Source: Botryllus schlosseri (lineage: Eukaryota). Taken from it: a stretch of DNA of 64,000 nt. Where the stretch lies: the NCBI GenBank assembly GCA_051294905.1, contig CM119371.1, positions 21,702,001-21,766,000 of the forward strand, given 5' to 3'. The position numbers were made by a program, and so were the translations under genes. Position 1 is the stretch's first letter. Each line of letters starts with the position of its first letter. Of the stretch, positions 1 through 64,000 are shown one piece after another. The notes under the pieces are model-generated. The model saw nothing but the letters and a program-made list of their open reading frames with translations, was not told the origin of the DNA and ran no database searches.

Positions 1-188
1 GAAACAATGACTTCTTGTGACTGCGTATTCGCTTCAAAGTAAACCAATTTCCGTTCCGCTTCAGTGTATACAGCCTATGGTTTTATTCCACGCAACAACA
101 TTCAAAAGTAGGCTTTATGGGCCGCAAGCCGCGGAGTATAGCATCGCGGGCCGCATTTGGCCCGCTGGTCGCACTTTGCCCAGGTCTG
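1..188. mobile_element. Right end of a non-autonomous hAT (Charlie/Buster-like) element, cut by the window edge
   Basis: GCGGGCCGC/GGCCCGC subterminal motifs ending in ...TTTGCCCAGGTCTG, followed by CTCTAGAG (nnnTAnnn-type target). Confidence 0.5.
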
Positions 189-331
189 CTCTAGAGCTTA
201 GAGGGCATATGATACTAAAGGATGAATATACCTGTCAATCGGGCAACCGGGCCAGAATTAGTCAATATGTCCTTAAGTGCTATAGGCAGGAATAAGCTAT
301 AATGCGTGTATATGAGTCATACCATCTAATA

Positions 332-1412
332 CAGTGGTCGGGAACCTATGGCTCGCGAGCCATATATGGCTCTTTTGGGTAAAGATATGGCTCTTTGCCA
401 AAATTCATTTTTGTACTGAATTGATCAATATTGCAGCGACTTGTTGGTAAATATTCATCACGGCTAGAATAATTATTCTCGTGGCAGTATAACCATGTCT
501 TTGAAAGGTAAAGACAATGCCGTCTTCAGGTTTAGGGGCTCGGCTCGGACCCCTTCTTTTCAAAATCATCAAATTTAAGTTACTGCCACGCTGGCGGCCA
601 ATATCACTCGCGAATTCTATGTACTCGACTCGGAATTTTGAATTGTGCGATACGTTGATTAATCAAAGAGCATATTAAGCAGACATGGCGACACCCATTT
701 CAAAACGCAGTTTTCAAATACACATTGTCTTCCTGATCTACGGCGCAAAATGAACTGTTGTGGATGTGAAATTCACAATTACAAACTCGAATTACAAACA
801 ACGCCATAGCATCCACGTTCTTGATTGGTAAGTTTAGCTCTGTGTAGTACCGGCGATAAAATGTATTGGTGTAGCGTAACGTTATATTACCGCCGAATAC
901 TTTGATAACTGAGAAGTCGATTAGTACCGTATTTAGATTTTCGGAATCAGTGTGACAGTCACATTCGATTGATATCGGTTATAATAAATTCTTACGATGA
1001 ATTGCATTATCAATGTTGAGGCTTGGCCCGTCTGTGCTTTACCACTCGTTTCGAGCTTGATTTTCGAACAATAAATACCAGTTTTTACAGAGAAAATATG
1101 GCGCACACGAAGAATTCCAATATACAATTGAATAGTATTTTCATATCGAAATAAACCCGAATATTTTCGGCTGACACTCGTCAGGTTTCGAGTTTATTTC
1201 AATATGAATATACTATTCAATTGTATATTGAAGTTCTGTACATCCAAGAAGCTCTATGAAGAATTCCATGTAGTGAGTTCGAATTAGTGCTAGACGTCAT
1301 GAATTTTCAATTGTGACGTAACGGTTGATTGACATGTATGGCTCTTTGGGAGTTGAGATGGAAAAAATAGGGCCAATATGGCTCTTCGGACAAAAAAGGT
1401 TCCCGACCACTG
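332..1412. mobile_element. Non-autonomous hAT element
   Basis: TIRs CAGTGGTCGGGAACC / GGTTCCCGACCACTG; perfect 8-bp TSD ATCTAATA (324-331, 1413-1420); second copy at 46675-47555. Confidence 0.9.
1120..1257. mobile_element. Short Penelope-like pLTR remnant (family A) with an inverted segment, inserted in the hAT element
   Basis: Matches 49603-49695; forms a hairpin (about 1119-1160 against 1187-1230); flanking duplication GAAGAATTCCA (1109-1119, 1258-1268); absent from the sister hAT copy near 47390. Confidence 0.8.
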
Positions 1413-3809
1413 ATCTAATACAAGAAAATTCACTGTCAACCCACGGAGACCTAGAGAGAACTCTGTTTTTTAGAAATTTTTGTACATCATATGAAATCAT
1501 CATTTCAGTCAATAATCTGATTCTTGCGGGGTCGGGCTACATAATATGATACTACAAACTACCCACTAAATGACGGACCTGCCGGGGCTCATGCCTCATT
1601 ATAACAGCAAACAGACTGCGGGGCGCATAACATTATCACCATGTATTTGTTGGAAATATTAAATACACTGTATTCACCAGTCGTATACGGACGTTTATTA
1701 CGTGCCTTGCATTCTAAAGCACTAGTGAACAGCGTTCATAAGTTTGCAGTTACTGTTTTCTGTGTGAATTTAGTCATCTTCCAGTGGCACAAGTCAGCAT
1801 TGTCAAGTTAATGTTTTGGGCGGGCCCCCGGAAAAAGCTCCGCATTGCAGAAAAACTGTCCCCGCACACATTTGTGCTGAATTTCCTCTGCAACTGTGTC
1901 CACTCTGAGAAAATTCAGTCAGATTATTCGATATGCAATATCTGTTTGCGAGTCGGTGGACCAATGCTATAAGGCGAGAGTAGCCTATACGACTGACACA
2001 ACTGTTACTGATTTCATATTGCAACCTCGTCGTATGAGTTATTGTTCAAACAAGATCAAGAACATAACACCCGTCAAGGTTAAATCAAATACCTGTAGCT
2101 TCACTATTTGTCAGGTGAGTTGTCATTGTTGCTTGATTCTGGATCAGCGAATTAACACACTCTTTTGCGAAATTCCATCTTCTCTAACTGACTTTTTGGC
2201 TTCAGCGATATTCCAAGCGATTTTGAACGATGCCTCTGTAATATTATTGCCTCGAAATATGGATTGCTGTGCTTGTCACTGGCAATGTTTTTGCCTAAGA
2301 TCAGGTGGTCCAGGTGGATATTTATTTTTGAAACTCCAGATGAAACTGTCAGTGGTGTCGTTTTAAACTTAAAATAACTGCGAAAGCACAGTTATTGTTG
2401 ATTGTTTCAAGAAGAATTGAAACCCAGATTTCATCAGTAATTCCCCTTTCCGTTTCGCGATCTGCTCAAGCCAGTCACTGCGAGTCGTGAGGGTAACCCT
2501 CAAATAATGAGTTATCAATCAAACGAAACAGAGATGGTACGATGAAAGAGCTAGGTAGCGAAATTAATATGTAGCAATACCATACCAATGAAAATTTCTT
2601 TCGTGACGAAAGATGCTGCAGGTCGTAACATAACCGTCTGCGGGCCGCGTGCTGAGAACCCCTGTGTTAAGGTATGTCATGTTTAAGAGCCGGGTATGAC
2701 TATCTAATGTGCGTTGCAGAACATTGTGTTTGCAGAGGTATCGGTGTTTAGTAACTTATGAAATCATCCAAAGAGGATATAAATCGAATGAGCCAAGGCA
2801 AAGAAACATAAAATTTTACAACCTCTATTATTTCTACCTACGCCCTTATTCATAACGGTCTATTGACAATTATGCATTTGTTCAGGTATGTTATGCTGAC
2901 AAACAGGGTGTGACGACTCAACGAGACACCGTGATTGTTTTTCCACCTATTAAGTTTTTATGATGGAGAACTGCAGTGGCGCCCCCTATATTATGTCCTA
3001 CTAAAGATTACCGTTGGGTGATTCAAGTCTTATCGGTCTTGCCAACTTTGGACTTGGCTATTGAAAATATTTCGCGCTTCAATCCGGCCAATAAACGACT
3101 CGATTCACAACGCCTATATACTGTGTTCAGGGTCAAACTATATTTGCTTTGGCAACTTTCGGCTATGGGCTCATAACTACCGGGTTCGAACCTACCTGAT
3201 TCGGCCTGTGCGAGTGGGAATAGGTGAAGTTGTTCTGGTATTGTTTTATTGCTTTGAGTGTCTAATTAATCAACTCGCCGGAGAAATCATGTCGGTAGCG
3301 CGTGGATAAAATGGGACTTGGACGAACTGTCGGTTGGGAAAAACTATCTACTAGCTTCGCCGACATTCCCCGCATTACTATATTGAATATCAGCTGTAAG
3401 AATTACCAATGAAACAGGGTAGGTTTTAAAGCTCAAGGCACGTCAATAATCGTGTTTATTCAATATTTGAGTAATGAAATTTTTCAAAGTATAACTTGGC
3501 TTGACAGTCAGGCGATAGCAATGCCAGTCCAATGCTGTTAATTGCTGCTTTTTAATGTCAAGTCTTAGCACCGACTTTCTATGCGTCCAGACAGGTATTT
3601 CGCTACTAACTCGATACGTAAATTAAAAGACATAGGCTACGTACAGACAGCTTGATTTCCATTTCCAATCTACTATAAACGTTATCAATCCATTGTAATT
3701 GTCAATATACTTGACATTTACTCTGTCCAGTGCATATGCGGGCTCTAAACTAATCCAGTTTTTGTCGTAGTGCATTTCACAATGTAATTCGAATCTATGT
3801 TTCTATCTA

Positions 3810-4230
3810 TGTGTCCGGTACCAAGCGCATTAGTTTGACAAACATGTCTCTCGGAAACGGCGGGCGTCGTAAAGTGTCACCGTATGATATCAGAGCGCAG
3901 ATTTGTATTGTCTCTTCTACTGGGAGGTTGATAAACAGACTTGAGATGCTGTAAGACCGCGTGAAAATTTTAGCAGGATCTAGGTTGGAACTATTGATGG
4001 TATCAGTAAATATGAAAGAACCAAGAACGAAATTGCTAATAATATGGCGAATGCATGGTTTGAGAAAACATGTAATCCAGTTAGTGAGTTGAGAATGCGC
4101 CATATCAGCCATTCAGAGTATTTGACGCAGAGATACATCGACTTTACTGTTAATTGGCATTGGTTAATTCGACAAAACAAATTACCAAGGGCGTTTCATT
4201 CTCATATGTTATGTATTGCTTGAAATCAGT
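3810..4230 (-). mobile_element. Degenerate Penelope-like reverse transcriptase fragment
   Basis: Translation SFIFTDTI...SYSISSLFINLPVEETIQIC...PPFPRDMFVKLMRL resembles the PLE RT region S(F/Y)DxxSLFTNVPxxETI. Confidence 0.7.
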
Positions 4231-4654
4231 GACCGGGTGTCCTATATGGCAACCGGGGCTAGAATTCTGTTCCGTTTACCATTTATGGACGTACAGAGAC
4301 TAGCACATAGCGAAATTACGGCAAAAATCGCTTCACCTGCTGCGTTTGCTCCTGTAATTGCCTAACCGGTGCATACATAGCCCGTGCCGCCGTAGCCTTC
4401 GTAACAAGCTTTACGTTACTATTCTCTAAAAGCTGCTCAAAATGAAGAGACGTCGTTTACTCTCTATATTCATCTTATGCGGCCATATGTATTTGTATAT
4501 CTGTACTCTGTTACAATACCATGTGCTGAGTCGACCGTCTATGACTATTTTGACAATGTTTCGCACTATGCTGCGTCTTAAAAGTTGGTATATCATGTTG
4601 TAATGCTGCTTAACACTACCTCAAGGTGCATGCTTTTCACGCAAGAATTGGGGA

Positions 4655-5600
4655 AGTTTGTTTGTTTTGTTTGTTTTTTTCGCACAACTTTGGCGCTTAT
4701 CGCCTATAAGGTCATTTGCGCCCAGTACATCAATTTCAGTAATTTCAACGGTCTTTTACGGTATTTTTCGTCAGATTACGGACGACTTCCATGCACGCGC
4801 TCTTCCACCATCAGTCTCTCTCGATTTTCGTGCGCCCGCAACTTAGTCTTTTTGATGCCATCTTTCGGGAGTTCGGCTCTCTCTTTCTCTGGGCTTTTCA
4901 AGGCGCTGTATATACAGCGGGATCGGCGACGAGGAGCCCAGATAAATTGGGGAAGTAATTTCGCTGAGGAATTCGAGTGTAAGCTGATCCATCGTATATC
5001 GCAAACAGATTTGACTCAAAAGTCGGTATTAGTCTTTATTGATTTTAACAATGTTCCATTACGAGATCAGACATGAGATTTTGCACGCTATGTTTTGTCG
5101 AATGTTGTATCAAGTTCCAAGTCCTATACTGAATTATTTCGGTAGTCTTTCGTGTTCAACGTCCAGTGTGAGTTGATCCGTCATATTTCGCAAACAATGT
5201 TTCGTACCGAAATCGGTCATAAGTAGGACGATATTTTTCACCGAAAAACGGAAGATTTTGAGCGAGGAAATGAACATTTTGACATTTTTTACCTTAAAAA
5301 AAAACAACTTTTGACGGAACTTCGTCCTCGTGTATGTAAATTTAGGTGTTTATGCACATTACATATTAGAATAGTACTACGGATCTCAATTTCTGGTTGG
5401 AACTGACTGCCCTTACGAAGTAGTTTGGACTGAAAAAAACTTTTTGGATTGAAACACTGACAAATTTTCACATGAAAAAACTTCAGTTCGACGAAATATG
5501 GATCTATGAACAATTACACCGTTACATCATGCATTATGGTAGAAATATTTAAGATTTGTTTTTGTACAACGAAAGATACTTTCCTACATTCCCGGGTGGA
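4655..5600. repeat. Unclassified interspersed repeat (probable DNA-transposon derivative)
   Basis: 4655-4945 resembles 62085-62455 and the reverse complement of 58450-58690; 5290-5600 resembles the reverse complement of 60560-60900. Confidence 0.6.
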
Positions 5601-6348
5601 AAGTGTCCGTTATTACGAAGTAGCTTTTCAATAATGGAGAACGAACGTTCAACAGCGCCAGTTGTTTACTGGCAACACTGAAGTCGTACGTACACTGCTG
5701 GTGATACAGCGTGTTGCTTTATCCTGACAATGTTGTCTACATCACAAATTTTCATTACCAAGATAAAGGCTGATATTTCGAATGGTGTATCTTGATGATG
5801 TCTCGTTACTGTTTATCAAGTTTCTCGGTTTGCATTAAAATAATTAATCGTTAATATGATGTTCTCCAATATCAATCTTGCCTTAAATTAACATTACATT
5901 ACCATGTACATGAGACTACGCGCTTCCATTGGCCGTTTCAAGGATAACGTCTCGTATATTGTTCCTATTCTGAAACCGAATTTACGAGGCTGCTATCTTC
6001 TTTGGTCTTCAGAGACTATTCAAAATGATGTGCAGTATCCGATACGCCATGTCGATTGACAGTATGTGTTTCTGAGATATTTGACAGTGATTGTTTTTTA
6101 TATTTAGCATAGTGCGTGAACACGTCGAATTCACCAATGGCACATGAATTGTGCAATTAATTACAAATTGCTTGGCAGAGGGAATGTCATGTCTCGGATA
6201 CATGAAGCCCGAACGTCATTCAATATATTCGCATGCCGGCGCAATGAGCTTGTAGACGAGAATTTGCAATTGTGCATGTTCTCTAGGGTGGTTGAAGCTG
6301 TTAAATTTAAATAAATATGCATTATTCGTGAAGAAAAGAAATACGGGA

Positions 6349-6372
6349 CTCTCTCTCTCTCTCTCTCTCTCT
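6349..6372. repeat. (CT)12 microsatellite
   Basis: Direct reading. Confidence 0.95.
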
Positions 6373-6562
6373 ATAGAGGGTATCTTGCGATTAAACTGAT
6401 TCATTGGATAGGATTTTTCTCGAGTATCTGGACACTGCGACAGTATAAACGTGTAGCATACTCTCATGCCAACTCTCACGGCATACCGTTTGAAGTCGAA
6501 GAGCACTGCCTCGGCTTGACTCTTAGCTAAAATACCTACTTGAATACGATGGCGTCCCATTA

Positions 6563-7620
6563 CACAATGTAAAAAAAAATAAACACTTTCTTTTTGTTCC
6601 CAGTTTCTAATCAATTTTTCCCTATTGCTTAGGACCAGTAAGTGTCAAAAATCAACTTTAGTCCATATAAACTTTGCTTTTGTGGTTTAGAGAATGAAAT
6701 TCCAAAATCCCACTATTTTGAGAAAAGAAATAAAAAATATGGCTAAAGAGCATCCAAGATGAATGTTAATCACTTATAAATGTTAATATACTCTGCAACA
6801 TTTGCCATTTTATAGGTATTTCTGTTTGCAGGGTTGATTTTTGAGCTTTTATGATTTGCAATTGATAATTTATTTGATATTTTTAAATATATCTCGGAAG
6901 TTCTTGCGGACTTACAAATGGCAGCGTTTTTGATGGGTATGCAAGGAGGGGCTCACCAAGTATCCTTAGCACCTTTGCTTTTGGGATAGTAGGGCTACCA
7001 CAGAACACTACAAAAAGCAAATATGGCCAGAACGAATCGAATTTTTTGTTGGAGAGAAAAACGTAAAGCAAGCGCGGTAAATTAATCCAAACAAAGTGCT
7101 TATGCCTCCTCTTCACATAAAACTTGTCCTTATAAGCAATTTGTGAAAGCATAGGATAAAGATGGTGACGTATTCCAGTTTATCCAGAACTTGTTTCCTC
7201 AACTATCATAAGCTAAAGTAGAAGTGGATGTATTTATTGGCCCACAAATTAAAAATATTCTCAAGTCGAATGATTTTATCCAAATGCTTAGTGATGTTGA
7301 AAAGAAGGCTTGGGATAGCTTTGCAGATGTGGTGGAGGGGTTCCTGGGCAATAACAAGGAAGATAACTATGTCGAACTCGTTACCAATTTGTTAAAGTCG
7401 TGTGAAAACACGGGGTGCAGAATGTTGCTCACTTGGACGAGTTCAAAGATAATATGGGAGCTTATTTAGAAGAACAAGGGGAGCGATTGCATCAAGACGT
7501 AAAATATTTTGAGATGAGATACCTAGGGAAATAGGATGAAAGCATGATGTCAGATTATGTCTGCGCCTTAATGCGGAAAAGTAGAGATGTTGAGTATGAA
7601 AGAAAATCCAGTAAAAAAAT
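6563..7620 (+). mobile_element. Chapaev3-like (CMC) DNA transposon remnant with broken transposase
   Basis: Motifs PPLHIKL..KQFVKA, FIGPQI, AWDSF..VVEGFLGN, GCRM, EQGERLHQD with stops and frameshifts (7080-7560); CAC-starting left end after TTA; right end not identified. Confidence 0.65.
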
Positions 7621-8041
7621 CCCATTTTTATTAATTTTATACTCGAACTGTTTTAGCATGAAATATTTATTTAGTTTTGCATTTAACGATGGTATTGATT
7701 CGGATACAGTTTAGACATTTATGTGCAAATTTCCATGTACCAAATGCCTGTGCTTTGTGATTTTATTCTAGTAACAAAAGCTCTAATTCGTTGCCTATTA
7801 TTATGCAAAGTCAGATTTAACCCTTTGCCAAACAGAAGAATAGCCAAAAGTTGGTTCTAATTTGCTTTGCGAAAAAGCAATCGATAGCCTACGATTAACG
7901 AGTCAGAATATTTAGTAAATACATTTAGAGAATATATTTTCTTGGTCGATGCCAAGCGATTACAAATGGACTTACAGCGACAGTTTGGTAAATATCCATT
8001 TCCTATTGTTTAATCCAACATAATAATTTTATCACGTAGAC

Positions 8042-8723
8042 CAGGGCTGGCCAACCTTTTCAGCCAAAGGGCCACATTTGATCGACGATATATTGCGCGG
8101 GCCACTAGCCGCGCGAAGCGCGAAAATTTTTCGACGTTCATAGCTCAATAATATTGTCACTTGACTATATTGCGGGCCTGCAGTATATCGCTGGGATCAG
8201 TTTGCCAGGACTGAACTATTCAGCGCCTGGACATATCAATTTCGAAAGCTTCGACCAACATGCGCCAATCGTTTTGTGTCTAAGCTAGGTCGCATGACAC
8301 TTTGTCTCGTAACCGAGAATATAGTTAGACTCAATCTGATACATTAAGCGTTCTTTCATCTTAGCCAAGGGGTAACAATATTAAAAGCAAGAAATCGAGT
8401 GACCACATGTTGCGCGAAGCGTGTAGAAAATATTTACTTTTGATAAATTTATCGCAAATTATTCTGCTTTATTGTGGTGTATACGAAGATCTACCAAAGT
8501 GTGACTGGCTCATGGAAATGCTAATGCGTTGTAACTGATATTTTAGTCATAACATCTCAAGTGTTGCTTTCAGACTAATCAAATTTTTGGTTGGCCTTGC
8601 AAGTTCACAATCTGTTCAATTCATTTTTTATAACATTACCAATTTCGGAAATTACCTCGCGGGCCACTCAAAACCTTCTCGTGGGCCACATGTGGCCCGC
8701 GGGCCACGGGTTGGCCAGCCCTG
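8042..8723. mobile_element. Non-autonomous hAT element
   Basis: TIRs CAGGGCTGGCCAACC / GGTTGGCCAGCCCTG; TSD ACGTAGAC (8034-8041, 8724-8731). Confidence 0.92.
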
Positions 8724-9970
8724 ACGTAGACAGTGAAATTTCAAAGAAAAAATTGTTATTGAACAGCCCTACTGAGCAGTCAACACAATGACTTGGGCTC
8801 AAACTCGAGTCATAATACCATGCCTCGGACTCGACCCTGACGACCGCTGACGTGAGCTCGGAGTTGACTCGGTGGTAAATTGTAAATGACTCGACTTGAC
8901 TCGAGTAAAAATAATAAAAGTGAGATTGTGAGTTGTTACTCGGATTCTTGTGACTGGGTTACAACCCTGAACACCGTCAATGCATTTCTATTATTTGTTT
9001 GACACAGACCTGTGCGACTGTATACAGGTTCAAATATGTATGCTTGCGAGTGTTGGTGAGCAATTTAGTGACAATCTATTTGTAATTTCAAACTCACGTC
9101 GCAGGACTACAGAATTCGTACGCCATGGCAAGATATAAAACTACAAAAAAATGATACGAATGTCAGTAATGATATAAACTTATCGACCGTTGGTTAACGG
9201 TTATGCATCGGCCCATTTTTAATTTTAAATACAGGTCCAGATATGGTTATAAGACAATATATTGATATGGGACGATTCAAACACAGTCAGCGTCGCCTGA
9301 TCCGGACATCGGATATAATTCGCACCAACGCTTTATTCGGTCAAAATTATCAAGGAACTGAACAATAGTAAAAATCGGATGATAAATAACGTTGGGCAAT
9401 AAAAACAAGCGACCACTTGTTTCGGACACCGGCTCACAATACTTATCCTTAGTTTAAGGCACAATAAAAGAGTACTTCGTTCGTTGTAACAGAAGACACG
9501 TGATTATTGTCGAACAACAACGACAAATGTTATGCCAGCTTCATAGTCTATTTAGTTGAGTACCAATGTTTGCATCTTATGGAACAGATTGACACAGAAA
9601 AGTTTAGCAGAAAAACTGAAATCGCTCACTAAATAAACGAAGACAAAGGTAATGACGCTTTCTTCACAGTTCGTCGTCGTTGGTGGGGATTTAAAAATGT
9701 ACTATTTTAGCCCAATATGCGTGTGTTGGCGCAATAATAAATTTTGCAGTACATGTTGAATGTTGTGATGTCGGAAATACCTTACAATGCAACTAACCTG
9801 AAGGTATAACGAATGCGCGTTCCATTGGATATTTGCAAATTACTGCAGTGTAGCGTAGCTGCCGTCCACTTATTACGCAACAGTACCGTACCTCGAATGC
9901 GTTATGTATCTCTAGACACGACCATGATGCAAGTAATTAGTTTTCCGCTCGGACCAAGCCGCTATTTCGC

Positions 9971-10793
9971 CAGCCGGATATTTGGATGAAAGTCGTTGAA
10001 AGACTCTTGCAACTTTTTTAGTGATTCTTCTCCGTGGGTCCATATCATAAATATATCATCGATATATCTGGTGTAGAATATTGGCCGCAATTTCTGGGTT
10101 CCCATAAAATCTTTTTCAAAATGATGCATAAAAATATTTGCATATTGTGGAACGAGTTTCGTGCCCATTGCAGTACCTTGAATTTATGAGAAAAATGTCG
10201 TTATTAAATTCGAAGGTGTTTTGCGTCAGCGTGAGTCTGAAGAGCTCCATGATGCTTTCTTTCATTGGATGACTACTTTCCTCCAGGGATCTTTCCACAG
10301 CTTTCATACCATCACTGTGTGGAATACTCGCGTATAGTGACGCAACTTCCATGGTAGCTAATATCGTGCCTGGTTTCAATTTCTTGTTCAGGAAATCTGT
10401 TGTGTCCCGGCAAAAATTTGGTGTGCTTTTCATCAATGGTTTGAGATGTCTTTCCACGTATCCGGATATTTTCTGTTAGCGTATTGTTGCACGAGACAAT
10501 GGGGTGTCCAGGAATAATGTTCGCCTTGTGTAGTTTCGGAAGCAGATAAAAGCGGCCGAGGCAAGGGTCAGAAGGCTTATTGATTTTCGATTTCTTATCT
10601 TCGCACATGTCTAAAGATTGAACAATGTCCATCAATTGCTTTTTGTGTTCTTTTGTTGGGTCATTTGCTATTTTTTTTGTATGAATCAGCGTCGTTAAGC
10701 TGCCTGTAGCCTTCTTTTAGGTAGTCTTCCAAATCCATAGCGACTGCTTTTCCTCCTCTATCTGCAGGCTTTATCACGATGTCATGGTCCTAG
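9971..10793 (-). mobile_element. Penelope-like (Neptune-type) RT fragment, frameshifted
   Basis: IVIKPADRGG, FYLLPKLHK, PGHPIVS, SLYASIPH, MGTK..PQYANIFM and YTRYIDDIF across three broken frames. Confidence 0.88.
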
Positions 10794-11046
10794 AGTAAAT
10801 GTTATCCAACTTGATTAGAGGGAACAGAAATCGTTCAAAATGTCACACGGCGATAATGCGGTATGTATGTAGTTTGGTAATATTGGTAGAAAACCAACTT
10901 GCTCTTTCAGCTGTTTACCTTATGAAAAGCATCAACCTTAATTACGGATCACATAATGTGTGTCCGCTTTCACACTAATGCTCTTATGCTCATGATCATT
11001 GGTCTTGCTTGCAACTTAGTCGACTATTGCACATTTATCATTTCAG

Positions 11047-11106
11047 ACAATTGTCGAAGTTCTGTCAGCAGAAGCATTTGAAGACTTCAAAAAATCTCTT
11101 AAAAAG
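11047..11106 (+). CDS. Candidate 60-nt phase-0 exon (copy 1), TIVEVLSAEAFEDFKKSLKK, unknown gene
   Basis: TTTCAG acceptor, AAG|GTAAGT donor, open frame; paralogous to 16812-16871. Confidence 0.5.
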
Positions 11107-13002
11107 GTAAGTCGATTCTCATTGGCCCACCTCATTTGGCCCGCAATGAAAAACAATTACCCACCTCTCGTCCAATCAACTCTTGCATGCTATTTTACCA
11201 CTGTTTCCCAACCGGTGGAGGATTCAAGGTTTTATGGTGGGTAACAAACGAACACACAAAGTAAATTCATCCAGAATTATATAAATATATACGAGGTCAT
11301 AACACCACGATTGCAGTTACCAGTTCACTGCTCTGAACTGCATGTGTCGCCAATTCTAAGGCGTGTAATTCACAAAAACTAATTTTGAATTCTCAATAAC
11401 CTATATCGGAATTAAAAACACGTTTAACAAGAGCAGCATGACGTACAATAAAGCTTCTGCCGAATTACGTGGGATACCGGTACACATGAAGTTTTATGTT
11501 ACAGTAAAAAAACATTGTTTCGGTTTCCTTTCATACATCCCAGGTATATTAGATGTACTGAAATGAACAAGTAACTTGTCCGTGACATTCGGCATATTGC
11601 TCCAAAGTTAGAGAAATGATGGACAACTCCCACGATAACTGTTTTTTTTTTCACTGGTCGTCACTATCAATCCCGGTTTTTCTTAATATGTACCAATCGA
11701 AAGTCCTTACGAAACAAAGTCTTTCAATTTTTCATTGAATGACCATTTTCAAGGGTTGGATGGATGGATTTTTTGTAGTTGGAAATGAAAACAAGAAAAC
11801 ATTCAGAGATGTTGCATGAAGGAAAAGGGTTGGGAACCACTGTATTATCCGGTTGAATATTTATTTCCCCGAAGCCCAAACCAACCACTACCGCCTACCT
11901 AGTCACAATACCGCGAGAAACACGAATATGCAAATGTCTCTTGACAAAGGAAAAAAATGAAATTTAATATTTCGTTAAGTCTGCATCATCCTCTGTTTCG
12001 AGCCAGACATTTCGATTGACTTATTTTCTGTTTCGGCGTTATATTGGATATGTGCAAATTAGTGCAGTGTCGCGTAGCTTCCATCAACTTATTACGCAAC
12101 AGTACCTTATCTCGAATGCGTTATGTATCTCTAGACACGACCATGATGCAAGCAATTAGTTTTCCGCTCGGACCAAGCCGTTATTCCGCTTAGTTCAGCC
12201 CAACAATGTGAGACTAGACAAAGTGTCTGAACGAAGCGGAGTCTACTGTACTGCAAATTGTTAGCATGTCAGAACAGATTAAAAGATCAAGCGTTGAATA
12301 TCATCATCGTGCCAGCATAAATATTACATGCTGACGTGTCTATATGTCATTTCATCGTGATACGATTTATTCGATTGCGTAAAATTTTGATCATTAAATC
12401 AAGGGATTACCTACACGTGTCCTCATCGAGAGAGAGATTTGTTTCTGGTAGGCCTACATTTCGTCGAATCTAATATCTTTCCACCATACCGGCAATCTTG
12501 ATGCGATGTCAAGAAATACAAGCATGCAGCAAAGGGGACTAATAGCAATTGGCCCAACCATAGGCACCAACTATTATTTCTGCTTGGGGTGGCGGCAGGC
12601 GTGTAGCCAGGGGGTATCGAAACCCCTCCTTTTGAAACGCATAACCCCGTCCTTTTGAAATGATCATTCAGTCGCCAATGTTCAGTTGTGAAGTCGTATT
12701 ATCAGTGATACGCGACCAAATGCAACACAACGCGATCTCCCGTTTAGATGATTGCGAAATTATGTCTTTGATTGCCGCGCGCTCGGCATTCGTCGCTGGA
12801 CTAAGCAGTAGGGCTCTTCAAAAAATGACTTTTTTCTCAAATCGTACTGGCTACTTGATAAAATTGTTAGGTTACCTAATTTAAACGTACACACAAAATT
12901 TGGTTCCTTTCCAGCCAGTAACCGCTTTGCTACAGGAGAAGAAAGTTTATATTTATTATATAAAAATTAGTACGGCTTTCAACAGTAAATTCATATTTAA
13001 TG

Positions 13003-13048
13003 ACTCGAAGAACTTTTCGCGTGCCTCTTATCAAGAGCAACCGGCACG
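13003..13048 (-). ncRNA. Minimal type I hammerhead ribozyme motif (U3-A8 variant) in inverted pLTR
   Basis: CGTGCC-GGTT-GCTC-TTGATAA-G-A-GGCACG-C-GAAA-AGTTCT-TC-GAGT on the minus strand. Confidence 0.65.
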
Positions 13049-13677
13049 ATAAAGGATACAAAACAGAGATGGATTCAAAACCAAATGGTGGGACGCACAT
13101 CCCAACGCTTGCTAGAACGAATCAAAGAGCATGTTCATAAGGGGATAAGATCGGCATCGCAGTCTCCTGATTCTGAAAATATCACCCAGCAATGTAAACA
13201 GAAACTCGCATCAAATCCCAATCGTACAGCCAAGTGTTGGCATGCAGTTCTTCAATTGGCCAGCATTTGATCGCCAACCCGTCTTGTGCCTCAAACTATT
13301 CAGACAACATGTTTTCAGTTTTATCCAAGGGTAGAACCATATTTCATTTAACAGCTTTGGAATCCACTTTCATCAAACTAAATAACCTGGTCCTTTGTCG
13401 CTAGAAAGAATTTTTGTATAATCTTAAAATCTCACACTAGTTGTTGTTGCTTAGCTGTTCGTCCGCATTCCGGTACAATTTTTTTTCTGTGTTGCTGCAT
13501 TGTCTCATTGTATTTGTATGTTATTCCTCACGGGCACTACTTCTTCAAGTTGATTGTTGCTATGTACGCCGCATTGTTGCTATGGTTGAATTTCCATTCA
13601 TGTTATTTATAAATTTTCATTATTGCGTCACAATTCACCGTTTGGTTTTGAATCCATTTCTGTTTTGTATCCTCTAT

Positions 13678-13723
13678 CGTGCCGGTTGCTCTTGATAAGA
13701 GGCACCCGAAAAGTTCTTCGAGT
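13678..13723 (+). ncRNA. Minimal type I hammerhead ribozyme motif (U3-A8 variant) in 3' pLTR
   Basis: Stem I GCTC/GAGT, core TTGATAA...GAAA, quasi-palindromic stem III AGTTCT, predicted cleavage after C13719. Confidence 0.65.
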
Positions 13724-13835
13724 CATTAAATAGGAATTTACTGTTGAAAGCCGTGTTCAAGTTTTGTACCACCAATCAGTTATAAAAATTAGTTATATAA
13801 AATTTGAAAAATTTTGTGTTCACCCCATGAAAGTG

Positions 13836-14090
13836 TTAGGATGTCTATAGAAGCGATGCTCACCAAATTTGGTTCAATTCCAACCAGTGGAAGCGGAGTT
13901 ATTGCCGTCGAAAAATTTGGTTTTGAATAAAATAGTATTTACGGTGACCGATTCTTTGTTTATTTATTATAGTTGTGCTCACCGTAAATACTATTTTATT
14001 CAAATCCAAATTTTTCGACGGCAATAACTCCGCTTCCACTGGTTGGAATTGAACAAAATTCGGCGAGCATTGTTTCTATAGACAGCCTAA
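13836..14090. repeat. Long inverted repeat, 112-bp arms with 31-bp spacer
   Basis: 13836-13947 is the reverse complement of 13979-14090, with 7 mismatches by my count. Confidence 0.9.
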
Positions 14091-15155
14091 GAACATCCAG
14101 ATGATTATCCCTGTCGTCTTTCTTTGAGAAAATGCGGTGTATTCGAAGAGCCTTGCTGTATATCATGCCTTTTTGACAGTGCATCGAATGAAAGCTGTGA
14201 TAGTTCAATATTTTACCGGAGTCCGTTAGTTTACGGTGAAGTGATGAGGTGATATGACTTTCTTCGATATTGACGAATGTATCGAGGAATGGGACTGCGT
14301 TCATCAAGTGTTCCATAGTCAGCCGGGCATTTGGATGAAAGTCGTTTATAGACTCTTGAAACTTTTCACTGATTCTTCTCCGTGGGTCCATATCATGAAT
14401 ATATCATCGATATATCTGATGTAGAATATTGACCGCAATTTCTGGGTTTCCATAAAATCTTTTTCAAAATGATGCATGGAAATATTTGCATATTGTGGAG
14501 CGAATTTCGTGCCATTGCCGTACCTTGAAGTTGTAAAAAATGTCGTTAATAAATTCGAAGGTGTTTTGCGTCAGCGTGAATCTGATGAGCTCCATGATGC
14601 TTCCTTTCATTGGGTGACTACTTTCCTCTAGGAATCTTTCCACTGCTTTCATACCATCACTCTGTGAAATGCTCGTGTATAGTGATGCAACGTCCATGGT
14701 AGCTAATATCGTGCCTGGTTTCATTTTCTTGAAATTATTGAGTTTGTTCAAGAAATATGTTGTGTCCCGGCAAAAACTTGGTGTGCTTTTCACCAATGGT
14801 TTGAGATGTGTTTCCACGTGTCCGGATATTTTTTCTGTTAGCGTGTTGTTGCACGAGACAATGGGGTGTCCAGGAATAATGTTCGCCTTGTGTAGTTTCG
14901 GAAGCAGATAAAAGCTGCCGAGGCAAGGGTCAGAAAACTTATTGATTTTCGATTTCTTATCTTCGCACATGTCTAAAGATTTAACAATGTCCCTCAATTG
15001 CTTTTTGTGTTCTTTTGTTGGGTGATTTGCTAAATTTTTGTATGAATTGGCGTCGTTCAGTTGCCTATAGCCTTCTTTAAGGAGGTCTTCCAAATACATA
15101 ACGACTGCTTTTTCTCCTTTATCTGCAGGCTTTATCGCGATGTCATGGTCCTAGA
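14090..15155 (-). mobile_element. Penelope-like (Neptune-type) RT fragment, longer copy
   Basis: ORFs 14464-15099 and 13996-14391: TMDVASLYTSI, YIDDIF, PFLDTFV, HSMHCQKGMIYSKALRIHRIFS; frameshifted; same 5' truncation point as 9971-10793. Confidence 0.9.
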
Positions 15156-15243
15156 ATAATTGTTATCCAACTTGATTATAGGGAACAGAAACTGTTCAAA
15201 ATGTCGCACGGCGATAAAGCGGTATGTATAGATTACTGTCTGA

Positions 15244-16623
15244 CAGTGTTGGGATCAAGTCACTACCTTCGAGTCACGAGTCATCTCGAGTCATTGAGCA
15301 TTTTGACTCGAGTCAAGTCAAGTCAATCGATTTTCAAAGGTGACTCGAGTCAAGTCAAGTCACTCGTTTTTTGGAGGTGACTCGAGTCAAGTCAAGTCAA
15401 GTCAAGTCACGAGTCAAGTCACAATTCAAGTCAAATTGAATTTTCGAAGTATGAGTGATCATACAAATTCATTTTATTTTAGCAGCTGTGTTAAAGAGAG
15501 ATCACTTAGTCATTTATATTGAATCAAATAACGAATATCATGTTAAATATACATGCAAAAATGCGTTGTATCGCTCACGCACACGTAGAACTGCTAATAA
15601 AATACGGCAGCAACTGTATAGCTACCTCAGGGGTGTCAAATCTACGACCCACCAAATGAATTCACTCGGCTCGCGCAGCAATTCTGAGTATAGGTTGAAA
15701 ATTGCGTGATTTTATCCAACTCATTTCTCGAATTTGTAGTAAGAAACTCTAATAATAAATATTACTTCAGGATAGCAAATTCCGAGTATGTTCATAAGTC
15801 ACATTATAACCACCCGACAGCGGAGTTGTGATTTCTAGTCATCGTCAGGAGAAAATCGCTGACATTGACACGCAATTCCGAGAATGCGAAAAAGTGCATA
15901 TATTGAGTTAAGAGTTAGTAATATTTTTGAATCATTTGACTGTTGCGGCCCGCGAGTGATCGGTCTATTTGAATCCGGCCCGCGACCTCAGTTGAGTTTG
16001 ACAACTCTGAGCTATATGCTACATTTTCTTATTATCAACCAAAATAGAGGATCGAATACGAAGCTTCGAGAAGTTGAAAGAAATTGATATCGTACACACT
16101 AGCCATCTATACACATCCGTGAGAATATTAACGCATAAAATATATTTGTTCGATTTAAATCATACAAGAGGGTTGGCAGAGGTGAGCGCTGTGCATGTAA
16201 GGACAGAGCCGTCTAATTAACAGCGATACGTTGCAACTTGCAAGCTAGTAGCTCCTACGACAACGCAAGCTGTGATCATTTCGTTTGCGGTCAGTGTATT
16301 TGTGATTTAACAATGCAGGATCGGTGAAACGTACAATCAGTGAATGACTGCTGGTTGCTCTCACAAGTGACAACGGCGTGTCGCGAAGAATCCGAACATG
16401 CACAAAATACATTGATTTAGTCGACACCGTTTACTTGATGACTCGTTTACTTGAAAACTCGTAAGTTTTGCTCCGAGTCACGAGTCAATCCACATTTTTG
16501 AAGCACCGAGTCAAGTCAAGTCAAGTCATTTTTGCGAAGTGACTCGAGTCAAGTCAAGTCATACGAAAAAGTCGACTCGAGTCTGACTCGAGTCAAGTCA
16601 TGACTCGAGTCATCCCAACACTG
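15244..16623. mobile_element. Non-autonomous hAT-like element with GACTCGAGTCAAGTCAA subterminal arrays
   Basis: TIRs CAGTGTTGGGAT / ATCCCAACACTG; TSD CTGTCTGA (15236-15243, 16624-16631); related fragments near 8795-8970 and 18225-18315. Confidence 0.9.
15628..16009. mobile_element. Nested hAT MITE
   Basis: CAGGGGTGTCAAA / TTTGACAACTCTG ends; degenerate TSD AGCTACCT / AGCTATAT. Confidence 0.75.
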
Positions 16624-16811
16624 CTGTCTGAATGTAGTTTGAGCATATTGGTAGGAAACCAACTTGCTTTTTCAGCTGTTTAACTTATGATAAGCCTTAA
16701 CCTTAATGACAGATCAAATAATGTGTGTCAGCTTTCACACTAATGGTCTTATGCTCGTGATCATTAGTCTAGCTTGCAACTTAGTCGACTATTGCACATT
16801 TATCATTTCAG

Positions 16812-16871
16812 AGAAATGTCGAAGATCTGTCAGCAGAAGCATTTGAAGACTTCAGACATTCTCTAAAAAGG
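16812..16871 (+). CDS. Candidate 60-nt phase-0 exon (copy 2), RNVEDLSAEAFEDFRHSLKR, unknown gene
   Basis: TTTCAG acceptor, AGG|GTAAGT donor, open frame, phase-compatible with 18518-18718. Confidence 0.5.
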
Positions 16872-18517
16872 GTAAGTCGAATCTCATTGGCCCACCTCAT
16901 GTGGCCCGCGAAGAAAAACAATTGTTCACCTTTCGTCCAATCACTTCTTGGATGATATTATACCAATGTTTCCAACCGGTAGAGGATACAGGGTTTTATG
17001 GTGGGGAACAAACGAACACACAAAATAAATTCATCCAGTAATATATAAATATATACGAGGTCATAACACCACAATTGCGGTTACCAGTTCACTGCTCTGA
17101 ACTAGATGTGTCACCAATTCTAAGGCGTGTACTTCACAAAAACTAATTTTGAATTCTTAATAACCTATATCGGAATTAAAAACACGTTTAGCACGAGCAG
17201 CATGACGTAGAATAAAGCTTCCGCCGAATTACGCGGGATACCGGTACACATGAAGTTTTATGTTACAGTAAAAAATATTGTTTATGTTTACTTTCATACA
17301 TCCCAGGTATATTAGATGTACTGAAATAAACAAGTAACTTGTCCGTCCGTGAAGTAAAGGGAATGAAGCTCGACAGCGAGAAAACCTTGGCTGAAAACGA
17401 CTGCCCTTATGTTGACCGAAAACCACAAAGTCCAATTGTCCATAGGCAATATTTGCCAGTGAAGAAAAACCAATCTGAAATCGGGGTCGTCTTTTTAGGG
17501 TACGCTTCGGCGATTTCAATATCTTTTCACATAGCAGACGGGAGGTCACGAAATAAAAACATGTAACGGATATTTCCAAGACAGTACCTCACTCATCTCT
17601 ATCGGTAAAACTGAGTAGGTCACTACGTGGCTGCGAGAGGTTTGAAAATATAGCAATATATTTGCAATTACCAATATTATTGACCGAATGAATCATGAAT
17701 CATGAAAAAATTGCGCGCCTCGCGCGATTGTGGCTTACGAGACATATCGTGCATCGTGCATCTCGATGGGGGCTGGTATCGATAGAAAAACGCGGACAGG
17801 GGATTAATGAGAGTTCAAAATGTATCATGTTTACCATTGTTTCAAATTATGACGGCAAATAGATATTTTTTCGGGTAATTAACCGCCACTTTGTCATTCC
17901 TCAATATCAACACATCCTTTGAGCACCAATTCGTGTAATACACTGCTTCCAATTTAGAAATAAAATCAATACGCTGGATATTCTATATTTCTGACGCTGC
18001 CCGCCAACATATTTCTGCTTCTCATTTGGCCCGCGGAGAAAAATAATTGCCCACCCCGGGTGTAGGCCATGAAATGCAATTTTGCATGTATATTGTATAC
18101 TTACCTGTTAGCTCTATAGTCGCTAGTCGATTCAGAATAAATGGTGACTGAATCTGCATTCCAAACAGTCAGCTAAATGAAAATAACTTTGAATCATGCC
18201 TTGTACATTGAAAATTCAACTTATCTTGACTTCTGACTTGACATTACTCGATTAAAAATTTGTAATGACTCGAGCAGATTTTTGACTCGAATTTGGTGAC
18301 TTGTTCCCAACACTATTCATTATCCGACTGAAATCACCCAAATTATTGTACGATTCGGATATAATTTATCCAATACTCTTACCAAACGCTGTTGCACCCC
18401 GTATATACGGTTCACAATCAAATCATAAGTATCAGTAATTCATGGGTTCTGAACAGACGTTCCCGATTCATTTGTTTCACGAAATCGAATGAGTTTATGG
18501 TATCTTTTCTTTGGCAG

Positions 18518-18718
18518 TTATTGCCCGACGTTAGCGGGCAATATGGAGAAGACTATTTCCTACGCTCATGTGCGGAACATAAATCGAGAAACCTGAAAGA
18601 TCTGGACGACAGTTGCCATCGCAATGAGATAAAAGAATCCGAAATTCGAAGGGCGCGCAACGACCTTACCATTAAAATGGAGAAACATGTTGTGGAATTA
18701 TTGGATGTCCTTCAACAG
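18518..18718 (+). CDS. Candidate 201-nt phase-0 coding exon, unknown protein
   Basis: Pyrimidine tract plus GGCAG acceptor, CAG|GTGATA donor, open for 67 codons (LLPDVSGQ...LLDVLQQ). Confidence 0.55.
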
Positions 18719-19909
18719 GTGATAGAGCATGGGCAGACAATCCGTGGCCCGCGGGACAACTGTGGCCAGCCATGTAATTCTCGACATTAGTTATTATATC
18801 AAAAAAATTAATTACCTAGGTAATTTAATGTGAACTTGCAAGACCACCAAAAGTTTGATTATCCTGTCCGCGAACTTTGGGATGTTGATGACTCAAATAT
18901 CTGTTCCGACGCATTGGTGTAGCCTAGTGGATCCTAACCTTGTCTCCAGCTCTCCCCCAGAAGGCGATTTTGATTTTTAAGGGGTGGAAACGCTCAGGGG
19001 CGATATGGGTGGCGCTCGGCTCAGGGTGGCAGTATGCGCTGCAACGAAGAAAAATGGCCTCGCAGTAGATGGTATAGTAAAGACATATGATTATGAAGTG
19101 GAACAATAGGTCTATATATCCCTGAGCTGTCATTGCAAACTAAGATTCTACAAAATCAGTCAAATCACGACGTTTTTCGTCGCGGGCAGGGTGCAATATG
19201 CACCGACGATGTTTCCATGAATGCGGGGGTTTATTTTAATTTATGTAGAATGAATTTGAGTTGTTCATTTATAATTCTGGGAACATCCAACGTCAATGCT
19301 ATTTTTCCAAATCCAGCACTTTCAACAGCAATAACTCTGCTTCTACGTGTTAGAATTTAGTCGAATTTGTTTTGCATCGTTTTTGAAGACATCTCAACCG
19401 TTTCATTGGGTGGCCAGATTTTTTATCTTTTTATTTTTCATGTACTGATTAGAATTGTAGCAAATTTGGTGTGCAGCGTTTTTGAGCGTAATCTCCAAAT
19501 TTAATCACTGAATGGCTGCGAATCAGGAATAAAAAGTTATTTTAAGAGGCCTAATGTACAGATGCTTTGAAACTTTTTGGCCAAAATGATCAAGTAAATA
19601 TACTCAAGAGCTACAATATTTGATAGCTACAAAATTAGGCGTCAGAATATTTCTTTATCGTATCATAAAGTATTATACTGCTTAGTGTAGTGGCCCACAT
19701 TTCATGATCAAGTTAAGAGCGTGGTTCACTACTAAGTTTAATGTGGCCAAAGATCTCTACCACATTCTCAGTTGATTTAGTATTCACAAAAAGCAACAAA
19801 ACAAAACAAAACCCAATACAAATAACTTCACATTATTGCAAATTGCAGAGGTAAATTCGGGATGTTTACTGTACATCGAGCTCGAACCAAATGGTGTGAG
19901 CCCCTAGGC

Positions 19910-20846
19910 CAGGGGTCACCAACCTTTTTTGCAACCAAGGGCTACTTTTGAGGACTGATTGAAGCGACGGGCTACCAATTACTCCCGCCGTTTACCCATG
20001 TCAGACGGAATGTCCGCTTTGATATTCATAGGATTGGGCAGGTATATCATAGCAGTAAGAATTCTAAGAGATTCTTTTAATTCAAAACATCTCATTACAA
20101 CCAGCTAGCCACAAATACTTTTTAAGAAATCACGAAATACTTCGCACCGTGTTTATATAAATTGTTATATAACCAGTGTAAGCTCAGATTTTAAAATAAA
20201 TCACGTCATACGTTAGACTGGACATCGTGTTATCTGTTTCTATACCAGTCAGTGAGAGGCCTGGCATTGAATGCTATCAACTACAGTGCGCTGTACTCTG
20301 GTATGTAACTTACACTGCAACTCTGAGTGAGTGTTGCAGATGTGCAATGTGCATTAGTGAGGCGTGTTCTGTGTTTGTTTTTTGATCAATATCGCGTCCG
20401 CAAAGGCTGATACGCAACGATAAGTTGAACCAAACACGCTTGCAACCTTCATCGCTGCTGCGCAAGTGCGCATTCACCACTGTACTTTTATGTGTCAACA
20501 AGGCACCAAAAGTTTGCTGCGGCCTTGTGGGCTTTGAGGTGGAGGTGATTTTGCAGTGTTATTTTATTACATGTCGGTATATTACTAATTTTAAGTGGGG
20601 ATATTTTATATCATCATTTTAAGTGTTTCTATAAATGTATTGTCATTTCTAAGTCACATGTTGTAGTTTGATTTAAACAAGAATAGCTAAATCACTCAAT
20701 TTATATATTTAAAATTTCACTGGTGATAATCTGACGAATATTTGCAAATGCTGCTATTCAATCCATTTTTAGAGCAGGCTCGCGGGCCACTCATCTGGTC
20801 CTCGCGGGCTATCTGGTGCCCGCGGGCACCAAGTTGGTGACCCCTG
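19910..20846 (-). mobile_element. Internally deleted hAT (Buster/SPIN-like) element with transposase C-terminal remnant
   Basis: TIRs CAGGGGTCACCAAC / GTTGGTGACCCCTG; TSD CCCTAGGC; minus-strand ASVFGSTYRC.SAF near 20400-20450; same family as 61855-63200. Confidence 0.9.
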
Positions 20847-22071
20847 CCCTAGGCCTTAATCGATTATTATTATGACAACCTTGACTTAATCTCGAATATA
20901 GCTTATACAGTTATTATATCGGTAATCAATCGAGTGGTCCTCGGGCACAATTCAAGCGTGAAATATTTCTAATATTGAAGTCCCGATCCGAAACCAGACT
21001 TCGACCACTTATTCATTGTTTTTACAGCAGTCCATAAAATAGGGGCCGCCAGACCCAGGCAATTGCCACATTTTTCGTGTAGCTTCGTATGATCAGGAGA
21101 CCACAATAGAATATTTCGAGGCAGATTTAGTTGACTTGATATTTTTCTTAGCACTTTGAGCGATTTATTGGCACTCGATTTCTTGCATTTAGTATTGGTG
21201 CACCAGTTGAAAATTAAAAACTGTAATCACGCCAAATTTATTGAATAGAGTCTAGCAATATTCGCAATCATGAGAGAACGTGTCGTCCCACATACGAATT
21301 CGCGTCTGGGCTAGCAGAAAGATCGTCAGCGATGAAACCTTTGCACAAAATTGATAGACTCGTATTCACTAAAATCTTTGATATTGATATGCCCAAGAGC
21401 TTATTAATCATGTCCTGGTCAAATGAGCCAAGCGGTATACAGTGTTGACGTACAATATATGCAACTAACATTATTATTGACCGAATTCATTCATTAACTT
21501 TCGACAAATTTCGTGCTTTGCACAAAAATCTGAAGTACGATAACGTATCAGATGTTAAGTTAGATGTTAATTGAGATAGATTGTCGTTTTCATTATTCAG
21601 CGAAGATTTGGGATCTCCAAACGCTTACCGAATGACGTAAATATTTTCCAGGTTGCCAAAAGTGAGAAAACCACCGCGCTGGAATAACTTTATTGAAGTG
21701 AACGTAGTTACAATAATTCATGGGAAAACATAAATGTATGACTGTTGGATGCAAAGTAGCTCCAAACTCCCGGAAGAATGGTCATTGACATCACGTTTCA
21801 CCATCATATGTTGTCACTTGCTATTCGTCAGTTAGTCTCTACAATATGGCTGAATACCTATCCATACGGGGGCTTCCAAATTTTTTCTTCATCCCGTCGT
21901 TCGCACTCGCTCACAATTCTCCAATATTACTTGAGATACCTTTCCACATGCCGAGCGTGGTTCTCATTTCGTGATTTTCGAGTTACCTCTCTCGAGAGCT
22001 GTAGACTTACACGTGCCCCGACTTCAGTTTTATCAGTTTCTATCATACGGTCCCAAACGTTTCATTTTCAG

Positions 22072-22389
22072 TCACGAGAGAACATTCTAGCCGCTCGGAA
22101 AAAGCGTATTGAACATAGATACGTTGAGATGAAGAATGACAGCGAAACGAGACAAAGACACAGACAGATTGTGCACACATTATTGACGCGAGAGGAACAG
22201 TACTGCCAATCTCTTAGCCTACCGCCGGAATTACTGGAAATTCATATGAATGAGTGCGAAGAGTTGCTTCAGCAGAATATAACGATCGGAACTGTTCGAA
22301 GAGTGTTCAATTTTGTTGCAATTCACGGCACGGCTGAACTCCGGCGTTTAGCTATGTCTATGCCAATGACGCGTGGTCTAAGGAGGCAA
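22072..22389 (+). CDS. Candidate 318-nt phase-0 coding exon, unknown helical protein
   Basis: TTTCATTTTCAG acceptor, CAA|GTGAGT donor, open for 106 codons (SRENILAARKKRIE...GLRRQ). Confidence 0.6.
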
Positions 22390-23352
22390 GTGAGTCAGTG
22401 CCTGACCTGTTGTGAGGATGAGTAAAAAAAAATTATTTAAAACCTTCAATGATTAAAATACCAATAATTACACTGGTCAGCACGTATTTTTCGCAGGCAA
22501 TGTAAGAGTGGTTTGAGGGTTTTGGAGGGCACTGATTCCGAATATTGCCTTTAGTCTTTTTCATATTTGCTCTACTGTTGAAAATAATTCATGGGGCTGT
22601 ATTTACCGTGATACTCAAATAACGTTGCAATAATTCAATCAGTTTTGCGTCGACTACCTATAGTAAATTCTGAATAATCTGTTGGAATATTATGTAATGC
22701 ATCAAGAAAAAAATAGTTTATTGTGCGAATTTCGCTTGTAAGCTAGTTAGTGCAGTTTCACAAGAGGTACCAGCAATAGTCTGTCATAATATATTCATCT
22801 CATCTGCCCTGATATCTTTCTCTTGTTGCTTCAAGATCTTGGCGGACCTTTGCCCTTGCCAGTCCCTCTAATCAACCAGATGATAAGGGAATATATCAAA
22901 ATGCCTGAACAGGAAGTTAAGTTTAATGCTCATGTTTGCTCGAAGTTTTCCATATGCAGATACCATTTTTCGGACCAAGCGTTTGTAGTTATTAATATTA
23001 GATGGATCGACATAAATCCCCACTAAATTTACTATATTCATAGTTGTGCGATATGCCTTCCAAGGGACGTCACAGGTACTTTATTAACTGGGGATTGAAC
23101 GGATGGGTTTCATGAACCTTTAAAACAGCAACGAGAAGTTTCATCGCTAATCAGTGGTGGCTTTTGGGATAGACGAGGTAGGCGGTCGCCTAGGGGCCCC
23201 TGGTTGATTTACGCACTTTCGAGCACAACCCCCCTTCTCGGTTAACATGCTTTTTCAACTATTTCACCGGTTTACGTGCTTTTATTTCAAGTATTACCAT
23301 TTTCAGAACAATCGCGGAAGTCCTTGTATCCATAAAGAATATGGCACTGCGG

Positions 23353-23495
23353 CGTTTGTTTGTCTGTTTTGGGGTATTCATGGTGTTTGTCGACTACTAT
23401 GTTCAGTTACAACAAGCCGATATTTTTCTTATTTTTCGTAACTGCCGACTTATAGCACGGCCCACCTCTAGGCTTTTTGCTGACGTGGATGAGGT
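23353..23495 (-). mobile_element. 3' fragment of the tRNA-derived SINE
   Basis: Reverse complement resembles 43450-43600, including the simple-repeat tail. Confidence 0.65.
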
Positions 23496-23539
23496 TTTTA
23501 GTTAGCATTTTACGAATGACCATTATAATACATGCACCA

Positions 23540-24190
23540 ATGTAAAATATGGTACCGTCAGCAGTAGTCGATCATTAACTTTCTGCACCCGGTACATGAG
23601 CTCACTCTGGTTTTATGATCTCTACCCATTTTGCCGTTAGCTAAAGGCCCTCCATCCTACATTTAGCGAATGTTAGTCACCGTATCATTTTGCGAATAAC
23701 CTTGAACCTATGAGCCCATGTATAATATGGTACCGTAGACCGCAATCGATCAATAAATTTCTGCACCCGCTAACAGAGCTTACTTTGATATTATGAGGGG
23801 CCCCCTTCTACATTTACGCAATTTTTTGTTATCATTTTACGAATAACCGTGAAAATTTCTGTACCCATTGTAGAATATGGTACCGTAAACAGCAGTCGAT
23901 CATTAAATTTCTGCACCTTCTAAAAGAGCTAGCTTACTATGATTTTATTAGGGGGCCCCCTTTCTACATTCCCGCTATTTTGGTTATCATTTTGCGAATA
24001 ACCGTGAAAATATAGGTACCCATGTAGAATATGATACCGTAAACAGTAGTCGACGATTAAATTTCTGCACCCGCTAAAAGAGCTTGCACTTTGATTTTAT
24101 GAGACCCCCCCCCCCCCTTTTACATTCACGTGATTTTTAGGTATCATTTAGCAAATACCCGTGAAAATATATGTATCATGTAGATGTAGA
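23540..24190. repeat. Degenerate tandem repeat, about 4 units of 150-180 bp
   Basis: AATATGGTACCGT...CGATCATTAAATTTCTGCACCC recurs at about 23546, 23724, 23874 and 24028. Confidence 0.85.
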
Positions 24191-24534
24191 ATATGCCCAC
24201 CCCTGTTTTAGGTTATGGTTGTCTGATATATATTGGCTTGAACCTTTGACAATATACCTTTGTAGTGTCACCAGTCTTATCAGAACGTGTTTACTGTTGC
24301 TGTTTGGTTATCGAGTTGACGATTTTTCTTTCGACATCACGCCTGTTCAAAACTATCCCATAATATCCAAATCAGAAGTTTGAACTATCCGAAAATAACC
24401 GAAACAAAATTTGCATTAAAATCCGAATCCGATCCGACCGTCTCAAAATTGCACAAAATCCGGTCTGAATACTATCCGAATCCGTCCAATGCTCATCATT
24501 GGTGTGCTGGCTTATTACTAATGTCAGCCTACAG

Positions 24535-26082
24535 CAGGGGTCGGCAACCTTCTGCTAGTCGCGGGCCAAACTTCGGGTGTACAACCTTTGGGCGGGCCGG
24601 ATTTTTTCTTAGTACTATATTTTACGCTCACTTCGGTATATTATCCTACATTGCTGCAATCTCAATTATACCAATCCGAAGACACATGTATTTACACTTC
24701 AACGACACAGAATAATTGTGACAATTGACGCAGCTTGCTTTGTGAAAGGTTTTCAACTTCTGGTAACAAGTCAGAAGAAACAAGAATAAAACCCTATTCA
24801 AAATGGACGTCCGAAATACGTAATCTTAGCTTGCTCTTCGTGAATTGCATTGTTCAAAACTATTGTTCACATGCGTACGTGCTTCCAAAAATCGATGCAA
24901 TTTCTTTTGCATTGCTGGTCAAGCTGGGAAAAAGACCAATTTCAAGAACGTACTCTTTGTCAAAGTCATGCAGAGATATGCTCTTGTATGAAATTTGTCA
25001 TTCAATTCAACTGCATCGCATTTCAGAAAGGCCCATTTGAAATTTTCAGGCAATGGTATTGGCGTCCACATTAAACAGAGTACTGAATAGTCAGAATTCA
25101 TTTGGTAGAGAAGGAATGTCGGAAAAGCGGGTGAATATTCAGTAGTTAAATTTCGTATCACAGATAAAAATGTAATGTTGGTACTAGGTTTTCTCTCCTC
25201 CAGTATGGGAAAGTGAGCATGATTTTCTTTGTGCTGTTGACATTTCCAGAGTCACAGATTTGTTTTGAATGCGCCTCAACATCTCATGTATGTAGTTGTT
25301 TTCCCCCTGAAGTTGCAAGTTCAATTTGTTCAGATGTGACGTTAAATGTACCAGGAAAGCAAGATGAGATACCCATTTTCGATTACAAGATTACGAGTCG
25401 GCGATATTTGTATTTTCGAGGAAAGTTGCTATTTCATTTATCAGTTCATACACTCGTGTAAGCATAGCTGCTCGACTCAATGAGCGAACATGACAGATAT
25501 AGGCCTACATGATATCGCCATATTGATTCTCTGCTTCTAGTAATATCTGGCGTAACTGATTCAGTTGATGAGTCAAAATCATATTAACAGTTTTCCCCAT
25601 TGTGGCCAAAACACTATTTAGGTTTTTTTTGTCTTGGCACACAATGCGTTCTGGAAAATCAAACCATAGACAGGCTAAGTAACATACGGAGGCTAGTTAT
25701 CTATAATTGAATAGTTTGAGATTCCGTCATTGCGTCTGAGATGCTCCAAGCGTTTTTGAAGCAAAGTAAGAACACCTTTATTGTCACACCGCGTTAGAGT
25801 GATTAGCCCTTTAATAAAAGCATGGAACACCTTCGGTTGCGAGATACACCCGATTGATAAGCACTGATCCAGTCTAGTCTATCTCCATCTCCTTCTTCAA
25901 CCACCTTCGTTTTATGGCGTAACAATAGACTAATACGATGTAGGCTACTATTATATCGTATCAATGCCGCATTTTTTCATGCAGCGCTGCACTGCAGATT
26001 GAAACTCATTATGAAGCGGCGGGCCGCATTCTTGTGATAACTAATTATTTTGTCGCGGGCCGGACGATTTCGCTTACCCTTG
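24535..26082 (-). mobile_element. Decayed hAT (Buster/SPIN-like) transposon with transposase remnants
   Basis: TSD GCCTACAG (24527-24534, 26083-26090); minus-strand WVSHLAFLVHLTSHLNKLNLQLQG and IASIFGSTYACEQ with stops. Confidence 0.85.
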
Positions 26083-28559
26083 GCCTACAGCTTTCCGGAT
26101 TTATGTAGTCTATTTGACTTGCAGTTGTCTTGGTATACTATTATGTCATGCTGCATCCAATAATGAATCTAAATAGGTGGGTCTTGACCAAAGCTGTGGA
26201 GTCGGAGTCGAAGTCGGTGTCCAACTTATTTATCATGAAAATATTTGCTTTTAAAGGTATCTTTAAAGGTATCTTTAAATGATAACTGATAACTATATTA
26301 GGATTTTTATGTACCATCAATTACTGTTATTAGTAACGATACAGATCAGGGGTGGCCGAACCGTGCCCCGCAGGCCAAATGTGGCCCGCGAGCAGGTTTT
26401 GTGTAGCCTGCGAGGTAATTCTCGAAATTATATATAACATCAGGTAAAATTGCAAGGCCAACCAAAATTGAATTATAGCTTGACCGCGAAATTTGATAAT
26501 TACTAGAACATCAGCAGTTGCGATGCATTGGCGTAACCAGGGGCCAGCCACATTCTTCGCAGTTCTTCGTATATGACCATAAAGTAGAATATTTCGTAGC
26601 TGAATCATTGGACTTGGAATTTTTCTCAACACTTCGCATGATTTATTGTTACATTTCTTGCATTTAGTATTCGAAACCCTCCTGGAAATTATAAATACAC
26701 GTAATTTACAGAATTGAGTAGGGGAGACCCGAAACAAATGCAACTAGGGGCAAATGTAACAGTCGACCTCACCGCTAGTAGGGTGGAGATATCGCCTTGA
26801 TATTTCAAGTGCGCATACGGTAGTTATCTTTCCTAATATACCTGAAGTTACGTTGAGCTTAGACGCGAAACCCCGGAATAATTTGAAAAAAACGAAATTT
26901 TGGACCCTTGAGTAAATATTTTCTAGAATATCTGGATTAATTTGTTTAGACGAATAGTACCTTAAGTGGTTACAACGTAAGATATGTAGCTGGGACAATA
27001 TTACCATAGTCTACAGCGACGATAAAAAAAACCAGGACTTGCATCGTCGGGAAGGTACAATACTGAGACACTAATCATGCTCGAGTGTGTCAGGAGCAAT
27101 TGTAACAGTCTGTAAATTTTTATCCACCTAATACAGTCTCGCATCAATGAAACACAATTTTCAGAAGATGATGAAAATCATCCGATAAATTTATATATGA
27201 CACAATAAATTATATATCTGTCTTCTCTTTCACAATCCTCAGTTCATTACTATTGATTCATTATAGAGTCGATATATTTCCAAGCCCGCAAGACGTTAGT
27301 TTACCGAAAATTGGTGAGCGATATCAACGCCGAAGCTATCGCGTGAAATTCTCGTGCCGTCCCTGACGGTAGTGGGGTAGATCAGTATGGGTAGGTCAGT
27401 ATGGCAACCATTGTCATTCTGTGACCTCCGTGATACATAGCTGGTTACATGCTGGGTGTTGTTTGCTCTTTTTATCCATGTTATTATCGGTGGCGAGTAA
27501 GGTAGGCTAGTAGTACGCTCCACAGCTGTAACACCAATGAATTCCTCGCCGATTGGACATTTCTATTCCAGGAGTTCTTAACCAGGGTCGGTAGACCCTA
27601 TCGTGGTGCGAAGCACCACATGAGGGTGTACGAGAAGCATTGTGGAATTAGACCTATATGCTGTGTAATATTTTCTTGGCCAATTTATTTGAAAGGAAAA
27701 TAGTCTTCGCGTTATGCGCGATTTTATGTGAATGGGGTTTCTGATTTTAATATTGGTACCATCAAAAATTGTGTTGAAAATGGACAGGGGCTATGAGAAA
27801 TCTTATTGGAGGCACAAGGGGTGCGATTGCTAAAAAGGTTAGGAAGCAATGCTATTACTATGGATCAACAATGAATATATCTAAGTTGTTATCGATATGT
27901 TCCAATAATATTCGTAGGCAATATCAATAAACCTGATTTAATTTGGCATTGGCAATGACAGTAACAATAGCCTATAGCCTACTTGTCACGCCGATATATA
28001 AACCAGGATTAAGCTACACCTCTCAAATGCTCTGATATCAGACCAATCTTCAGTAGATTTTTTAATATTCTGCATATAATTGTGGCACGTCAAAGGTCCA
28101 CTAGCTGCAATATTATAACGCGATGGTTTTACGTTGTCACGATGCATCCTCCCGCATGATGTCTATAACTCATTAATTCAAAAAATTATGCCAGGCACAG
28201 AAATAATTTTCTTCAAATATTTGAAAATGTGATTTTGCCGTGTAAAGTGTGAACAGTAGCCTACAACAGTAAATTATTTCCACGATGTTCGTGGGATGCC
28301 TGTCTGCAAGGCCCCGTAAAAATAGGCCTACTTTGAAATTATACATTGAATATCCCTATTATTGATGCAGTGTCCTGCGGCGTCATCAAAAACTAGGAAA
28401 TTGGCCCGCGAACACATTTGAGTTTGAGGCCTCTGCAGTCTAATATGTATGAATCATTCAAACATGATACATATCTCATCCTGTATCATTTAAATGTGGA
28501 GAAACATAATATAAGTGTAGCACTTTTGCATGAGTTGGCAACTAATACAAATATGTAAT

Positions 28560-28915
28560 TGGTGATCGAGGACAGTAAGAAAATCAGCAAGTGTAGGGAA
28601 AAAGAGATTATGGCAATGGAAAGGAATAATGGGCGTTTTTCGATCGCGTTGGACGAATCAACTTTTACGCGAAAAAGACGGTACATGAATTTAAACGTTC
28701 AGTATCCGGATGGCTTTCGATCGCTGAGTTTCATTCGTATTCACGGGAGCATGTATTTGCGTCAATATTACAAGGGATAAATGGGGTTTGTGTAACTTGT
28801 ATGCGTATTTTATTACTTTGCTAATCCAGGGAAATCCCGGGATTGAGAAGCAAAAATCCCGGTAAATCTCGATCCCGCGATTCCAGATTTTATCCCGAAG
28901 TCTTAACCCGACTTT
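28560..28915 (+). mobile_element. hAT-like transposase fragment and subterminal AATCCCGG repeats
   Basis: FSIALDESTFTRKRRYMNLNV...IRIHGSM resembles the first catalytic Asp region of hAT transposases. Confidence 0.55.
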
Positions 28916-29744
28916 AAACTGCTGAAGGGCACTGCGTTTTGGTTGATCACAAATTAATTATACCGTGATCAGAGGTTTTTGCGAAAGCAGGATTCGGTGC
29001 GCTGATCCGGTATGGTATCTTTCAATATCATGACAATGCCTGGTAATTCCCGATTCTCGAATCGCTTCGCGAACAATTTTTCTTAGATAGATTCACTACA
29101 GAGGCTTAAAGTATTCTCGCAGCTACTGTAAAATAAGGGTTTCGACTTGGGTTAAATTGATTTGTAAATCCAAACATTATAATTTCCGTGTGGACATTTG
29201 CCAAATAAGCATTTGCAAACCCAGTACTCAACACCATGAGAAAGCTTGGAATCTGCTCAAAGTTAATATTAACTCGAATTCTGGAAAACAGTGATGTATA
29301 ATATACGGCCCTATAAAAACAGCAAACATGCACTACGTTACCGATTTACTTAGTCATGAATTACGCCCTCCTAAATTTAGATGGAATCTACAAAGCGTCA
29401 TTGTTTTCAATTGTTCAAATATCTTGATGAATATATTTTCACCACCATATAAAGACACCAAATGACGAAGTTGAATGCTACGAAGAAAAACGCAAAGTTC
29501 AAAAATCGTTGCAGGCAAGCCATACGCTGATGTGAGATTCCTGTCTAATTCATGCTCAACATACAACAAAACAGAATTTTATTTAGTTTCGTTCAGTCTA
29601 TTATCTAAGACAATATTATCGGATCTACAGATAGAACTGACGAAGGATGATGACTTTGAAGATATTGGGCACGTAATTTTACGTGTTAAGTCATGTGTAT
29701 GCTACTTGAATTAGATGGATACTATGCAATGTTATCAAATTCTC

Positions 29745-30170
29745 TACATATTTGATATCTTGCAGATGCAACAGCAAACGATAAATTGTATTGCTCGATG
29801 ACTCGAGATACCATAAATGTGTCTCGGCCCGTTTACCTTTCGAAAAAATGTATCGTTAGTCAGTCTGCCAGTGGATCTATTTATGAGCAAACGTATAAAT
29901 TAAAGTATGGACCACTCAGATATTCCATTTCACACGGCGAATATCCTCAAATCGATTCCATGAAAGCCTTTAATAATACCTCCGTTTGTGACATGGAAGG
30001 CTTCTGTATAAATCGACATTTCGCTTCGAAAGCGATGTTTCAGTGACGATTCATTTGTGACAATAACCCAGTTTGAAATCACTAAAATTAAAGAAACGTT
30101 AATATTAGGTAGCTTAGTACTTAACTCGAAGCAGGATTATCGAATTTGAACTGGCCACTGTGATTTGTAG
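29745..30170 (+). pseudogene. Degenerate exon-like segment, paralogous to about 53105-53470
   Basis: TTGCAG acceptor at 29765, about 90 open codons then stops; colinear diverged similarity to 53105-53470. Confidence 0.35.
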
Positions 30171-33100
30171 TAAGTAGGCTATACGAGAGAGAACTTGTCC
30201 ATATGATCCCGGGTTGTTAAATATACTTGCTCAGCGAAGTAATATGCCGAGGTGGTCACTGGTCAATAATGAAGTAGGGCTACTACTGCTTTTTAAAGTA
30301 CTTAATTAGTTTCTCTCTACTTGCAGTACTTGTTCAAACTCTTCTATTTAGTCATATTTTGTGACTTACTGACTAACATTTATATAACTTACAGTTTGTA
30401 ATTGGAAGTATTATGTACTTCCAATAAGAGAGAGTGCGACCAAAGCGGAGCAGAATGGACACCGTTTTCGCGCCGCGAAATACATATGAATTAACCCATA
30501 TCTTTCCACGAAAGTCTCAGTTAATATAATTTATTATAGAGGTTGTTTGGTTCATTTGCACAATTTCAGGCGGTGACAGTTTGATCACAGTATAAAGACC
30601 AGCAAAACGTTTGCAAATATACGATCTACCGTATTTTCAGTTGAATTTCTAATCGCTCCCTGCGTTAATCTATAGTGTCCGATTCGATTTCTCCCTATCG
30701 TTCATCCTTTTAACTATACAGGCCTTGTAATAAGAAATGGTGCAGTACCGTACATTTTCAGAAAGGATAAATCGCGAAACGAAAACAAGGCCCAAGGCCG
30801 CACAGACGGGCCAAGCCTGTCCTTCGACAACACAATTCATCTGAAATAGCTTTGAAATTATTGTATCTGATATTAACCGAATGTAGCTAACGATTCCGAA
30901 ATTTAAATACTGTTCGACTTCTCAATTCTCAAGAAAAATTCGGTGGTAACATATAACGTTGCGCTACATACCTACATTTTATCGCGGGGGGACATGTGGT
31001 ACCGATGAGACACTGGGACCAGAAATGCTCGAAAAATTCTCTGTGATAATCCCATGATTACAGTACGCAGCTTTGTCTACAATGGCATGCTTGCAAAATC
31101 TTTCCTCACATGCAAAAAAACTTGTACCTGCGTGAGGTATGGGGTCTGTGACAAATGATTTACGTTTTAGGGGGTGCAAAGTAAATTTGGATCGACCAGA
31201 CTAACAAACCCGCAACAATTTTTGATATGAATAATAGGGTTTGTACCAGGGTATAGAATGGCACTTCGATTGGACTATTTTCAATTCAAATACAATATTT
31301 ATATGGTGCGGGAGCTATGGTACCATTGCCAAATCAAGCAAAATAGTTGGACCATCTAATCACTTAACAACAAAAACACGCCTACATATACAGAGGCTGT
31401 AATCAGTGGTTCCCAAACTCTTTCGGTGTAAGGGCCAAATTTGGAATGTCAGAGTACGGTCGGGGCCGCACGAATACTACGGCTATGAAACGGACCCCAA
31501 CATGCATCATGGCTATTTCGGAGTAGTTTTATTGCCCTGGAGATATTTCAAAACTGTACACTGTTTAGTGTTTACTGCTACTTATCTGCTGCGTTGGGTG
31601 TCCGTTGAGTGAAGTTGAGTGAGTAATTATACATCTCCGGGGGCATAGCCGTTGGCAGAAACGTAACAGCACTTCGTCAGGACCCCGGGCTCCCATAGGG
31701 TGATAAACTGACCCCGCATCACGTTGTTCGCGTTTGCCGCGAACTTAAAGTTGTACTGTTTAGTGAGACAGCGCGACGCGCGAATATGTCGATAATTCAT
31801 GATAAAATCAGTGAATAAGATCGGGAATTGCATGCTTGTCCTCTTCGCCCACGTAACCAGATTTACCGGTAAAGCTGAGTAAGAGGTATTTTTGAAACTG
31901 CAGACCCCGTAAAATTAAGCATCTTCGGGTGGGCCCCTGGATATGACTTCTTCATATGACGTTATTTCATGACCCCCTGTCTGCTATATCAAAAATGTAG
32001 GATTGCCTAAACCTACTAAACTGAAAGATCACACATGGTACATGGCCTAAATCTTTATATGTCTTGGTGCGTTGTGGTGCGGTCATGGCCAACGCTGATA
32101 TGCCAATTTCTGTAAATCTTGCGTATTTTATTTTGGGGAAGAGTACCAAATAATCAAGATATGTGACGAATTGTACAGCGATAAAAAATTTTGAATAAGT
32201 TGCATAAATTTTCAAAAAATACCTTATAGTTTATCCTAATTCACTAAATAATTTTGGGCCCCCTTCAAGCTCGGCCCTCCTCAATTGGGGGGTTTGGGGT
32301 GGGGCAGTTACGGCCCTGACTATATAGGACTACCAATTATGCTGCTTTTAGCCAGCCAAGCAGTATGCATCTCGTCGTATATTCGACCGAGAGCCACGTG
32401 TTGCACATCTAGCTATCAGAGAGTTACCATACATCCCCTTTTAAGATGATTTGTCTTTTTTTAAATATTTTTTTAAAGTGTCCTCGGAGGTCGCCAAAAT
32501 GTCTTCTGTTTGGGATTTTGTATTCTTTTTTAGGATTTTGGTTACATATAGGGCCAAATTCGAATGATATACATTACATACTAGTCGGCACTGTAGGAAC
32601 ATTACGGCGGCTAGTTCGGGAGCTGGACCGGAAAGTTGACCTTTTTTCCCGGTCAACCCCTGTTAATGTGAAAGAAAAACTAAAACTGTATTTTCCGGGA
32701 GTTGAGCCTATTTTTCTTTTTGGTCAAGCGACCACGAAGTGGGGAATATTCGCCCTTTTTTCAGGATTTTCCTCTAGTATTGGAAGTTATAAATATCTAT
32801 TTATATCTATAGCTACTGCTCGTTCAACTGGAAAGTTAGGGCAGATTGCATTGAAACAGCAGTGACGTAACGTTAGCAGTCTATACTCACAACTTTCCTT
32901 CAATTCTATAATTAAAAACTACTGAGGCCAAGCCAAGCAAGAGTATTTTATAAATATTAATTTTATTTTTTTGTCATAAATCGATTTCCTAATATATTTT
33001 GGGGGCCACGCTTGGGAATCACTGCCTAAGAGAATATCGTCGAGATTATCGAGCTCTGCTTCTGCTCGACACTGCTTAGATTTCATACCAGCCTGATATC

Positions 33101-34169
33101 GAACACCTTGCAGCCCACTTGGATATGCATCGTTTCATCACACAGTGAAAAACTTCATTCGATATATCCCACATTTCATTGTTACATCATAAATCCGCAT
33201 TTTTTAAATTTTGGTGTTGCGGCTCTTTTCAAGCTAAGATTTTGGATATGCCGCTCGCCCATGAAGCGGGTCTGTCACCCCTGCTAAATAGGCTTAATTT
33301 TGAATTTGGATTGAGCATACGACGTAAGTATGCTACGTGATCACCGTACATCAGGGGTGGCCAACCTCTTTGCTACTCACAGTCGCATTTCGACTACTCG
33401 TGTAGCCTACGGCCGCATTCCATGGCATATTGTCGTAATGAACTGGCTGAACGCCAAATACCCAGCTTAAAGTGTCTGTGGCAATTTCTAATGAAGCCAA
33501 GACTGATCTATTCAAGCATATAGCCTTAATATACGCAGTACGCACCCAAATCGCGAGTGGCCACTGCATGGTCATTCGATGGTACAGTAGATAGTCGCGC
33601 TATGCGCGAAAAACTTTTCAGGTCCACTAATGAATTTCGTCATCAATATTAGTAATTTTACGTATTACTATGAAACATGTATCCTTTCTCAATCGATGTG
33701 ATCTGATTCGCCGGTAAGGTTGACAGAGGGGGTGTTGTTGAAAATTTAGGGCAAGTTATGATTGCTGGATGCACCTTCGGGGGGGGGGGGGGGCAAATCG
33801 TTATTAGTCACTTTGTTGGATGCTGTTATTTCTTGACCTACCGTTACGATTGTCGGTATAGCGAGGAACACGCGATTTAGAGTGGGTATCAGAGCGGGCC
33901 GATCAGAATCGCGTCGCGGCCCGTAAAATGCCCAGGTGCGACCATTAGGGTTATGAATATATGTACTGGTATTCTCTGATCTGTGATTCAGGCTCGTCTT
34001 GCCACTCAGGTTTCTGTAAGAATTACGCGGATCGAATTTTATCGAAATTTAGTTTAGTACCAATTGTACGATATGCCTTCCACGATACGCCACAGGTACT
34101 TTAACTTGGGATTAAACAGCTGGGTTTCGTGAAGCTAAACAGCAACGTCACGTTTTGTCGATGATGTAA

Positions 34170-34500
34170 TGTCGTCGTCGAGCATGTTCGCATTCAAGCC
34201 GAAATACAAGCAATTTTTTCTAAATGAATACTAGCCAGCCTTCAGGATTAAAGGACCACGACCTAACATCAACCTCGCCCTCTGCCACATGCCACCTCAT
34301 TTTGTTGCTTGCGTCTTATATTATCTGCTTTACTTTTCATTCTGTGTGCATTCCTCTTCTTTACTTCGCCTAGGCTGATGGGGGGGGGTGTCTGATCTTA
34401 AAGGCTACTTCAAGTTGTTTCGACACCTTCCTATCTTTTCATTGTATCGCAGTCTTGTGATGCTTTGAAATGATGAAAATAAACTGATTGATTGATTGAC
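34170..34500 (+). mobile_element. 3' end of a CR1/L2-type LINE
   Basis: ORF2-like terminus FAFKPKYKQFFLNEY*, AATAAA followed by a (TGAT)n tail, flanking TGATGTAA duplication. Confidence 0.55.
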
Positions 34501-35039
34501 TGATGTAAGCTTATAACAAACAACACCGTCAAGAACGGACAAATATCAGATTCGGCACTGTAAAATCAGGTGACGAAATGATTACGTGTGATCAACAAAA
34601 TTCATTCCCCGTATTTGGAGCTCATCAGGTCGCAATGTATCAGTCACACATTCTTCAGTGGTATGAGCGCCCTTTGCCGATTTATGGCAACGCATCTCAG
34701 GATGGAAGACTTTTACCTCGTGGAAGAATTCGAAGATTTTATGCACATGGTTTCGAGTGATGCGTAAACCTTAAAGATGTCGAAAATCATCGCCACTTGA
34801 GTGAGATATAAGAAGTAGACAAGATTGACTTGAGTATTCCTCGGGCGTAGTCAAGTAGTACTTAGTTACTAACCCCTCATTACACATTGATTAGTTTATT
34901 GGTCTCGTGTACACGGCCGATTATAAGCGTGGCCGTGAGAAAAAATAGAGCGGGGAGGAAGAACGAAAATGGGCTTCATGAACACACTGACGCATCATAA
35001 GAAGGGTACATTTTAGTGTTCAAGTGGAAATATTTGAAG

Positions 35040-36460
35040 TGGAGTTCGACCGATTATCGACCTGGCCGATTATCGAGGCCGATATTTGGAACCTTCCCAA
35101 TTATCGATATCGGCCAATGGAGGCCGATATCATGGCCGATATTAGACATGTGAAAATATTCAAAAATATTGGAAATTCAATGCTCCGCGTCTTCAATCTC
35201 AAGAAATCGACGACGCAAAGGGCGATACGTGACAGATTTACTCTTGCGGGACGAGTGTAACTGGGTGAGCTTGCCGAGGAATAGTGACGTGCGGTTCAAT
35301 GAGGCAGGTGTGGCAGTGTCAGGGCGAGTAAGTGAAAATTGTGAAAACCCTCAATGAGGCGATAATTATTGATATTTTACATCGTTGTTCATAAATAACT
35401 AAATTTGAACATTTTCACACAACATCATCAATTTGCATAATTATTATTCAAAAATACAGCGCGAAAGTAGAGTTGAGGCACAGGTGAGGCACAAGCGGGT
35501 CGTCTTGCGACAATGCAATTCATCATAAATAGCTTGGAATTCATAACAACTGCTATCAATCAAATGCTATCGTCACACTGATTCCGAAGATCCAAATTTT
35601 GCGAGTGTCAGACCACCAGAACCCCCTCAAAATCGCCAAGCAAAAAGACATTCGGCTTTATTACAGACAATACCATCGCGGAGAAACAATAGCCAGAGGC
35701 TCATGCACTATTCGGTAACAATTGGCAGCGCAGTGAAACGCGCTATCGATTTCGGGATACAACAGTCTTGTAGAAATTATATATTAGCGACGGCGTTGAA
35801 TTGTGGTATCTGATAGCTACTTGCATAGACTACATCGTTGTTGCTCTATGCTTCGAATAATTTATACCGGTACTTGAAAAGATAGTACTTGTTATCTTCT
35901 AAGCTTGCCCATATAGGACAATAGCGACCAGTCCTACATATATTATATAATGTGGAACTGCAACGGCTATCAGTGTTCAAAGAAAATGCTCTCTATAGCC
36001 GCTGCCATTGTTATTCACATTTTGGATCTCTTTATCAGGTAGGCTACGTGCGTGCGTGTTTGTGTGTGTGTGGGGGGGGGTCCGTACCTAACCAGCCATG
36101 AACCTCACCGCACGTCACTGCCGAGGAACTATGCATCCTGATTTACAATTTACCTCTACTGGACTGATCTGGAATTTTGTATCACATTTTGATTTTCGGG
36201 TATCATACATTTCAATGAATGTGCTGTGCATTGTGCACAATTAAGCAGTAATTCTTTTTAATTTCGGTGTCCTATTTGTTGTTCGACTTTCTGGAGTATT
36301 TGTACAAGTATCATCTTGCCTAATATACAATATTTTTGGTGAAATGGTTCTCTGTCCTTCCATATTAATATCGGGCTATAATATCGGTTATCGGCCTTGT
36401 GAGTGTATCGATAACCGCGATCGGGATCGGCCTGAAAAAATCAATATCGGCTGATCCCTA
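35040..36460. mobile_element. Non-autonomous hAT-like element with CCGAT/ATCGG subterminal repeats
   Basis: Degenerate TIRs; TSD ATTTGAAG / ATTTGGAG (7/8). Confidence 0.7.
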
Positions 36461-37066
36461 ATTTGGAGGCTAGGGTGCATATTGTTGGCCGTGCCGGTGC
36501 TCATGAGCAAGTGATAATATCTGATATCCGCCCAAAACAGTCTCGCTTTGAGTTAAAGACAATGTGGACGGTATGATGATAAGGTTCTGTTTCCCTCTCA
36601 TAATTCTCAGCTAATTAGTGTTGATTCATTATAAAGTGGAGATATTTTCAAGTCCAAGAATTAGTTAAAGAAATCTACGTCGACGCTATACCGTGAAGTT
36701 ATCGCATCTTCTTTGCCCGCATCAATTTCATTTGCAATGCTCTTCTAGCAGTCGTTGCTGAATGTTACTGAAGAGGACGCAGAAGTATAACTGTAAATTT
36801 CTAATCATTTATAAGTAGAGGTAGTGGTGATAAAATCATGTAAAGGCAACTCGAAATGGAATCACAAGGGACTATATAAAATTTGCTCAAGTATAAGTAG
36901 TTCAAAAAGTAGATCGCAAGGTCACTTACTTTCAACGAAATTGCAGCTAGGGTGCACCGTCGCGACTTACGCACCACAACAAATAACGCACCACAACAAA
37001 TGCGTAGTAAATAATGGGTTCGTGGTACATAACTTGAATACAGCTTTCTATACAACATCCATTGTA

Positions 37067-37650
37067 GTAGGATTGGGGAAGGGGGATATTAGGGTTGGGG
37101 AGAGGGGGATATTAGGGTTGGGAATAGGGGGACACTAGGGTTAGGGGGTGTTAGTGTTGGAGGGGGATATTTGGGTGGAGGTTGGAGGAGGCGGGATTAG
37201 GGTTTGGGTGAGAGACATGATAACCAGCCCTAATGCTCCACCCTCTCCCAATCATGCCACACCCCAACCCTAATCTAGGATACCCTAACCTGAACTTTGA
37301 CCCTAACCCACCTCTAACAGTAATATCCCCCTCCAACCCTAATATCCCTCTCCTCCAACCCTAATATCTCCCTCCCCAGCCCTAATGCCGCCCCCCTTTC
37401 CCCAACCCTAATACGCTCAAACCATAATTCTCCCAACCCTATTATCCCCTCTCCATCAACCCTAATATCCCCTCTCATCCAATCCGAGTATCTCCCTCCC
37501 AAGCCCTAATGCCCCCCTCCCTTTCCCCGACCCTAATATGCTCAAACCCTAATTCTCCCAACCCTATTATCCCACTCTCTATCAACCCAATATCTCCTCC
37601 CAACTCTGTGATATCCCCCTAATAACTCCATTACCCAAACCCTAACCCTT
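37067..37650. repeat. Fold-back minisatellite of about 20-nt units containing TTAGGG / CCCTAA
   Basis: G-rich arm GGGGGATATTAGGGTTGG (37067-37211) followed by C-rich arm CCAACCCTAATATCCCC (37225-37650). Confidence 0.85.
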
Positions 37651-37933
37651 CTCTCCAAAGGCAAAGAACAATTTATTTTGATGTTTTTTTATTGGTGTTA
37701 ATTGGAAGCAGTTGTTGGTGTCATGGGGAAACACTAGCTTGTCATGCTCCCAAAACGAAATAAAAACACCTAAACCGTATTTTGCATAAAATTTGGCTAT
37801 CATCAATATTGCAGCAACTTGTTATCACAACTTCAGCACGAGCAGTATAATTATTCTCGTGGCAGTAAAAAGATATCTTTTGGAGGTTAATACAGTGGTG
37901 TATTCATGATCAGTAAAGCGTGCTCTATCGTGG

Positions 37934-38224
37934 GCGCGCGTTCTTCTTGATCCGCGGCTCGGTGTAGATAACGTTGACACGTTAGCGTTACTTAGCGTTA
38001 CTCTTTTACTAAAACAACTAAAACACGACGGCCATGTTCTTCGGAACGTTACTAAAAGCGGCAGCGCCTCCGACGGTGACTTAAAGCTGAATGACCTCCT
38101 GCGGGGACTAAATGCGACTGACACAACAGAGTGCAACACAGCAAGAGTTGACCCATCATGCGAATCAGCGAGGGTAATCGTAATCAATCGGGGCAATAGA
38201 GTAATCAGTGTGCGGTACGCTACA
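37934..38224. repeat. Interspersed repeat copy 1 (possible solo-LTR fragment)
   Basis: Close match to 39978-40244; both end sharply at ...GGTACGCTACA. Confidence 0.7.
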
Positions 38225-39025
38225 AGCCCCCCTGGTTGTTAAAAGCTTTATGATGTTACAGACACAACAGCCAACGATCAAACTACTAAGTGAAGGGGTC
38301 TACCAGCATGACATGGTAGTGATTGCAGACTAAGATACCAATACGAGTACAATTCTAATGGTCTAACGACGAACGAAAGTGTGGTGGGTGTGTGGTAAAC
38401 ATGGTTTATAAGACATATTGAAAGATGAATCAGTTTGCAAAGTAACTAATACAAGTGATGAGGGGAAAGTAAACGAGCATCCACGTTAAATACGGATAAC
38501 AAAGACAAAATCATTCAAGTGACGTGTTGTACGAATAATACGGCCACTGGCATATTAACGAAGCCAATCGGTTGAGGCGTCCTGCGAACAGTCATCGTTC
38601 AAATTGTGAAAAACATTTCAGTGCTGATCAAAACTTGGTGTGAACAGAATAAACTGGGTCGAGTGATTTACGGTGATTACCATTTTAAAAACATGTGTGC
38701 ATAGGCCTAATTGTCTATAATCGTTTGGTACATTTTCAATTCGAATGAAATTCATCTGGGATCTAGCCCAGCCCAGAGAAATAGCGTTTGGATTTACCGG
38801 CGTAGCCAATACTGTCGGAGTGAATAGTGAATAATACTAGAAGAGAGAATCACTAAATGGCGAGCCAACACATTAAAGTGCCATGCACATTATAGAGCTC
38901 CGATGGCGAAAAGTATAGTTAATCGAGTAACAGTTATGGCAGATTTTTCGGAATTGCGCGAATACAAGCGACGTCTAAGACTATGTGGTACGTGAGTATA
39001 AGCATGGGTTGCGAAAGCTTTAGGG

Positions 39026-39599
39026 CAGAGGTCTCAAACACGCGGCCCGCGGGCAGCATGCGGCCCGCCTGAGTATTTTGTGCGGCCCGCGACGACATTT
39101 TAGATTTTCAATAATTTGTCAATATATAAGTGTCTCATATATCTTTTGTGGTTATAAAGTGAAAATTCCCTCTTAATTGCTCCGAAAGCCTGACACTATT
39201 CATCAAACTTCAGTATCACATCAATAGCAAACGCTGCAATGCACTGGAAGATTCACTATCTCGCCACCACATTTCCAATTCATGATGACAAAACCTGACG
39301 ATTCGTGACTGAAATTTGTGAGTTGCACTTGGACCTAGGTTAGTTATTTAAATTAATATATATCAAGTACAATAACAGTTCTATTCAAATAGTTAGGCTC
39401 GCGAAGATTCTTTTCGTGCCAGGCCTAAACTGATACAAGAGTAAATCACATTTTGACGATGTGTGTTTACTGTCAGTCTGCTGGATTACTTTCAATAGGA
39501 CAATTCATTCCCGCCAAATACCCGTATAAATGCTGCGGCCCGCGGCGTCGTCAAAACTGAAAATCTGGCCCGCGAGCACATTTGAGTTTGAGACCTCTG
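39026..39599. mobile_element. hAT MITE
   Basis: TIRs CAGAGGTCTCAAAC / GTTTGAGACCTCTG; TSD CTTTAGGG; a partial copy ends near 28435. Confidence 0.92.
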
Positions 39600-39977
39600 C
39601 TTTAGGGCCTAAGAGATAGCGTCACCGCCAAGATGAATCGATCTTAGTACTATCATATCGCGTGATGATGAACTTTACACAGTTATGGGATATGGGACGT
39701 ATAGTCGTGACTGATTGCGTAAAATAACGATACGCATTAGGCACGACATGCACAATAAATCAGGCATTAGAGTCGATTGAAAAACGGTCAACACACATGG
39801 AACAAATGAATGAATATGCAGCATTGCTATAGGAACGTCTATCAACATCGCGGAGCGGAATTGTTCGACAAGTAGGCCTACACTGACAATGGGTTACCGG
39901 AATCTCTGCATTTCGATTAAACTTCGAGCGTTATTGGCACATCACGTTGACATCGCTGCACGGATTATCTCTGTCGC

Positions 39978-40244
39978 GGCGCGCGTTCTTCTAGGTCCGC
40001 GGCACGGTGTAGATAACGTTGACACGTTAGCGTTCCTCTTTTGCTAAAACAACTAAAACACGACGGCGATGTTCTTCGGACGGTTACTAAAAGCGACTGT
40101 ACCTCCGACGTGACTAAAACCCGACTGACCTCGGGCGGTGACTCAATATAGTGCGACACAGCAAGAGTTGGCCCATCATGCGAATCAGCGAGGGTAATAG
40201 TAATCAATCGAGGCAATAGAGTAATCAGTGAGCGGTACGCTACA
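39978..40244. repeat. Interspersed repeat copy 2 (possible solo-LTR fragment)
   Basis: Close match to 37934-38224. Confidence 0.7.
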
Positions 40245-40623
40245 TTGGGACCTTGGAATCCATTTTAAAAATTCTCAACGTATTTGAGTCGCCTGCTCCG
40301 GAAAAGTAAAAGAACTTCATTATCAGCCATCATTGCTTAGAGTTCATGGAAACATCAGACTACAGGCAGATGACACGCTACGTTGATCACTACTGCTTGC
40401 CCTGTGTTTCCTGTCAATTTATGCGGATTTTTGAACACATCCGAAATATGTCGACCATTCACAGGTCTCACAAGTGCATTATGGAGGTGAGTACGCTTTG
40501 AAGAGTATATAAACGCTACTCAGGGATTTTCGCAAGAAAACCAAAGCGTGAATACATTCCGCACCTGCAACCCATTATCACAGTTCCGACGGAGAATACC
40601 TCGGCTTTAGCAATGCTGACAAG

Positions 40624-41488
40624 TAGGGATGATGTGAACCTCGGAAAGGTTCAGGTTCGTGTGAACGCGAACGTGAACCTCATTACGACACGTGACGTCA
40701 TATTGCTAATTCCAATTTTACATTTTGGTGAACGGATAGCCTATCATTACGTTAATTATCTTCCTTCGCTTTACCAACAATTTCGAGGACGACTTGCAAG
40801 TGAATATAAAGTTACGCCTTAACGGTCTATAGGCCAGACGGAACAATGTATTCGGCGTCTGATAATTGCGACGTTGATATTGAGCAGCGTGTAAATCGGG
40901 TTTCCATACTTGCTACCGATATTACCACATCAAAAAGTTATACAGCAGTAGCCCACACCCAAATCGCACGGATTTTGTTTTTGTGATACAATAAACGCAT
41001 GAAGTCAAGATTGACGCCGTACACCTGTTATATTTTTTTACATCAGACAACGATCTCAATTCCGTTGATTGTTCGACTAAGCATCATTCGTTGACTGCGT
41101 GTAGTGTATTTCGCTCTTGATGTTATGTGTCATTGCGGGTCAAGCTCACAGCAGAGAGTCACTAAATATTCACAAACGGAAAGCTGGTGATTCCAGCAAA
41201 CTTTTGAAACACAGAAAGTAAAATTTTTGAGATTGTCAAGGTGCATACTGTATGCTCGTTTAGTGCTGATTTTTTTATGCTGCCAGTGCCACTCATGCAG
41301 AGCCCCGCCGTTGAAATGCAATAAATTTCAACCAAAGATGTTATATTGAAGCGAAATTGTTATATATGAAAAAGGTTCACAATTCAGAACCTACCCAAGT
41401 TCGTTTGTGAACCTTAACCCATAGAGTTCTGAGGCTCACACACAGAACACCAACGTGAACCTCACGTTCACCGTTCACCCCATCACTA
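40624..41488. mobile_element. Non-autonomous hAT-like element with GTGAAC subterminal repeats
   Basis: TAGGGATG...CATCACTA ends; TSD CTGACAAG; sister copy at 49037-50484. Confidence 0.88.
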
Positions 41489-42999
41489 CTGACAAGGCTT
41501 TGAAAACATGATTTCTAGGAATCGAAGGTTATCTTATACCGACATCTAGCGAATGTCATGCGTATACTTCGATCATGGTTAGGTCACCCCGTTCCCGAGG
41601 CGAGATAGCGAAGTGGTATAATCCGCGGCTGCACCGGAGGCAATTTTGAAATTTTTGTACGAAACGAGCACTGATCAATATCACGTAGGGGCGATGTGGT
41701 ACCGATGGATCACTGGGACCGAAAATACTTTGAAAAATCTCTATGATCATTCCATGATTACACTCCGTGAACTTGTCTACAATTGCTTTCTGGCAAAATC
41801 TTTCCTCACATACAAAAAAATTCGACGTGTGCGAGCTATGGGGTCTCTCACAGATGTTTTTTTTGTTTTGGGAGGTGTAAAGTAAATTTATATCGACATA
41901 TACATTTTTCTTTGTAACCTTGAACACGAACAAACCAGCAATCATTTTTATTGTGAAGTGTAGGGCTTGTATTAGGCTAAATAATGGCACCTATTATTTT
42001 CGCAGTACTTTCCTTGAGTGGAATTTTTTTCGATTCACTTATAAAATTCGTAGGGTGGGGACCGATGATACAGTAGCCAAATCAAGCAAAATAATCAAGC
42101 ATACTAATCATAAAACAAATGAAACATGCCTACGTACAGGAAATCTTTATGTAATAATTGTATATGATGTTTTATCGCTATAACGAGGTATTTGGATGTC
42201 ACATTGTCGATTTTCGGGCAATATGTATGTACCCTCAAATTTATAAGTCCGAGCCTAAATCGAAATGTGATTTTATGACAACATTTGAGTTAATATTTAT
42301 TCTATTTTTTGACGGTTGCGATCAAACATTCTTCTTTGGCTTACTGTAGCTTAGATTATAATACTGAGCAAGAAAAGTTGTCACATCTGAGGTATTTAGG
42401 GTATATGTGTCATAGGTCCCCGGGTCGTGTGCCATTGGACCCACCGGGTGGGGACCGATGACACGTTCGAGCAACAAATTTTTAACGTCCCTGAATATTT
42501 TTTGAAAAGACGGATATTCATGTATATGTGCGCGATAGGTAGAGCTTGTATCAAAGTGCTGAGCCAGCAAAAGACCTGCTGTTTTCGGCTGAGCATTTTG
42601 AGGCCAGCGATCATTTTCCAATTTTTGATCCATCGGTACCACATCTCCCCTACGACACCATAAGGGCTGACTAGTTCATTACTGATCATCGTTGACCGCA
42701 CCAACAACCTTTAACAACGAGAAGAAGCTCGAACAGAAAGGAATATAAATTATATCGTGAGACTTCTATCATCCAGTTGTGTCTGGACAGGAAGGCCTTT
42801 TAGAACAAGCGAAGGGATTTTATGGTACGGTGACATTCCGTTGACATGGAAATTCAACGATGTCGATCGCACTTTGCGTCGCGGCAACAAAAGTCCAGGT
42901 ACACAAGTAACTTAAGTTGCCGAAGCAGAATGCTCATTGAGTTGAGAATTTTGACCACATGTTGCCATTATAGACGCAATATAACTTCAATGTTAGTGT

Positions 43000-43615
43000 G
43001 GCGAGATAGCGTAGAGGTATAATCAGCGGCTATTACAGCAATGGATCGTGGGTTCGAGTCCGACCAAGGTCGGTTCCAGAATTCCTATACCTAAGTTAGG
43101 GTTACCATATTTTGGAATCGGAAAAGGCGGACACTTTTTCAAAATTTTCCAACTTAGAATACCGGAGAAAAAATGGTAAATTTTTCCCATTTCGTATTCG
43201 GTTGACTAAAAAAAGGTCAACTTTTCGGCTCAGTTCCAGAAATAGCCGCCGGAGCGTTACTTCAGTGCTGATTTACTGTAGCCTATATCAGTCGAATTTG
43301 CCCTACATTTAGGATAAATTCTCAAAGAAGAGGACAAAATCGCAAAAAAGGAGAACATTTAGGCGTCATCGGAGGGCATTTTCGAAAACCTGAATAAGGA
43401 GGACAGCTACCTAAGTTTTGGGGGTTTATCTAGGCTCTACCTCACCAACTCATCCACGAAAGTGGTGTCTTACAAAATGCTTAGGAGTGGGTCGTGCTAC
43501 ACGTCAGCAGATACGGAATTAAAAATAAGGAATATCGGCCTGATGTAAATGACCATTGTAGTCGACAAACGCCATGAATTCCACACACTACAACAATAAC
43601 TCCAACAACAACTTC
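43000..43615 (+). mobile_element. tRNA-derived SINE interrupted by a DNA-transposon fragment
   Basis: A box TAGCGTAGAGG (43007-43017), B box GGTTCGAGTCC (43051-43061), (CAA)-rich tail; head fragment also at 41599-41630 and body fragment at 23353-23495. Confidence 0.72.
43097..43408. mobile_element. hAT-like MITE inside the SINE, right TIR degraded
   Basis: Starts TAGGGTTACCATA; GGACA subterminal motifs; flanking duplication ACCTAAGT (43089-43096, 43409-43416). Confidence 0.65.
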
Positions 43616-44432
43616 AATCTCACCAAACGTTGTATTAGTTGCTCCTAATTCCTTCTCATGCCACAAAGCAGGGGTGATAACATCATATACTACTTATGCG
43701 CACGGATTTTTTTCGCGGAGACATTTCGGACACGATAATGTAATGCTCATGCGATACGCTGTCACACTCAACCAGGTGGTTTCGTTCGCCATTCCTTTTT
43801 ACACTGATTGTCTGCTTTCCTATCATTAGCTCAGTATAGCTACATAAGTAGGCTATATGTATGGCTACCATATTTTTAAAATCCCAATAGACGTCACTTT
43901 TTTCTTGGCGTAATATTTGACTGGAAGTTATAATACCATACATCAATTTATACAGATAATTCGGATCGCGGAGGTTTTACCTATATTTAGTCCACTCATA
44001 GTTTCTGGCCCATGTTTCCACGGCAGATTATGTCAATTTGAAATTTCAGTCTTCTCATTGTAATCTCCTAAAAGTCTCATTAAAGGGACAACAGAGAACA
44101 TTTGGGCGTCCTCGGAGGACACTTTATTTTATTGATAACACGATGACAAATTCTCGTGAAAGAGGAAATTGGGTAGGCCTACTCCTTAGTATATGCCCTG
44201 TCATGGTAAGTAGGGGGATAAGGAATCTTTTATTATTTATTTTTCGTTCAAATCAATAGTATAAGCGGTGCCTACTATTTATATAGGCTATTACCAAAAT
44301 AATATATGATACCACTTGGAAATGGTAAACACGGTTGGCTTTTAGTATTCTCGGAGCGGGCCACCCCTCCATTGAAGTAGGCTTTATCGAGCTGCTGCGT
44401 TTATGGAAGGAGACGCAATTTGCGTAATTCAC

Positions 44433-44641
44433 CTCAATAGTCCCATCAGGTATTCTTATCTTTCCCGTGGACTGGCGAAGATGCGCATCTCTGATCTCAC
44501 CGAGTCTAAATCCTCATTACATGACTGACAGAATACTGAGTGAACGAGACTTTGGAGAGTAAATAAGCGTCTTTCGCCGACGGTACAGTCTCGAGAAAAG
44601 TCGTGACGGATATTTCGACTTCCATTCTTGACAGTAGACAA
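44433..44641 (-). pseudogene. Exon-like segment weakly paralogous to 18518-18718, with in-frame stop
   Basis: ACAG acceptor, phase-0 start; FSRDC..RRLFTL..VH..LDSVRSEMRI aligns by eye with FLRSC..RNLKDL..CH..IRRARNDLTI. Confidence 0.3.
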
Positions 44642-45158
44642 CTGTCTCTGGTCTAGTGACTAATCATAAACGGCGGAACTGGTTTTATTATCACTTCTTG
44701 AATATTATATTAGGCTAGTCATCATTATTTCCAATATTATATTGTTCAAGAATAGAAAATATTGCACTAATTCATGGTGATACAGGTAAAACCGTAAATG
44801 CAAAAATATATGACGCATTATTTTCACCCCCAACATGATCACACAACACTCCAAATATCAAGGTCGAGGTGGTTCGCTATGACGGGCACGCGCGACCTCG
44901 TAACCTACAATACATTACAATACTTCCAGCGAATTGGAATGGTCTGATAATAATCAACAGGTAGGTTTATAGGCTGTTCATCATTTCCAAACGTAGTCGC
45001 TGCTATTCATTTCAGGCCTTCACCGACTGCCTTTTAAACAAAGTGCTGATGTATGGCACAAGACCACCCACCTACAGCAAATAAACTCAATGACTGAAGC
45101 ATATCGAAGGCGTTATTTTATGGTATCTAGGGTCATTAGAGAAAACACAGGTTGGGGC

Positions 45159-45349
45159 CAATGTTCCTTCTAAGCTGCGCACGAGCACAATTGCGTAGTG
45201 CTGACAAGGTCTCTGCGCAGAGAGAATCTACGAAGCGCAAAAAAATCCGCAGTAATGACCTTTTTTAGTCGTTACGCACTGCTGTCCAAGAGACCGCGCA
45301 ATGAGTTGGTGAGTGCGCGCAGACTCGTGAAAAATTAAAGGGAAAATTG
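45159..45349. mobile_element. Small hAT MITE
   Basis: CAATGTTCCTTCTAA / TTAAAGGGAAAATTG ends; degenerate TSD GTTGGGGC / GTTGAGAC. Confidence 0.6.
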
Positions 45350-46262
45350 GTTGAGACATCACCAAATTTTCAGGTAAAAACTAGAGTCTAGTCTAGTGCC
45401 TAGTCAAACCATTGTATTGCACAACTGTGCCGTCCCAATGACGGCGAATCACAATCCAATAGGCGAGAAGACATCTACTCAAAATCATCACATAGTTAAC
45501 TTCAGTAGCGCTCAGTTTCACACTGTAAAGGCAGGGATGGTGAAACTAATTATAGTTCGTTGCCAGGTGTAAATAAAGGGAAAAGTGATGTTGTATTGTA
45601 TATTACTACCTAATTACAAGTGGGAATTATTACACATGTAATAAATGTATGTCACAATGACTTCAAGTGGAAGTAGATTTGGACAGATGTTACGAACTTT
45701 TGTTGTCCATGGCATCGGTTTTCGTGATTGCAAGATGCATCTTAGCGACCACTGTAGAGTGAGGAACACCAATGAATAGTGAAACTTCCAACATTATAAT
45801 TTGCTACCCTTTCCCTCACATTGGTACGCATCAACAAATTTCCACGCCGCATTCACCCACAAAAATGACACGAACCTATCCATTATAATATAATATATAA
45901 TAATTATAATAAGTTTGAAATAAATTTAAAAAAACGCGGAAGTAGGAGTAAAAGTAGTAGAAAATGTAACCGTTTAGTAGTAAACAAATGAGCCTTAATA
46001 CTCTTCGATTTTATTGTTGATAGCAACTTTAGCAACCGATACGGCTCGAAAACGTGACTAGTAAATAGTAGACTAAAGACTTGACCACTAGAGCAAGCAG
46101 CAAAAGCACCTACTCTAAAGAAATAGACTACTCATTAGTGATCTGCTAGTAGGTAATTTCACATACCTGCACTCTAAAATTGCACATGCACAACATTAAA
46201 AAACATTTCACTAAATATTAGTGCCATAAAACACGCGAAGCTGAATCAAATCATCAATCAAA

Positions 46263-46493
46263 TCATTTGTTTCGAAAAAGGTATTCTAAAACCGAATGTA
46301 GGTGTCCTTTATCATAAGGAATCTGCTCCATGTCGCTATTATCGTTAGAATCCAGCAGCGGCTCGTGTGACAGTTCCTTTCTCCGTCTCGAATTGTACAA
46401 GATGTAGTGCTGCACCATGAAGACGATGTCGAAAAGCACGCTGAAAAGTCCCAGTCCGAATTTGGTGTGGTCGCAAAACACCAGATTCCACTC
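46263..46493 (-). pseudogene. CTNS: Cystinosin-like terminal exon (TM7 plus C-tail), probably part of a damaged gene
   Basis: EWNLVFCDHTKFGLGLFSVLFDIVFMVQHYILY matches the cystinosin last exon ([32 protein letters not shown]); TAG acceptor; TGA stop. Confidence 0.8.
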
Positions 46494-46674
46494 CTATGTA
46501 ACAACAAGACAAATTATATGAAGACAATGTGAATTGACATGAAGGATGTGATTGCCTTGTTGGTGAACCACAGGGTTGGGGGAAAATCTAGTGCCTGACT
46601 CATTAATTTCAAGTCGAATATTGAGCTCCTATATATTATAATCGATAATTGGAGTAGCACTCATGATGACGCCT

Positions 46675-47555
46675 TAGTGGTCGGGAACGTATGGCTCGCG
46701 AGCCATATATGGCTCTTTTGGGTATAAAATATGGCTCTTTGACAGATTTTCAATTTTGTACTTAATCTTATCGATATTGCAGTGACTTGTTAGTACATTT
46801 TCATAACGTCCAGAATAAATATTCTCGTGGCAGCATAAACATGAATTTGAGAGGTCAAGACAGGGGCGTATTCAGGCCTACGGGCTCTGACCCCTTTACA
46901 AAATCCTCAAATTTAAGTGCTGCAGCACCACCGACCAATACCTCTCGCGAATTCGATGTACGCGACGTCGCGCGCCGCGTAATCTTGTATTGCATCATTC
47001 GTTGATTGACGGAAAAGAATAGCAGACATGGATACGCCTCTATGACAATCTAGTTTTAAAATACACATTGTCTTCTTGATCTACGCCGAGAAATGAACTG
47101 CCTTGGAAGTTGGAAGTGACATTCCTATTACGAATTCAAATTATAAAAAACTTTTAGCTATCTGCGTTCTTGGTTGTAAACTATAGCTTTCTAGTACTGC
47201 CGATATTATGTAGCCGTGTAGTGTAACATCTATGTTGCCGCCGAATATTTTGAGAATTGAGAAGTCGATCAATATCTAGATTTTCCAATCAGTGCTATTG
47301 ATTAATATCAGGTATTATGAATTCTGAGCTATTCACGTAGAATTGCGCTATCACAGGACCATTAGTAGCATACGAGTTTTTACAGACAACGAAAGAGATG
47401 AATCCCATGTAGTGAGTTCGAATTAGTATTGACATGACGTCGCGAATTTACAATTGTAACGTAACAATTGATTGACATGTACGGCTCTGTGGGAGTTAAA
47501 ATTGAAAATATATGGCCAACGTGGCTCTTCAGACGGAAAAGATCCCCGACCACTG
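46675..47555. mobile_element. Non-autonomous hAT element, sister of 332-1412
   Basis: Same TIRs and colinear interior; TSD not recognisable. Confidence 0.85.
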
Positions 47556-49189
47556 CCATAGATACTGTGAGCAAATTGTAATGATCAAACATCTAAGGAA
47601 CCTTTCATCAGACATGGGGTGATTACTTCATGAATGTAATCGATTGCGATTACGATTACTTCTGAATCACGCGATTACGATTACGATTACGATTACATTG
47701 GAAAAATAATCACGATTACTCACGATTACATTTATTTTGCTTCTTAGAATTAATCTTACAAGATATAGTGAAGGCAATATAAGGATTGCGTCGGAAAGGC
47801 CTAATGAGATAACAACAACTTTCTCAATAAATGATGCGCTATTTGCTTGTTACGTCATAATGTACCAATTGCCCAACTTAATAAGGGACGATTTATCGCA
47901 TCAAACGATTTGCATTCTCGCCAGGTCCGTAACTGAGGCACCCCAGACTTTCCAATAGGGTGATGAGAGCGCTCGAAGAGGACTCAAAAGTATTTGGTAA
48001 AACCAACATTAATTATAGAGTATTTTAGTGAGATTTGATTTACTTGAACATTTTTTTCGGGCTTCGCGATTTAAATGTCTCATGATAGCGTGATTTTGAA
48101 CTGCATACCTCTCACCTTCATGAAAAAAGTATGCATAATCTACAGGAATAAGCATTTCGGTGCCGGTCATTACCAAGCCACGACATATCAAAAGACAATG
48201 CAGTTTGGGCCAACATGTGACTCCATAAGAAGTGTATTACTAAAGAAAAACCTTGGCTAAAACTTTGAGCATGTGTCGTTGGTCAATAGCCGCGTTGGGT
48301 GTGCGTTACTAACAATCCTATCCTTAAAATCTGAGCCCACAATACAAATGCCACCCGGGCCACCCACAGAGGAATAAAGACAGGGCAATTATTTGTGCGT
48401 GCGTCTCACGTCATCTACGTTTTGGTGACTGCAATATCACTTGATGTTATATATGACAGATTGGAGGTCACGAATTACCAACATACAATAAAGTAATTGC
48501 ATCAACATACCAGATGATATAATTATGAATTACGTGCCCTCAGCTCCACAGGTAAATCTGACTATCGGGGGCTGAGAGAGGCCTAAAAATGAATAGTAAT
48601 ATAATGCAATTACTAATATTATTGACAATAATTCAGTCTTCAACTTGAAAATTGACCACCCTATTGGGGCCCAAGACCAACGTTCGTAGTGCAGGACGAA
48701 TTGCTGTTTTGGTCCTTATTCTAGCAACAATCCACGCTCTCGCGGCATATATGCGCATTGCGCATGGTTATGGCAGCAGGTAAAGAATTGCGAAATAACG
48801 ATTGGCGCCCGTTTAAAGTATAGAGTCATATGAGAATAAGATAAAGGGACCATAAAAGTCTGCCTTCTACTTAATACAGATACTACACGCTGCCGTTACG
48901 AGAAACGGCAAATAACGGTTCGGTTATGATATACATAAGCCGCTGTTGATTTTGAATGCTTCGTTGTGGAAATTGTGATGTTTTATTGGGCGAGTACAAA
49001 ATTCCAAATCTTTGCTCGGAGTACGTACGTACGTACTAGGGATGGTGTGAACCTCTGAAAGGTTCAGGTTCGTGTGAACGTGAACCTTTTTGAAAGGTTC
49101 TGTGTAGACAGAGAACACGATCGTGAACCTCATGACGTCACGTGACGTCGTATTTCTAATTCCAACCCTACATTTTAGTGAAGTTATAG

Positions 49190-49695
49190 GACTGCATAAA
49201 CCAACATGTCCCCAGATTTATCAGAACACGTGCGTCACGCGATGTGAAAAGCTCACCCTTAACTCATCCACTTAAGATTGATGCTGATCGATCAAAGGCC
49301 ATTAATTCTGCCATCGGCAAACATCTGTTGGATAATCCGATTTGTGCGAATAATTATCGAGACGACCGATTTCGAATCGTAGGTCGAGGCCGTTCACAAT
49401 TCCATTTGGGTGCCTTGGAATCAACTTTTATCAAAATACACCAACCAAAACTCTGTCAACAAAAGGACTTCGTGTATCACCTAAAAATAGTACATTGAAC
49501 GCTCTCTCATTCGAAATTTCATGCTGGTGACGTCATATTTTGTGATACGATTGTTGATATACAATGTTCTTTCCAATTATCTACAAGTTGCTGACGATTA
49601 CCCCTGACGAGTGTCAGCCGAAAATATTCGGGTTCATTTCAATATGAATATACTATTTAATTGTATATTGAAGTTCTGTACCTCCAAGAAGCTCT
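49190..49695 (+). mobile_element. 5'-truncated Penelope-like element (family A): GIY-YIG C-terminus plus pLTR
   Basis: SAIGKHLLDNPICANNY...FHLGALESTFIKIHQPKLCQQK (49244-49498); TSD TGAAGTTATAG (49179-49189, 49696-49706); empty site in the sister element near 40730. Confidence 0.9.
49590..49633 (+). ncRNA. Minimal type I hammerhead ribozyme motif
   Basis: GCTGAC-GATT-ACCC-CTGACGA-G-T-GTCAGC-C-GAAA-ATAT-TC-GGGT: canonical core, stem I ACCC/GGGT, palindromic ATAT loop III; predicted cleavage after C49629. Confidence 0.78.
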
Positions 49696-52358
49696 TGAAG
49701 TTATAGCCTATATTAATGTACACGATACCTATAGCGATGACGCGGGCAACATAATGCTACTATGCTAAACTACAAATTGACGTTTTAAACGTCGGTAAAT
49801 TTTTCAACTGGGGCAATTAATCGGTATAAAAATCCCTTAAAATCAATATCTTCCGTCGCTTTGCCAACAATTTCGACGAGGACTTGAAAGGGAATATAAG
49901 CTTACGCCTTACCGGTCCAGGCCAGCCCGACAATGTATTCGGCGACTGAGTATGGTGACGTTAATATTGAGAAACGGGATTCTATACTTGCTACCGATAT
50001 TACCCCATTAACAAATTATACAGAAGTAGCCAACGCCCCAATCCCACGGATTTTATTTTTATGATACAATAAAAATATGAAGTCAAGATTGACCACGTTC
50101 ACCTGCTAGATTTTTTTACGTTAGACAACGATATCAATTCCTTTGATTGGTCGAATAAGCATAATTCTCTGGCTACATGTATAGTGCATCTCGCTCTTGA
50201 TGTTGTGTCAATGCTGGTCAAGCTCACAGCAGAGAGTCACTAAATATTCACAAACGGAATGCTGGTTATTTCGAGCAGAATTTTTGAGATTCTCAAGGTG
50301 CATGCTCGTTTAGTGTTGATTTTGTTCAACCAAAGCTGTTATAATGAAGTGAAAACTGTAACATGTGAAAAAAGGTTTACAGTTCAGAACCTAGCAAGGT
50401 TCGTTTGTGAACGTGAACCTCTAAATTTCTGAGGTTCAACACACACAGAACGCGAACGTGAACCTCACGTTCACACCATCCCTGGTAGGTACTGCATAGG
50501 CCTGCTGTTAGCCAAACACCAACAGACAAATTGCGTTTAACTATAAGCATAACCTTTATACATAAGTTACCATTCGCAACTAATAGGCAGAATGGTGATT
50601 ATTATTTTGCTGCGAGGTAGTGGCGTCTGGAGTGTTGCGATAACCTGATATATCGCACGGCAGGTGTTCTTACAATCACACTACAATGAACGTCGAATAT
50701 ATATTTACATACAATGTGTGGATACCTCTTACGCAATCATGAGCGAAGCTAATACTTCTGACGTAATAATGAGCAGTGGTGTTTGTAAATCAGACGTTTG
50801 TGCTATCATTAACCTGGTATAATATATTTTCCGTGTTCGCGAATGTTGAGTTTATGTCATAGTCCTTGTACAAATAAAAAGTAATCGCTCTTTCACAAAG
50901 GAATCGATTAGATATGGGAAGTAGTCGATTACGATTACGATTTCTTCGGAATTTTTTCGAATGTAATCGATTGCGATTACGATTACTTGAAATTGCTGTA
51001 ATCGTCGTAATCGATTACGATTACTAATCGCGATTACCCCATGTCTGCCTTTCATATGCTCACAATTACAATCAATTAAACATTTAGGCATGCGAGACTT
51101 GAGCAGAGGTGGTCCGTATCGGAGCACTTCCACTTTTTGCGAGTATTGGGGTCGGTTTTGCATACTTACATTACTCACTTAATGGGTTATGCTTGTAGAA
51201 TGCTGCCACTTTTATTCGAGCAGACTAATTACTCTCTTTTATCTTTTGGATTTTTTAAAGTAGAAATTGGTAGTGGGACAGTTTGCATCACTCCTGGGAT
51301 TGGATTTAGCATAATAGCCCTACGTGATATAGCATCCTTATGATGGTAACAATGGTTATCAAACTGAGGGGCGTGAAAACATCTTAAGGGGGTGCGAAGC
51401 TGCGACGAACTGCAAAGAAGTTAGCGCTACGCGCAATTTAACTCTAATTACAAGATATTTCTAGTTATAGTCCTAATTTCATATTTGAGAATTCTCCCAT
51501 CAACAGTCCCAACCGTCCATGTCATCAAACTATCCGTTGGGATTGCCAGCATTCTGGTTGCATCTAGTTATATGAAAAACGGGGGGGACAAAATTTCTCT
51601 CTCTCATGAAGGGGGGGGGGGGCGTGTCTAAAAAAGAACGAGAACCACTGCCCGATATATTGTCGAAAATTTTTATGTTTGTAGTGTCATCATTAGGTTC
51701 GATTTGATCTCGCAGATGCACATGGTGGACTATTCATAGTATCAATTTTCCAATTCTAGTTGAAGTAGCTTGCCATGTCCCGAAAATCGCACCTCTACAT
51801 CAAATAGTTTCCTAATTTTGCCATATAATCTAAAGTTCATTGTACCTTAGGAAAACGCTGTTATGTCTTACATGAGCACCATGTTCACGAATACACCATT
51901 CCACACAATATTTATGGTGGTACATGTAGATTGCGTACACTGTACAGTCATATTAAAAAGCCAGGAGAGTGGAGTCAGCATTATTTGCATAAGAGTAGCC
52001 CTGGTTAGATTGTGCTACGTTTCTCATCACAGCCGTTTCCAGATTCCTGGCAATGTGTTGCAAAGGGATTTTCGACCCCAGAGCGCCATCTGGCTGAGTC
52101 ATTTTTCTGAATGTATGCACTTTTCTACATTCTCATAAAAAACTAAACCAAGGAAGTTGTATACACGATTATGTATCAATATACCATATCTAATTACAGG
52201 TGTGATAAACCGGTCACCTCAACTCTCTAAAAAAATCCCAAGTGTAGTGGGTTGAATCTGGTTAATTGAACTTTCTCCTATTTCAAATTTACTGTAAAAT
52301 TGAGCTCACGAGCATAGGCTACTCCTAACAACTAAACGTTTATTGGCCACTAACTCAC

Positions 52359-52445
52359 CTCGTGGGTCTACTGCGTGAAGGGCAAAGACAACATCGTGAG
52401 CCGCACTGGATTGACACATTCCAGATACTTCTTGCAGTAATGGGT
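52359..52445 (-). pseudogene. CTNS: Cystinosin-like internal exon with frameshift, deletion and premature stop
   Basis: TAG|THYCKKYLECVNPVRL, then frameshift to DVVFALHAV, ending GAG|GTGAGT; corresponds to cystinosin [26 protein letters not shown]...YE; 87 nt with TAG at codon 26. Confidence 0.75.
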
Positions 52446-53869
52446 CTAGATATGAATTAGAAAATGCAGAAACAAAAACAAATGCAATCGTCACCAGTAC
52501 AACTGTCAACCATACAACTCAGATACCGTATTCAGGCCCATAAATAATTCACGCTTACATAAACCATAATGGCGTCTTAGGCCCTTTCTTTGTGGACAAA
52601 CCTCATAATACTCGGTGCTAGAATAGAGGGTTGTAATAGTCACAAGGTTCCAAGTCACATATAGTTGTGACTTGAGAGTCAATTTAACCCATTTTCGTGT
52701 TTGAGTTCCGTGATTGATTCCGTGACGAGAAGTTGTCGTCGGACAACTACCCCTGAGTTGATCAGGTGGTTTCGATATTAAACATTTCGGAAACCTTATT
52801 GATTGACTGTTGTAGGTCGTATATCAAAATACTGTGCTGTTTTGAATCGATGAATGTATCAATTAACTCAATTCAACTGACTGATAGAGTGAATTATTTA
52901 CGATTGCCGCTTTACCGACCACAGCTATACTGTTACGGCTGGCGCAACATCCACACGTTCGCTGTCATGTTATTTAATAGAAAACAGCAAGCTCTATCTC
53001 TATTTAATAATATCAATTCCAAATGTTTCGGAATTGGACAGTTCTAGGGTTTGGACCTGCGGTGTTAATAGATACTGAATGATGAATGATGATATGACGT
53101 TCTGTACATATTTGATATCTTCATCTTGCTGATCCAACGACAAACAAAACACATATCGCTCGATGGCTCGCGTTAGATAAATGTGTCTTAGGACGTTTAC
53201 TTCTCGAAAAGTGGTATCGCCAGTCTACCTGTGTTCAGCAATTATTTATCAACAAACATTTAGATAACAGTACGGGTCATTCAGTTGTTCCATATGATAC
53301 GGCTACATTGTCACATCCATTTTATGCGGCAATATGAATACCTTTATTTTTCACAAAACGTTTTTGTATAAATCATTTTCCCGTCGAACGTGATGTTTCA
53401 GTGCCGATTGGTTTGTAATAATATATAAGAAGTTTGTACTAGACGGCTTAGTGCTTTGTTCGAAGCAGGATTAATGAGTTGGCTGTGGCGAATGTTAATA
53501 TTGGATTGGTACTGAACCTTTTTCGACCTCGCGAACTTTCAAAAACAAAAATTCATTATCAATTTTATTACTACAAATGCACGCCACTTAAATTAATATT
53601 GGAAAAATTTAATGCTGTTTTTATTATAGATTGAAATATGGACATATTGAAGTTTCTGCAAGGAGAGACTCTCAAAGACTTGATAAAAACCTTTTATCTG
53701 ATTGTTATTGCTCGGCATCCTTGAAAGAAATGCGAGTTTGCAATTTACTAGAGCCTCTATTATACAGTCAAGTGACACTTCAGTCTACTGTCGGAGCTTA
53801 ACGAAGTTTGTTCAATAGTTTCCGTAGCTTTCGCATATAACTTCTCCGATACGAGAACGAGTTGCAGGT

Positions 53870-54027
53870 TGTGGTGATCGCTATCGTCTCATTTCGGTTT
53901 TGTTATTATTGCCTAATTGGTTGATTATGTACTGTAGTCCTAGGTATAAAACCATTGCGTTTCTATTCATAGTTTGTCTTAGTTAATAAAAGCCTTGGAT
54001 GTAAAGAGGTGTATTCGATTCACAACA
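53870..54027 (+). repeat. 5' LTR
   Basis: 4 mismatches against 58085-58242; TATAAAA at 53945, AATAAA at 53985. Confidence 0.95.
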
Positions 54028-54028
54028 A

Positions 54029-54047
54029 TTTTATTAACTAAGACAAA
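54029..54047 (+). promoter_or_regulatory. Primer-binding site complementary to the element's own LTR (self-priming type)
   Basis: TTTTATTAACTAAGACAAA is the exact reverse complement of 53973-53991. Confidence 0.8.
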
Positions 54048-54059
54048 GCAGCTTTAGTC

Positions 54060-57000
54060 ATGTCGGTCGATGGAGAAGCAGAAAACCGTCGACGCCCTAT
54101 TCTCATAAGGGTACCTACTCTTGAGGTGTTACCGAATGCTCCGGCCGTTCAGAAGTCATTCTGTCATTGGGAACGACAACTGGAATCCTACATAGCTGCT
54201 GCATCCTTTGCCGATGTCACAGTAGGTAAGCTTGCATTATTGTGTGGATTCATTTCGGCGGACGTCTACGCATTGATAGAAGAAAAGCAATCCTACGACG
54301 AAGCTTTGAAGTTATTACAGGATCTTTACAAACCTAAGAAAAATGTTATATTTTCAAGACATCTTCTCTCAAGTAGGGCGCAAGATACCCAGCGAGACCG
54401 TTCAGGAATTTCACCAAAGCTTATCAGCGCTCGCAAAGGATTGCGATTTCAAGAGTGTCACCGCCGAGCAATATCGCCAAGAATCCATGAGAGATGCTTT
54501 CATCAGAGGTTTGAAATCTTCCCATATACGTACGAGACTGCTTGAATACGAGGAACTGCCACTGCAAAAAGCGATTATCACTGCTATTTCACTGGAGAAA
54601 GATCAAGAATTTTCCACTTCCTATAAAGTTAATGACATCGATGCACGTTTCGTTGCAAGCACCTCTAACGATCCCAGCCGGCCTGCGAGAGACGCACCGG
54701 ATCCTCAGCTCAACACGGTTTCTGCAATTAGCAGAGTGTCCGAAGTCAAATCAATCAAAAAATGCACGTTCTGTGGAGGTACCCATGTCGCTAAGCGCGA
54801 CCAATGCCCAGCATCGATGGTTGAATGTTATAAATGTGGCAGACTTGGACATTTCAGAAAGTTCTGTAAATCAGAAAGCAAATACCTGGCTGCTGCTCCG
54901 AAATGTTTGAAGGACTCGACCATACCCCTTACAACTGCACAGCAGATATTCGATGCTATGCTCGATTCGGGAGCTGCTGAATGTTTCATCAAACTGGATA
55001 TTGCCATCAAACTATAGGTTTGTTTCCACAGGGACCAACTTACAGTATCAAATTGGCTTCCAACAAATGCGCCACCGATGTGCTAGGACACGTTACTGTC
55101 GTATTCATAGTGGCGTCACGTGAGTACACTCATCAATTTGGCATGATCGATGATTTATGTGCAGACTTCGTCCTCGGACTAGATTTCATGAGATTGCACA
55201 AGAAGGTTATTTTCGAATTCAAAGATGGCAAGAACGAGCCATTTACAGTAGGCGTAAACTCTCACTTGGCACTTGTTACTTCCAAAGTCGATGAACCGCT
55301 TCGTATATTCCAATTATTGACTCCAGATTGCAAACCTATTGCCGCTCCTTCTCGAAGGTATAGCAAAGAAGATAACGAATTTAATAAAGGAGAAGTACAG
55401 AAGCTCCTCAGTGACGGTATCATAGATCCGAGTCATTCACCTTGGCGTGCTCAGCCACTAGTAACCTGGGACGCGCGGCATAAACGAAGACTTGTCATTG
55501 ACTATTCAGTATCTATCAACAGGTACACCAATTTGGATGCTTATCCACTGCCACGTATAGAAGATGTTATCAATGAAGTCTCTAAAGGCAAGTACTATTC
55601 AGCCGTTGATTTGAAATCGACTTACCATCAAGTCCCGTTACACCCTGATGACAGACCTTTCACGGCGTTCGCCGCTTGCGGTTCACTTTACCAATTTTGC
55701 AGATTACCGTTCGGCGTCACGAATGGAGTAGCGGCTTATCAACGTTACATCGATTCGTTTATTTCAAAGCATCAATTACAGGGTGTAGTGGCGTATTTGG
55801 ATGATATTACAATCTATGGCGCGACCAAGGAAGAGCATGATATCCGCTTGAAAGCATTTTTAGATTCCGCAACAGCTTGTCACCTCACCATCAATACAGA
55901 GAAATCAAGTTTTGGAATCGAAGAAATACAATTGCTTGGATAACTGGTTGGTGGTACAGAACTTGAACACGGCATTTAACAGTATATTCATATTTATTGA
56001 CTTGAAGAACTTTTCGCGTGCCTCTTATCAAGAGCACCCGGCACGATAAAGAATATACAGAACAGATGGATTCAAAACCAAATGGCGAATTGTGACGTGA
56101 TAATGCAAATTTATAAATAACATGAATGGAAATTCAGCCATAGCAACAATGCAGCGTATATAGCAACAAGCAACTTGAAAAGTAGAGCGCGTGAGGTATA
56201 AAATACAAATACAATGAGACAATGCAGCAACACAGAGGAAAAAAATGAACAAAAACACGGACGAACAGCTAACAATTGCTTGGGCACAAAATATCTCACG
56301 GCAACATAAGTCCGGACCCTGACCACATGAAGCCGCTCCCGGAAATGGCCGCGCCAACGGACTCTAAAGGTTTGAAACGTATATGCGGTATGTTTTCATA
56401 TTATTCCAAATGGATTCACAATTTCTCGGCTAAGATTAGGCCTCTTATTCGTTCATCCAATTTTCCTTTGGGACCTGATGCTATTGCTGCTTTTCGTCAA
56501 TTGAAGAAAGAGATAATGGATGCATTTACAAAGACCAACCATTTACAGTTGAGTGCGACGCGTCAAACTGCGCCATTGCAGCAGTTTTGAATCAGTGTGA
56601 TCGGCCTGTAGCGTTCTTCTCTCGCACACTTACAAAGACAGAATCGAACTACCCCGCTATTGAGAAAGAAGCTCTCGCAATCATTGAATCGGTTCGGAAG
56701 TGGAACTACTTGCTTGCCAATGAGAAATTCCTTCTTGTTACAGATCAAAGAGCGTTATCTTACATATTTCAGAAGAAGCATCACAGCAAAATCAAGAATA
56801 CAAAACTTGCGCTATGGCGTCTTGAACTCAGCTCTTTCAACTATGACATTTCACATCGCGCGGGAATCGAAAACGTCGCTGCAGACACCTTGTCTCGTAT
56901 CTGCTCCGTAACCGGTTCAGGTCAAAATTTAAATGAAATCCATGCACAACTTGGCCATCCCGGAGTTAGCCGATTGGCCCACTTTGTTAAATCCAAGAAT

Positions 57001-58023
57001 TTACCGTATTCCACGGAAGACGTGAAACGTATCTGTTCCGGCTGCCGTGTATGCACAGAACTTAAACCTAGATTTTATAAAGGAGATTCTCACCAACTGA
57101 TCAAAGCCATTTATCCCTGACAAAGAATATCAATCGATTTCAAAGGTCCGGTCCCCTGTAAACGTAAATTCATTTTAATCATTGTCGACGAATATTCACG
57201 ATTCCCTTTTGCATTTCCATGCTACAATATGACGTCGGAAACCGTAATCGAATGTCTAATGACGTAGTTCACTCTCGTTGGATTGCCTGAATATGTACAT
57301 AGCGATAGATCGATGTCATTTATGTCGAAAAGAATGAACGATTTCCTAACGAAGAAAGGTGTTGCAACAAGTCAATCAACCCCTTATCACCCCACTGGCA
57401 ACTCCCAATGTGAGAGAACCAACCAAACTGTTTGGAGAACAGTTGAACCACTGCTTGCCCAATACCAAATGCCACTGTCCTCATGGGAGGAGGTACTCCC
57501 AGACGCATTACATTGTATCAGGTCGCTTCTGTGCACGGCTACAAATTGTACACCTCACGATCGATTTTTCTCTTTTCAAAGGCGATCAATGAATGGCTCT
57601 TCATTACCCGATTGGCTTTTCAAGTCGGGTACAGTTCTACTGCGTAAGTTCGTCCGCGATAAGAGTGACCCTTTATGCGATAAAGTGTATTTACTCGATG
57701 CTAATCCAAAATACGCTTTGATTCGCTATCCAGATGGAAGAGAGTCGACCGTCTCCACTACAGACCTTGCTCCTTATCCGCGTATGACCGAGGTCACCGA
57801 ATCCTTGCCACAAGGAAAGAAATCTCTTCCTTCTCAATCGGACTTGGATATGCCCTCCAGCGAAATCGAAGAAGAAAAGGTTACTCAGGCCGACGTATTC
57901 TGTAGTGAGGACGCTACCATCCCTGCTGAAATCGCTGACAATGCTCAAAGCAGTTCGACTCCGAGACGCTCTTCACGGACAAGACGAGCTCCTGATAGAT
58001 ATGGGGATTTCGTTTCTCATTAG
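54060..58023 (+). pseudogene. gag-pol polyprotein, disrupted
   Basis: CCHC knuckle CYKCGRLGHFRKFC, protease LDSGA, RT LPFG and YLDD, RNase H (EKEALAI, TDQ, ADTLSR), integrase HHCC and D,D,E; several frameshifts, stops (e.g. TGA 57118-57120) and a PLE insertion. Confidence 0.93.
55940..56271 (-). mobile_element. Solo Penelope-like pLTR (family B) inserted in Gypsy pol
   Basis: Reverse complement of about 13450-13782; TSD ACAATTGCTTGG (55928-55939, 56272-56283); carries the hammerhead motif at 56000-56045 with one stem I mismatch. Confidence 0.9.
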
Positions 58024-58084
58024 ATAACTTTTGTTTGAATTGGTTATTTTCAGCGCTAATGTCTGTTTTATTAGTCGGGGAGAT

Positions 58085-58242
58085 TGTGGTTATCGTTATC
58101 GTCTCATTTCGGTTTTGTTATTATTGCTTAATTGGTTGATTATGTACTGTAGTCCTAGGTATAAAACCATTGCGTTTCTATTCATTGTTTGTCTTAGTTA
58201 ATAAAAGCCTTGGATGTAAAGAGGTGTATTCGATTCACAACA
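58085..58242 (+). repeat. 3' LTR
   Basis: Direct repeat of 53870-54027. Confidence 0.95.
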
Positions 58243-58369
58243 CAGGTTACTTTAATATAATTTCTTATAGCACTTGCACCATTGAGACGTACAGCCGAAA
58301 TATACCACGAACCTTCTATTGACACACCACGCAGAGAAATACCTCCAGACATGGGGGAAGCGAGTGGCA

Positions 58370-58645
58370 CAGTTGGTTAAACACTGTAGTCACGACATCG
58401 ATGGTGGATTGTTCGAGTCTCGGCTCTGCCATGTTTCTATGTGTCGGAGGTTTATCTGGGCTCATCATCGCCGATCCCGCTGTAATACAGCGCATTGAAA
58501 AGCCCAGACGAAGAGAGAGCCGAACTCGTGAAAGGAGGCAGCAAATGAGCCGAAAAAAAAGACTGAAGTTCATGAAGACATGTCATTATGCGATTATGAA
58601 ATTTACTGTGTGGGCGCAAATAACCACGAGTTGCAAGCGCCACTT
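58370..58645. repeat. Unclassified repeat, near-identical inverted copy of about 62260-62545
   Basis: The ORF track gives the same peptides on opposite strands (58316-58643 minus, 62259-62537 plus). Confidence 0.8.
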
Positions 58646-59023
58646 ATATGCGGTAATAAAAAATAAAAAAATGAAAAAAAACCTCCAGACATGGTAAATC
58701 AAAATTCGATGTTCTATTTCTGCAATGAACGAACACGTGACCAACTTCTTGTATTTTGGAATTGAGGTGTAATATTCCGGACCGGCAGGAAACTTGTCAC
58801 TTGTTACTTCGTAAGAACAGACAGTTTCAACCCAAAATGATGATAAGTAGTACAATTCTAACATTATGTGAGAAAACACCTAATTCGCATATGTTAGGTC
58901 AAAATGTGGTCAAAATTAGTTTTTTAGGTCAAAAACTTCTCCGTTATGTATGCACTGATCATGAGAGATAAGGGCACATTGTCATATCCTCCTCCAAAAA
59001 ACGAGGTCTTGAGCCCCCATTAG

Positions 59024-60382
59024 CAGGCCGTGTTATTTTTTGGCATTTCCGGCGCCAGATGCCAAAACTGCCAATAATAAAAATTTGAAAATGCCAAAAA
59101 TAAACAATTTTTGGCATATGCCAAAAATAACACGGCCTGCCGAATAGTGGATTTCGTTCATGGTGTTGTGTTGACAGGACCGCGTTACAAGCGAGAAGAG
59201 CGTTTGTGGAAGGCAGGTTTCTTAATCTGGGTCCAGCCCGCCCATTAGGGGTGAAAGCATGGTGTCCTGAATGGTGTGGGCACAGCGTGATTGAACGGCT
59301 GACTGCATTTGGTTTACGTCATACTTTCCATTTGTCCAAAGGCAATTTTACGACCATTTTTGATCGGCTTGTCGAGCACTAAATTTGATAAAACGGGTAT
59401 CAATGAGAAGCTGCCGCAGTACTGATTATTAAAATATAAATTATATTCTGCTCATGGAGCTGGAACCCCCAAATCAAACACGATTTTTGCATTGTGATCG
59501 AGTTGAACATTGTGACGCAACAAACTGTCTGGCTATTTCTGAGCTGCAGAGTCTCGTTTTGCCAGACAGTCTTGTTGCGTCAATGTTCTTAAACAAGCTA
59601 ACCTTCCCAGGACTCTTCCATGCGAGTTGGTAATATTAAAGCCACCTGAAGTGACAAAAGTCCGCCGAAAATATATCGGTAGACTGAAGGAGAAATGATA
59701 GTCGGGCTACTATAGAATGTGTTGAGAGACAACACAGGAAACTCCTGGAAAAGGATCGGGAAGAAAATTCTTTCCGCGGTGAGATCGATGGCACTGGCGA
59801 AGTGATCTCTTTACATGATGCATGGAAGCCGGTTCGGCCCTCCAAAGATTTTGAAGCTCTGAAAACCTTTTGTGGATGACTGGCAACATTCTTTCCCTCA
59901 ACGGCTACTGTTGAAGCCACTATTTCCCAGATTCGCTGGGCGAGAAATGAATTTAGGAGGAACTTAGCTGACCTGAGTTTGGAAGTACTGTTACAGTGCA
60001 AACGATTTAAGTCTATTCAACAGCTGTAACAATCAGCTGTTGAGCATGTTTGTTAGGCTTTTCTGTCTTTCTTTTTTTGCTTATTGGCACCGAGTCCGAT
60101 GGATACTGCACATTTTGTGGTTTCTTTTGATATTATTAACCTATGAAATCGTTAGGTTTTTTCTTCTTCTTATTGTTTGTTGGCACTGATTATACGTGGA
60201 TGCTGCACATTTCGTGGTGTCTTTCGACAAACTAGCCCAAATAAAGCGCCTTTGTGACTAATTCGAGGCTGCAACTATCTATTTGGAGGACGATGCCCAA
60301 ACTGCCAAAACTAAAAATCGAAAAATGCCAAAAATAAGTTATTTTTGGCAGTTTTGGCATAAGCTAAAAATAACACGGCCTG
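59024..60382 (+). mobile_element. Internally deleted hAT-like transposon with an atypical transposase C-terminus
   Basis: TIRs CAGGCCGTGTTATTTTT / AAAAATAACACGGCCTG; TSD CCCATTAG; remnant LPRTLPCELV...LKTFCG*LATFFPSTATVEATISQIRWARNEFRRNLADLSLEVLLQCKRF (59600-60030). Confidence 0.8.
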
Positions 60383-61854
60383 CCCATTAGGGTACAAACA
60401 CAGCATCTGGACCTTGTTTTGTCCAGAACTCAATCCCTACACCTGCATTTCACCAGTTACCGTTGTATAGTAACTAGGGCGATTTTTGTGACTTGTCAAA
60501 ATTTGTCAAGCTTTTGTCAAAATTGAAGCGTTAGGTCAAAATTAATTATAACGTTAAAAAATTTTTCACCCGAGAATGTAGGAAAGTATCTTTCGTTCTA
60601 CTACAAACTACAACAAATTTTAATTATGTCTACCATAACACGTGATGTACCTGCTGGAATTCTTCAGAGGGCCAGATTTCGATTAATACTAGATTTTTTC
60701 AGGTTGAAAGTTGTCAGTTTTTCAGCCAAAAACGTTTTTTCGTGAAAAACTACTTCGTAAGGACAGATAGTTTAAACCAGAAATGGAGATAAGTAGTGCA
60801 GCCTTAACATTATGTGGGAAAACACCTATTTTGCATACGTGGGGTCGAAATTTGGTCAAAATTCAGTCAAAAAAGTCACAATTTTGATTTTTATGTCGAA
60901 ATATTCCATTTTTTAGGTCACAAATATCGTCCTAATAATAACATTCACAGCCACACCCACACCCACACATGCATCCCTTCCGTAGCAAAATACGCCCGGT
61001 TTAACGCGACTCATGAACGACCCGCATTCATTCTCCAGTCGCGCGGGGCGCGCAAGTTATTGAATGCGGAATGAACATAATATGATGAAATACATGAATA
61101 TATGACTATAATATGTGAAAATATTTATTCAATATTATTGGTAGTTGCACATTTTGCACATATGAATGAGATTAGATTTACCAGTAGAGGTTATGAAGCC
61201 GTGTTTTCTTAAATTTAAGGGATGTAATATCTCATCTTAATTACCCATGTTCCTGCAACACGGTGATTACTATTCGTGTGGTTCTCAATGGATAGTTGAG
61301 AACGTTCATTGCTATTGAGTACTTTCTTGAAGCATGTCGTTATTTCGTAAACTCCGAAAAATATTTTCGCTACTTTACGACGTGAAAAGTTGCTTGGAAT
61401 TCAAAACACAAATTTACTTATTAATATTTCTTCGTTGACCAATACCGTAGGCCAGACCTGGACAATGTGCGGTCGACGGAGTCATTCTGTGTGGCGCGCG
61501 AGAGAATGCTTAAATATAAAATCATAAAACCTGCGTTTTGAATGTGATGTATCAACTGGACATGAAATTCGTTTACTTTGATCCTGTTGATTATTACGCC
61601 AGGATTACGTTACCTACGTCCCTCACATGCGTAATCCAGATTCAAAATAAAGTCAATGCAGCAAATCATCAGTAGTAATTAATGTCACAACTCATCGGGA
61701 ATTACTTTTTCCACATAGTTTAGTTCAAACCTTCTTTGTTGCCATCGTTACATTACGCAATATACGGTTTGAAACTGTTACTTGACACGTTTCAAATTTC
61801 CTGTAATTCGTAAAACAAGTCAATCAGTGCTCGCGATTACTATATGACTTAGCA

Positions 61855-63200
61855 CAGGGGTCACCAACCCGGTGCCCGAGGGCACCAGGTAGCCCAAGGG
61901 GACTAGATGAGTAGCCCGCGAGCCCATTTTAAAAATAGGTGGAATAGCAGCATTTACCAATGTTCATCAGATTATTACCAGGGAGCTTTTAAATATATAG
62001 ATTGATTGATTCAGCTATTCTTGATCCAAACACACTAACATTGTAACTTACATGTATAAACACTTAAAAAATATCTTCAACTACAATAAGTTTGTTTGTT
62101 TGTTTTATTACATGGCGCTTATCGCTATTATAGTCATTTGCGCCCAGTATATGAATTTCATAAATGCCACATGTCTTTGTGCTTTTTGCTCCTCGAACGC
62201 GATCTTTAGCTGGCATCTTTCAAGAGTTGGGCTCTTGTTTTTTTATTAACGCATATAATTGGCGCTTGCAACTCGTGGTTATTTGCGCCCACACAGTAAA
62301 TTTCATAATCGCATAATGACATGTCTTCATGAACTTCATTCAGTCTTTTTTTTTCGGCTCATTTGCTGCCTCCTTTCACGAGTTCGGCTCTCTCTTCGTC
62401 TGGGCTTTTCAATGCGCTGTATTACAGCGGGATCGGCGATGATGAGCCCAGATAAACCTCCGACACATAGAAACATGGCAGAGCCGAGACTCGAACCATC
62501 AACCATCGATGTCGTGAGTCGTGACTGCAGTGTTTAACCAACTGCGCCATTCGCTTCCGAACTAAAATAAGTTATATATATATAATATATATGTATGTGA
62601 TAGAATAAACAGAAATTCAAGGTACGGCGCATTGCCCATAAAGGCGACATGACGGAATGCCGTCCACGGTCTTCTTGAAATGGTAGGGGGCTCCGTTGCG
62701 ATAGATCGACGACCAGGACAATGCCAAAGTAGTAAACAATATTACTATTCGGAGTCAGATAGCCGTGAAGTACTAGCAGATTTTCGATATCTGTATACCC
62801 ATTACATAATGCATCTTTTGGCACAGCTTGTTTCTGTTACACTCAACGCAGTTTGATGTATCATGTTTCTATCTTTCTGTAATCGTTTAATCGTTGCTGC
62901 TGTCCGGCATAATGAAATCATGTAATTTCTGGATGCTGAACAGTTGGAGATTTAAATTGTAACACTACAAAATGACCCCCATCTCAGTCTGCAGCAAACG
63001 TTTGGTGCATTGTTGATACCGAAAAGTACAGTGGTTTATGCGCAGCAGCTATGAAAAATGCAAGCGTCTATGGTTCAACTTATCGTTGTGAATCAGCCTT
63101 TTGGGACATGAACTTCATCAAAAACAAACACAAAACACGCTTACTTAATGCACATCTGGAACAGTCACTCCGAACTGCACTGTCTAAGACAGACTTAGAT
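61855..63200 (+). mobile_element. hAT (Buster/SPIN-like) remnant, same family as 19910-20846, interrupted by another repeat
   Basis: Left end CAGGGGTCACCAACC; ASVYGSTYRCESAFWDMNFIKNKHKTRLLNAHLEQSLR at 63060-63180; distal TIR not identified. Confidence 0.75.
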
Positions 63201-64000
63201 GCAATATAGGTTCCGCAATATAGGCTCCGCCCTCAATTTGGCTATAAATCAACACAATTTAATTCATTTCCAAAACTGATCAAATTTAGCAAGGCAGGAC
63301 AGAACGACGCCAAGCTCTCTGTAGTCACTACCAGCATCAGGATTAGTCTCAGTGAAACCTACATTGAAATTAATTGATGTCCTTTTCAATGAGTTTTTGT
63401 TATTTTCAAACAAGTTTGTCAGCAATGTGAAAGACTAAACAACTGTAATGCGGATTCAAAATTGGCGTAAGATATACCTTATGTATACTATTATATCAGG
63501 GGTGGGCAGCCCGTACTGCCGCATGCGGTCGTAGAAGGGAATTTGTGCGGCCATCGACGCCTAATTCAATTAGTATGTGTTGGCAGCACTGAGCTATATA
63601 AACACTGGAGTGCGCTACTCGCGATATTTACGTTGTCACTAGAAACAGTTGCATTGTGGGGAATAGGCTGGACGATTTAGTACAGGAGCTTATGGAAAAA
63701 CGTCCAGTTTTAAAATATATTTGATTCGTATTGGGTTTGTAGTATTTTATACGAATGGAGCTTTGAATGAATAATCATCGTAACATTCAGGATTTGTTTC
63801 AGCCCAATATCTCGTGTTTATATCTGTGTTATCTGTGTATTTCGACATGTCGAAGATATAAGTGGTTTCGATTGTTCGTGGTAAAATAAGGTTGTCTATG
63901 TGTCATCGTATGTGTTTTTTGTGGTTATATTCCTGATGCAGATTGCTTTACTCGTATCCAGCATATTTTTCGTGTACAGAAATAACCAAGCTGTCAAAAG

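What the first reader, a model, noticed from the sequence alone, without database searches (positions are those of the whole stretch)
49590..49633. Pseudoknotted minimal hammerhead architecture shared, with full covariation, by two different Penelope-like families
Seen: family A reads GCTGAC-GATT-ACCC-CTGACGA-G-T-GTCAGC-C-GAAA-ATAT-TC-GGGT. Family B (13003-13048 minus, 13678-13723, 56000-56045 minus) reads CGTGCC-GGTT-GCTC-TTGATAA-G-A-GGCACG-C-GAAA-AGTTCT-TC-GAGT. Every module except loop III has the same length. Stem II is a single G-C pair, and its loop is complementary over 6 bp to a strand 4 nt upstream of stem I (GCTGAC/GTCAGC against CGTGCC/GGCACG), with different sequence in each family. 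Established: PLE pLTRs carry minimal type I hammerheads with short palindromic stem III that cleave as dimers. Inference: these are stabilised by a 5'-tail/loop II pseudoknot, a structural subclass I cannot place among described PLE hammerheads.
Basis: partly seen in the sequence, partly recalled or inferred. Interest (0 to 1): 0.82.

Follow-up and report, generated by a model that had tools for sequence, protein, structure and literature searches.

The report
Pseudoknotted minimal hammerhead in Penelope-like retroelements
The small self-cutting RNA motif carried by several families of Penelope-like jumping genes in this animal genome builds its second stem from a knot with an upstream strand, a design so far described for phage hammerheads and easily missed by the usual search rules for these elements.

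Summary
At 49590-49633 (+) lies a 44-nt type I hammerhead. It has the core CUGACGA, GAAA, a UC cleavage site and a 4-bp helix I. Only nine bases lie between A9 and G12. These form one G10.1-C11.1 pair closing a 7-nt loop, and six loop bases pair with a strand that ends 8 nt upstream of the core.

The same layout occurs in at least four Penelope-like element (PLE) lineages of this genome. Their C-terminal protein regions (GIY-YIG endonuclease; the A/A2 and A/C matches extend upstream) are 47-59% identical. It also occurs in one metagenome contig. The four clean knot sequences differ: GCUGAC/GUCAGC, CGUGCC/GGCACG, ACUGGC/GCCAGU and UGACGC/GCGUCA.

On 17 natural copies, 95% of cells pair, against 21-38% with slid partners. 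Four of the 6 knot pairs change on both sides. The core pattern occurs 7,539 times in the genome, against 9 for the reversed control. No Rfam hammerhead model matches it.

The architecture itself is in print as the "PK hammerhead" (crystal structure 8YDC), and I saw natural phage examples myself. The PLE version differs in four ways: no conserved helix IV, a 0-4 nt tether, a 7-nt loop, and a minimal palindromic helix III of the kind read as dimer-forming.

I found no paper linking this architecture to PLEs, but Lünse 2017 and Weinberg 2015 could not be read. One bulk RNA-seq run showed no pile-up of read ends at the cleavage site.

My verdict is a new variant of a known kind.

The parts
49590..49595 (+). 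5' strand of the pseudoknot (GCUGAC). It acts as the 10.x strand of helix II.
   Evidence: 6 of 6 Watson-Crick pairs with 49613-49618.
49596..49599 (+). Tether GAUU between the knot strand and helix I. Its first G is kept in all 18 copies parsed.
   Evidence: In families C, B-major and D most of this stretch can pair downstream and lengthen helix I to 7-8 bp.
49600..49603 (+). Helix I, 5' strand (ACCC).
   Evidence: pairs with 49630-49633. Helix I covaries between families.
49604..49610 (+). Hammerhead core C3-A9 (CUGACGA).
   Evidence: Family B has UUGAUAA, the U3/A8 compensated form reported by Cervera and de la Pena 2014.
49611..49619 (+). G10.1 (49611), one bridging base U (49612), 3' strand of the pseudoknot GUCAGC (49613-49618), and C11.1 (49619).
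   Evidence: G10.1:C11.1 is invariant in 17 of 17 copies.
49620..49629 (+). G12-A13-A14, then the palindrome AAUAUU (minimal helix III, 15.1-16.1), then C17. The predicted cleavage lies between 49629 and 49630.
   Evidence: Palindromes or near-palindromes occur in the other families (AAGCUU, AAGUCUU, AAGUUCUU).
49630..49633 (+). Helix I, 3' strand (GGGU).
49181..49495 (+). Remnant of the C-terminal GIY-YIG endonuclease part of the family A PLE ORF.
   Evidence: 95% identity to residues 360-464 of P0001.
49150..49700 (+). 5'-truncated family A PLE copy. The hammerhead sits about 70 nt from its 3' end.
   Evidence: coverage by other copies rises towards 49700 and stops there.
13003..13048 (-). 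Family B knotted hammerhead, intact (CGUGCC/GGCACG).
13678..13723 (+). Family B copy with one mismatch at the outer knot pair (GGCACC).
13088..13431 (+). Endonuclease-domain remnant of the family B PLE, upstream of the + strand hammerhead.
   Evidence: 47-56% identity to P0001 residues 354-462.
56000..56045 (-). Family B copy inserted into a Gypsy-type LTR element. Its knot is intact but helix I is damaged.

Best explanation
This is the hammerhead ribozyme module of canonical Penelope-like retroelements (C-terminal endonuclease type), in a knotted form. Helix II is not a hairpin. It consists of the G10.1-C11.1 pair stacked on a 6-bp helix, formed between the 7-nt 'loop II' and a strand that lies 5' of helix I. 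The whole 44-46 nt monomer is therefore an H-type pseudoknot.

One base after G10.1 bridges the groove of the 6-bp helix. A tether of 0-4 nt that starts with a conserved G joins the far end of this helix to the far end of helix I. I infer that this covalent tether holds helices I and II side by side, and so does the job of the loop-loop contacts in extended hammerheads.

Helix III is only a 6-8 nt palindrome. As proposed for other PLE hammerheads, efficient cleavage after C17 (49629/49630) probably needs two copies to pair through helix III, or help from the element's protein.

Shown here: the sequence anatomy, the covariation of the knot and of helix I, the PLE context, and the copy number. 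Inferred, not shown: catalysis, the dimer, and the role of the tether.
For: Anatomy.

Covariation of the knot: 4 of 6 pairs change on both sides, 95% of cells are paired against 21-38% slid, and 0 of 500 shuffles reach the observed score. There are four clean, different knot sequences: A, B, C, and L253 from a metagenome contig whose PLE endonuclease is 45% identical. L253 differs from family A at 5 of the 6 pairs.

Helix I also covaries: ACCC/GGGU, GCUC/GAGU, CACUG/CAGUG, CACUC/GAGUG, GCUA/UAGC and CCCA/UGGG.

The C3-G8 pair appears as U3-A8 in the B families. This matches the variant in Cervera and de la Pena 2014 (text read).

No hairpin helix II is possible with 9 nt between A9 and G12 (what the sequence shows directly).

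The same connectivity is an active ribozyme in the published PK hammerhead. There G10.1-C11.1 closes a 6-nt loop that forms a 6-bp knot replacing helix II (PMC11300833; introduction, results passages and methods sequence read).

PLE context: RVT_1 and GIY-YIG hits, and C-terminal homology in families A, A2, B, B-major and C.

Copy number: the core pattern with a 4-nt loop III occurs 3787+3752 times against 4+5 for the reversed control. The U3/A8 form occurs 1473 times against 76.
Against: No Rfam hammerhead model matches families A or B, even at E up to 10. Membership therefore rests on my own parse.

The most abundant U3/A8 family (B-major) has only 5 knot pairs plus a fixed U.C mismatch. This holds in the 5 of 5 copies with the unmutated GGCACC loop and this upstream strand.

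Within family A, copies with one changed loop base keep the unchanged upstream strand: 4 of the 7 fetched with loops GCCAGC, GGCAGC or GACAGC, and L048 with GUCUGC. In the other 3 of the 7 the upstream region is replaced or rearranged. Genomic copies therefore show neutral decay and give no within-family support.

In family A a local hairpin that sequesters the core is predicted to be more stable than the knot helix.

In one bulk RNA-seq run the depth is highest across the site (about 420+459 in bin 49620-49635), and no place reaches the tool's threshold for many molecules beginning or ending (table 6). Most transcripts are therefore uncut. The same negative result is reported for an Anolis PLE hammerhead that does cleave with protein help in vitro (PMC11167929, passages read).

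The 17 aligned copies were picked by me from pattern hits and are related to one another.
Confidence: 0.78

Rival explanations
1. The conserved knot is a structural signal of the element's 3' region, for example for binding of the reverse transcriptase or for choosing the start of reverse transcription. The hammerhead-like core would then be a relic with no catalytic role in these lineages.
For: No read ends pile up at the predicted site in RNA-seq. Minimal PLE hammerheads cleave poorly in vitro (PMC4209133). Hammerhead mutants did not affect insertion by an Anolis PLE in vitro (PMC11167929).
Against: In the intact representatives of lineages with about 50% protein identity, all catalytic positions are kept: C3/G8 or the compensated U3/A8, G5, A6, G12, A13, A14 and U16.1-H17. 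This is hard to explain without selection on catalysis. The Anolis hammerhead does cleave when protein is added.
Confidence: 0.12
2. The 6-bp pairing is an inhibitory alternative fold (an off state) that encloses the core in a loop, and the active form uses another arrangement.
For: As a nested structure the helix encloses helix I's 5' strand and the core. Family A also has a second competing hairpin.
Against: No other helix II can be drawn from 9 nt. The identical connectivity is the active fold in the solved PK hammerhead.
Confidence: 0.04
3. The loop pairs with the upstream strand of a second molecule or copy (a domain-swapped dimer), not with its own.
For: Covariation cannot tell cis from trans pairing between identical copies. 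These ribozymes are thought to act as dimers.
Against: The cis strand is only 8-9 nt from the core. The phage and crystal form pairs in cis within the ribozyme strand.
Confidence: 0.05
4. The complementarity is chance, or a by-product of the duplicated CTGACGA word in family A.
For: Family A's upstream strand overlaps a second copy of the core word.
Against: Families B and C and locus L253 have unrelated knot sequences at the same place. Control offsets and chance pattern matches lack the pairing.
Confidence: 0.01

Closest known systems
Pseudoknot-containing (PK) hammerhead ribozyme. Described by bioinformatics according to Zhan et al. 2024, who cite Weinberg et al. 2015. Crystal structure PDB 8YDC (PMC11300833).
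   Same: Type I block order. CUGANGA is followed by G10.1, a short loop and C11.1-GAAA. The loop forms a 6-bp helix with a strand 5' of helix I, and this helix takes the place of helix II. A purine-purine or G.N apposition sits at the far end of the knot: G:A in the crystal, and here the invariant tether G facing the bridging base. Natural phage examples with G-N6-C loops were seen directly (L204, L139/L171, L211, L183, L166).
   Different: In the phage and crystal form the upstream strand sits in the loop of a hairpin (helix IV, 3-5 bp), followed by an A-rich 6-7 nt linker. In the crystal that linker makes A-minor triples. In the one phage copy I parsed fully (L211) helix III is a 7-bp hairpin, so the ribozyme is monomeric, and the helix I 5' strands are 6 nt. 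Here there is no conserved helix IV (only a weak AU-rich possibility in A and A2), the tether is 0-4 nt, the loop has 7 nt with 6 Watson-Crick pairs, helix I is 4-5 bp (up to 8), helix III is a bare palindrome, and the host is an animal retroelement.
Minimal hammerheads of Penelope-like elements (Cervera and de la Pena 2014, PMC4209133; Lunse, Weinberg and Breaker 2017, title only seen).
   Same: Located near the 3' end or pLTR of PLEs. Type I. Helix I of 4-5 bp. Helix III reduced to a palindrome. G10.1-C11.1 conserved. The U3-A8 core variant occurs. Thousands of dispersed copies. An overall helix II length of about 7 bp.
   Different: The published form has a hairpin helix II of 7-8 bp (6 bp in D. 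virilis) with one unpaired base before it, and the search descriptors require that hairpin. Here the 5' strand of helix II has moved to the 5' side of helix I. All of the 30-plus PLE hammerheads tabulated by Craig et al. 2021 have hairpin stem II of 3-9 bp.
Non-circularly permuted hammerheads, types SGC, CSG and GCS (Eckert et al. 2023, PMC10085705).
   Same: The hammerhead core is built with pseudoknots instead of a plain three-way junction. A short linker joins one side of stem I to one side of stem II, which those authors suggest brings the two stems together.
   Different: Those forms reorder the three blocks C, G and S. Here the block order is the classic C-G-S (type I), and only the distal 5' strand of helix II is displaced.
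Pistol ribozyme.
   Same: According to Zhan et al. 2024, the PK hammerhead and pistol share secondary structure and connectivity, including a 6-bp pseudoknot.
   Different: The core here is CUGANGA...GAAA...UH, that is hammerhead, not pistol. No Rfam pistol match was found.

Membership tests
Hammerhead ribozyme | Conserved core: C3-U4-G5-A6-N7-G8-A9, G12-A13-A14, A15.1-U16.1 and H17. | tested here: met
   The B families carry U3/A8, the compensated pair reported for PLEs.
Hammerhead ribozyme | Helix I flanks the core and the cleavage site, supported by covariation. | tested here: met
   helix I sequences differ between families and stay complementary in 14 of 18 parsed copies. Three damaged copies and E_L134 fail.
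Hammerhead ribozyme | Helix II begins with G10.1-C11.1. | tested here: met
   G:C in 17 of 17 copies. The helix continues as a 6-bp pseudoknot, not as a hairpin.
Hammerhead ribozyme | Match to a curated Rfam hammerhead model. | tested here: not met
   No hit on the whole window at gathering score, nor at E up to 10 around 49500-49720 and 13600-13800.
Hammerhead ribozyme | Site-specific self-cleavage after H17. | not testable with these tools
   RNA-seq gave no pile-up of ends at 49629/49630. This is not decisive.
Minimal hammerhead of Penelope-like elements | Lies in the repeat at the end of a PLE that encodes RT plus a GIY-YIG endonuclease. | tested here: met
   95-280 nt after the ORF stop in families A, A2, B, B-major and C. 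The complete pLTR structure was not reconstructed.
Minimal hammerhead of Penelope-like elements | Helix III reduced to 1-2 bp with a palindromic loop (dimer-type). | tested here: met
   AAUAUU and AAGCUU are perfect palindromes. AAGUCUU and AAGUUCUU are near-palindromes.
Minimal hammerhead of Penelope-like elements | Hairpin helix II of 6-8 bp with a bulged base at its 5' end. | tested here: not met
   Only 9 nt lie between A9 and G12, so no hairpin is possible.
PK hammerhead (8YDC type) | G10.1-C11.1 closes a short loop that forms a roughly 6-bp helix with a strand 5' of helix I. | tested here: met
   The loop is 7 nt here and 6 nt in 8YDC and the phage copies.
PK hammerhead (8YDC type) | The upstream strand is presented in the loop of a hairpin (helix IV), followed by an A-rich linker that docks in its minor groove. 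| tested here: not met
   Alignment A1: the flanks of the knot strand can pair only in A and A2, and only weakly (AU and GU pairs). They cannot pair in B, B-major, C or L253. The tether is 0-4 nt.
Non-circularly permuted hammerheads (SGC/CSG/GCS) | A block order other than CGS, GSC or SCG. | tested here: not met
   The order here is CUGANGA, then GAAA, then the site, which is CGS or type I (definitions).

The most novel reading that the evidence does not exclude
The knotted minimal hammerhead is the standard ribozyme of a large, multi-species branch of animal Penelope-like elements, and it has been missed because the field's search descriptors and Rfam models demand a hairpin helix II. On this reading, its 0-4 nt covalent tether between helix I and the knot helix replaces the loop-loop tertiary contact that PLE hammerheads are said to lack. 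A natural 44-nt RNA would then be a complete hammerhead that positions its own helices. Together with the permuted (C-S-G order) hammerheads that I read at the 3' ends of nematode Naiad consensus sequences, this would mean that PLEs reported as 'lacking canonical hammerheads' carry topologically rearranged ones.
Probability: 0.35. Interest if true: 0.78.

Novelty: new variant of a known kind. Interest (0 to 1): 0.6.

Why it matters
PLE hammerheads are described in reviews as minimal motifs without helix III and without the tertiary contacts needed for activity in cells. Their weak activity in vitro has left their role open.

A form in which helix II is a pseudoknot tethered to helix I offers a concrete, testable reason why such a small motif could still fold productively.

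It also shows that hairpin-based descriptors (RNAmotif as used) and Rfam under-count ribozymes in retroelements. This genome alone holds at least 7,539 such sites.

Finally, it links a phage and bacterial ribozyme architecture that has a crystal structure to a eukaryotic mobile element.

Tried and rejected
Rfam gave no hammerhead, pistol or other ribozyme match.

I looked within family A for compensated double changes. Of the 7 copies fetched with loops GCCAGC, GGCAGC or GACAGC, 4 keep the upstream strand GCTGAC and 3 have a replaced or rearranged upstream region. L048, with loop GTCTGC, also keeps GCTGAC. There is no within-family signal.

I asked whether these elements are Naiad-type PLEs, the type reported to lack canonical hammerheads. 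They are not: the endonuclease is C-terminal.

Several pattern hits turned out not to be knotted hammerheads and were left out of the alignment. These are L095/L096, L111/L112, L079/L080, L068, L072, L074 and L086/L087. L108/L109 have an insertion before the core and were left out, although their knot would pair with one G.U. E_L134 is ambiguous: two registers are possible and its cleavage site is damaged.

The metagenome scan gave only one related locus. Two viral-contig scans with PLE-type patterns gave only chance matches.

Sequencing runs: no RNA holder was listed. The three raw-read RNA runs laid show transcripts on both strands across the motif, and no place where many molecules begin or end.

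MAFFT placed L253 one column out of register, so L253 is reported from a direct parse and not from the pair-count tool.

Papers not held: Lunse 2017 (PMC5785218) and Weinberg 2015 (PMC4509812). The supplement of Cervera and de la Pena 2014 was not opened. These unread sources may already show a knotted PLE hammerhead.

Full report
**1. What is in the sequence**

Family A (49590-49633, +) reads GCUGAC / GAUU / ACCC / CUGACGA / G / U / GUCAGC / C / GAAA / AUAU / UC / GGGU. In standard hammerhead terms:
- ACCC and GGGU form helix I.
- CUGACGA is C3-A9.
- GAA is G12-A14.
- AAUAUU is a palindromic stand-in for helix III (15.1-16.1).
- C at 49629 is H17, so the predicted cut lies between 49629 and 49630.

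Only nine bases separate A9 from G12, so a hairpin helix II is impossible. G10.1 and C11.1 pair, and six of the seven loop bases are complementary to 49590-49595.

Family B has the same module lengths, with core UUGAUAA and knot CGUGCC/GGCACG. It occurs at 13003-13048 (-), at 13678-13723 (+) with one mismatch, and at 56000-56045 (-) with a damaged helix I.

A and B differ at three of the six knot pairs. All three differences are compensated.

In family A alone the loop can also pair with the core's own CUGAC. RNAfold prefers that local hairpin, so A by itself would be ambiguous.

**2. It is a large repeat family of Penelope-like elements**

The window lies in a 495-Mb assembly.

- The pattern YTGANRAG-N7-CGAAA-N4-TC occurs 3787+3752 times, against 4+5 for the reversed control.
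- The U3/A8 form TTGANAAG-N7-CGAAA occurs 1473 times, against 76.
- The window copy of family A is a 5'-truncated element ending near 49700.
- Remnants of that C-terminus lie at 49181-49495 (95% identical to P0001), and for family B at 13088-13431 (47-56% identical).
- Family C copies lie about 280 nt after an ORF end that is 52-54% identical to family A's protein. A2 is 59% identical.

These are therefore several lineages of canonical PLEs with a C-terminal endonuclease. They are not the Naiad type. The motif lies 95-280 nt after the stop codon.

**3. The pairing covaries**

Further pattern searches and small fetches gave more families.

| Family | Knot 5' strand / loop strand | Notes |
|---|---|---|
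| A | GCUGAC / GUCAGC | window copy at 49590 |
| A2 | same knot as A | different tether; helix III AAGCUU |
| B | CGUGCC / GGCACG | U3/A8 core |
| B-major | UGUGCC / GGCACC | core UUGAAAA; five pairs plus a fixed U.C mismatch in the 5 of 5 copies with the unmutated loop and this upstream strand |
| B relatives | upstream UGUGCC or GGUGCC | loops GGCACA, GGCAUA |
| C | ACUGGC / GCCAGU | three helix I variants: CACUC/GAGUG, CACUG/CAGUG, CGCUC/GAGUG |
| D, E | single decayed copies | one internal mismatch each, or ambiguous register |

I aligned 17 natural copies and counted pairs for the knot plus G10.1:C11.1.
- 95.0% of cells are paired, against 21.0-37.8% when partners are slid by 1-3 columns.
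- 4 of the 6 knot pairs change on both sides.
- The covariation score is 0.508 against 0.132 for shuffles, and 0 of 500 shuffles are as high.

The rows were chosen by me from pattern hits and are related to one another, so these numbers are descriptive.

A less selective count used 122 distinct pattern-matching copies. That set includes decayed copies and non-hammerhead chance hits. It gave 79 copies with 5 or more of 6 pairs at the predicted offset (47 with 6 of 6), against 5-11 at four control offsets.

Within family A, copies with one changed loop base are not compensated upstream. This is what neutral decay of inserted copies predicts, and it gives no support either way.

**4. A second organism**

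I scanned metagenome contigs with an alignment of the PLE C-terminus. This found one locus, L253, with 45% identity over 202 residues.

About 170 nt after the ORF match it reads UGACGC / GAUA(A) / CCCA / CUGAAGA / G / U / GCGUCA / C / GAAA / AGCU / UC / UGGG. The architecture is the same, with 6 of 6 Watson-Crick knot pairs. Five of the six pairs differ from family A's, including the two that were nearly fixed in this genome.

The first tether base is G in all 18 copies parsed.

**5. What is already known**

Three bodies of literature bear on this.

*PLE minimal hammerheads.* Cervera and de la Pena 2014 (text read) describe them with helix I of 4-5 bp, a hairpin helix II of 7-8 bp preceded by one unpaired base, a conserved G10.1-C11.1, palindromic positions in place of helix III, low activity in vitro as dimers, and a U3-A8 core variant. 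Their descriptor requires the hairpin. Craig et al. 2021 tabulate 30-plus PLE hammerheads, all with hairpin stem II (supplement File S2). Reviews state that PLE hammerheads lack helix III and the tertiary contacts.

*The PK hammerhead.* Zhan et al. 2024 (PMC11300833) solved a "PK hammerhead". Helix II is replaced by a 6-bp pseudoknot formed between a loop closed by G10.1-C11.1 and the loop of an upstream hairpin (helix IV). An A-rich linker joins helix IV to helix I. They credit its discovery to Weinberg et al. 2015, which I could not read.

I confirmed natural examples in phage contigs. L204, L139/L171, L211, L183 and L166 have CUGAUGA-G-N6-C-GAAA, a complementary strand inside a 3-5 bp hairpin, and a 6-7 nt A-rich linker. 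L211, the copy I parsed fully, also has a 7-bp helix III hairpin.

The connectivity of the present motif is therefore published, and it is an active fold.

*Permuted hammerheads.* The non-circular permutations of Eckert et al. 2023 are a different rearrangement, because they reorder the blocks. Here the order is type I.

**6. How the PLE form differs, and how it probably works**

The PLE form differs from the phage and crystal form in five ways.
- It has no conserved helix IV. Only A and A2 could form a weak AU/GU stem, and that stem would abut helix I.
- The knot strand is joined to helix I by 4 nt (A, B, L253) or by 0-1 nt. The latter holds where the "tether" can pair downstream and extend helix I to 7-8 bp (C, B-major, D).
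- The loop has seven bases. Six are in Watson-Crick pairs and one is a bridging base.
- The bridging base faces the invariant tether G. This is the same place where the crystal shows a G:A pair capping the knot.
- Helix III is a bare palindrome.

One base bridging a 6-7 bp helix across its deep groove is the classic H-type pseudoknot geometry. I recall this from the pseudoknot literature and did not check it here.

My inference is that the knot is helix II, and that the short tether fixes helices I and II side by side. That would replace the loop-loop contact. Cleavage would still need helix III to be completed by a second copy, or by the element's protein.

**7. Evidence on activity**

Three raw-read RNA runs show the family transcribed on both strands. 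Depth is highest across the motif, and no position meets the tool's criterion for many molecules beginning or ending.

This argues against efficient cleavage of the bulk, mostly solitary, copies. It does not exclude cleavage of rare tandem transcripts. The same negative result is reported for an Anolis PLE whose hammerhead cleaves in vitro only with the element's protein, and is dispensable for insertion in vitro (PMC11167929).

**8. Novelty**

Four full-text searches found no paper that links a pseudoknot-for-helix-II hammerhead to PLEs. Lunse et al. 2017, the paper most likely to hold such a drawing, is not in the library. I put about one chance in four on prior description there.

My B-major data agree with that note.

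My verdict is a new variant of a known kind.

**9. Side observation**

While checking whether Naiad PLEs might hide such motifs, I read passages of the Naiad consensus file of Craig et al. 2021. The 3' ends of six consensus sequences hold all three hammerhead helices and the core in the order CUGANGA, then cleavage site, then GAAA. The three sequences I could name are from the nematode Nippostrongylus brasiliensis. The other three are unnamed entries in the same stretch of the file.

That order is the "type-CSG" permutation. Eckert et al. 2023 knew it from two metagenomic sequences. Craig et al. record these elements as lacking canonical hammerheads. This is a lead only and was read by eye.

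Noticed in passing
Not in the window: supplement File_S5 (Naiad consensus sequences) of Craig et al. 2021, PMC8557442. Passages near parts 13, 14 and 15 of the stored file.: The 3' ends of six Naiad PLE consensus sequences carry a complete hammerhead in the block order CUGANGA, then GUC/GUU site, then GAAA. The passages are the three that end just before the headers Naiad-2_Nbra, Naiad-3_Nbra and Naiad_Hcon, the one before Naiad_Asuum, and two more; only the Nippostrongylus brasiliensis entries could be named. Helices I, II and III are all complementary and differ between the elements. An extra helix ties the strand upstream of helix I to the strand after helix II. This is the 'type-CSG' non-circular permutation, which Eckert et al. 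2023 knew from two metagenomic sequences. Craig et al. list these elements as 'HHR_core' or 'HHR_half_core' and say Naiads lack canonical hammerheads.
   Followed up: partly
window 1149-1204 (-): A further family A copy has an intact core, loop, helix III palindrome and helix I 3' strand. The knot strand and the helix I 5' strand are replaced by unrelated sequence, so this is a truncated or rearranged junction.
   Followed up: no
window 54042-58023 (+): A Gypsy-type LTR retroelement carries zinc knuckle, RVT_1, RNase H and integrase hits. It is interrupted between about 55943 and 56479 by a short insertion that carries the family B hammerhead on the minus strand.
   Followed up: partly
Loci L002, L004, L006-L008, L012, L024, L028, L075, L081, L082, L085; window 13003-13723: Many copies occur as inverted pairs of hammerheads 100-1500 nt apart, 5' ends facing each other. 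This matches the 'inverted 5'-truncated copy' arrangement described for PLEs. Such pairs put one sense and one antisense motif on a transcript, so they cannot supply a ribozyme dimer.
   Followed up: no
Families A, A2, B and B-major (for example window 49619-49632): C11.1-G12-A13-A14 is complementary to U16.2-U16.1-C17-G1.1. RNAfold therefore draws a small hairpin (CCGAA...UUCGG in family A) that would hide both the GAAA box and the cleavage site in a monomer. It may be an off state that dimer formation resolves.
   Followed up: no
Loci L092, L093: In these family A copies the stretch between the two CTGACGA words is deleted. The upstream CTGACGA then serves directly as the 'core', and both helix I and the knot strand are lost.
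   Followed up: no
IMG/VR loci L142, L143, L152, L176, L181, L190, L201 and others: Many phage hits to CUGAUGA-G-N6-C-GAAAC have a closed helix I hairpin directly upstream (for example ...CCGG-UAAnAG-UCCGG) and loops such as CAAGAG or CAGAAG. They look like a recurrent hammerhead type distinct from the helix IV pseudoknot form. I did not analyse them.
   Followed up: no

Follow-up and report, generated by a model that had tools for sequence, protein, structure and literature searches.

The window (the whole 64-kb stretch of Botryllus schlosseri DNA analysed here) contains an LTR retrotransposon whose 5' LTR is followed by no TGG. This raises the question of how the element starts its reverse transcription. 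A preliminary description of the same DNA proposed that the transcript primes itself, with a segment of the LTR near the RNA 5' end pairing with the bases just past the LTR.

The element and its family

The element spans positions 53870-58242 of the window and is a decayed Ty3/Gypsy copy, broken by several frameshifts and by a 332-bp foreign repeat in the RT region (Table 1). This repeat is probably a small non-autonomous mobile element. Related copies with 88-90% identity are found at window positions 13451-13779 and 12972-13088, and the first of these adjoins a near-perfect large palindrome (13872-14054) with arms of 49 and 26 nt.

Table 1. Features of the retrotransposon, in window coordinates.
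Feature	Position	Strand	Remarks
Target-site duplication, 5' copy	53865..53869	.	CAGGT, 5 bp; the same five bases follow the 3' LTR
5' LTR	53870..54027	+	158 bp, TGTGG...ACAACA; 5 differences in 158 nt from the 3' LTR
Candidate TATA box, TATAAAA	53945..53951	+	28 nt upstream of the LTR arm
LTR arm, candidate self-primer	53973..53991	+	part kept in the family is 53976-53991
AATAAA poly(A) hexamer	53985..53990	+	within the LTR arm; canonical hexamer there in 15/21 related hairpins
Spacer, single A	54028	+	between LTR end and candidate primer-binding site
Candidate primer-binding site, complement of the LTR arm	54029..54047	+	family core is 54029-54044
gag-protease-RT-RNase H-integrase frame	54060..58023	+	two CCHC knuckles; broken here by frameshifts and insertion
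Unrelated repeat, ~332 bp	55940..56271	.	in the RT region; ~12 element bases duplicated at its flanks
Polypurine tract, GGGGAGA	58077..58083	+	one base upstream of the 3' LTR; same tract type in sister families
3' LTR	58085..58242	+	158 bp; arm copy at 58188-58206 without a complementary site after it
Target-site duplication, 3' copy	58243..58247	.	CAGGT

At least 15 copies of this family with a 5' LTR and leader are present in the genome (495 Mb). The reading frame is uninterrupted in four of the 12 full-length loci fetched, where it encodes 1214-1215 amino acids; these four intact copies are 4.04 kb long and their LTR starts lie 3.88 kb apart. The family has been mobile recently with the self-complementary arrangement described below, since some of its copies have identical LTRs, target duplications and an uninterrupted frame.

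The TG...CA LTRs, the target duplications and the polypurine tract are all features of Ty3/Gypsy elements (Metaviridae). In an intact sister frame (P0001) Pfam identifies an aspartic protease (residues 294-389), RVT_1 (476-635), RT_RNaseH (720-821), Integrase_H2C2 (852-899) and rve (915-1006). The order between the LTRs is thus protease, RT, RNase H and integrase, as in Ty3/Gypsy, and the best solved relative of P0001 is Ty3 Gag-Pol (E 3e-61). Two CCHC knuckles (C241...C255 and C262...C275) have invariant cysteines and histidines in 21 proteins. The integrase had been described as lacking a chromodomain, and this agrees with the protein searches: no Chromo family is found in P0001 by Pfam at E up to 0.1, and none of the 120 listed homologs has one among its precomputed Pfam domains. 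The named proteins among these 120 come from Ciona, nematodes, insects and an isopod.

The C-terminus of the polyprotein (about residues 1195-1210 of P0001, L031:273-3917) carries a basic motif, RRS.R.RR.P.RYG, which follows a variable acidic tail and is near-invariant in 21 proteins. This motif could be a nuclear import or targeting signal.

A duplex between the LTR and the leader

The LTR arm (TTTGTCTTAGTTAATAAAA) is the perfect reverse complement of the 19 nt of the candidate primer-binding site, and the neighbouring bases on both sides are unpaired. Given the limits of the 5' LTR, the site begins one nucleotide (A54028) past the LTR. The gag ATG lies 12 nt beyond the site, and the leader from LTR to ATG is 32 nt long in the window copy and 25-35 nt in sister families, which leaves no room for another primer site. 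Direct reading bears out the 19-nt exact pairing that the preliminary description had reported, together with its observation that no tRNA-type site begins one nucleotide past the LTR, since the complement of the LTR segment is all that the leader contains. The geometry that it had named for minus-strand priming is also present: at its 3' end the LTR arm is paired to the base next to U5 plus one.

A stem of this length is not expected by chance. Shuffling the region 53870-54062 a thousand times gave a longest stem of 11 nt (loop 20-90 nt), against the 19 nt observed, and the entire window contains only five perfect inverted repeats of at least 16 nt with a loop of 20-90 nt. The predicted RNA fold of 53973-54062 has an energy of -23.1 kcal/mol (z = -3.75), which was equalled by none of 200 shuffles.

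Within the family, 15 copies share the first 16 nt of the site (TTTTATTAACTAAGAC), apart from single changes in four of them. The last three nucleotides vary (AAA, TAC, CTA, TAA or CTG) while the LTR arm stays the same throughout. Young copies, with identical or near-identical LTRs and intact target duplications, have 16 (L035 and L038), 19 (L033) or 20 (L037 and L040) paired bases, so the duplex that matters is 16 nt long. The preliminary description had proposed a duplex longer than that of fission-yeast Tf1. Its figure of 19 nt is right for the window copy; for the family it has to be reduced to a core of 16 nt, with 16, 19 or 20 nt in young copies, and other families have about 10-18 nt.

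In two further young copies with uninterrupted frames, L031 and L034 (0 and 1 LTR difference), the T that is third in the site has been replaced by A and by C, respectively. The substitution places a mismatch in the duplex, which counts against self-priming. It might be a trace of copying across an RNA-DNA junction, or it might have arisen by chance.

Sister families and relatives in other species

A protein search of the same genome finds many relatives with 53-60% identity, in single frames of about 1200-1280 amino acids. The loci fetched from among these relatives represent seven further families, making eight in the genome with that of the window. In 14 of the 16 sister loci fetched, the bases after the LTR are perfectly complementary to an LTR segment over 10-18 nt, and the other two (L045 and L048) could not be evaluated as their LTR limits were not found. 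In these 14 loci the LTR is followed by the spacer A and then by TTTTAYTNAC..., and the complementary LTR segment, which has AATAAAA or AGTAAAA as its last bases, is located 34-68 nt before the end of the LTR. Several paired positions differ from family to family, and they do so on both sides in every case; between L049 and L053, which are close relatives, for example, a G/C swap in the arm is matched in the site.

When metagenome contigs were scanned, 80 further loci were obtained, of which 26 show the start of gag. In 21 of these 26 a perfect stem of 10-17 nt encloses a loop of 28-66 nt; each stem is reached by 0-2 of 100 shuffles, and in these 21 the 3' arm starts no more than three bases from the LTR-terminal CA, except in L105. 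No stem of at least 9 nt was found in four of the 26 (L082, L093, L103 and L108), and in L065 the arm lies at the opposite end of a permuted contig. Most sister elements in the same genome and most relatives elsewhere keep the complementarity on which the preliminary description depended, and the compensatory changes between LTR and primer-binding site that it had suggested looking for in related families occur as matched changes of both sides, among the sister families as well as in other species.

Five of the metagenome contigs (L065, L066, L067, L069 and L076) are about 4 kb long and consist of permuted, one-LTR or end-overlapping whole elements, with terminal overlaps of up to 123 nt. They are either assemblies that have collapsed or circles with one LTR. 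We considered and rejected the possibility that they are transcripts; being permuted or with one LTR, their ends are uninformative on RNA ends. The polyprotein of L066, which has a hairpin of 14 nt, is almost identical to P0065, a protein deposited under the name 'UNVERIFIED_CONTAM ... Armadillidium vulgare' (with branch lengths of 0.005 and 0.010).

A tree was made from 27 polyproteins of this clade only, with frames below 600 amino acids dropped and with no outgroup. The eight families of the genome group with a Ciona protein, and the remaining hairpin-bearing elements are placed next to an insect group and among proteins of nematode and isopod origin. The deepest split of the sampled clade therefore has the hairpin architecture on either side.

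Covariation and fixed landmarks

We aligned 21 distinct hairpin regions, eight from the same genome and 13 from the metagenome contigs; five of 26 hairpin sequences were omitted, being redundant or in a different register. In a 16-pair helix, with frames set by the hairpin search itself, 94.3% of the cells are paired, against 73.9% in shuffles, and none of 500 shuffles reached as high a value. Changes on both sides are seen in 12 of the 16 pairs. All 21 sequences are fully paired over the inner 12 pairs, without a one-sided (G-U) change in any of them. Sliding the partner by one to three columns lowers the pairing to 30-50%, and the mean pairing is 14.2 nt for a family's own arms against 3.4 nt between the arms of different families.

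The position of the hairpin is also fixed. The site is preceded by CA and one base (A) in 20 of the 21 sequences. The LTR arm ends in TAAA(A) in all 21, and this is part of a canonical AATAAA or ATTAAA in 15; the other six arms lack a canonical hexamer, and two of the sequences (L075 and L083) have the hexamer in the loop instead. Directly after the arm there is an RCC motif, mostly GCCU or ACCU, in 20 of 21 sequences (window 53992-53996). In most minimum-energy folds of the loop this motif pairs with a downstream (A)GGY, giving a small hairpin stacked on the primer duplex. Folds of the loop by itself are not more stable than those of shuffles (z from -2.0 to +0.75).

Transcript ends

The distance between a TATA box and the transcription start is about 30 nt. 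The preliminary description had placed the arm 28 nt after a TATAAAA at 53945, and this spacing is found on direct reading. The start in the window family is probably at 53975-53976. The 16-nt boundary kept in the family, if combined with copying of the primer up to the RNA 5' end as in Tf1, would put it at G53976, 31 nt after the first T of TATAAAA. Among the 21 aligned sequences, three have a TATA-like motif 27-29 nt before the arm, two have one at a distance of 36-43 nt, and 16 have none. Since the spacing is suitable in few families, the arm may not be the extreme 5' end everywhere.

RNA reads on L033:1-640 (eight from one run, none from a second and 30 single-cell reads from a third) gave no start site; a fourth run, probably of DNA, contributed contigs. 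The 30 single-cell reads extend over the LTR from base 1 to about base 147, in the context of the 3' LTR, nine of them being only 90-95% alike. This cover fits use of the AATAAA of the arm at the 3' end.

A candidate mechanism and its alternatives

We consider it likely that these elements use Tf1-like self-primed reverse transcription, here in a Mag-like, non-chromoviral clade; cleavage and priming are predicted steps of this candidate mechanism. The clade is probably one of small (~4 kb), single-frame, non-chromoviral animal Ty3/Gypsy elements whose reverse transcription begins with no tRNA. A stretch of about 12-19 nt of the LTR, close to the transcript start and ending in the TAAA(A) of the hexamer, would fold onto a site that begins two bases past the LTR. 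By analogy with fission-yeast Tf1, the RNase H of the element would then cut the RNA after the last paired A, and the freed 3'-OH would prime minus-strand DNA, which would run across the spacer and U5 and the remainder of R. The plus strand would copy the attached primer, so that the site would be rewritten from the LTR arm and the complementarity would be perfect in every family. The same hairpin may mask the 5' poly(A) signal, with the partnerless 3' copy staying free.

The hairpin might instead be a regulatory RNA structure only, concerned with masking of the 5' poly(A) signal, with packaging or with translation of gag, which starts 12 nt further on, and the primer might be something else. 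A canonical hexamer at the inner end of 15 of the 21 arms is in keeping with such a role, as are the arm copy in the 3' LTR, which has no partner, and the single-cell reads to LTR base ~147, which fit use of the hexamer at the 3' end (30 reads, nine of them only 90-95% alike). However, no other primer site fits into a leader of 25-35 nt, and masking of a poly(A) signal cannot hold for the six arms without a canonical hexamer, including those of L075 and L083 with the hexamer in the loop. Selection on a structure alone would also allow G-U pairs and a variable position, whereas the inner 12 pairs contain no G-U and the site is always directly past the LTR. The lack of G-U pairs would be accounted for if the site is rewritten by copying of the primer, rather than by a structure that is only under selection. 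The fixed placement beside U5 is needed for priming and is not needed by a mere structural hairpin. A purely regulatory hairpin is thus unlikely, and a regulatory function would in any case be compatible with self-priming, as a second role of the same structure.

Two other partners for the site can be imagined. One is the arm copy in the 3' LTR or on a second RNA, in place of the 5' copy, as an aid to circularisation, dimerisation or strand transfer. The arm is present in both LTRs, so the copy that pairs is indistinguishable by sequence, and a transcription start downstream of the arm would leave only the 3' copy in the RNA. We find this very improbable, as the position of TATAAAA, 28 nt ahead of the arm, would place the arm in the RNA 5' end in the window family, a local hairpin with a loop of 28-66 nt would be kinetically favoured, and the primer would be left unexplained. 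The other partner is a host tRNA fragment or other host RNA acting as the primer, with the match to the LTR secondary. Half-tRNA priming is known in other LTR elements (PMC6317226). In the tRNA sample 63 of about 36000 candidates were scored, and the longest match between the primer sequence of any of the families and 20 sampled tRNA loci, 7 nt, is a weak test with 19 genes of only four types (Lys, Ala, Arg and Ser). There is no tRNA gene in the 64-kb window, no Rfam family comes near threshold on the hairpin region, where the only match is a far sub-threshold hairpin, and the LTR is followed by no TGG. The case against a tRNA primer rests on the family-specific matched changes: the site differs among eight families of one genome, each matched in its own LTR, and a fixed host tRNA cannot explain pairing that is kept by changes on both sides in sister families and other species. 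The chance that a host RNA is the primer appears slight indeed. Elsewhere in the genome, the interval C3:34488226-34508096 is a dense cluster of more than 20 tRNA genes in 20 kb; six were fetched and typed, and all are tRNA-Lys(UUU).

Self-priming from the 5' arm remains the preferred reading. If it is correct, a large, recently active non-chromoviral clade of animal elements does without a tRNA primer, and loss of tRNA priming is recurrent or ancient. The clade would provide animal material for testing the self-priming mechanism. It would also explain elements scored as lacking a primer site in surveys that seek tRNA complements only; one metazoan survey reports tRNA sites in 1151 of 1512 elements (PMC13524379). 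According to PMC7472051, elements primed by tRNA are open to attack by small RNAs made from tRNA 3' ends, which a self-primer would escape.

A wider and more tentative proposal is that a non-chromoviral Gypsy clade across bilaterian animals gave up tRNA priming and that one hairpin has two jobs, the start of R with its hexamer being both the minus-strand primer and, when paired, a masked poly(A) signal. As a whole this proposal is possible and rather doubtful. Were it to hold, the 5' and 3' ends of the RNA would be distinguished by the structure that starts replication, and tRNA independence would free the elements from host defences aimed at tRNA primer sites.

Comparison with known systems

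To our knowledge self-priming has been shown experimentally only in fission-yeast elements of the Tf1 type, and predictions of it mainly concern chromoviruses and some plant Copia lineages. Tf1 has a single gag-pol frame, like the elements described here, and its cleavage and priming are established by experiment, whereas here they are predicted from sequence. The Tf1 duplex is 11 nt long against about 12-19 nt in the present clade, where the primer segment in addition ends in a poly(A) hexamer. Tf1 and Tf2 of Schizosaccharomyces pombe and Tj1 of S. japonicus are described as having a post-LTR site that is the complement of a segment further upstream, within the LTR, which lies at the 5' end of the mRNA (PMC4600332). 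The looping of this LTR segment back to the post-LTR region as a self-primer is reported as established for Tf1 and proposed for its relatives (PMC4600332, PMC5006619). The present elements likewise have no tRNA site and have a post-LTR site complementary to an LTR segment. They differ from Tf1, Tf2 and Tj1, which are fungal chromoviruses, in their animal hosts and in the absence of a chromodomain. Several other fungal chromoviruses are also in print as self-primers.

In the vertebrate Tf1/sushi group (sushi-ichi and others) self-priming was proposed from complementarity between site and LTR (Butler et al. 2001, as cited in PMC6317226 and PMC4600332). This group shares animal hosts and predicted self-priming with the elements studied here, but its members are chromodomain-bearing chromoviruses, whereas the present elements have two CCHC knuckles, no chromodomain, a length of about 4 kb and LTRs of 158-245 bp. 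For the plant Tcn1 chromoviruses and TAR Copia elements, self-priming has been predicted from sequence for whole lineages, as it is here (PMC6317226). These belong to another superfamily or clade and to another kingdom, and no link to a poly(A) hexamer is described for them in the corresponding part of PMC6317226.

Among lineages with tRNA primers, the CsRn1 clade has a tRNA-Trp site, a CHCC Gag motif and a 4-bp duplication (PMC2582038). The LTR start TGTGGTG of the present family fits the CsRn1 motif (PMC3601003), and it is the only feature that fits; membership is ruled out by the lack of a TGG site, the two CCHC knuckles and the 5-bp duplication.

We found no description in the literature of self-priming in Mag-like or Cigr-1-like animal elements, and older key papers could hold a prior mention. 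Elements of the Mag lineage are reported to be 4-5 kb long, with LTRs of about 140-210 bp, often one frame and a 5-bp target duplication (PMC3286476), two CCHC arrays in the nucleocapsid (PMC2577118) and a clear AATAAA in the LTR (PMC3601003). Mosquito Mag-like elements are described with sites for tRNA-Ser, tRNA-Leu or tRNA-Arg (PMC3286476). Compared by these descriptions, the present elements resemble the Mag lineage (Mag, SURL, Jule and mosquito families) in their size, short LTRs, 5-bp duplication and two CCHC arrays, and they differ from its mosquito members in having the complement of their own LTR where those have a tRNA-type site.
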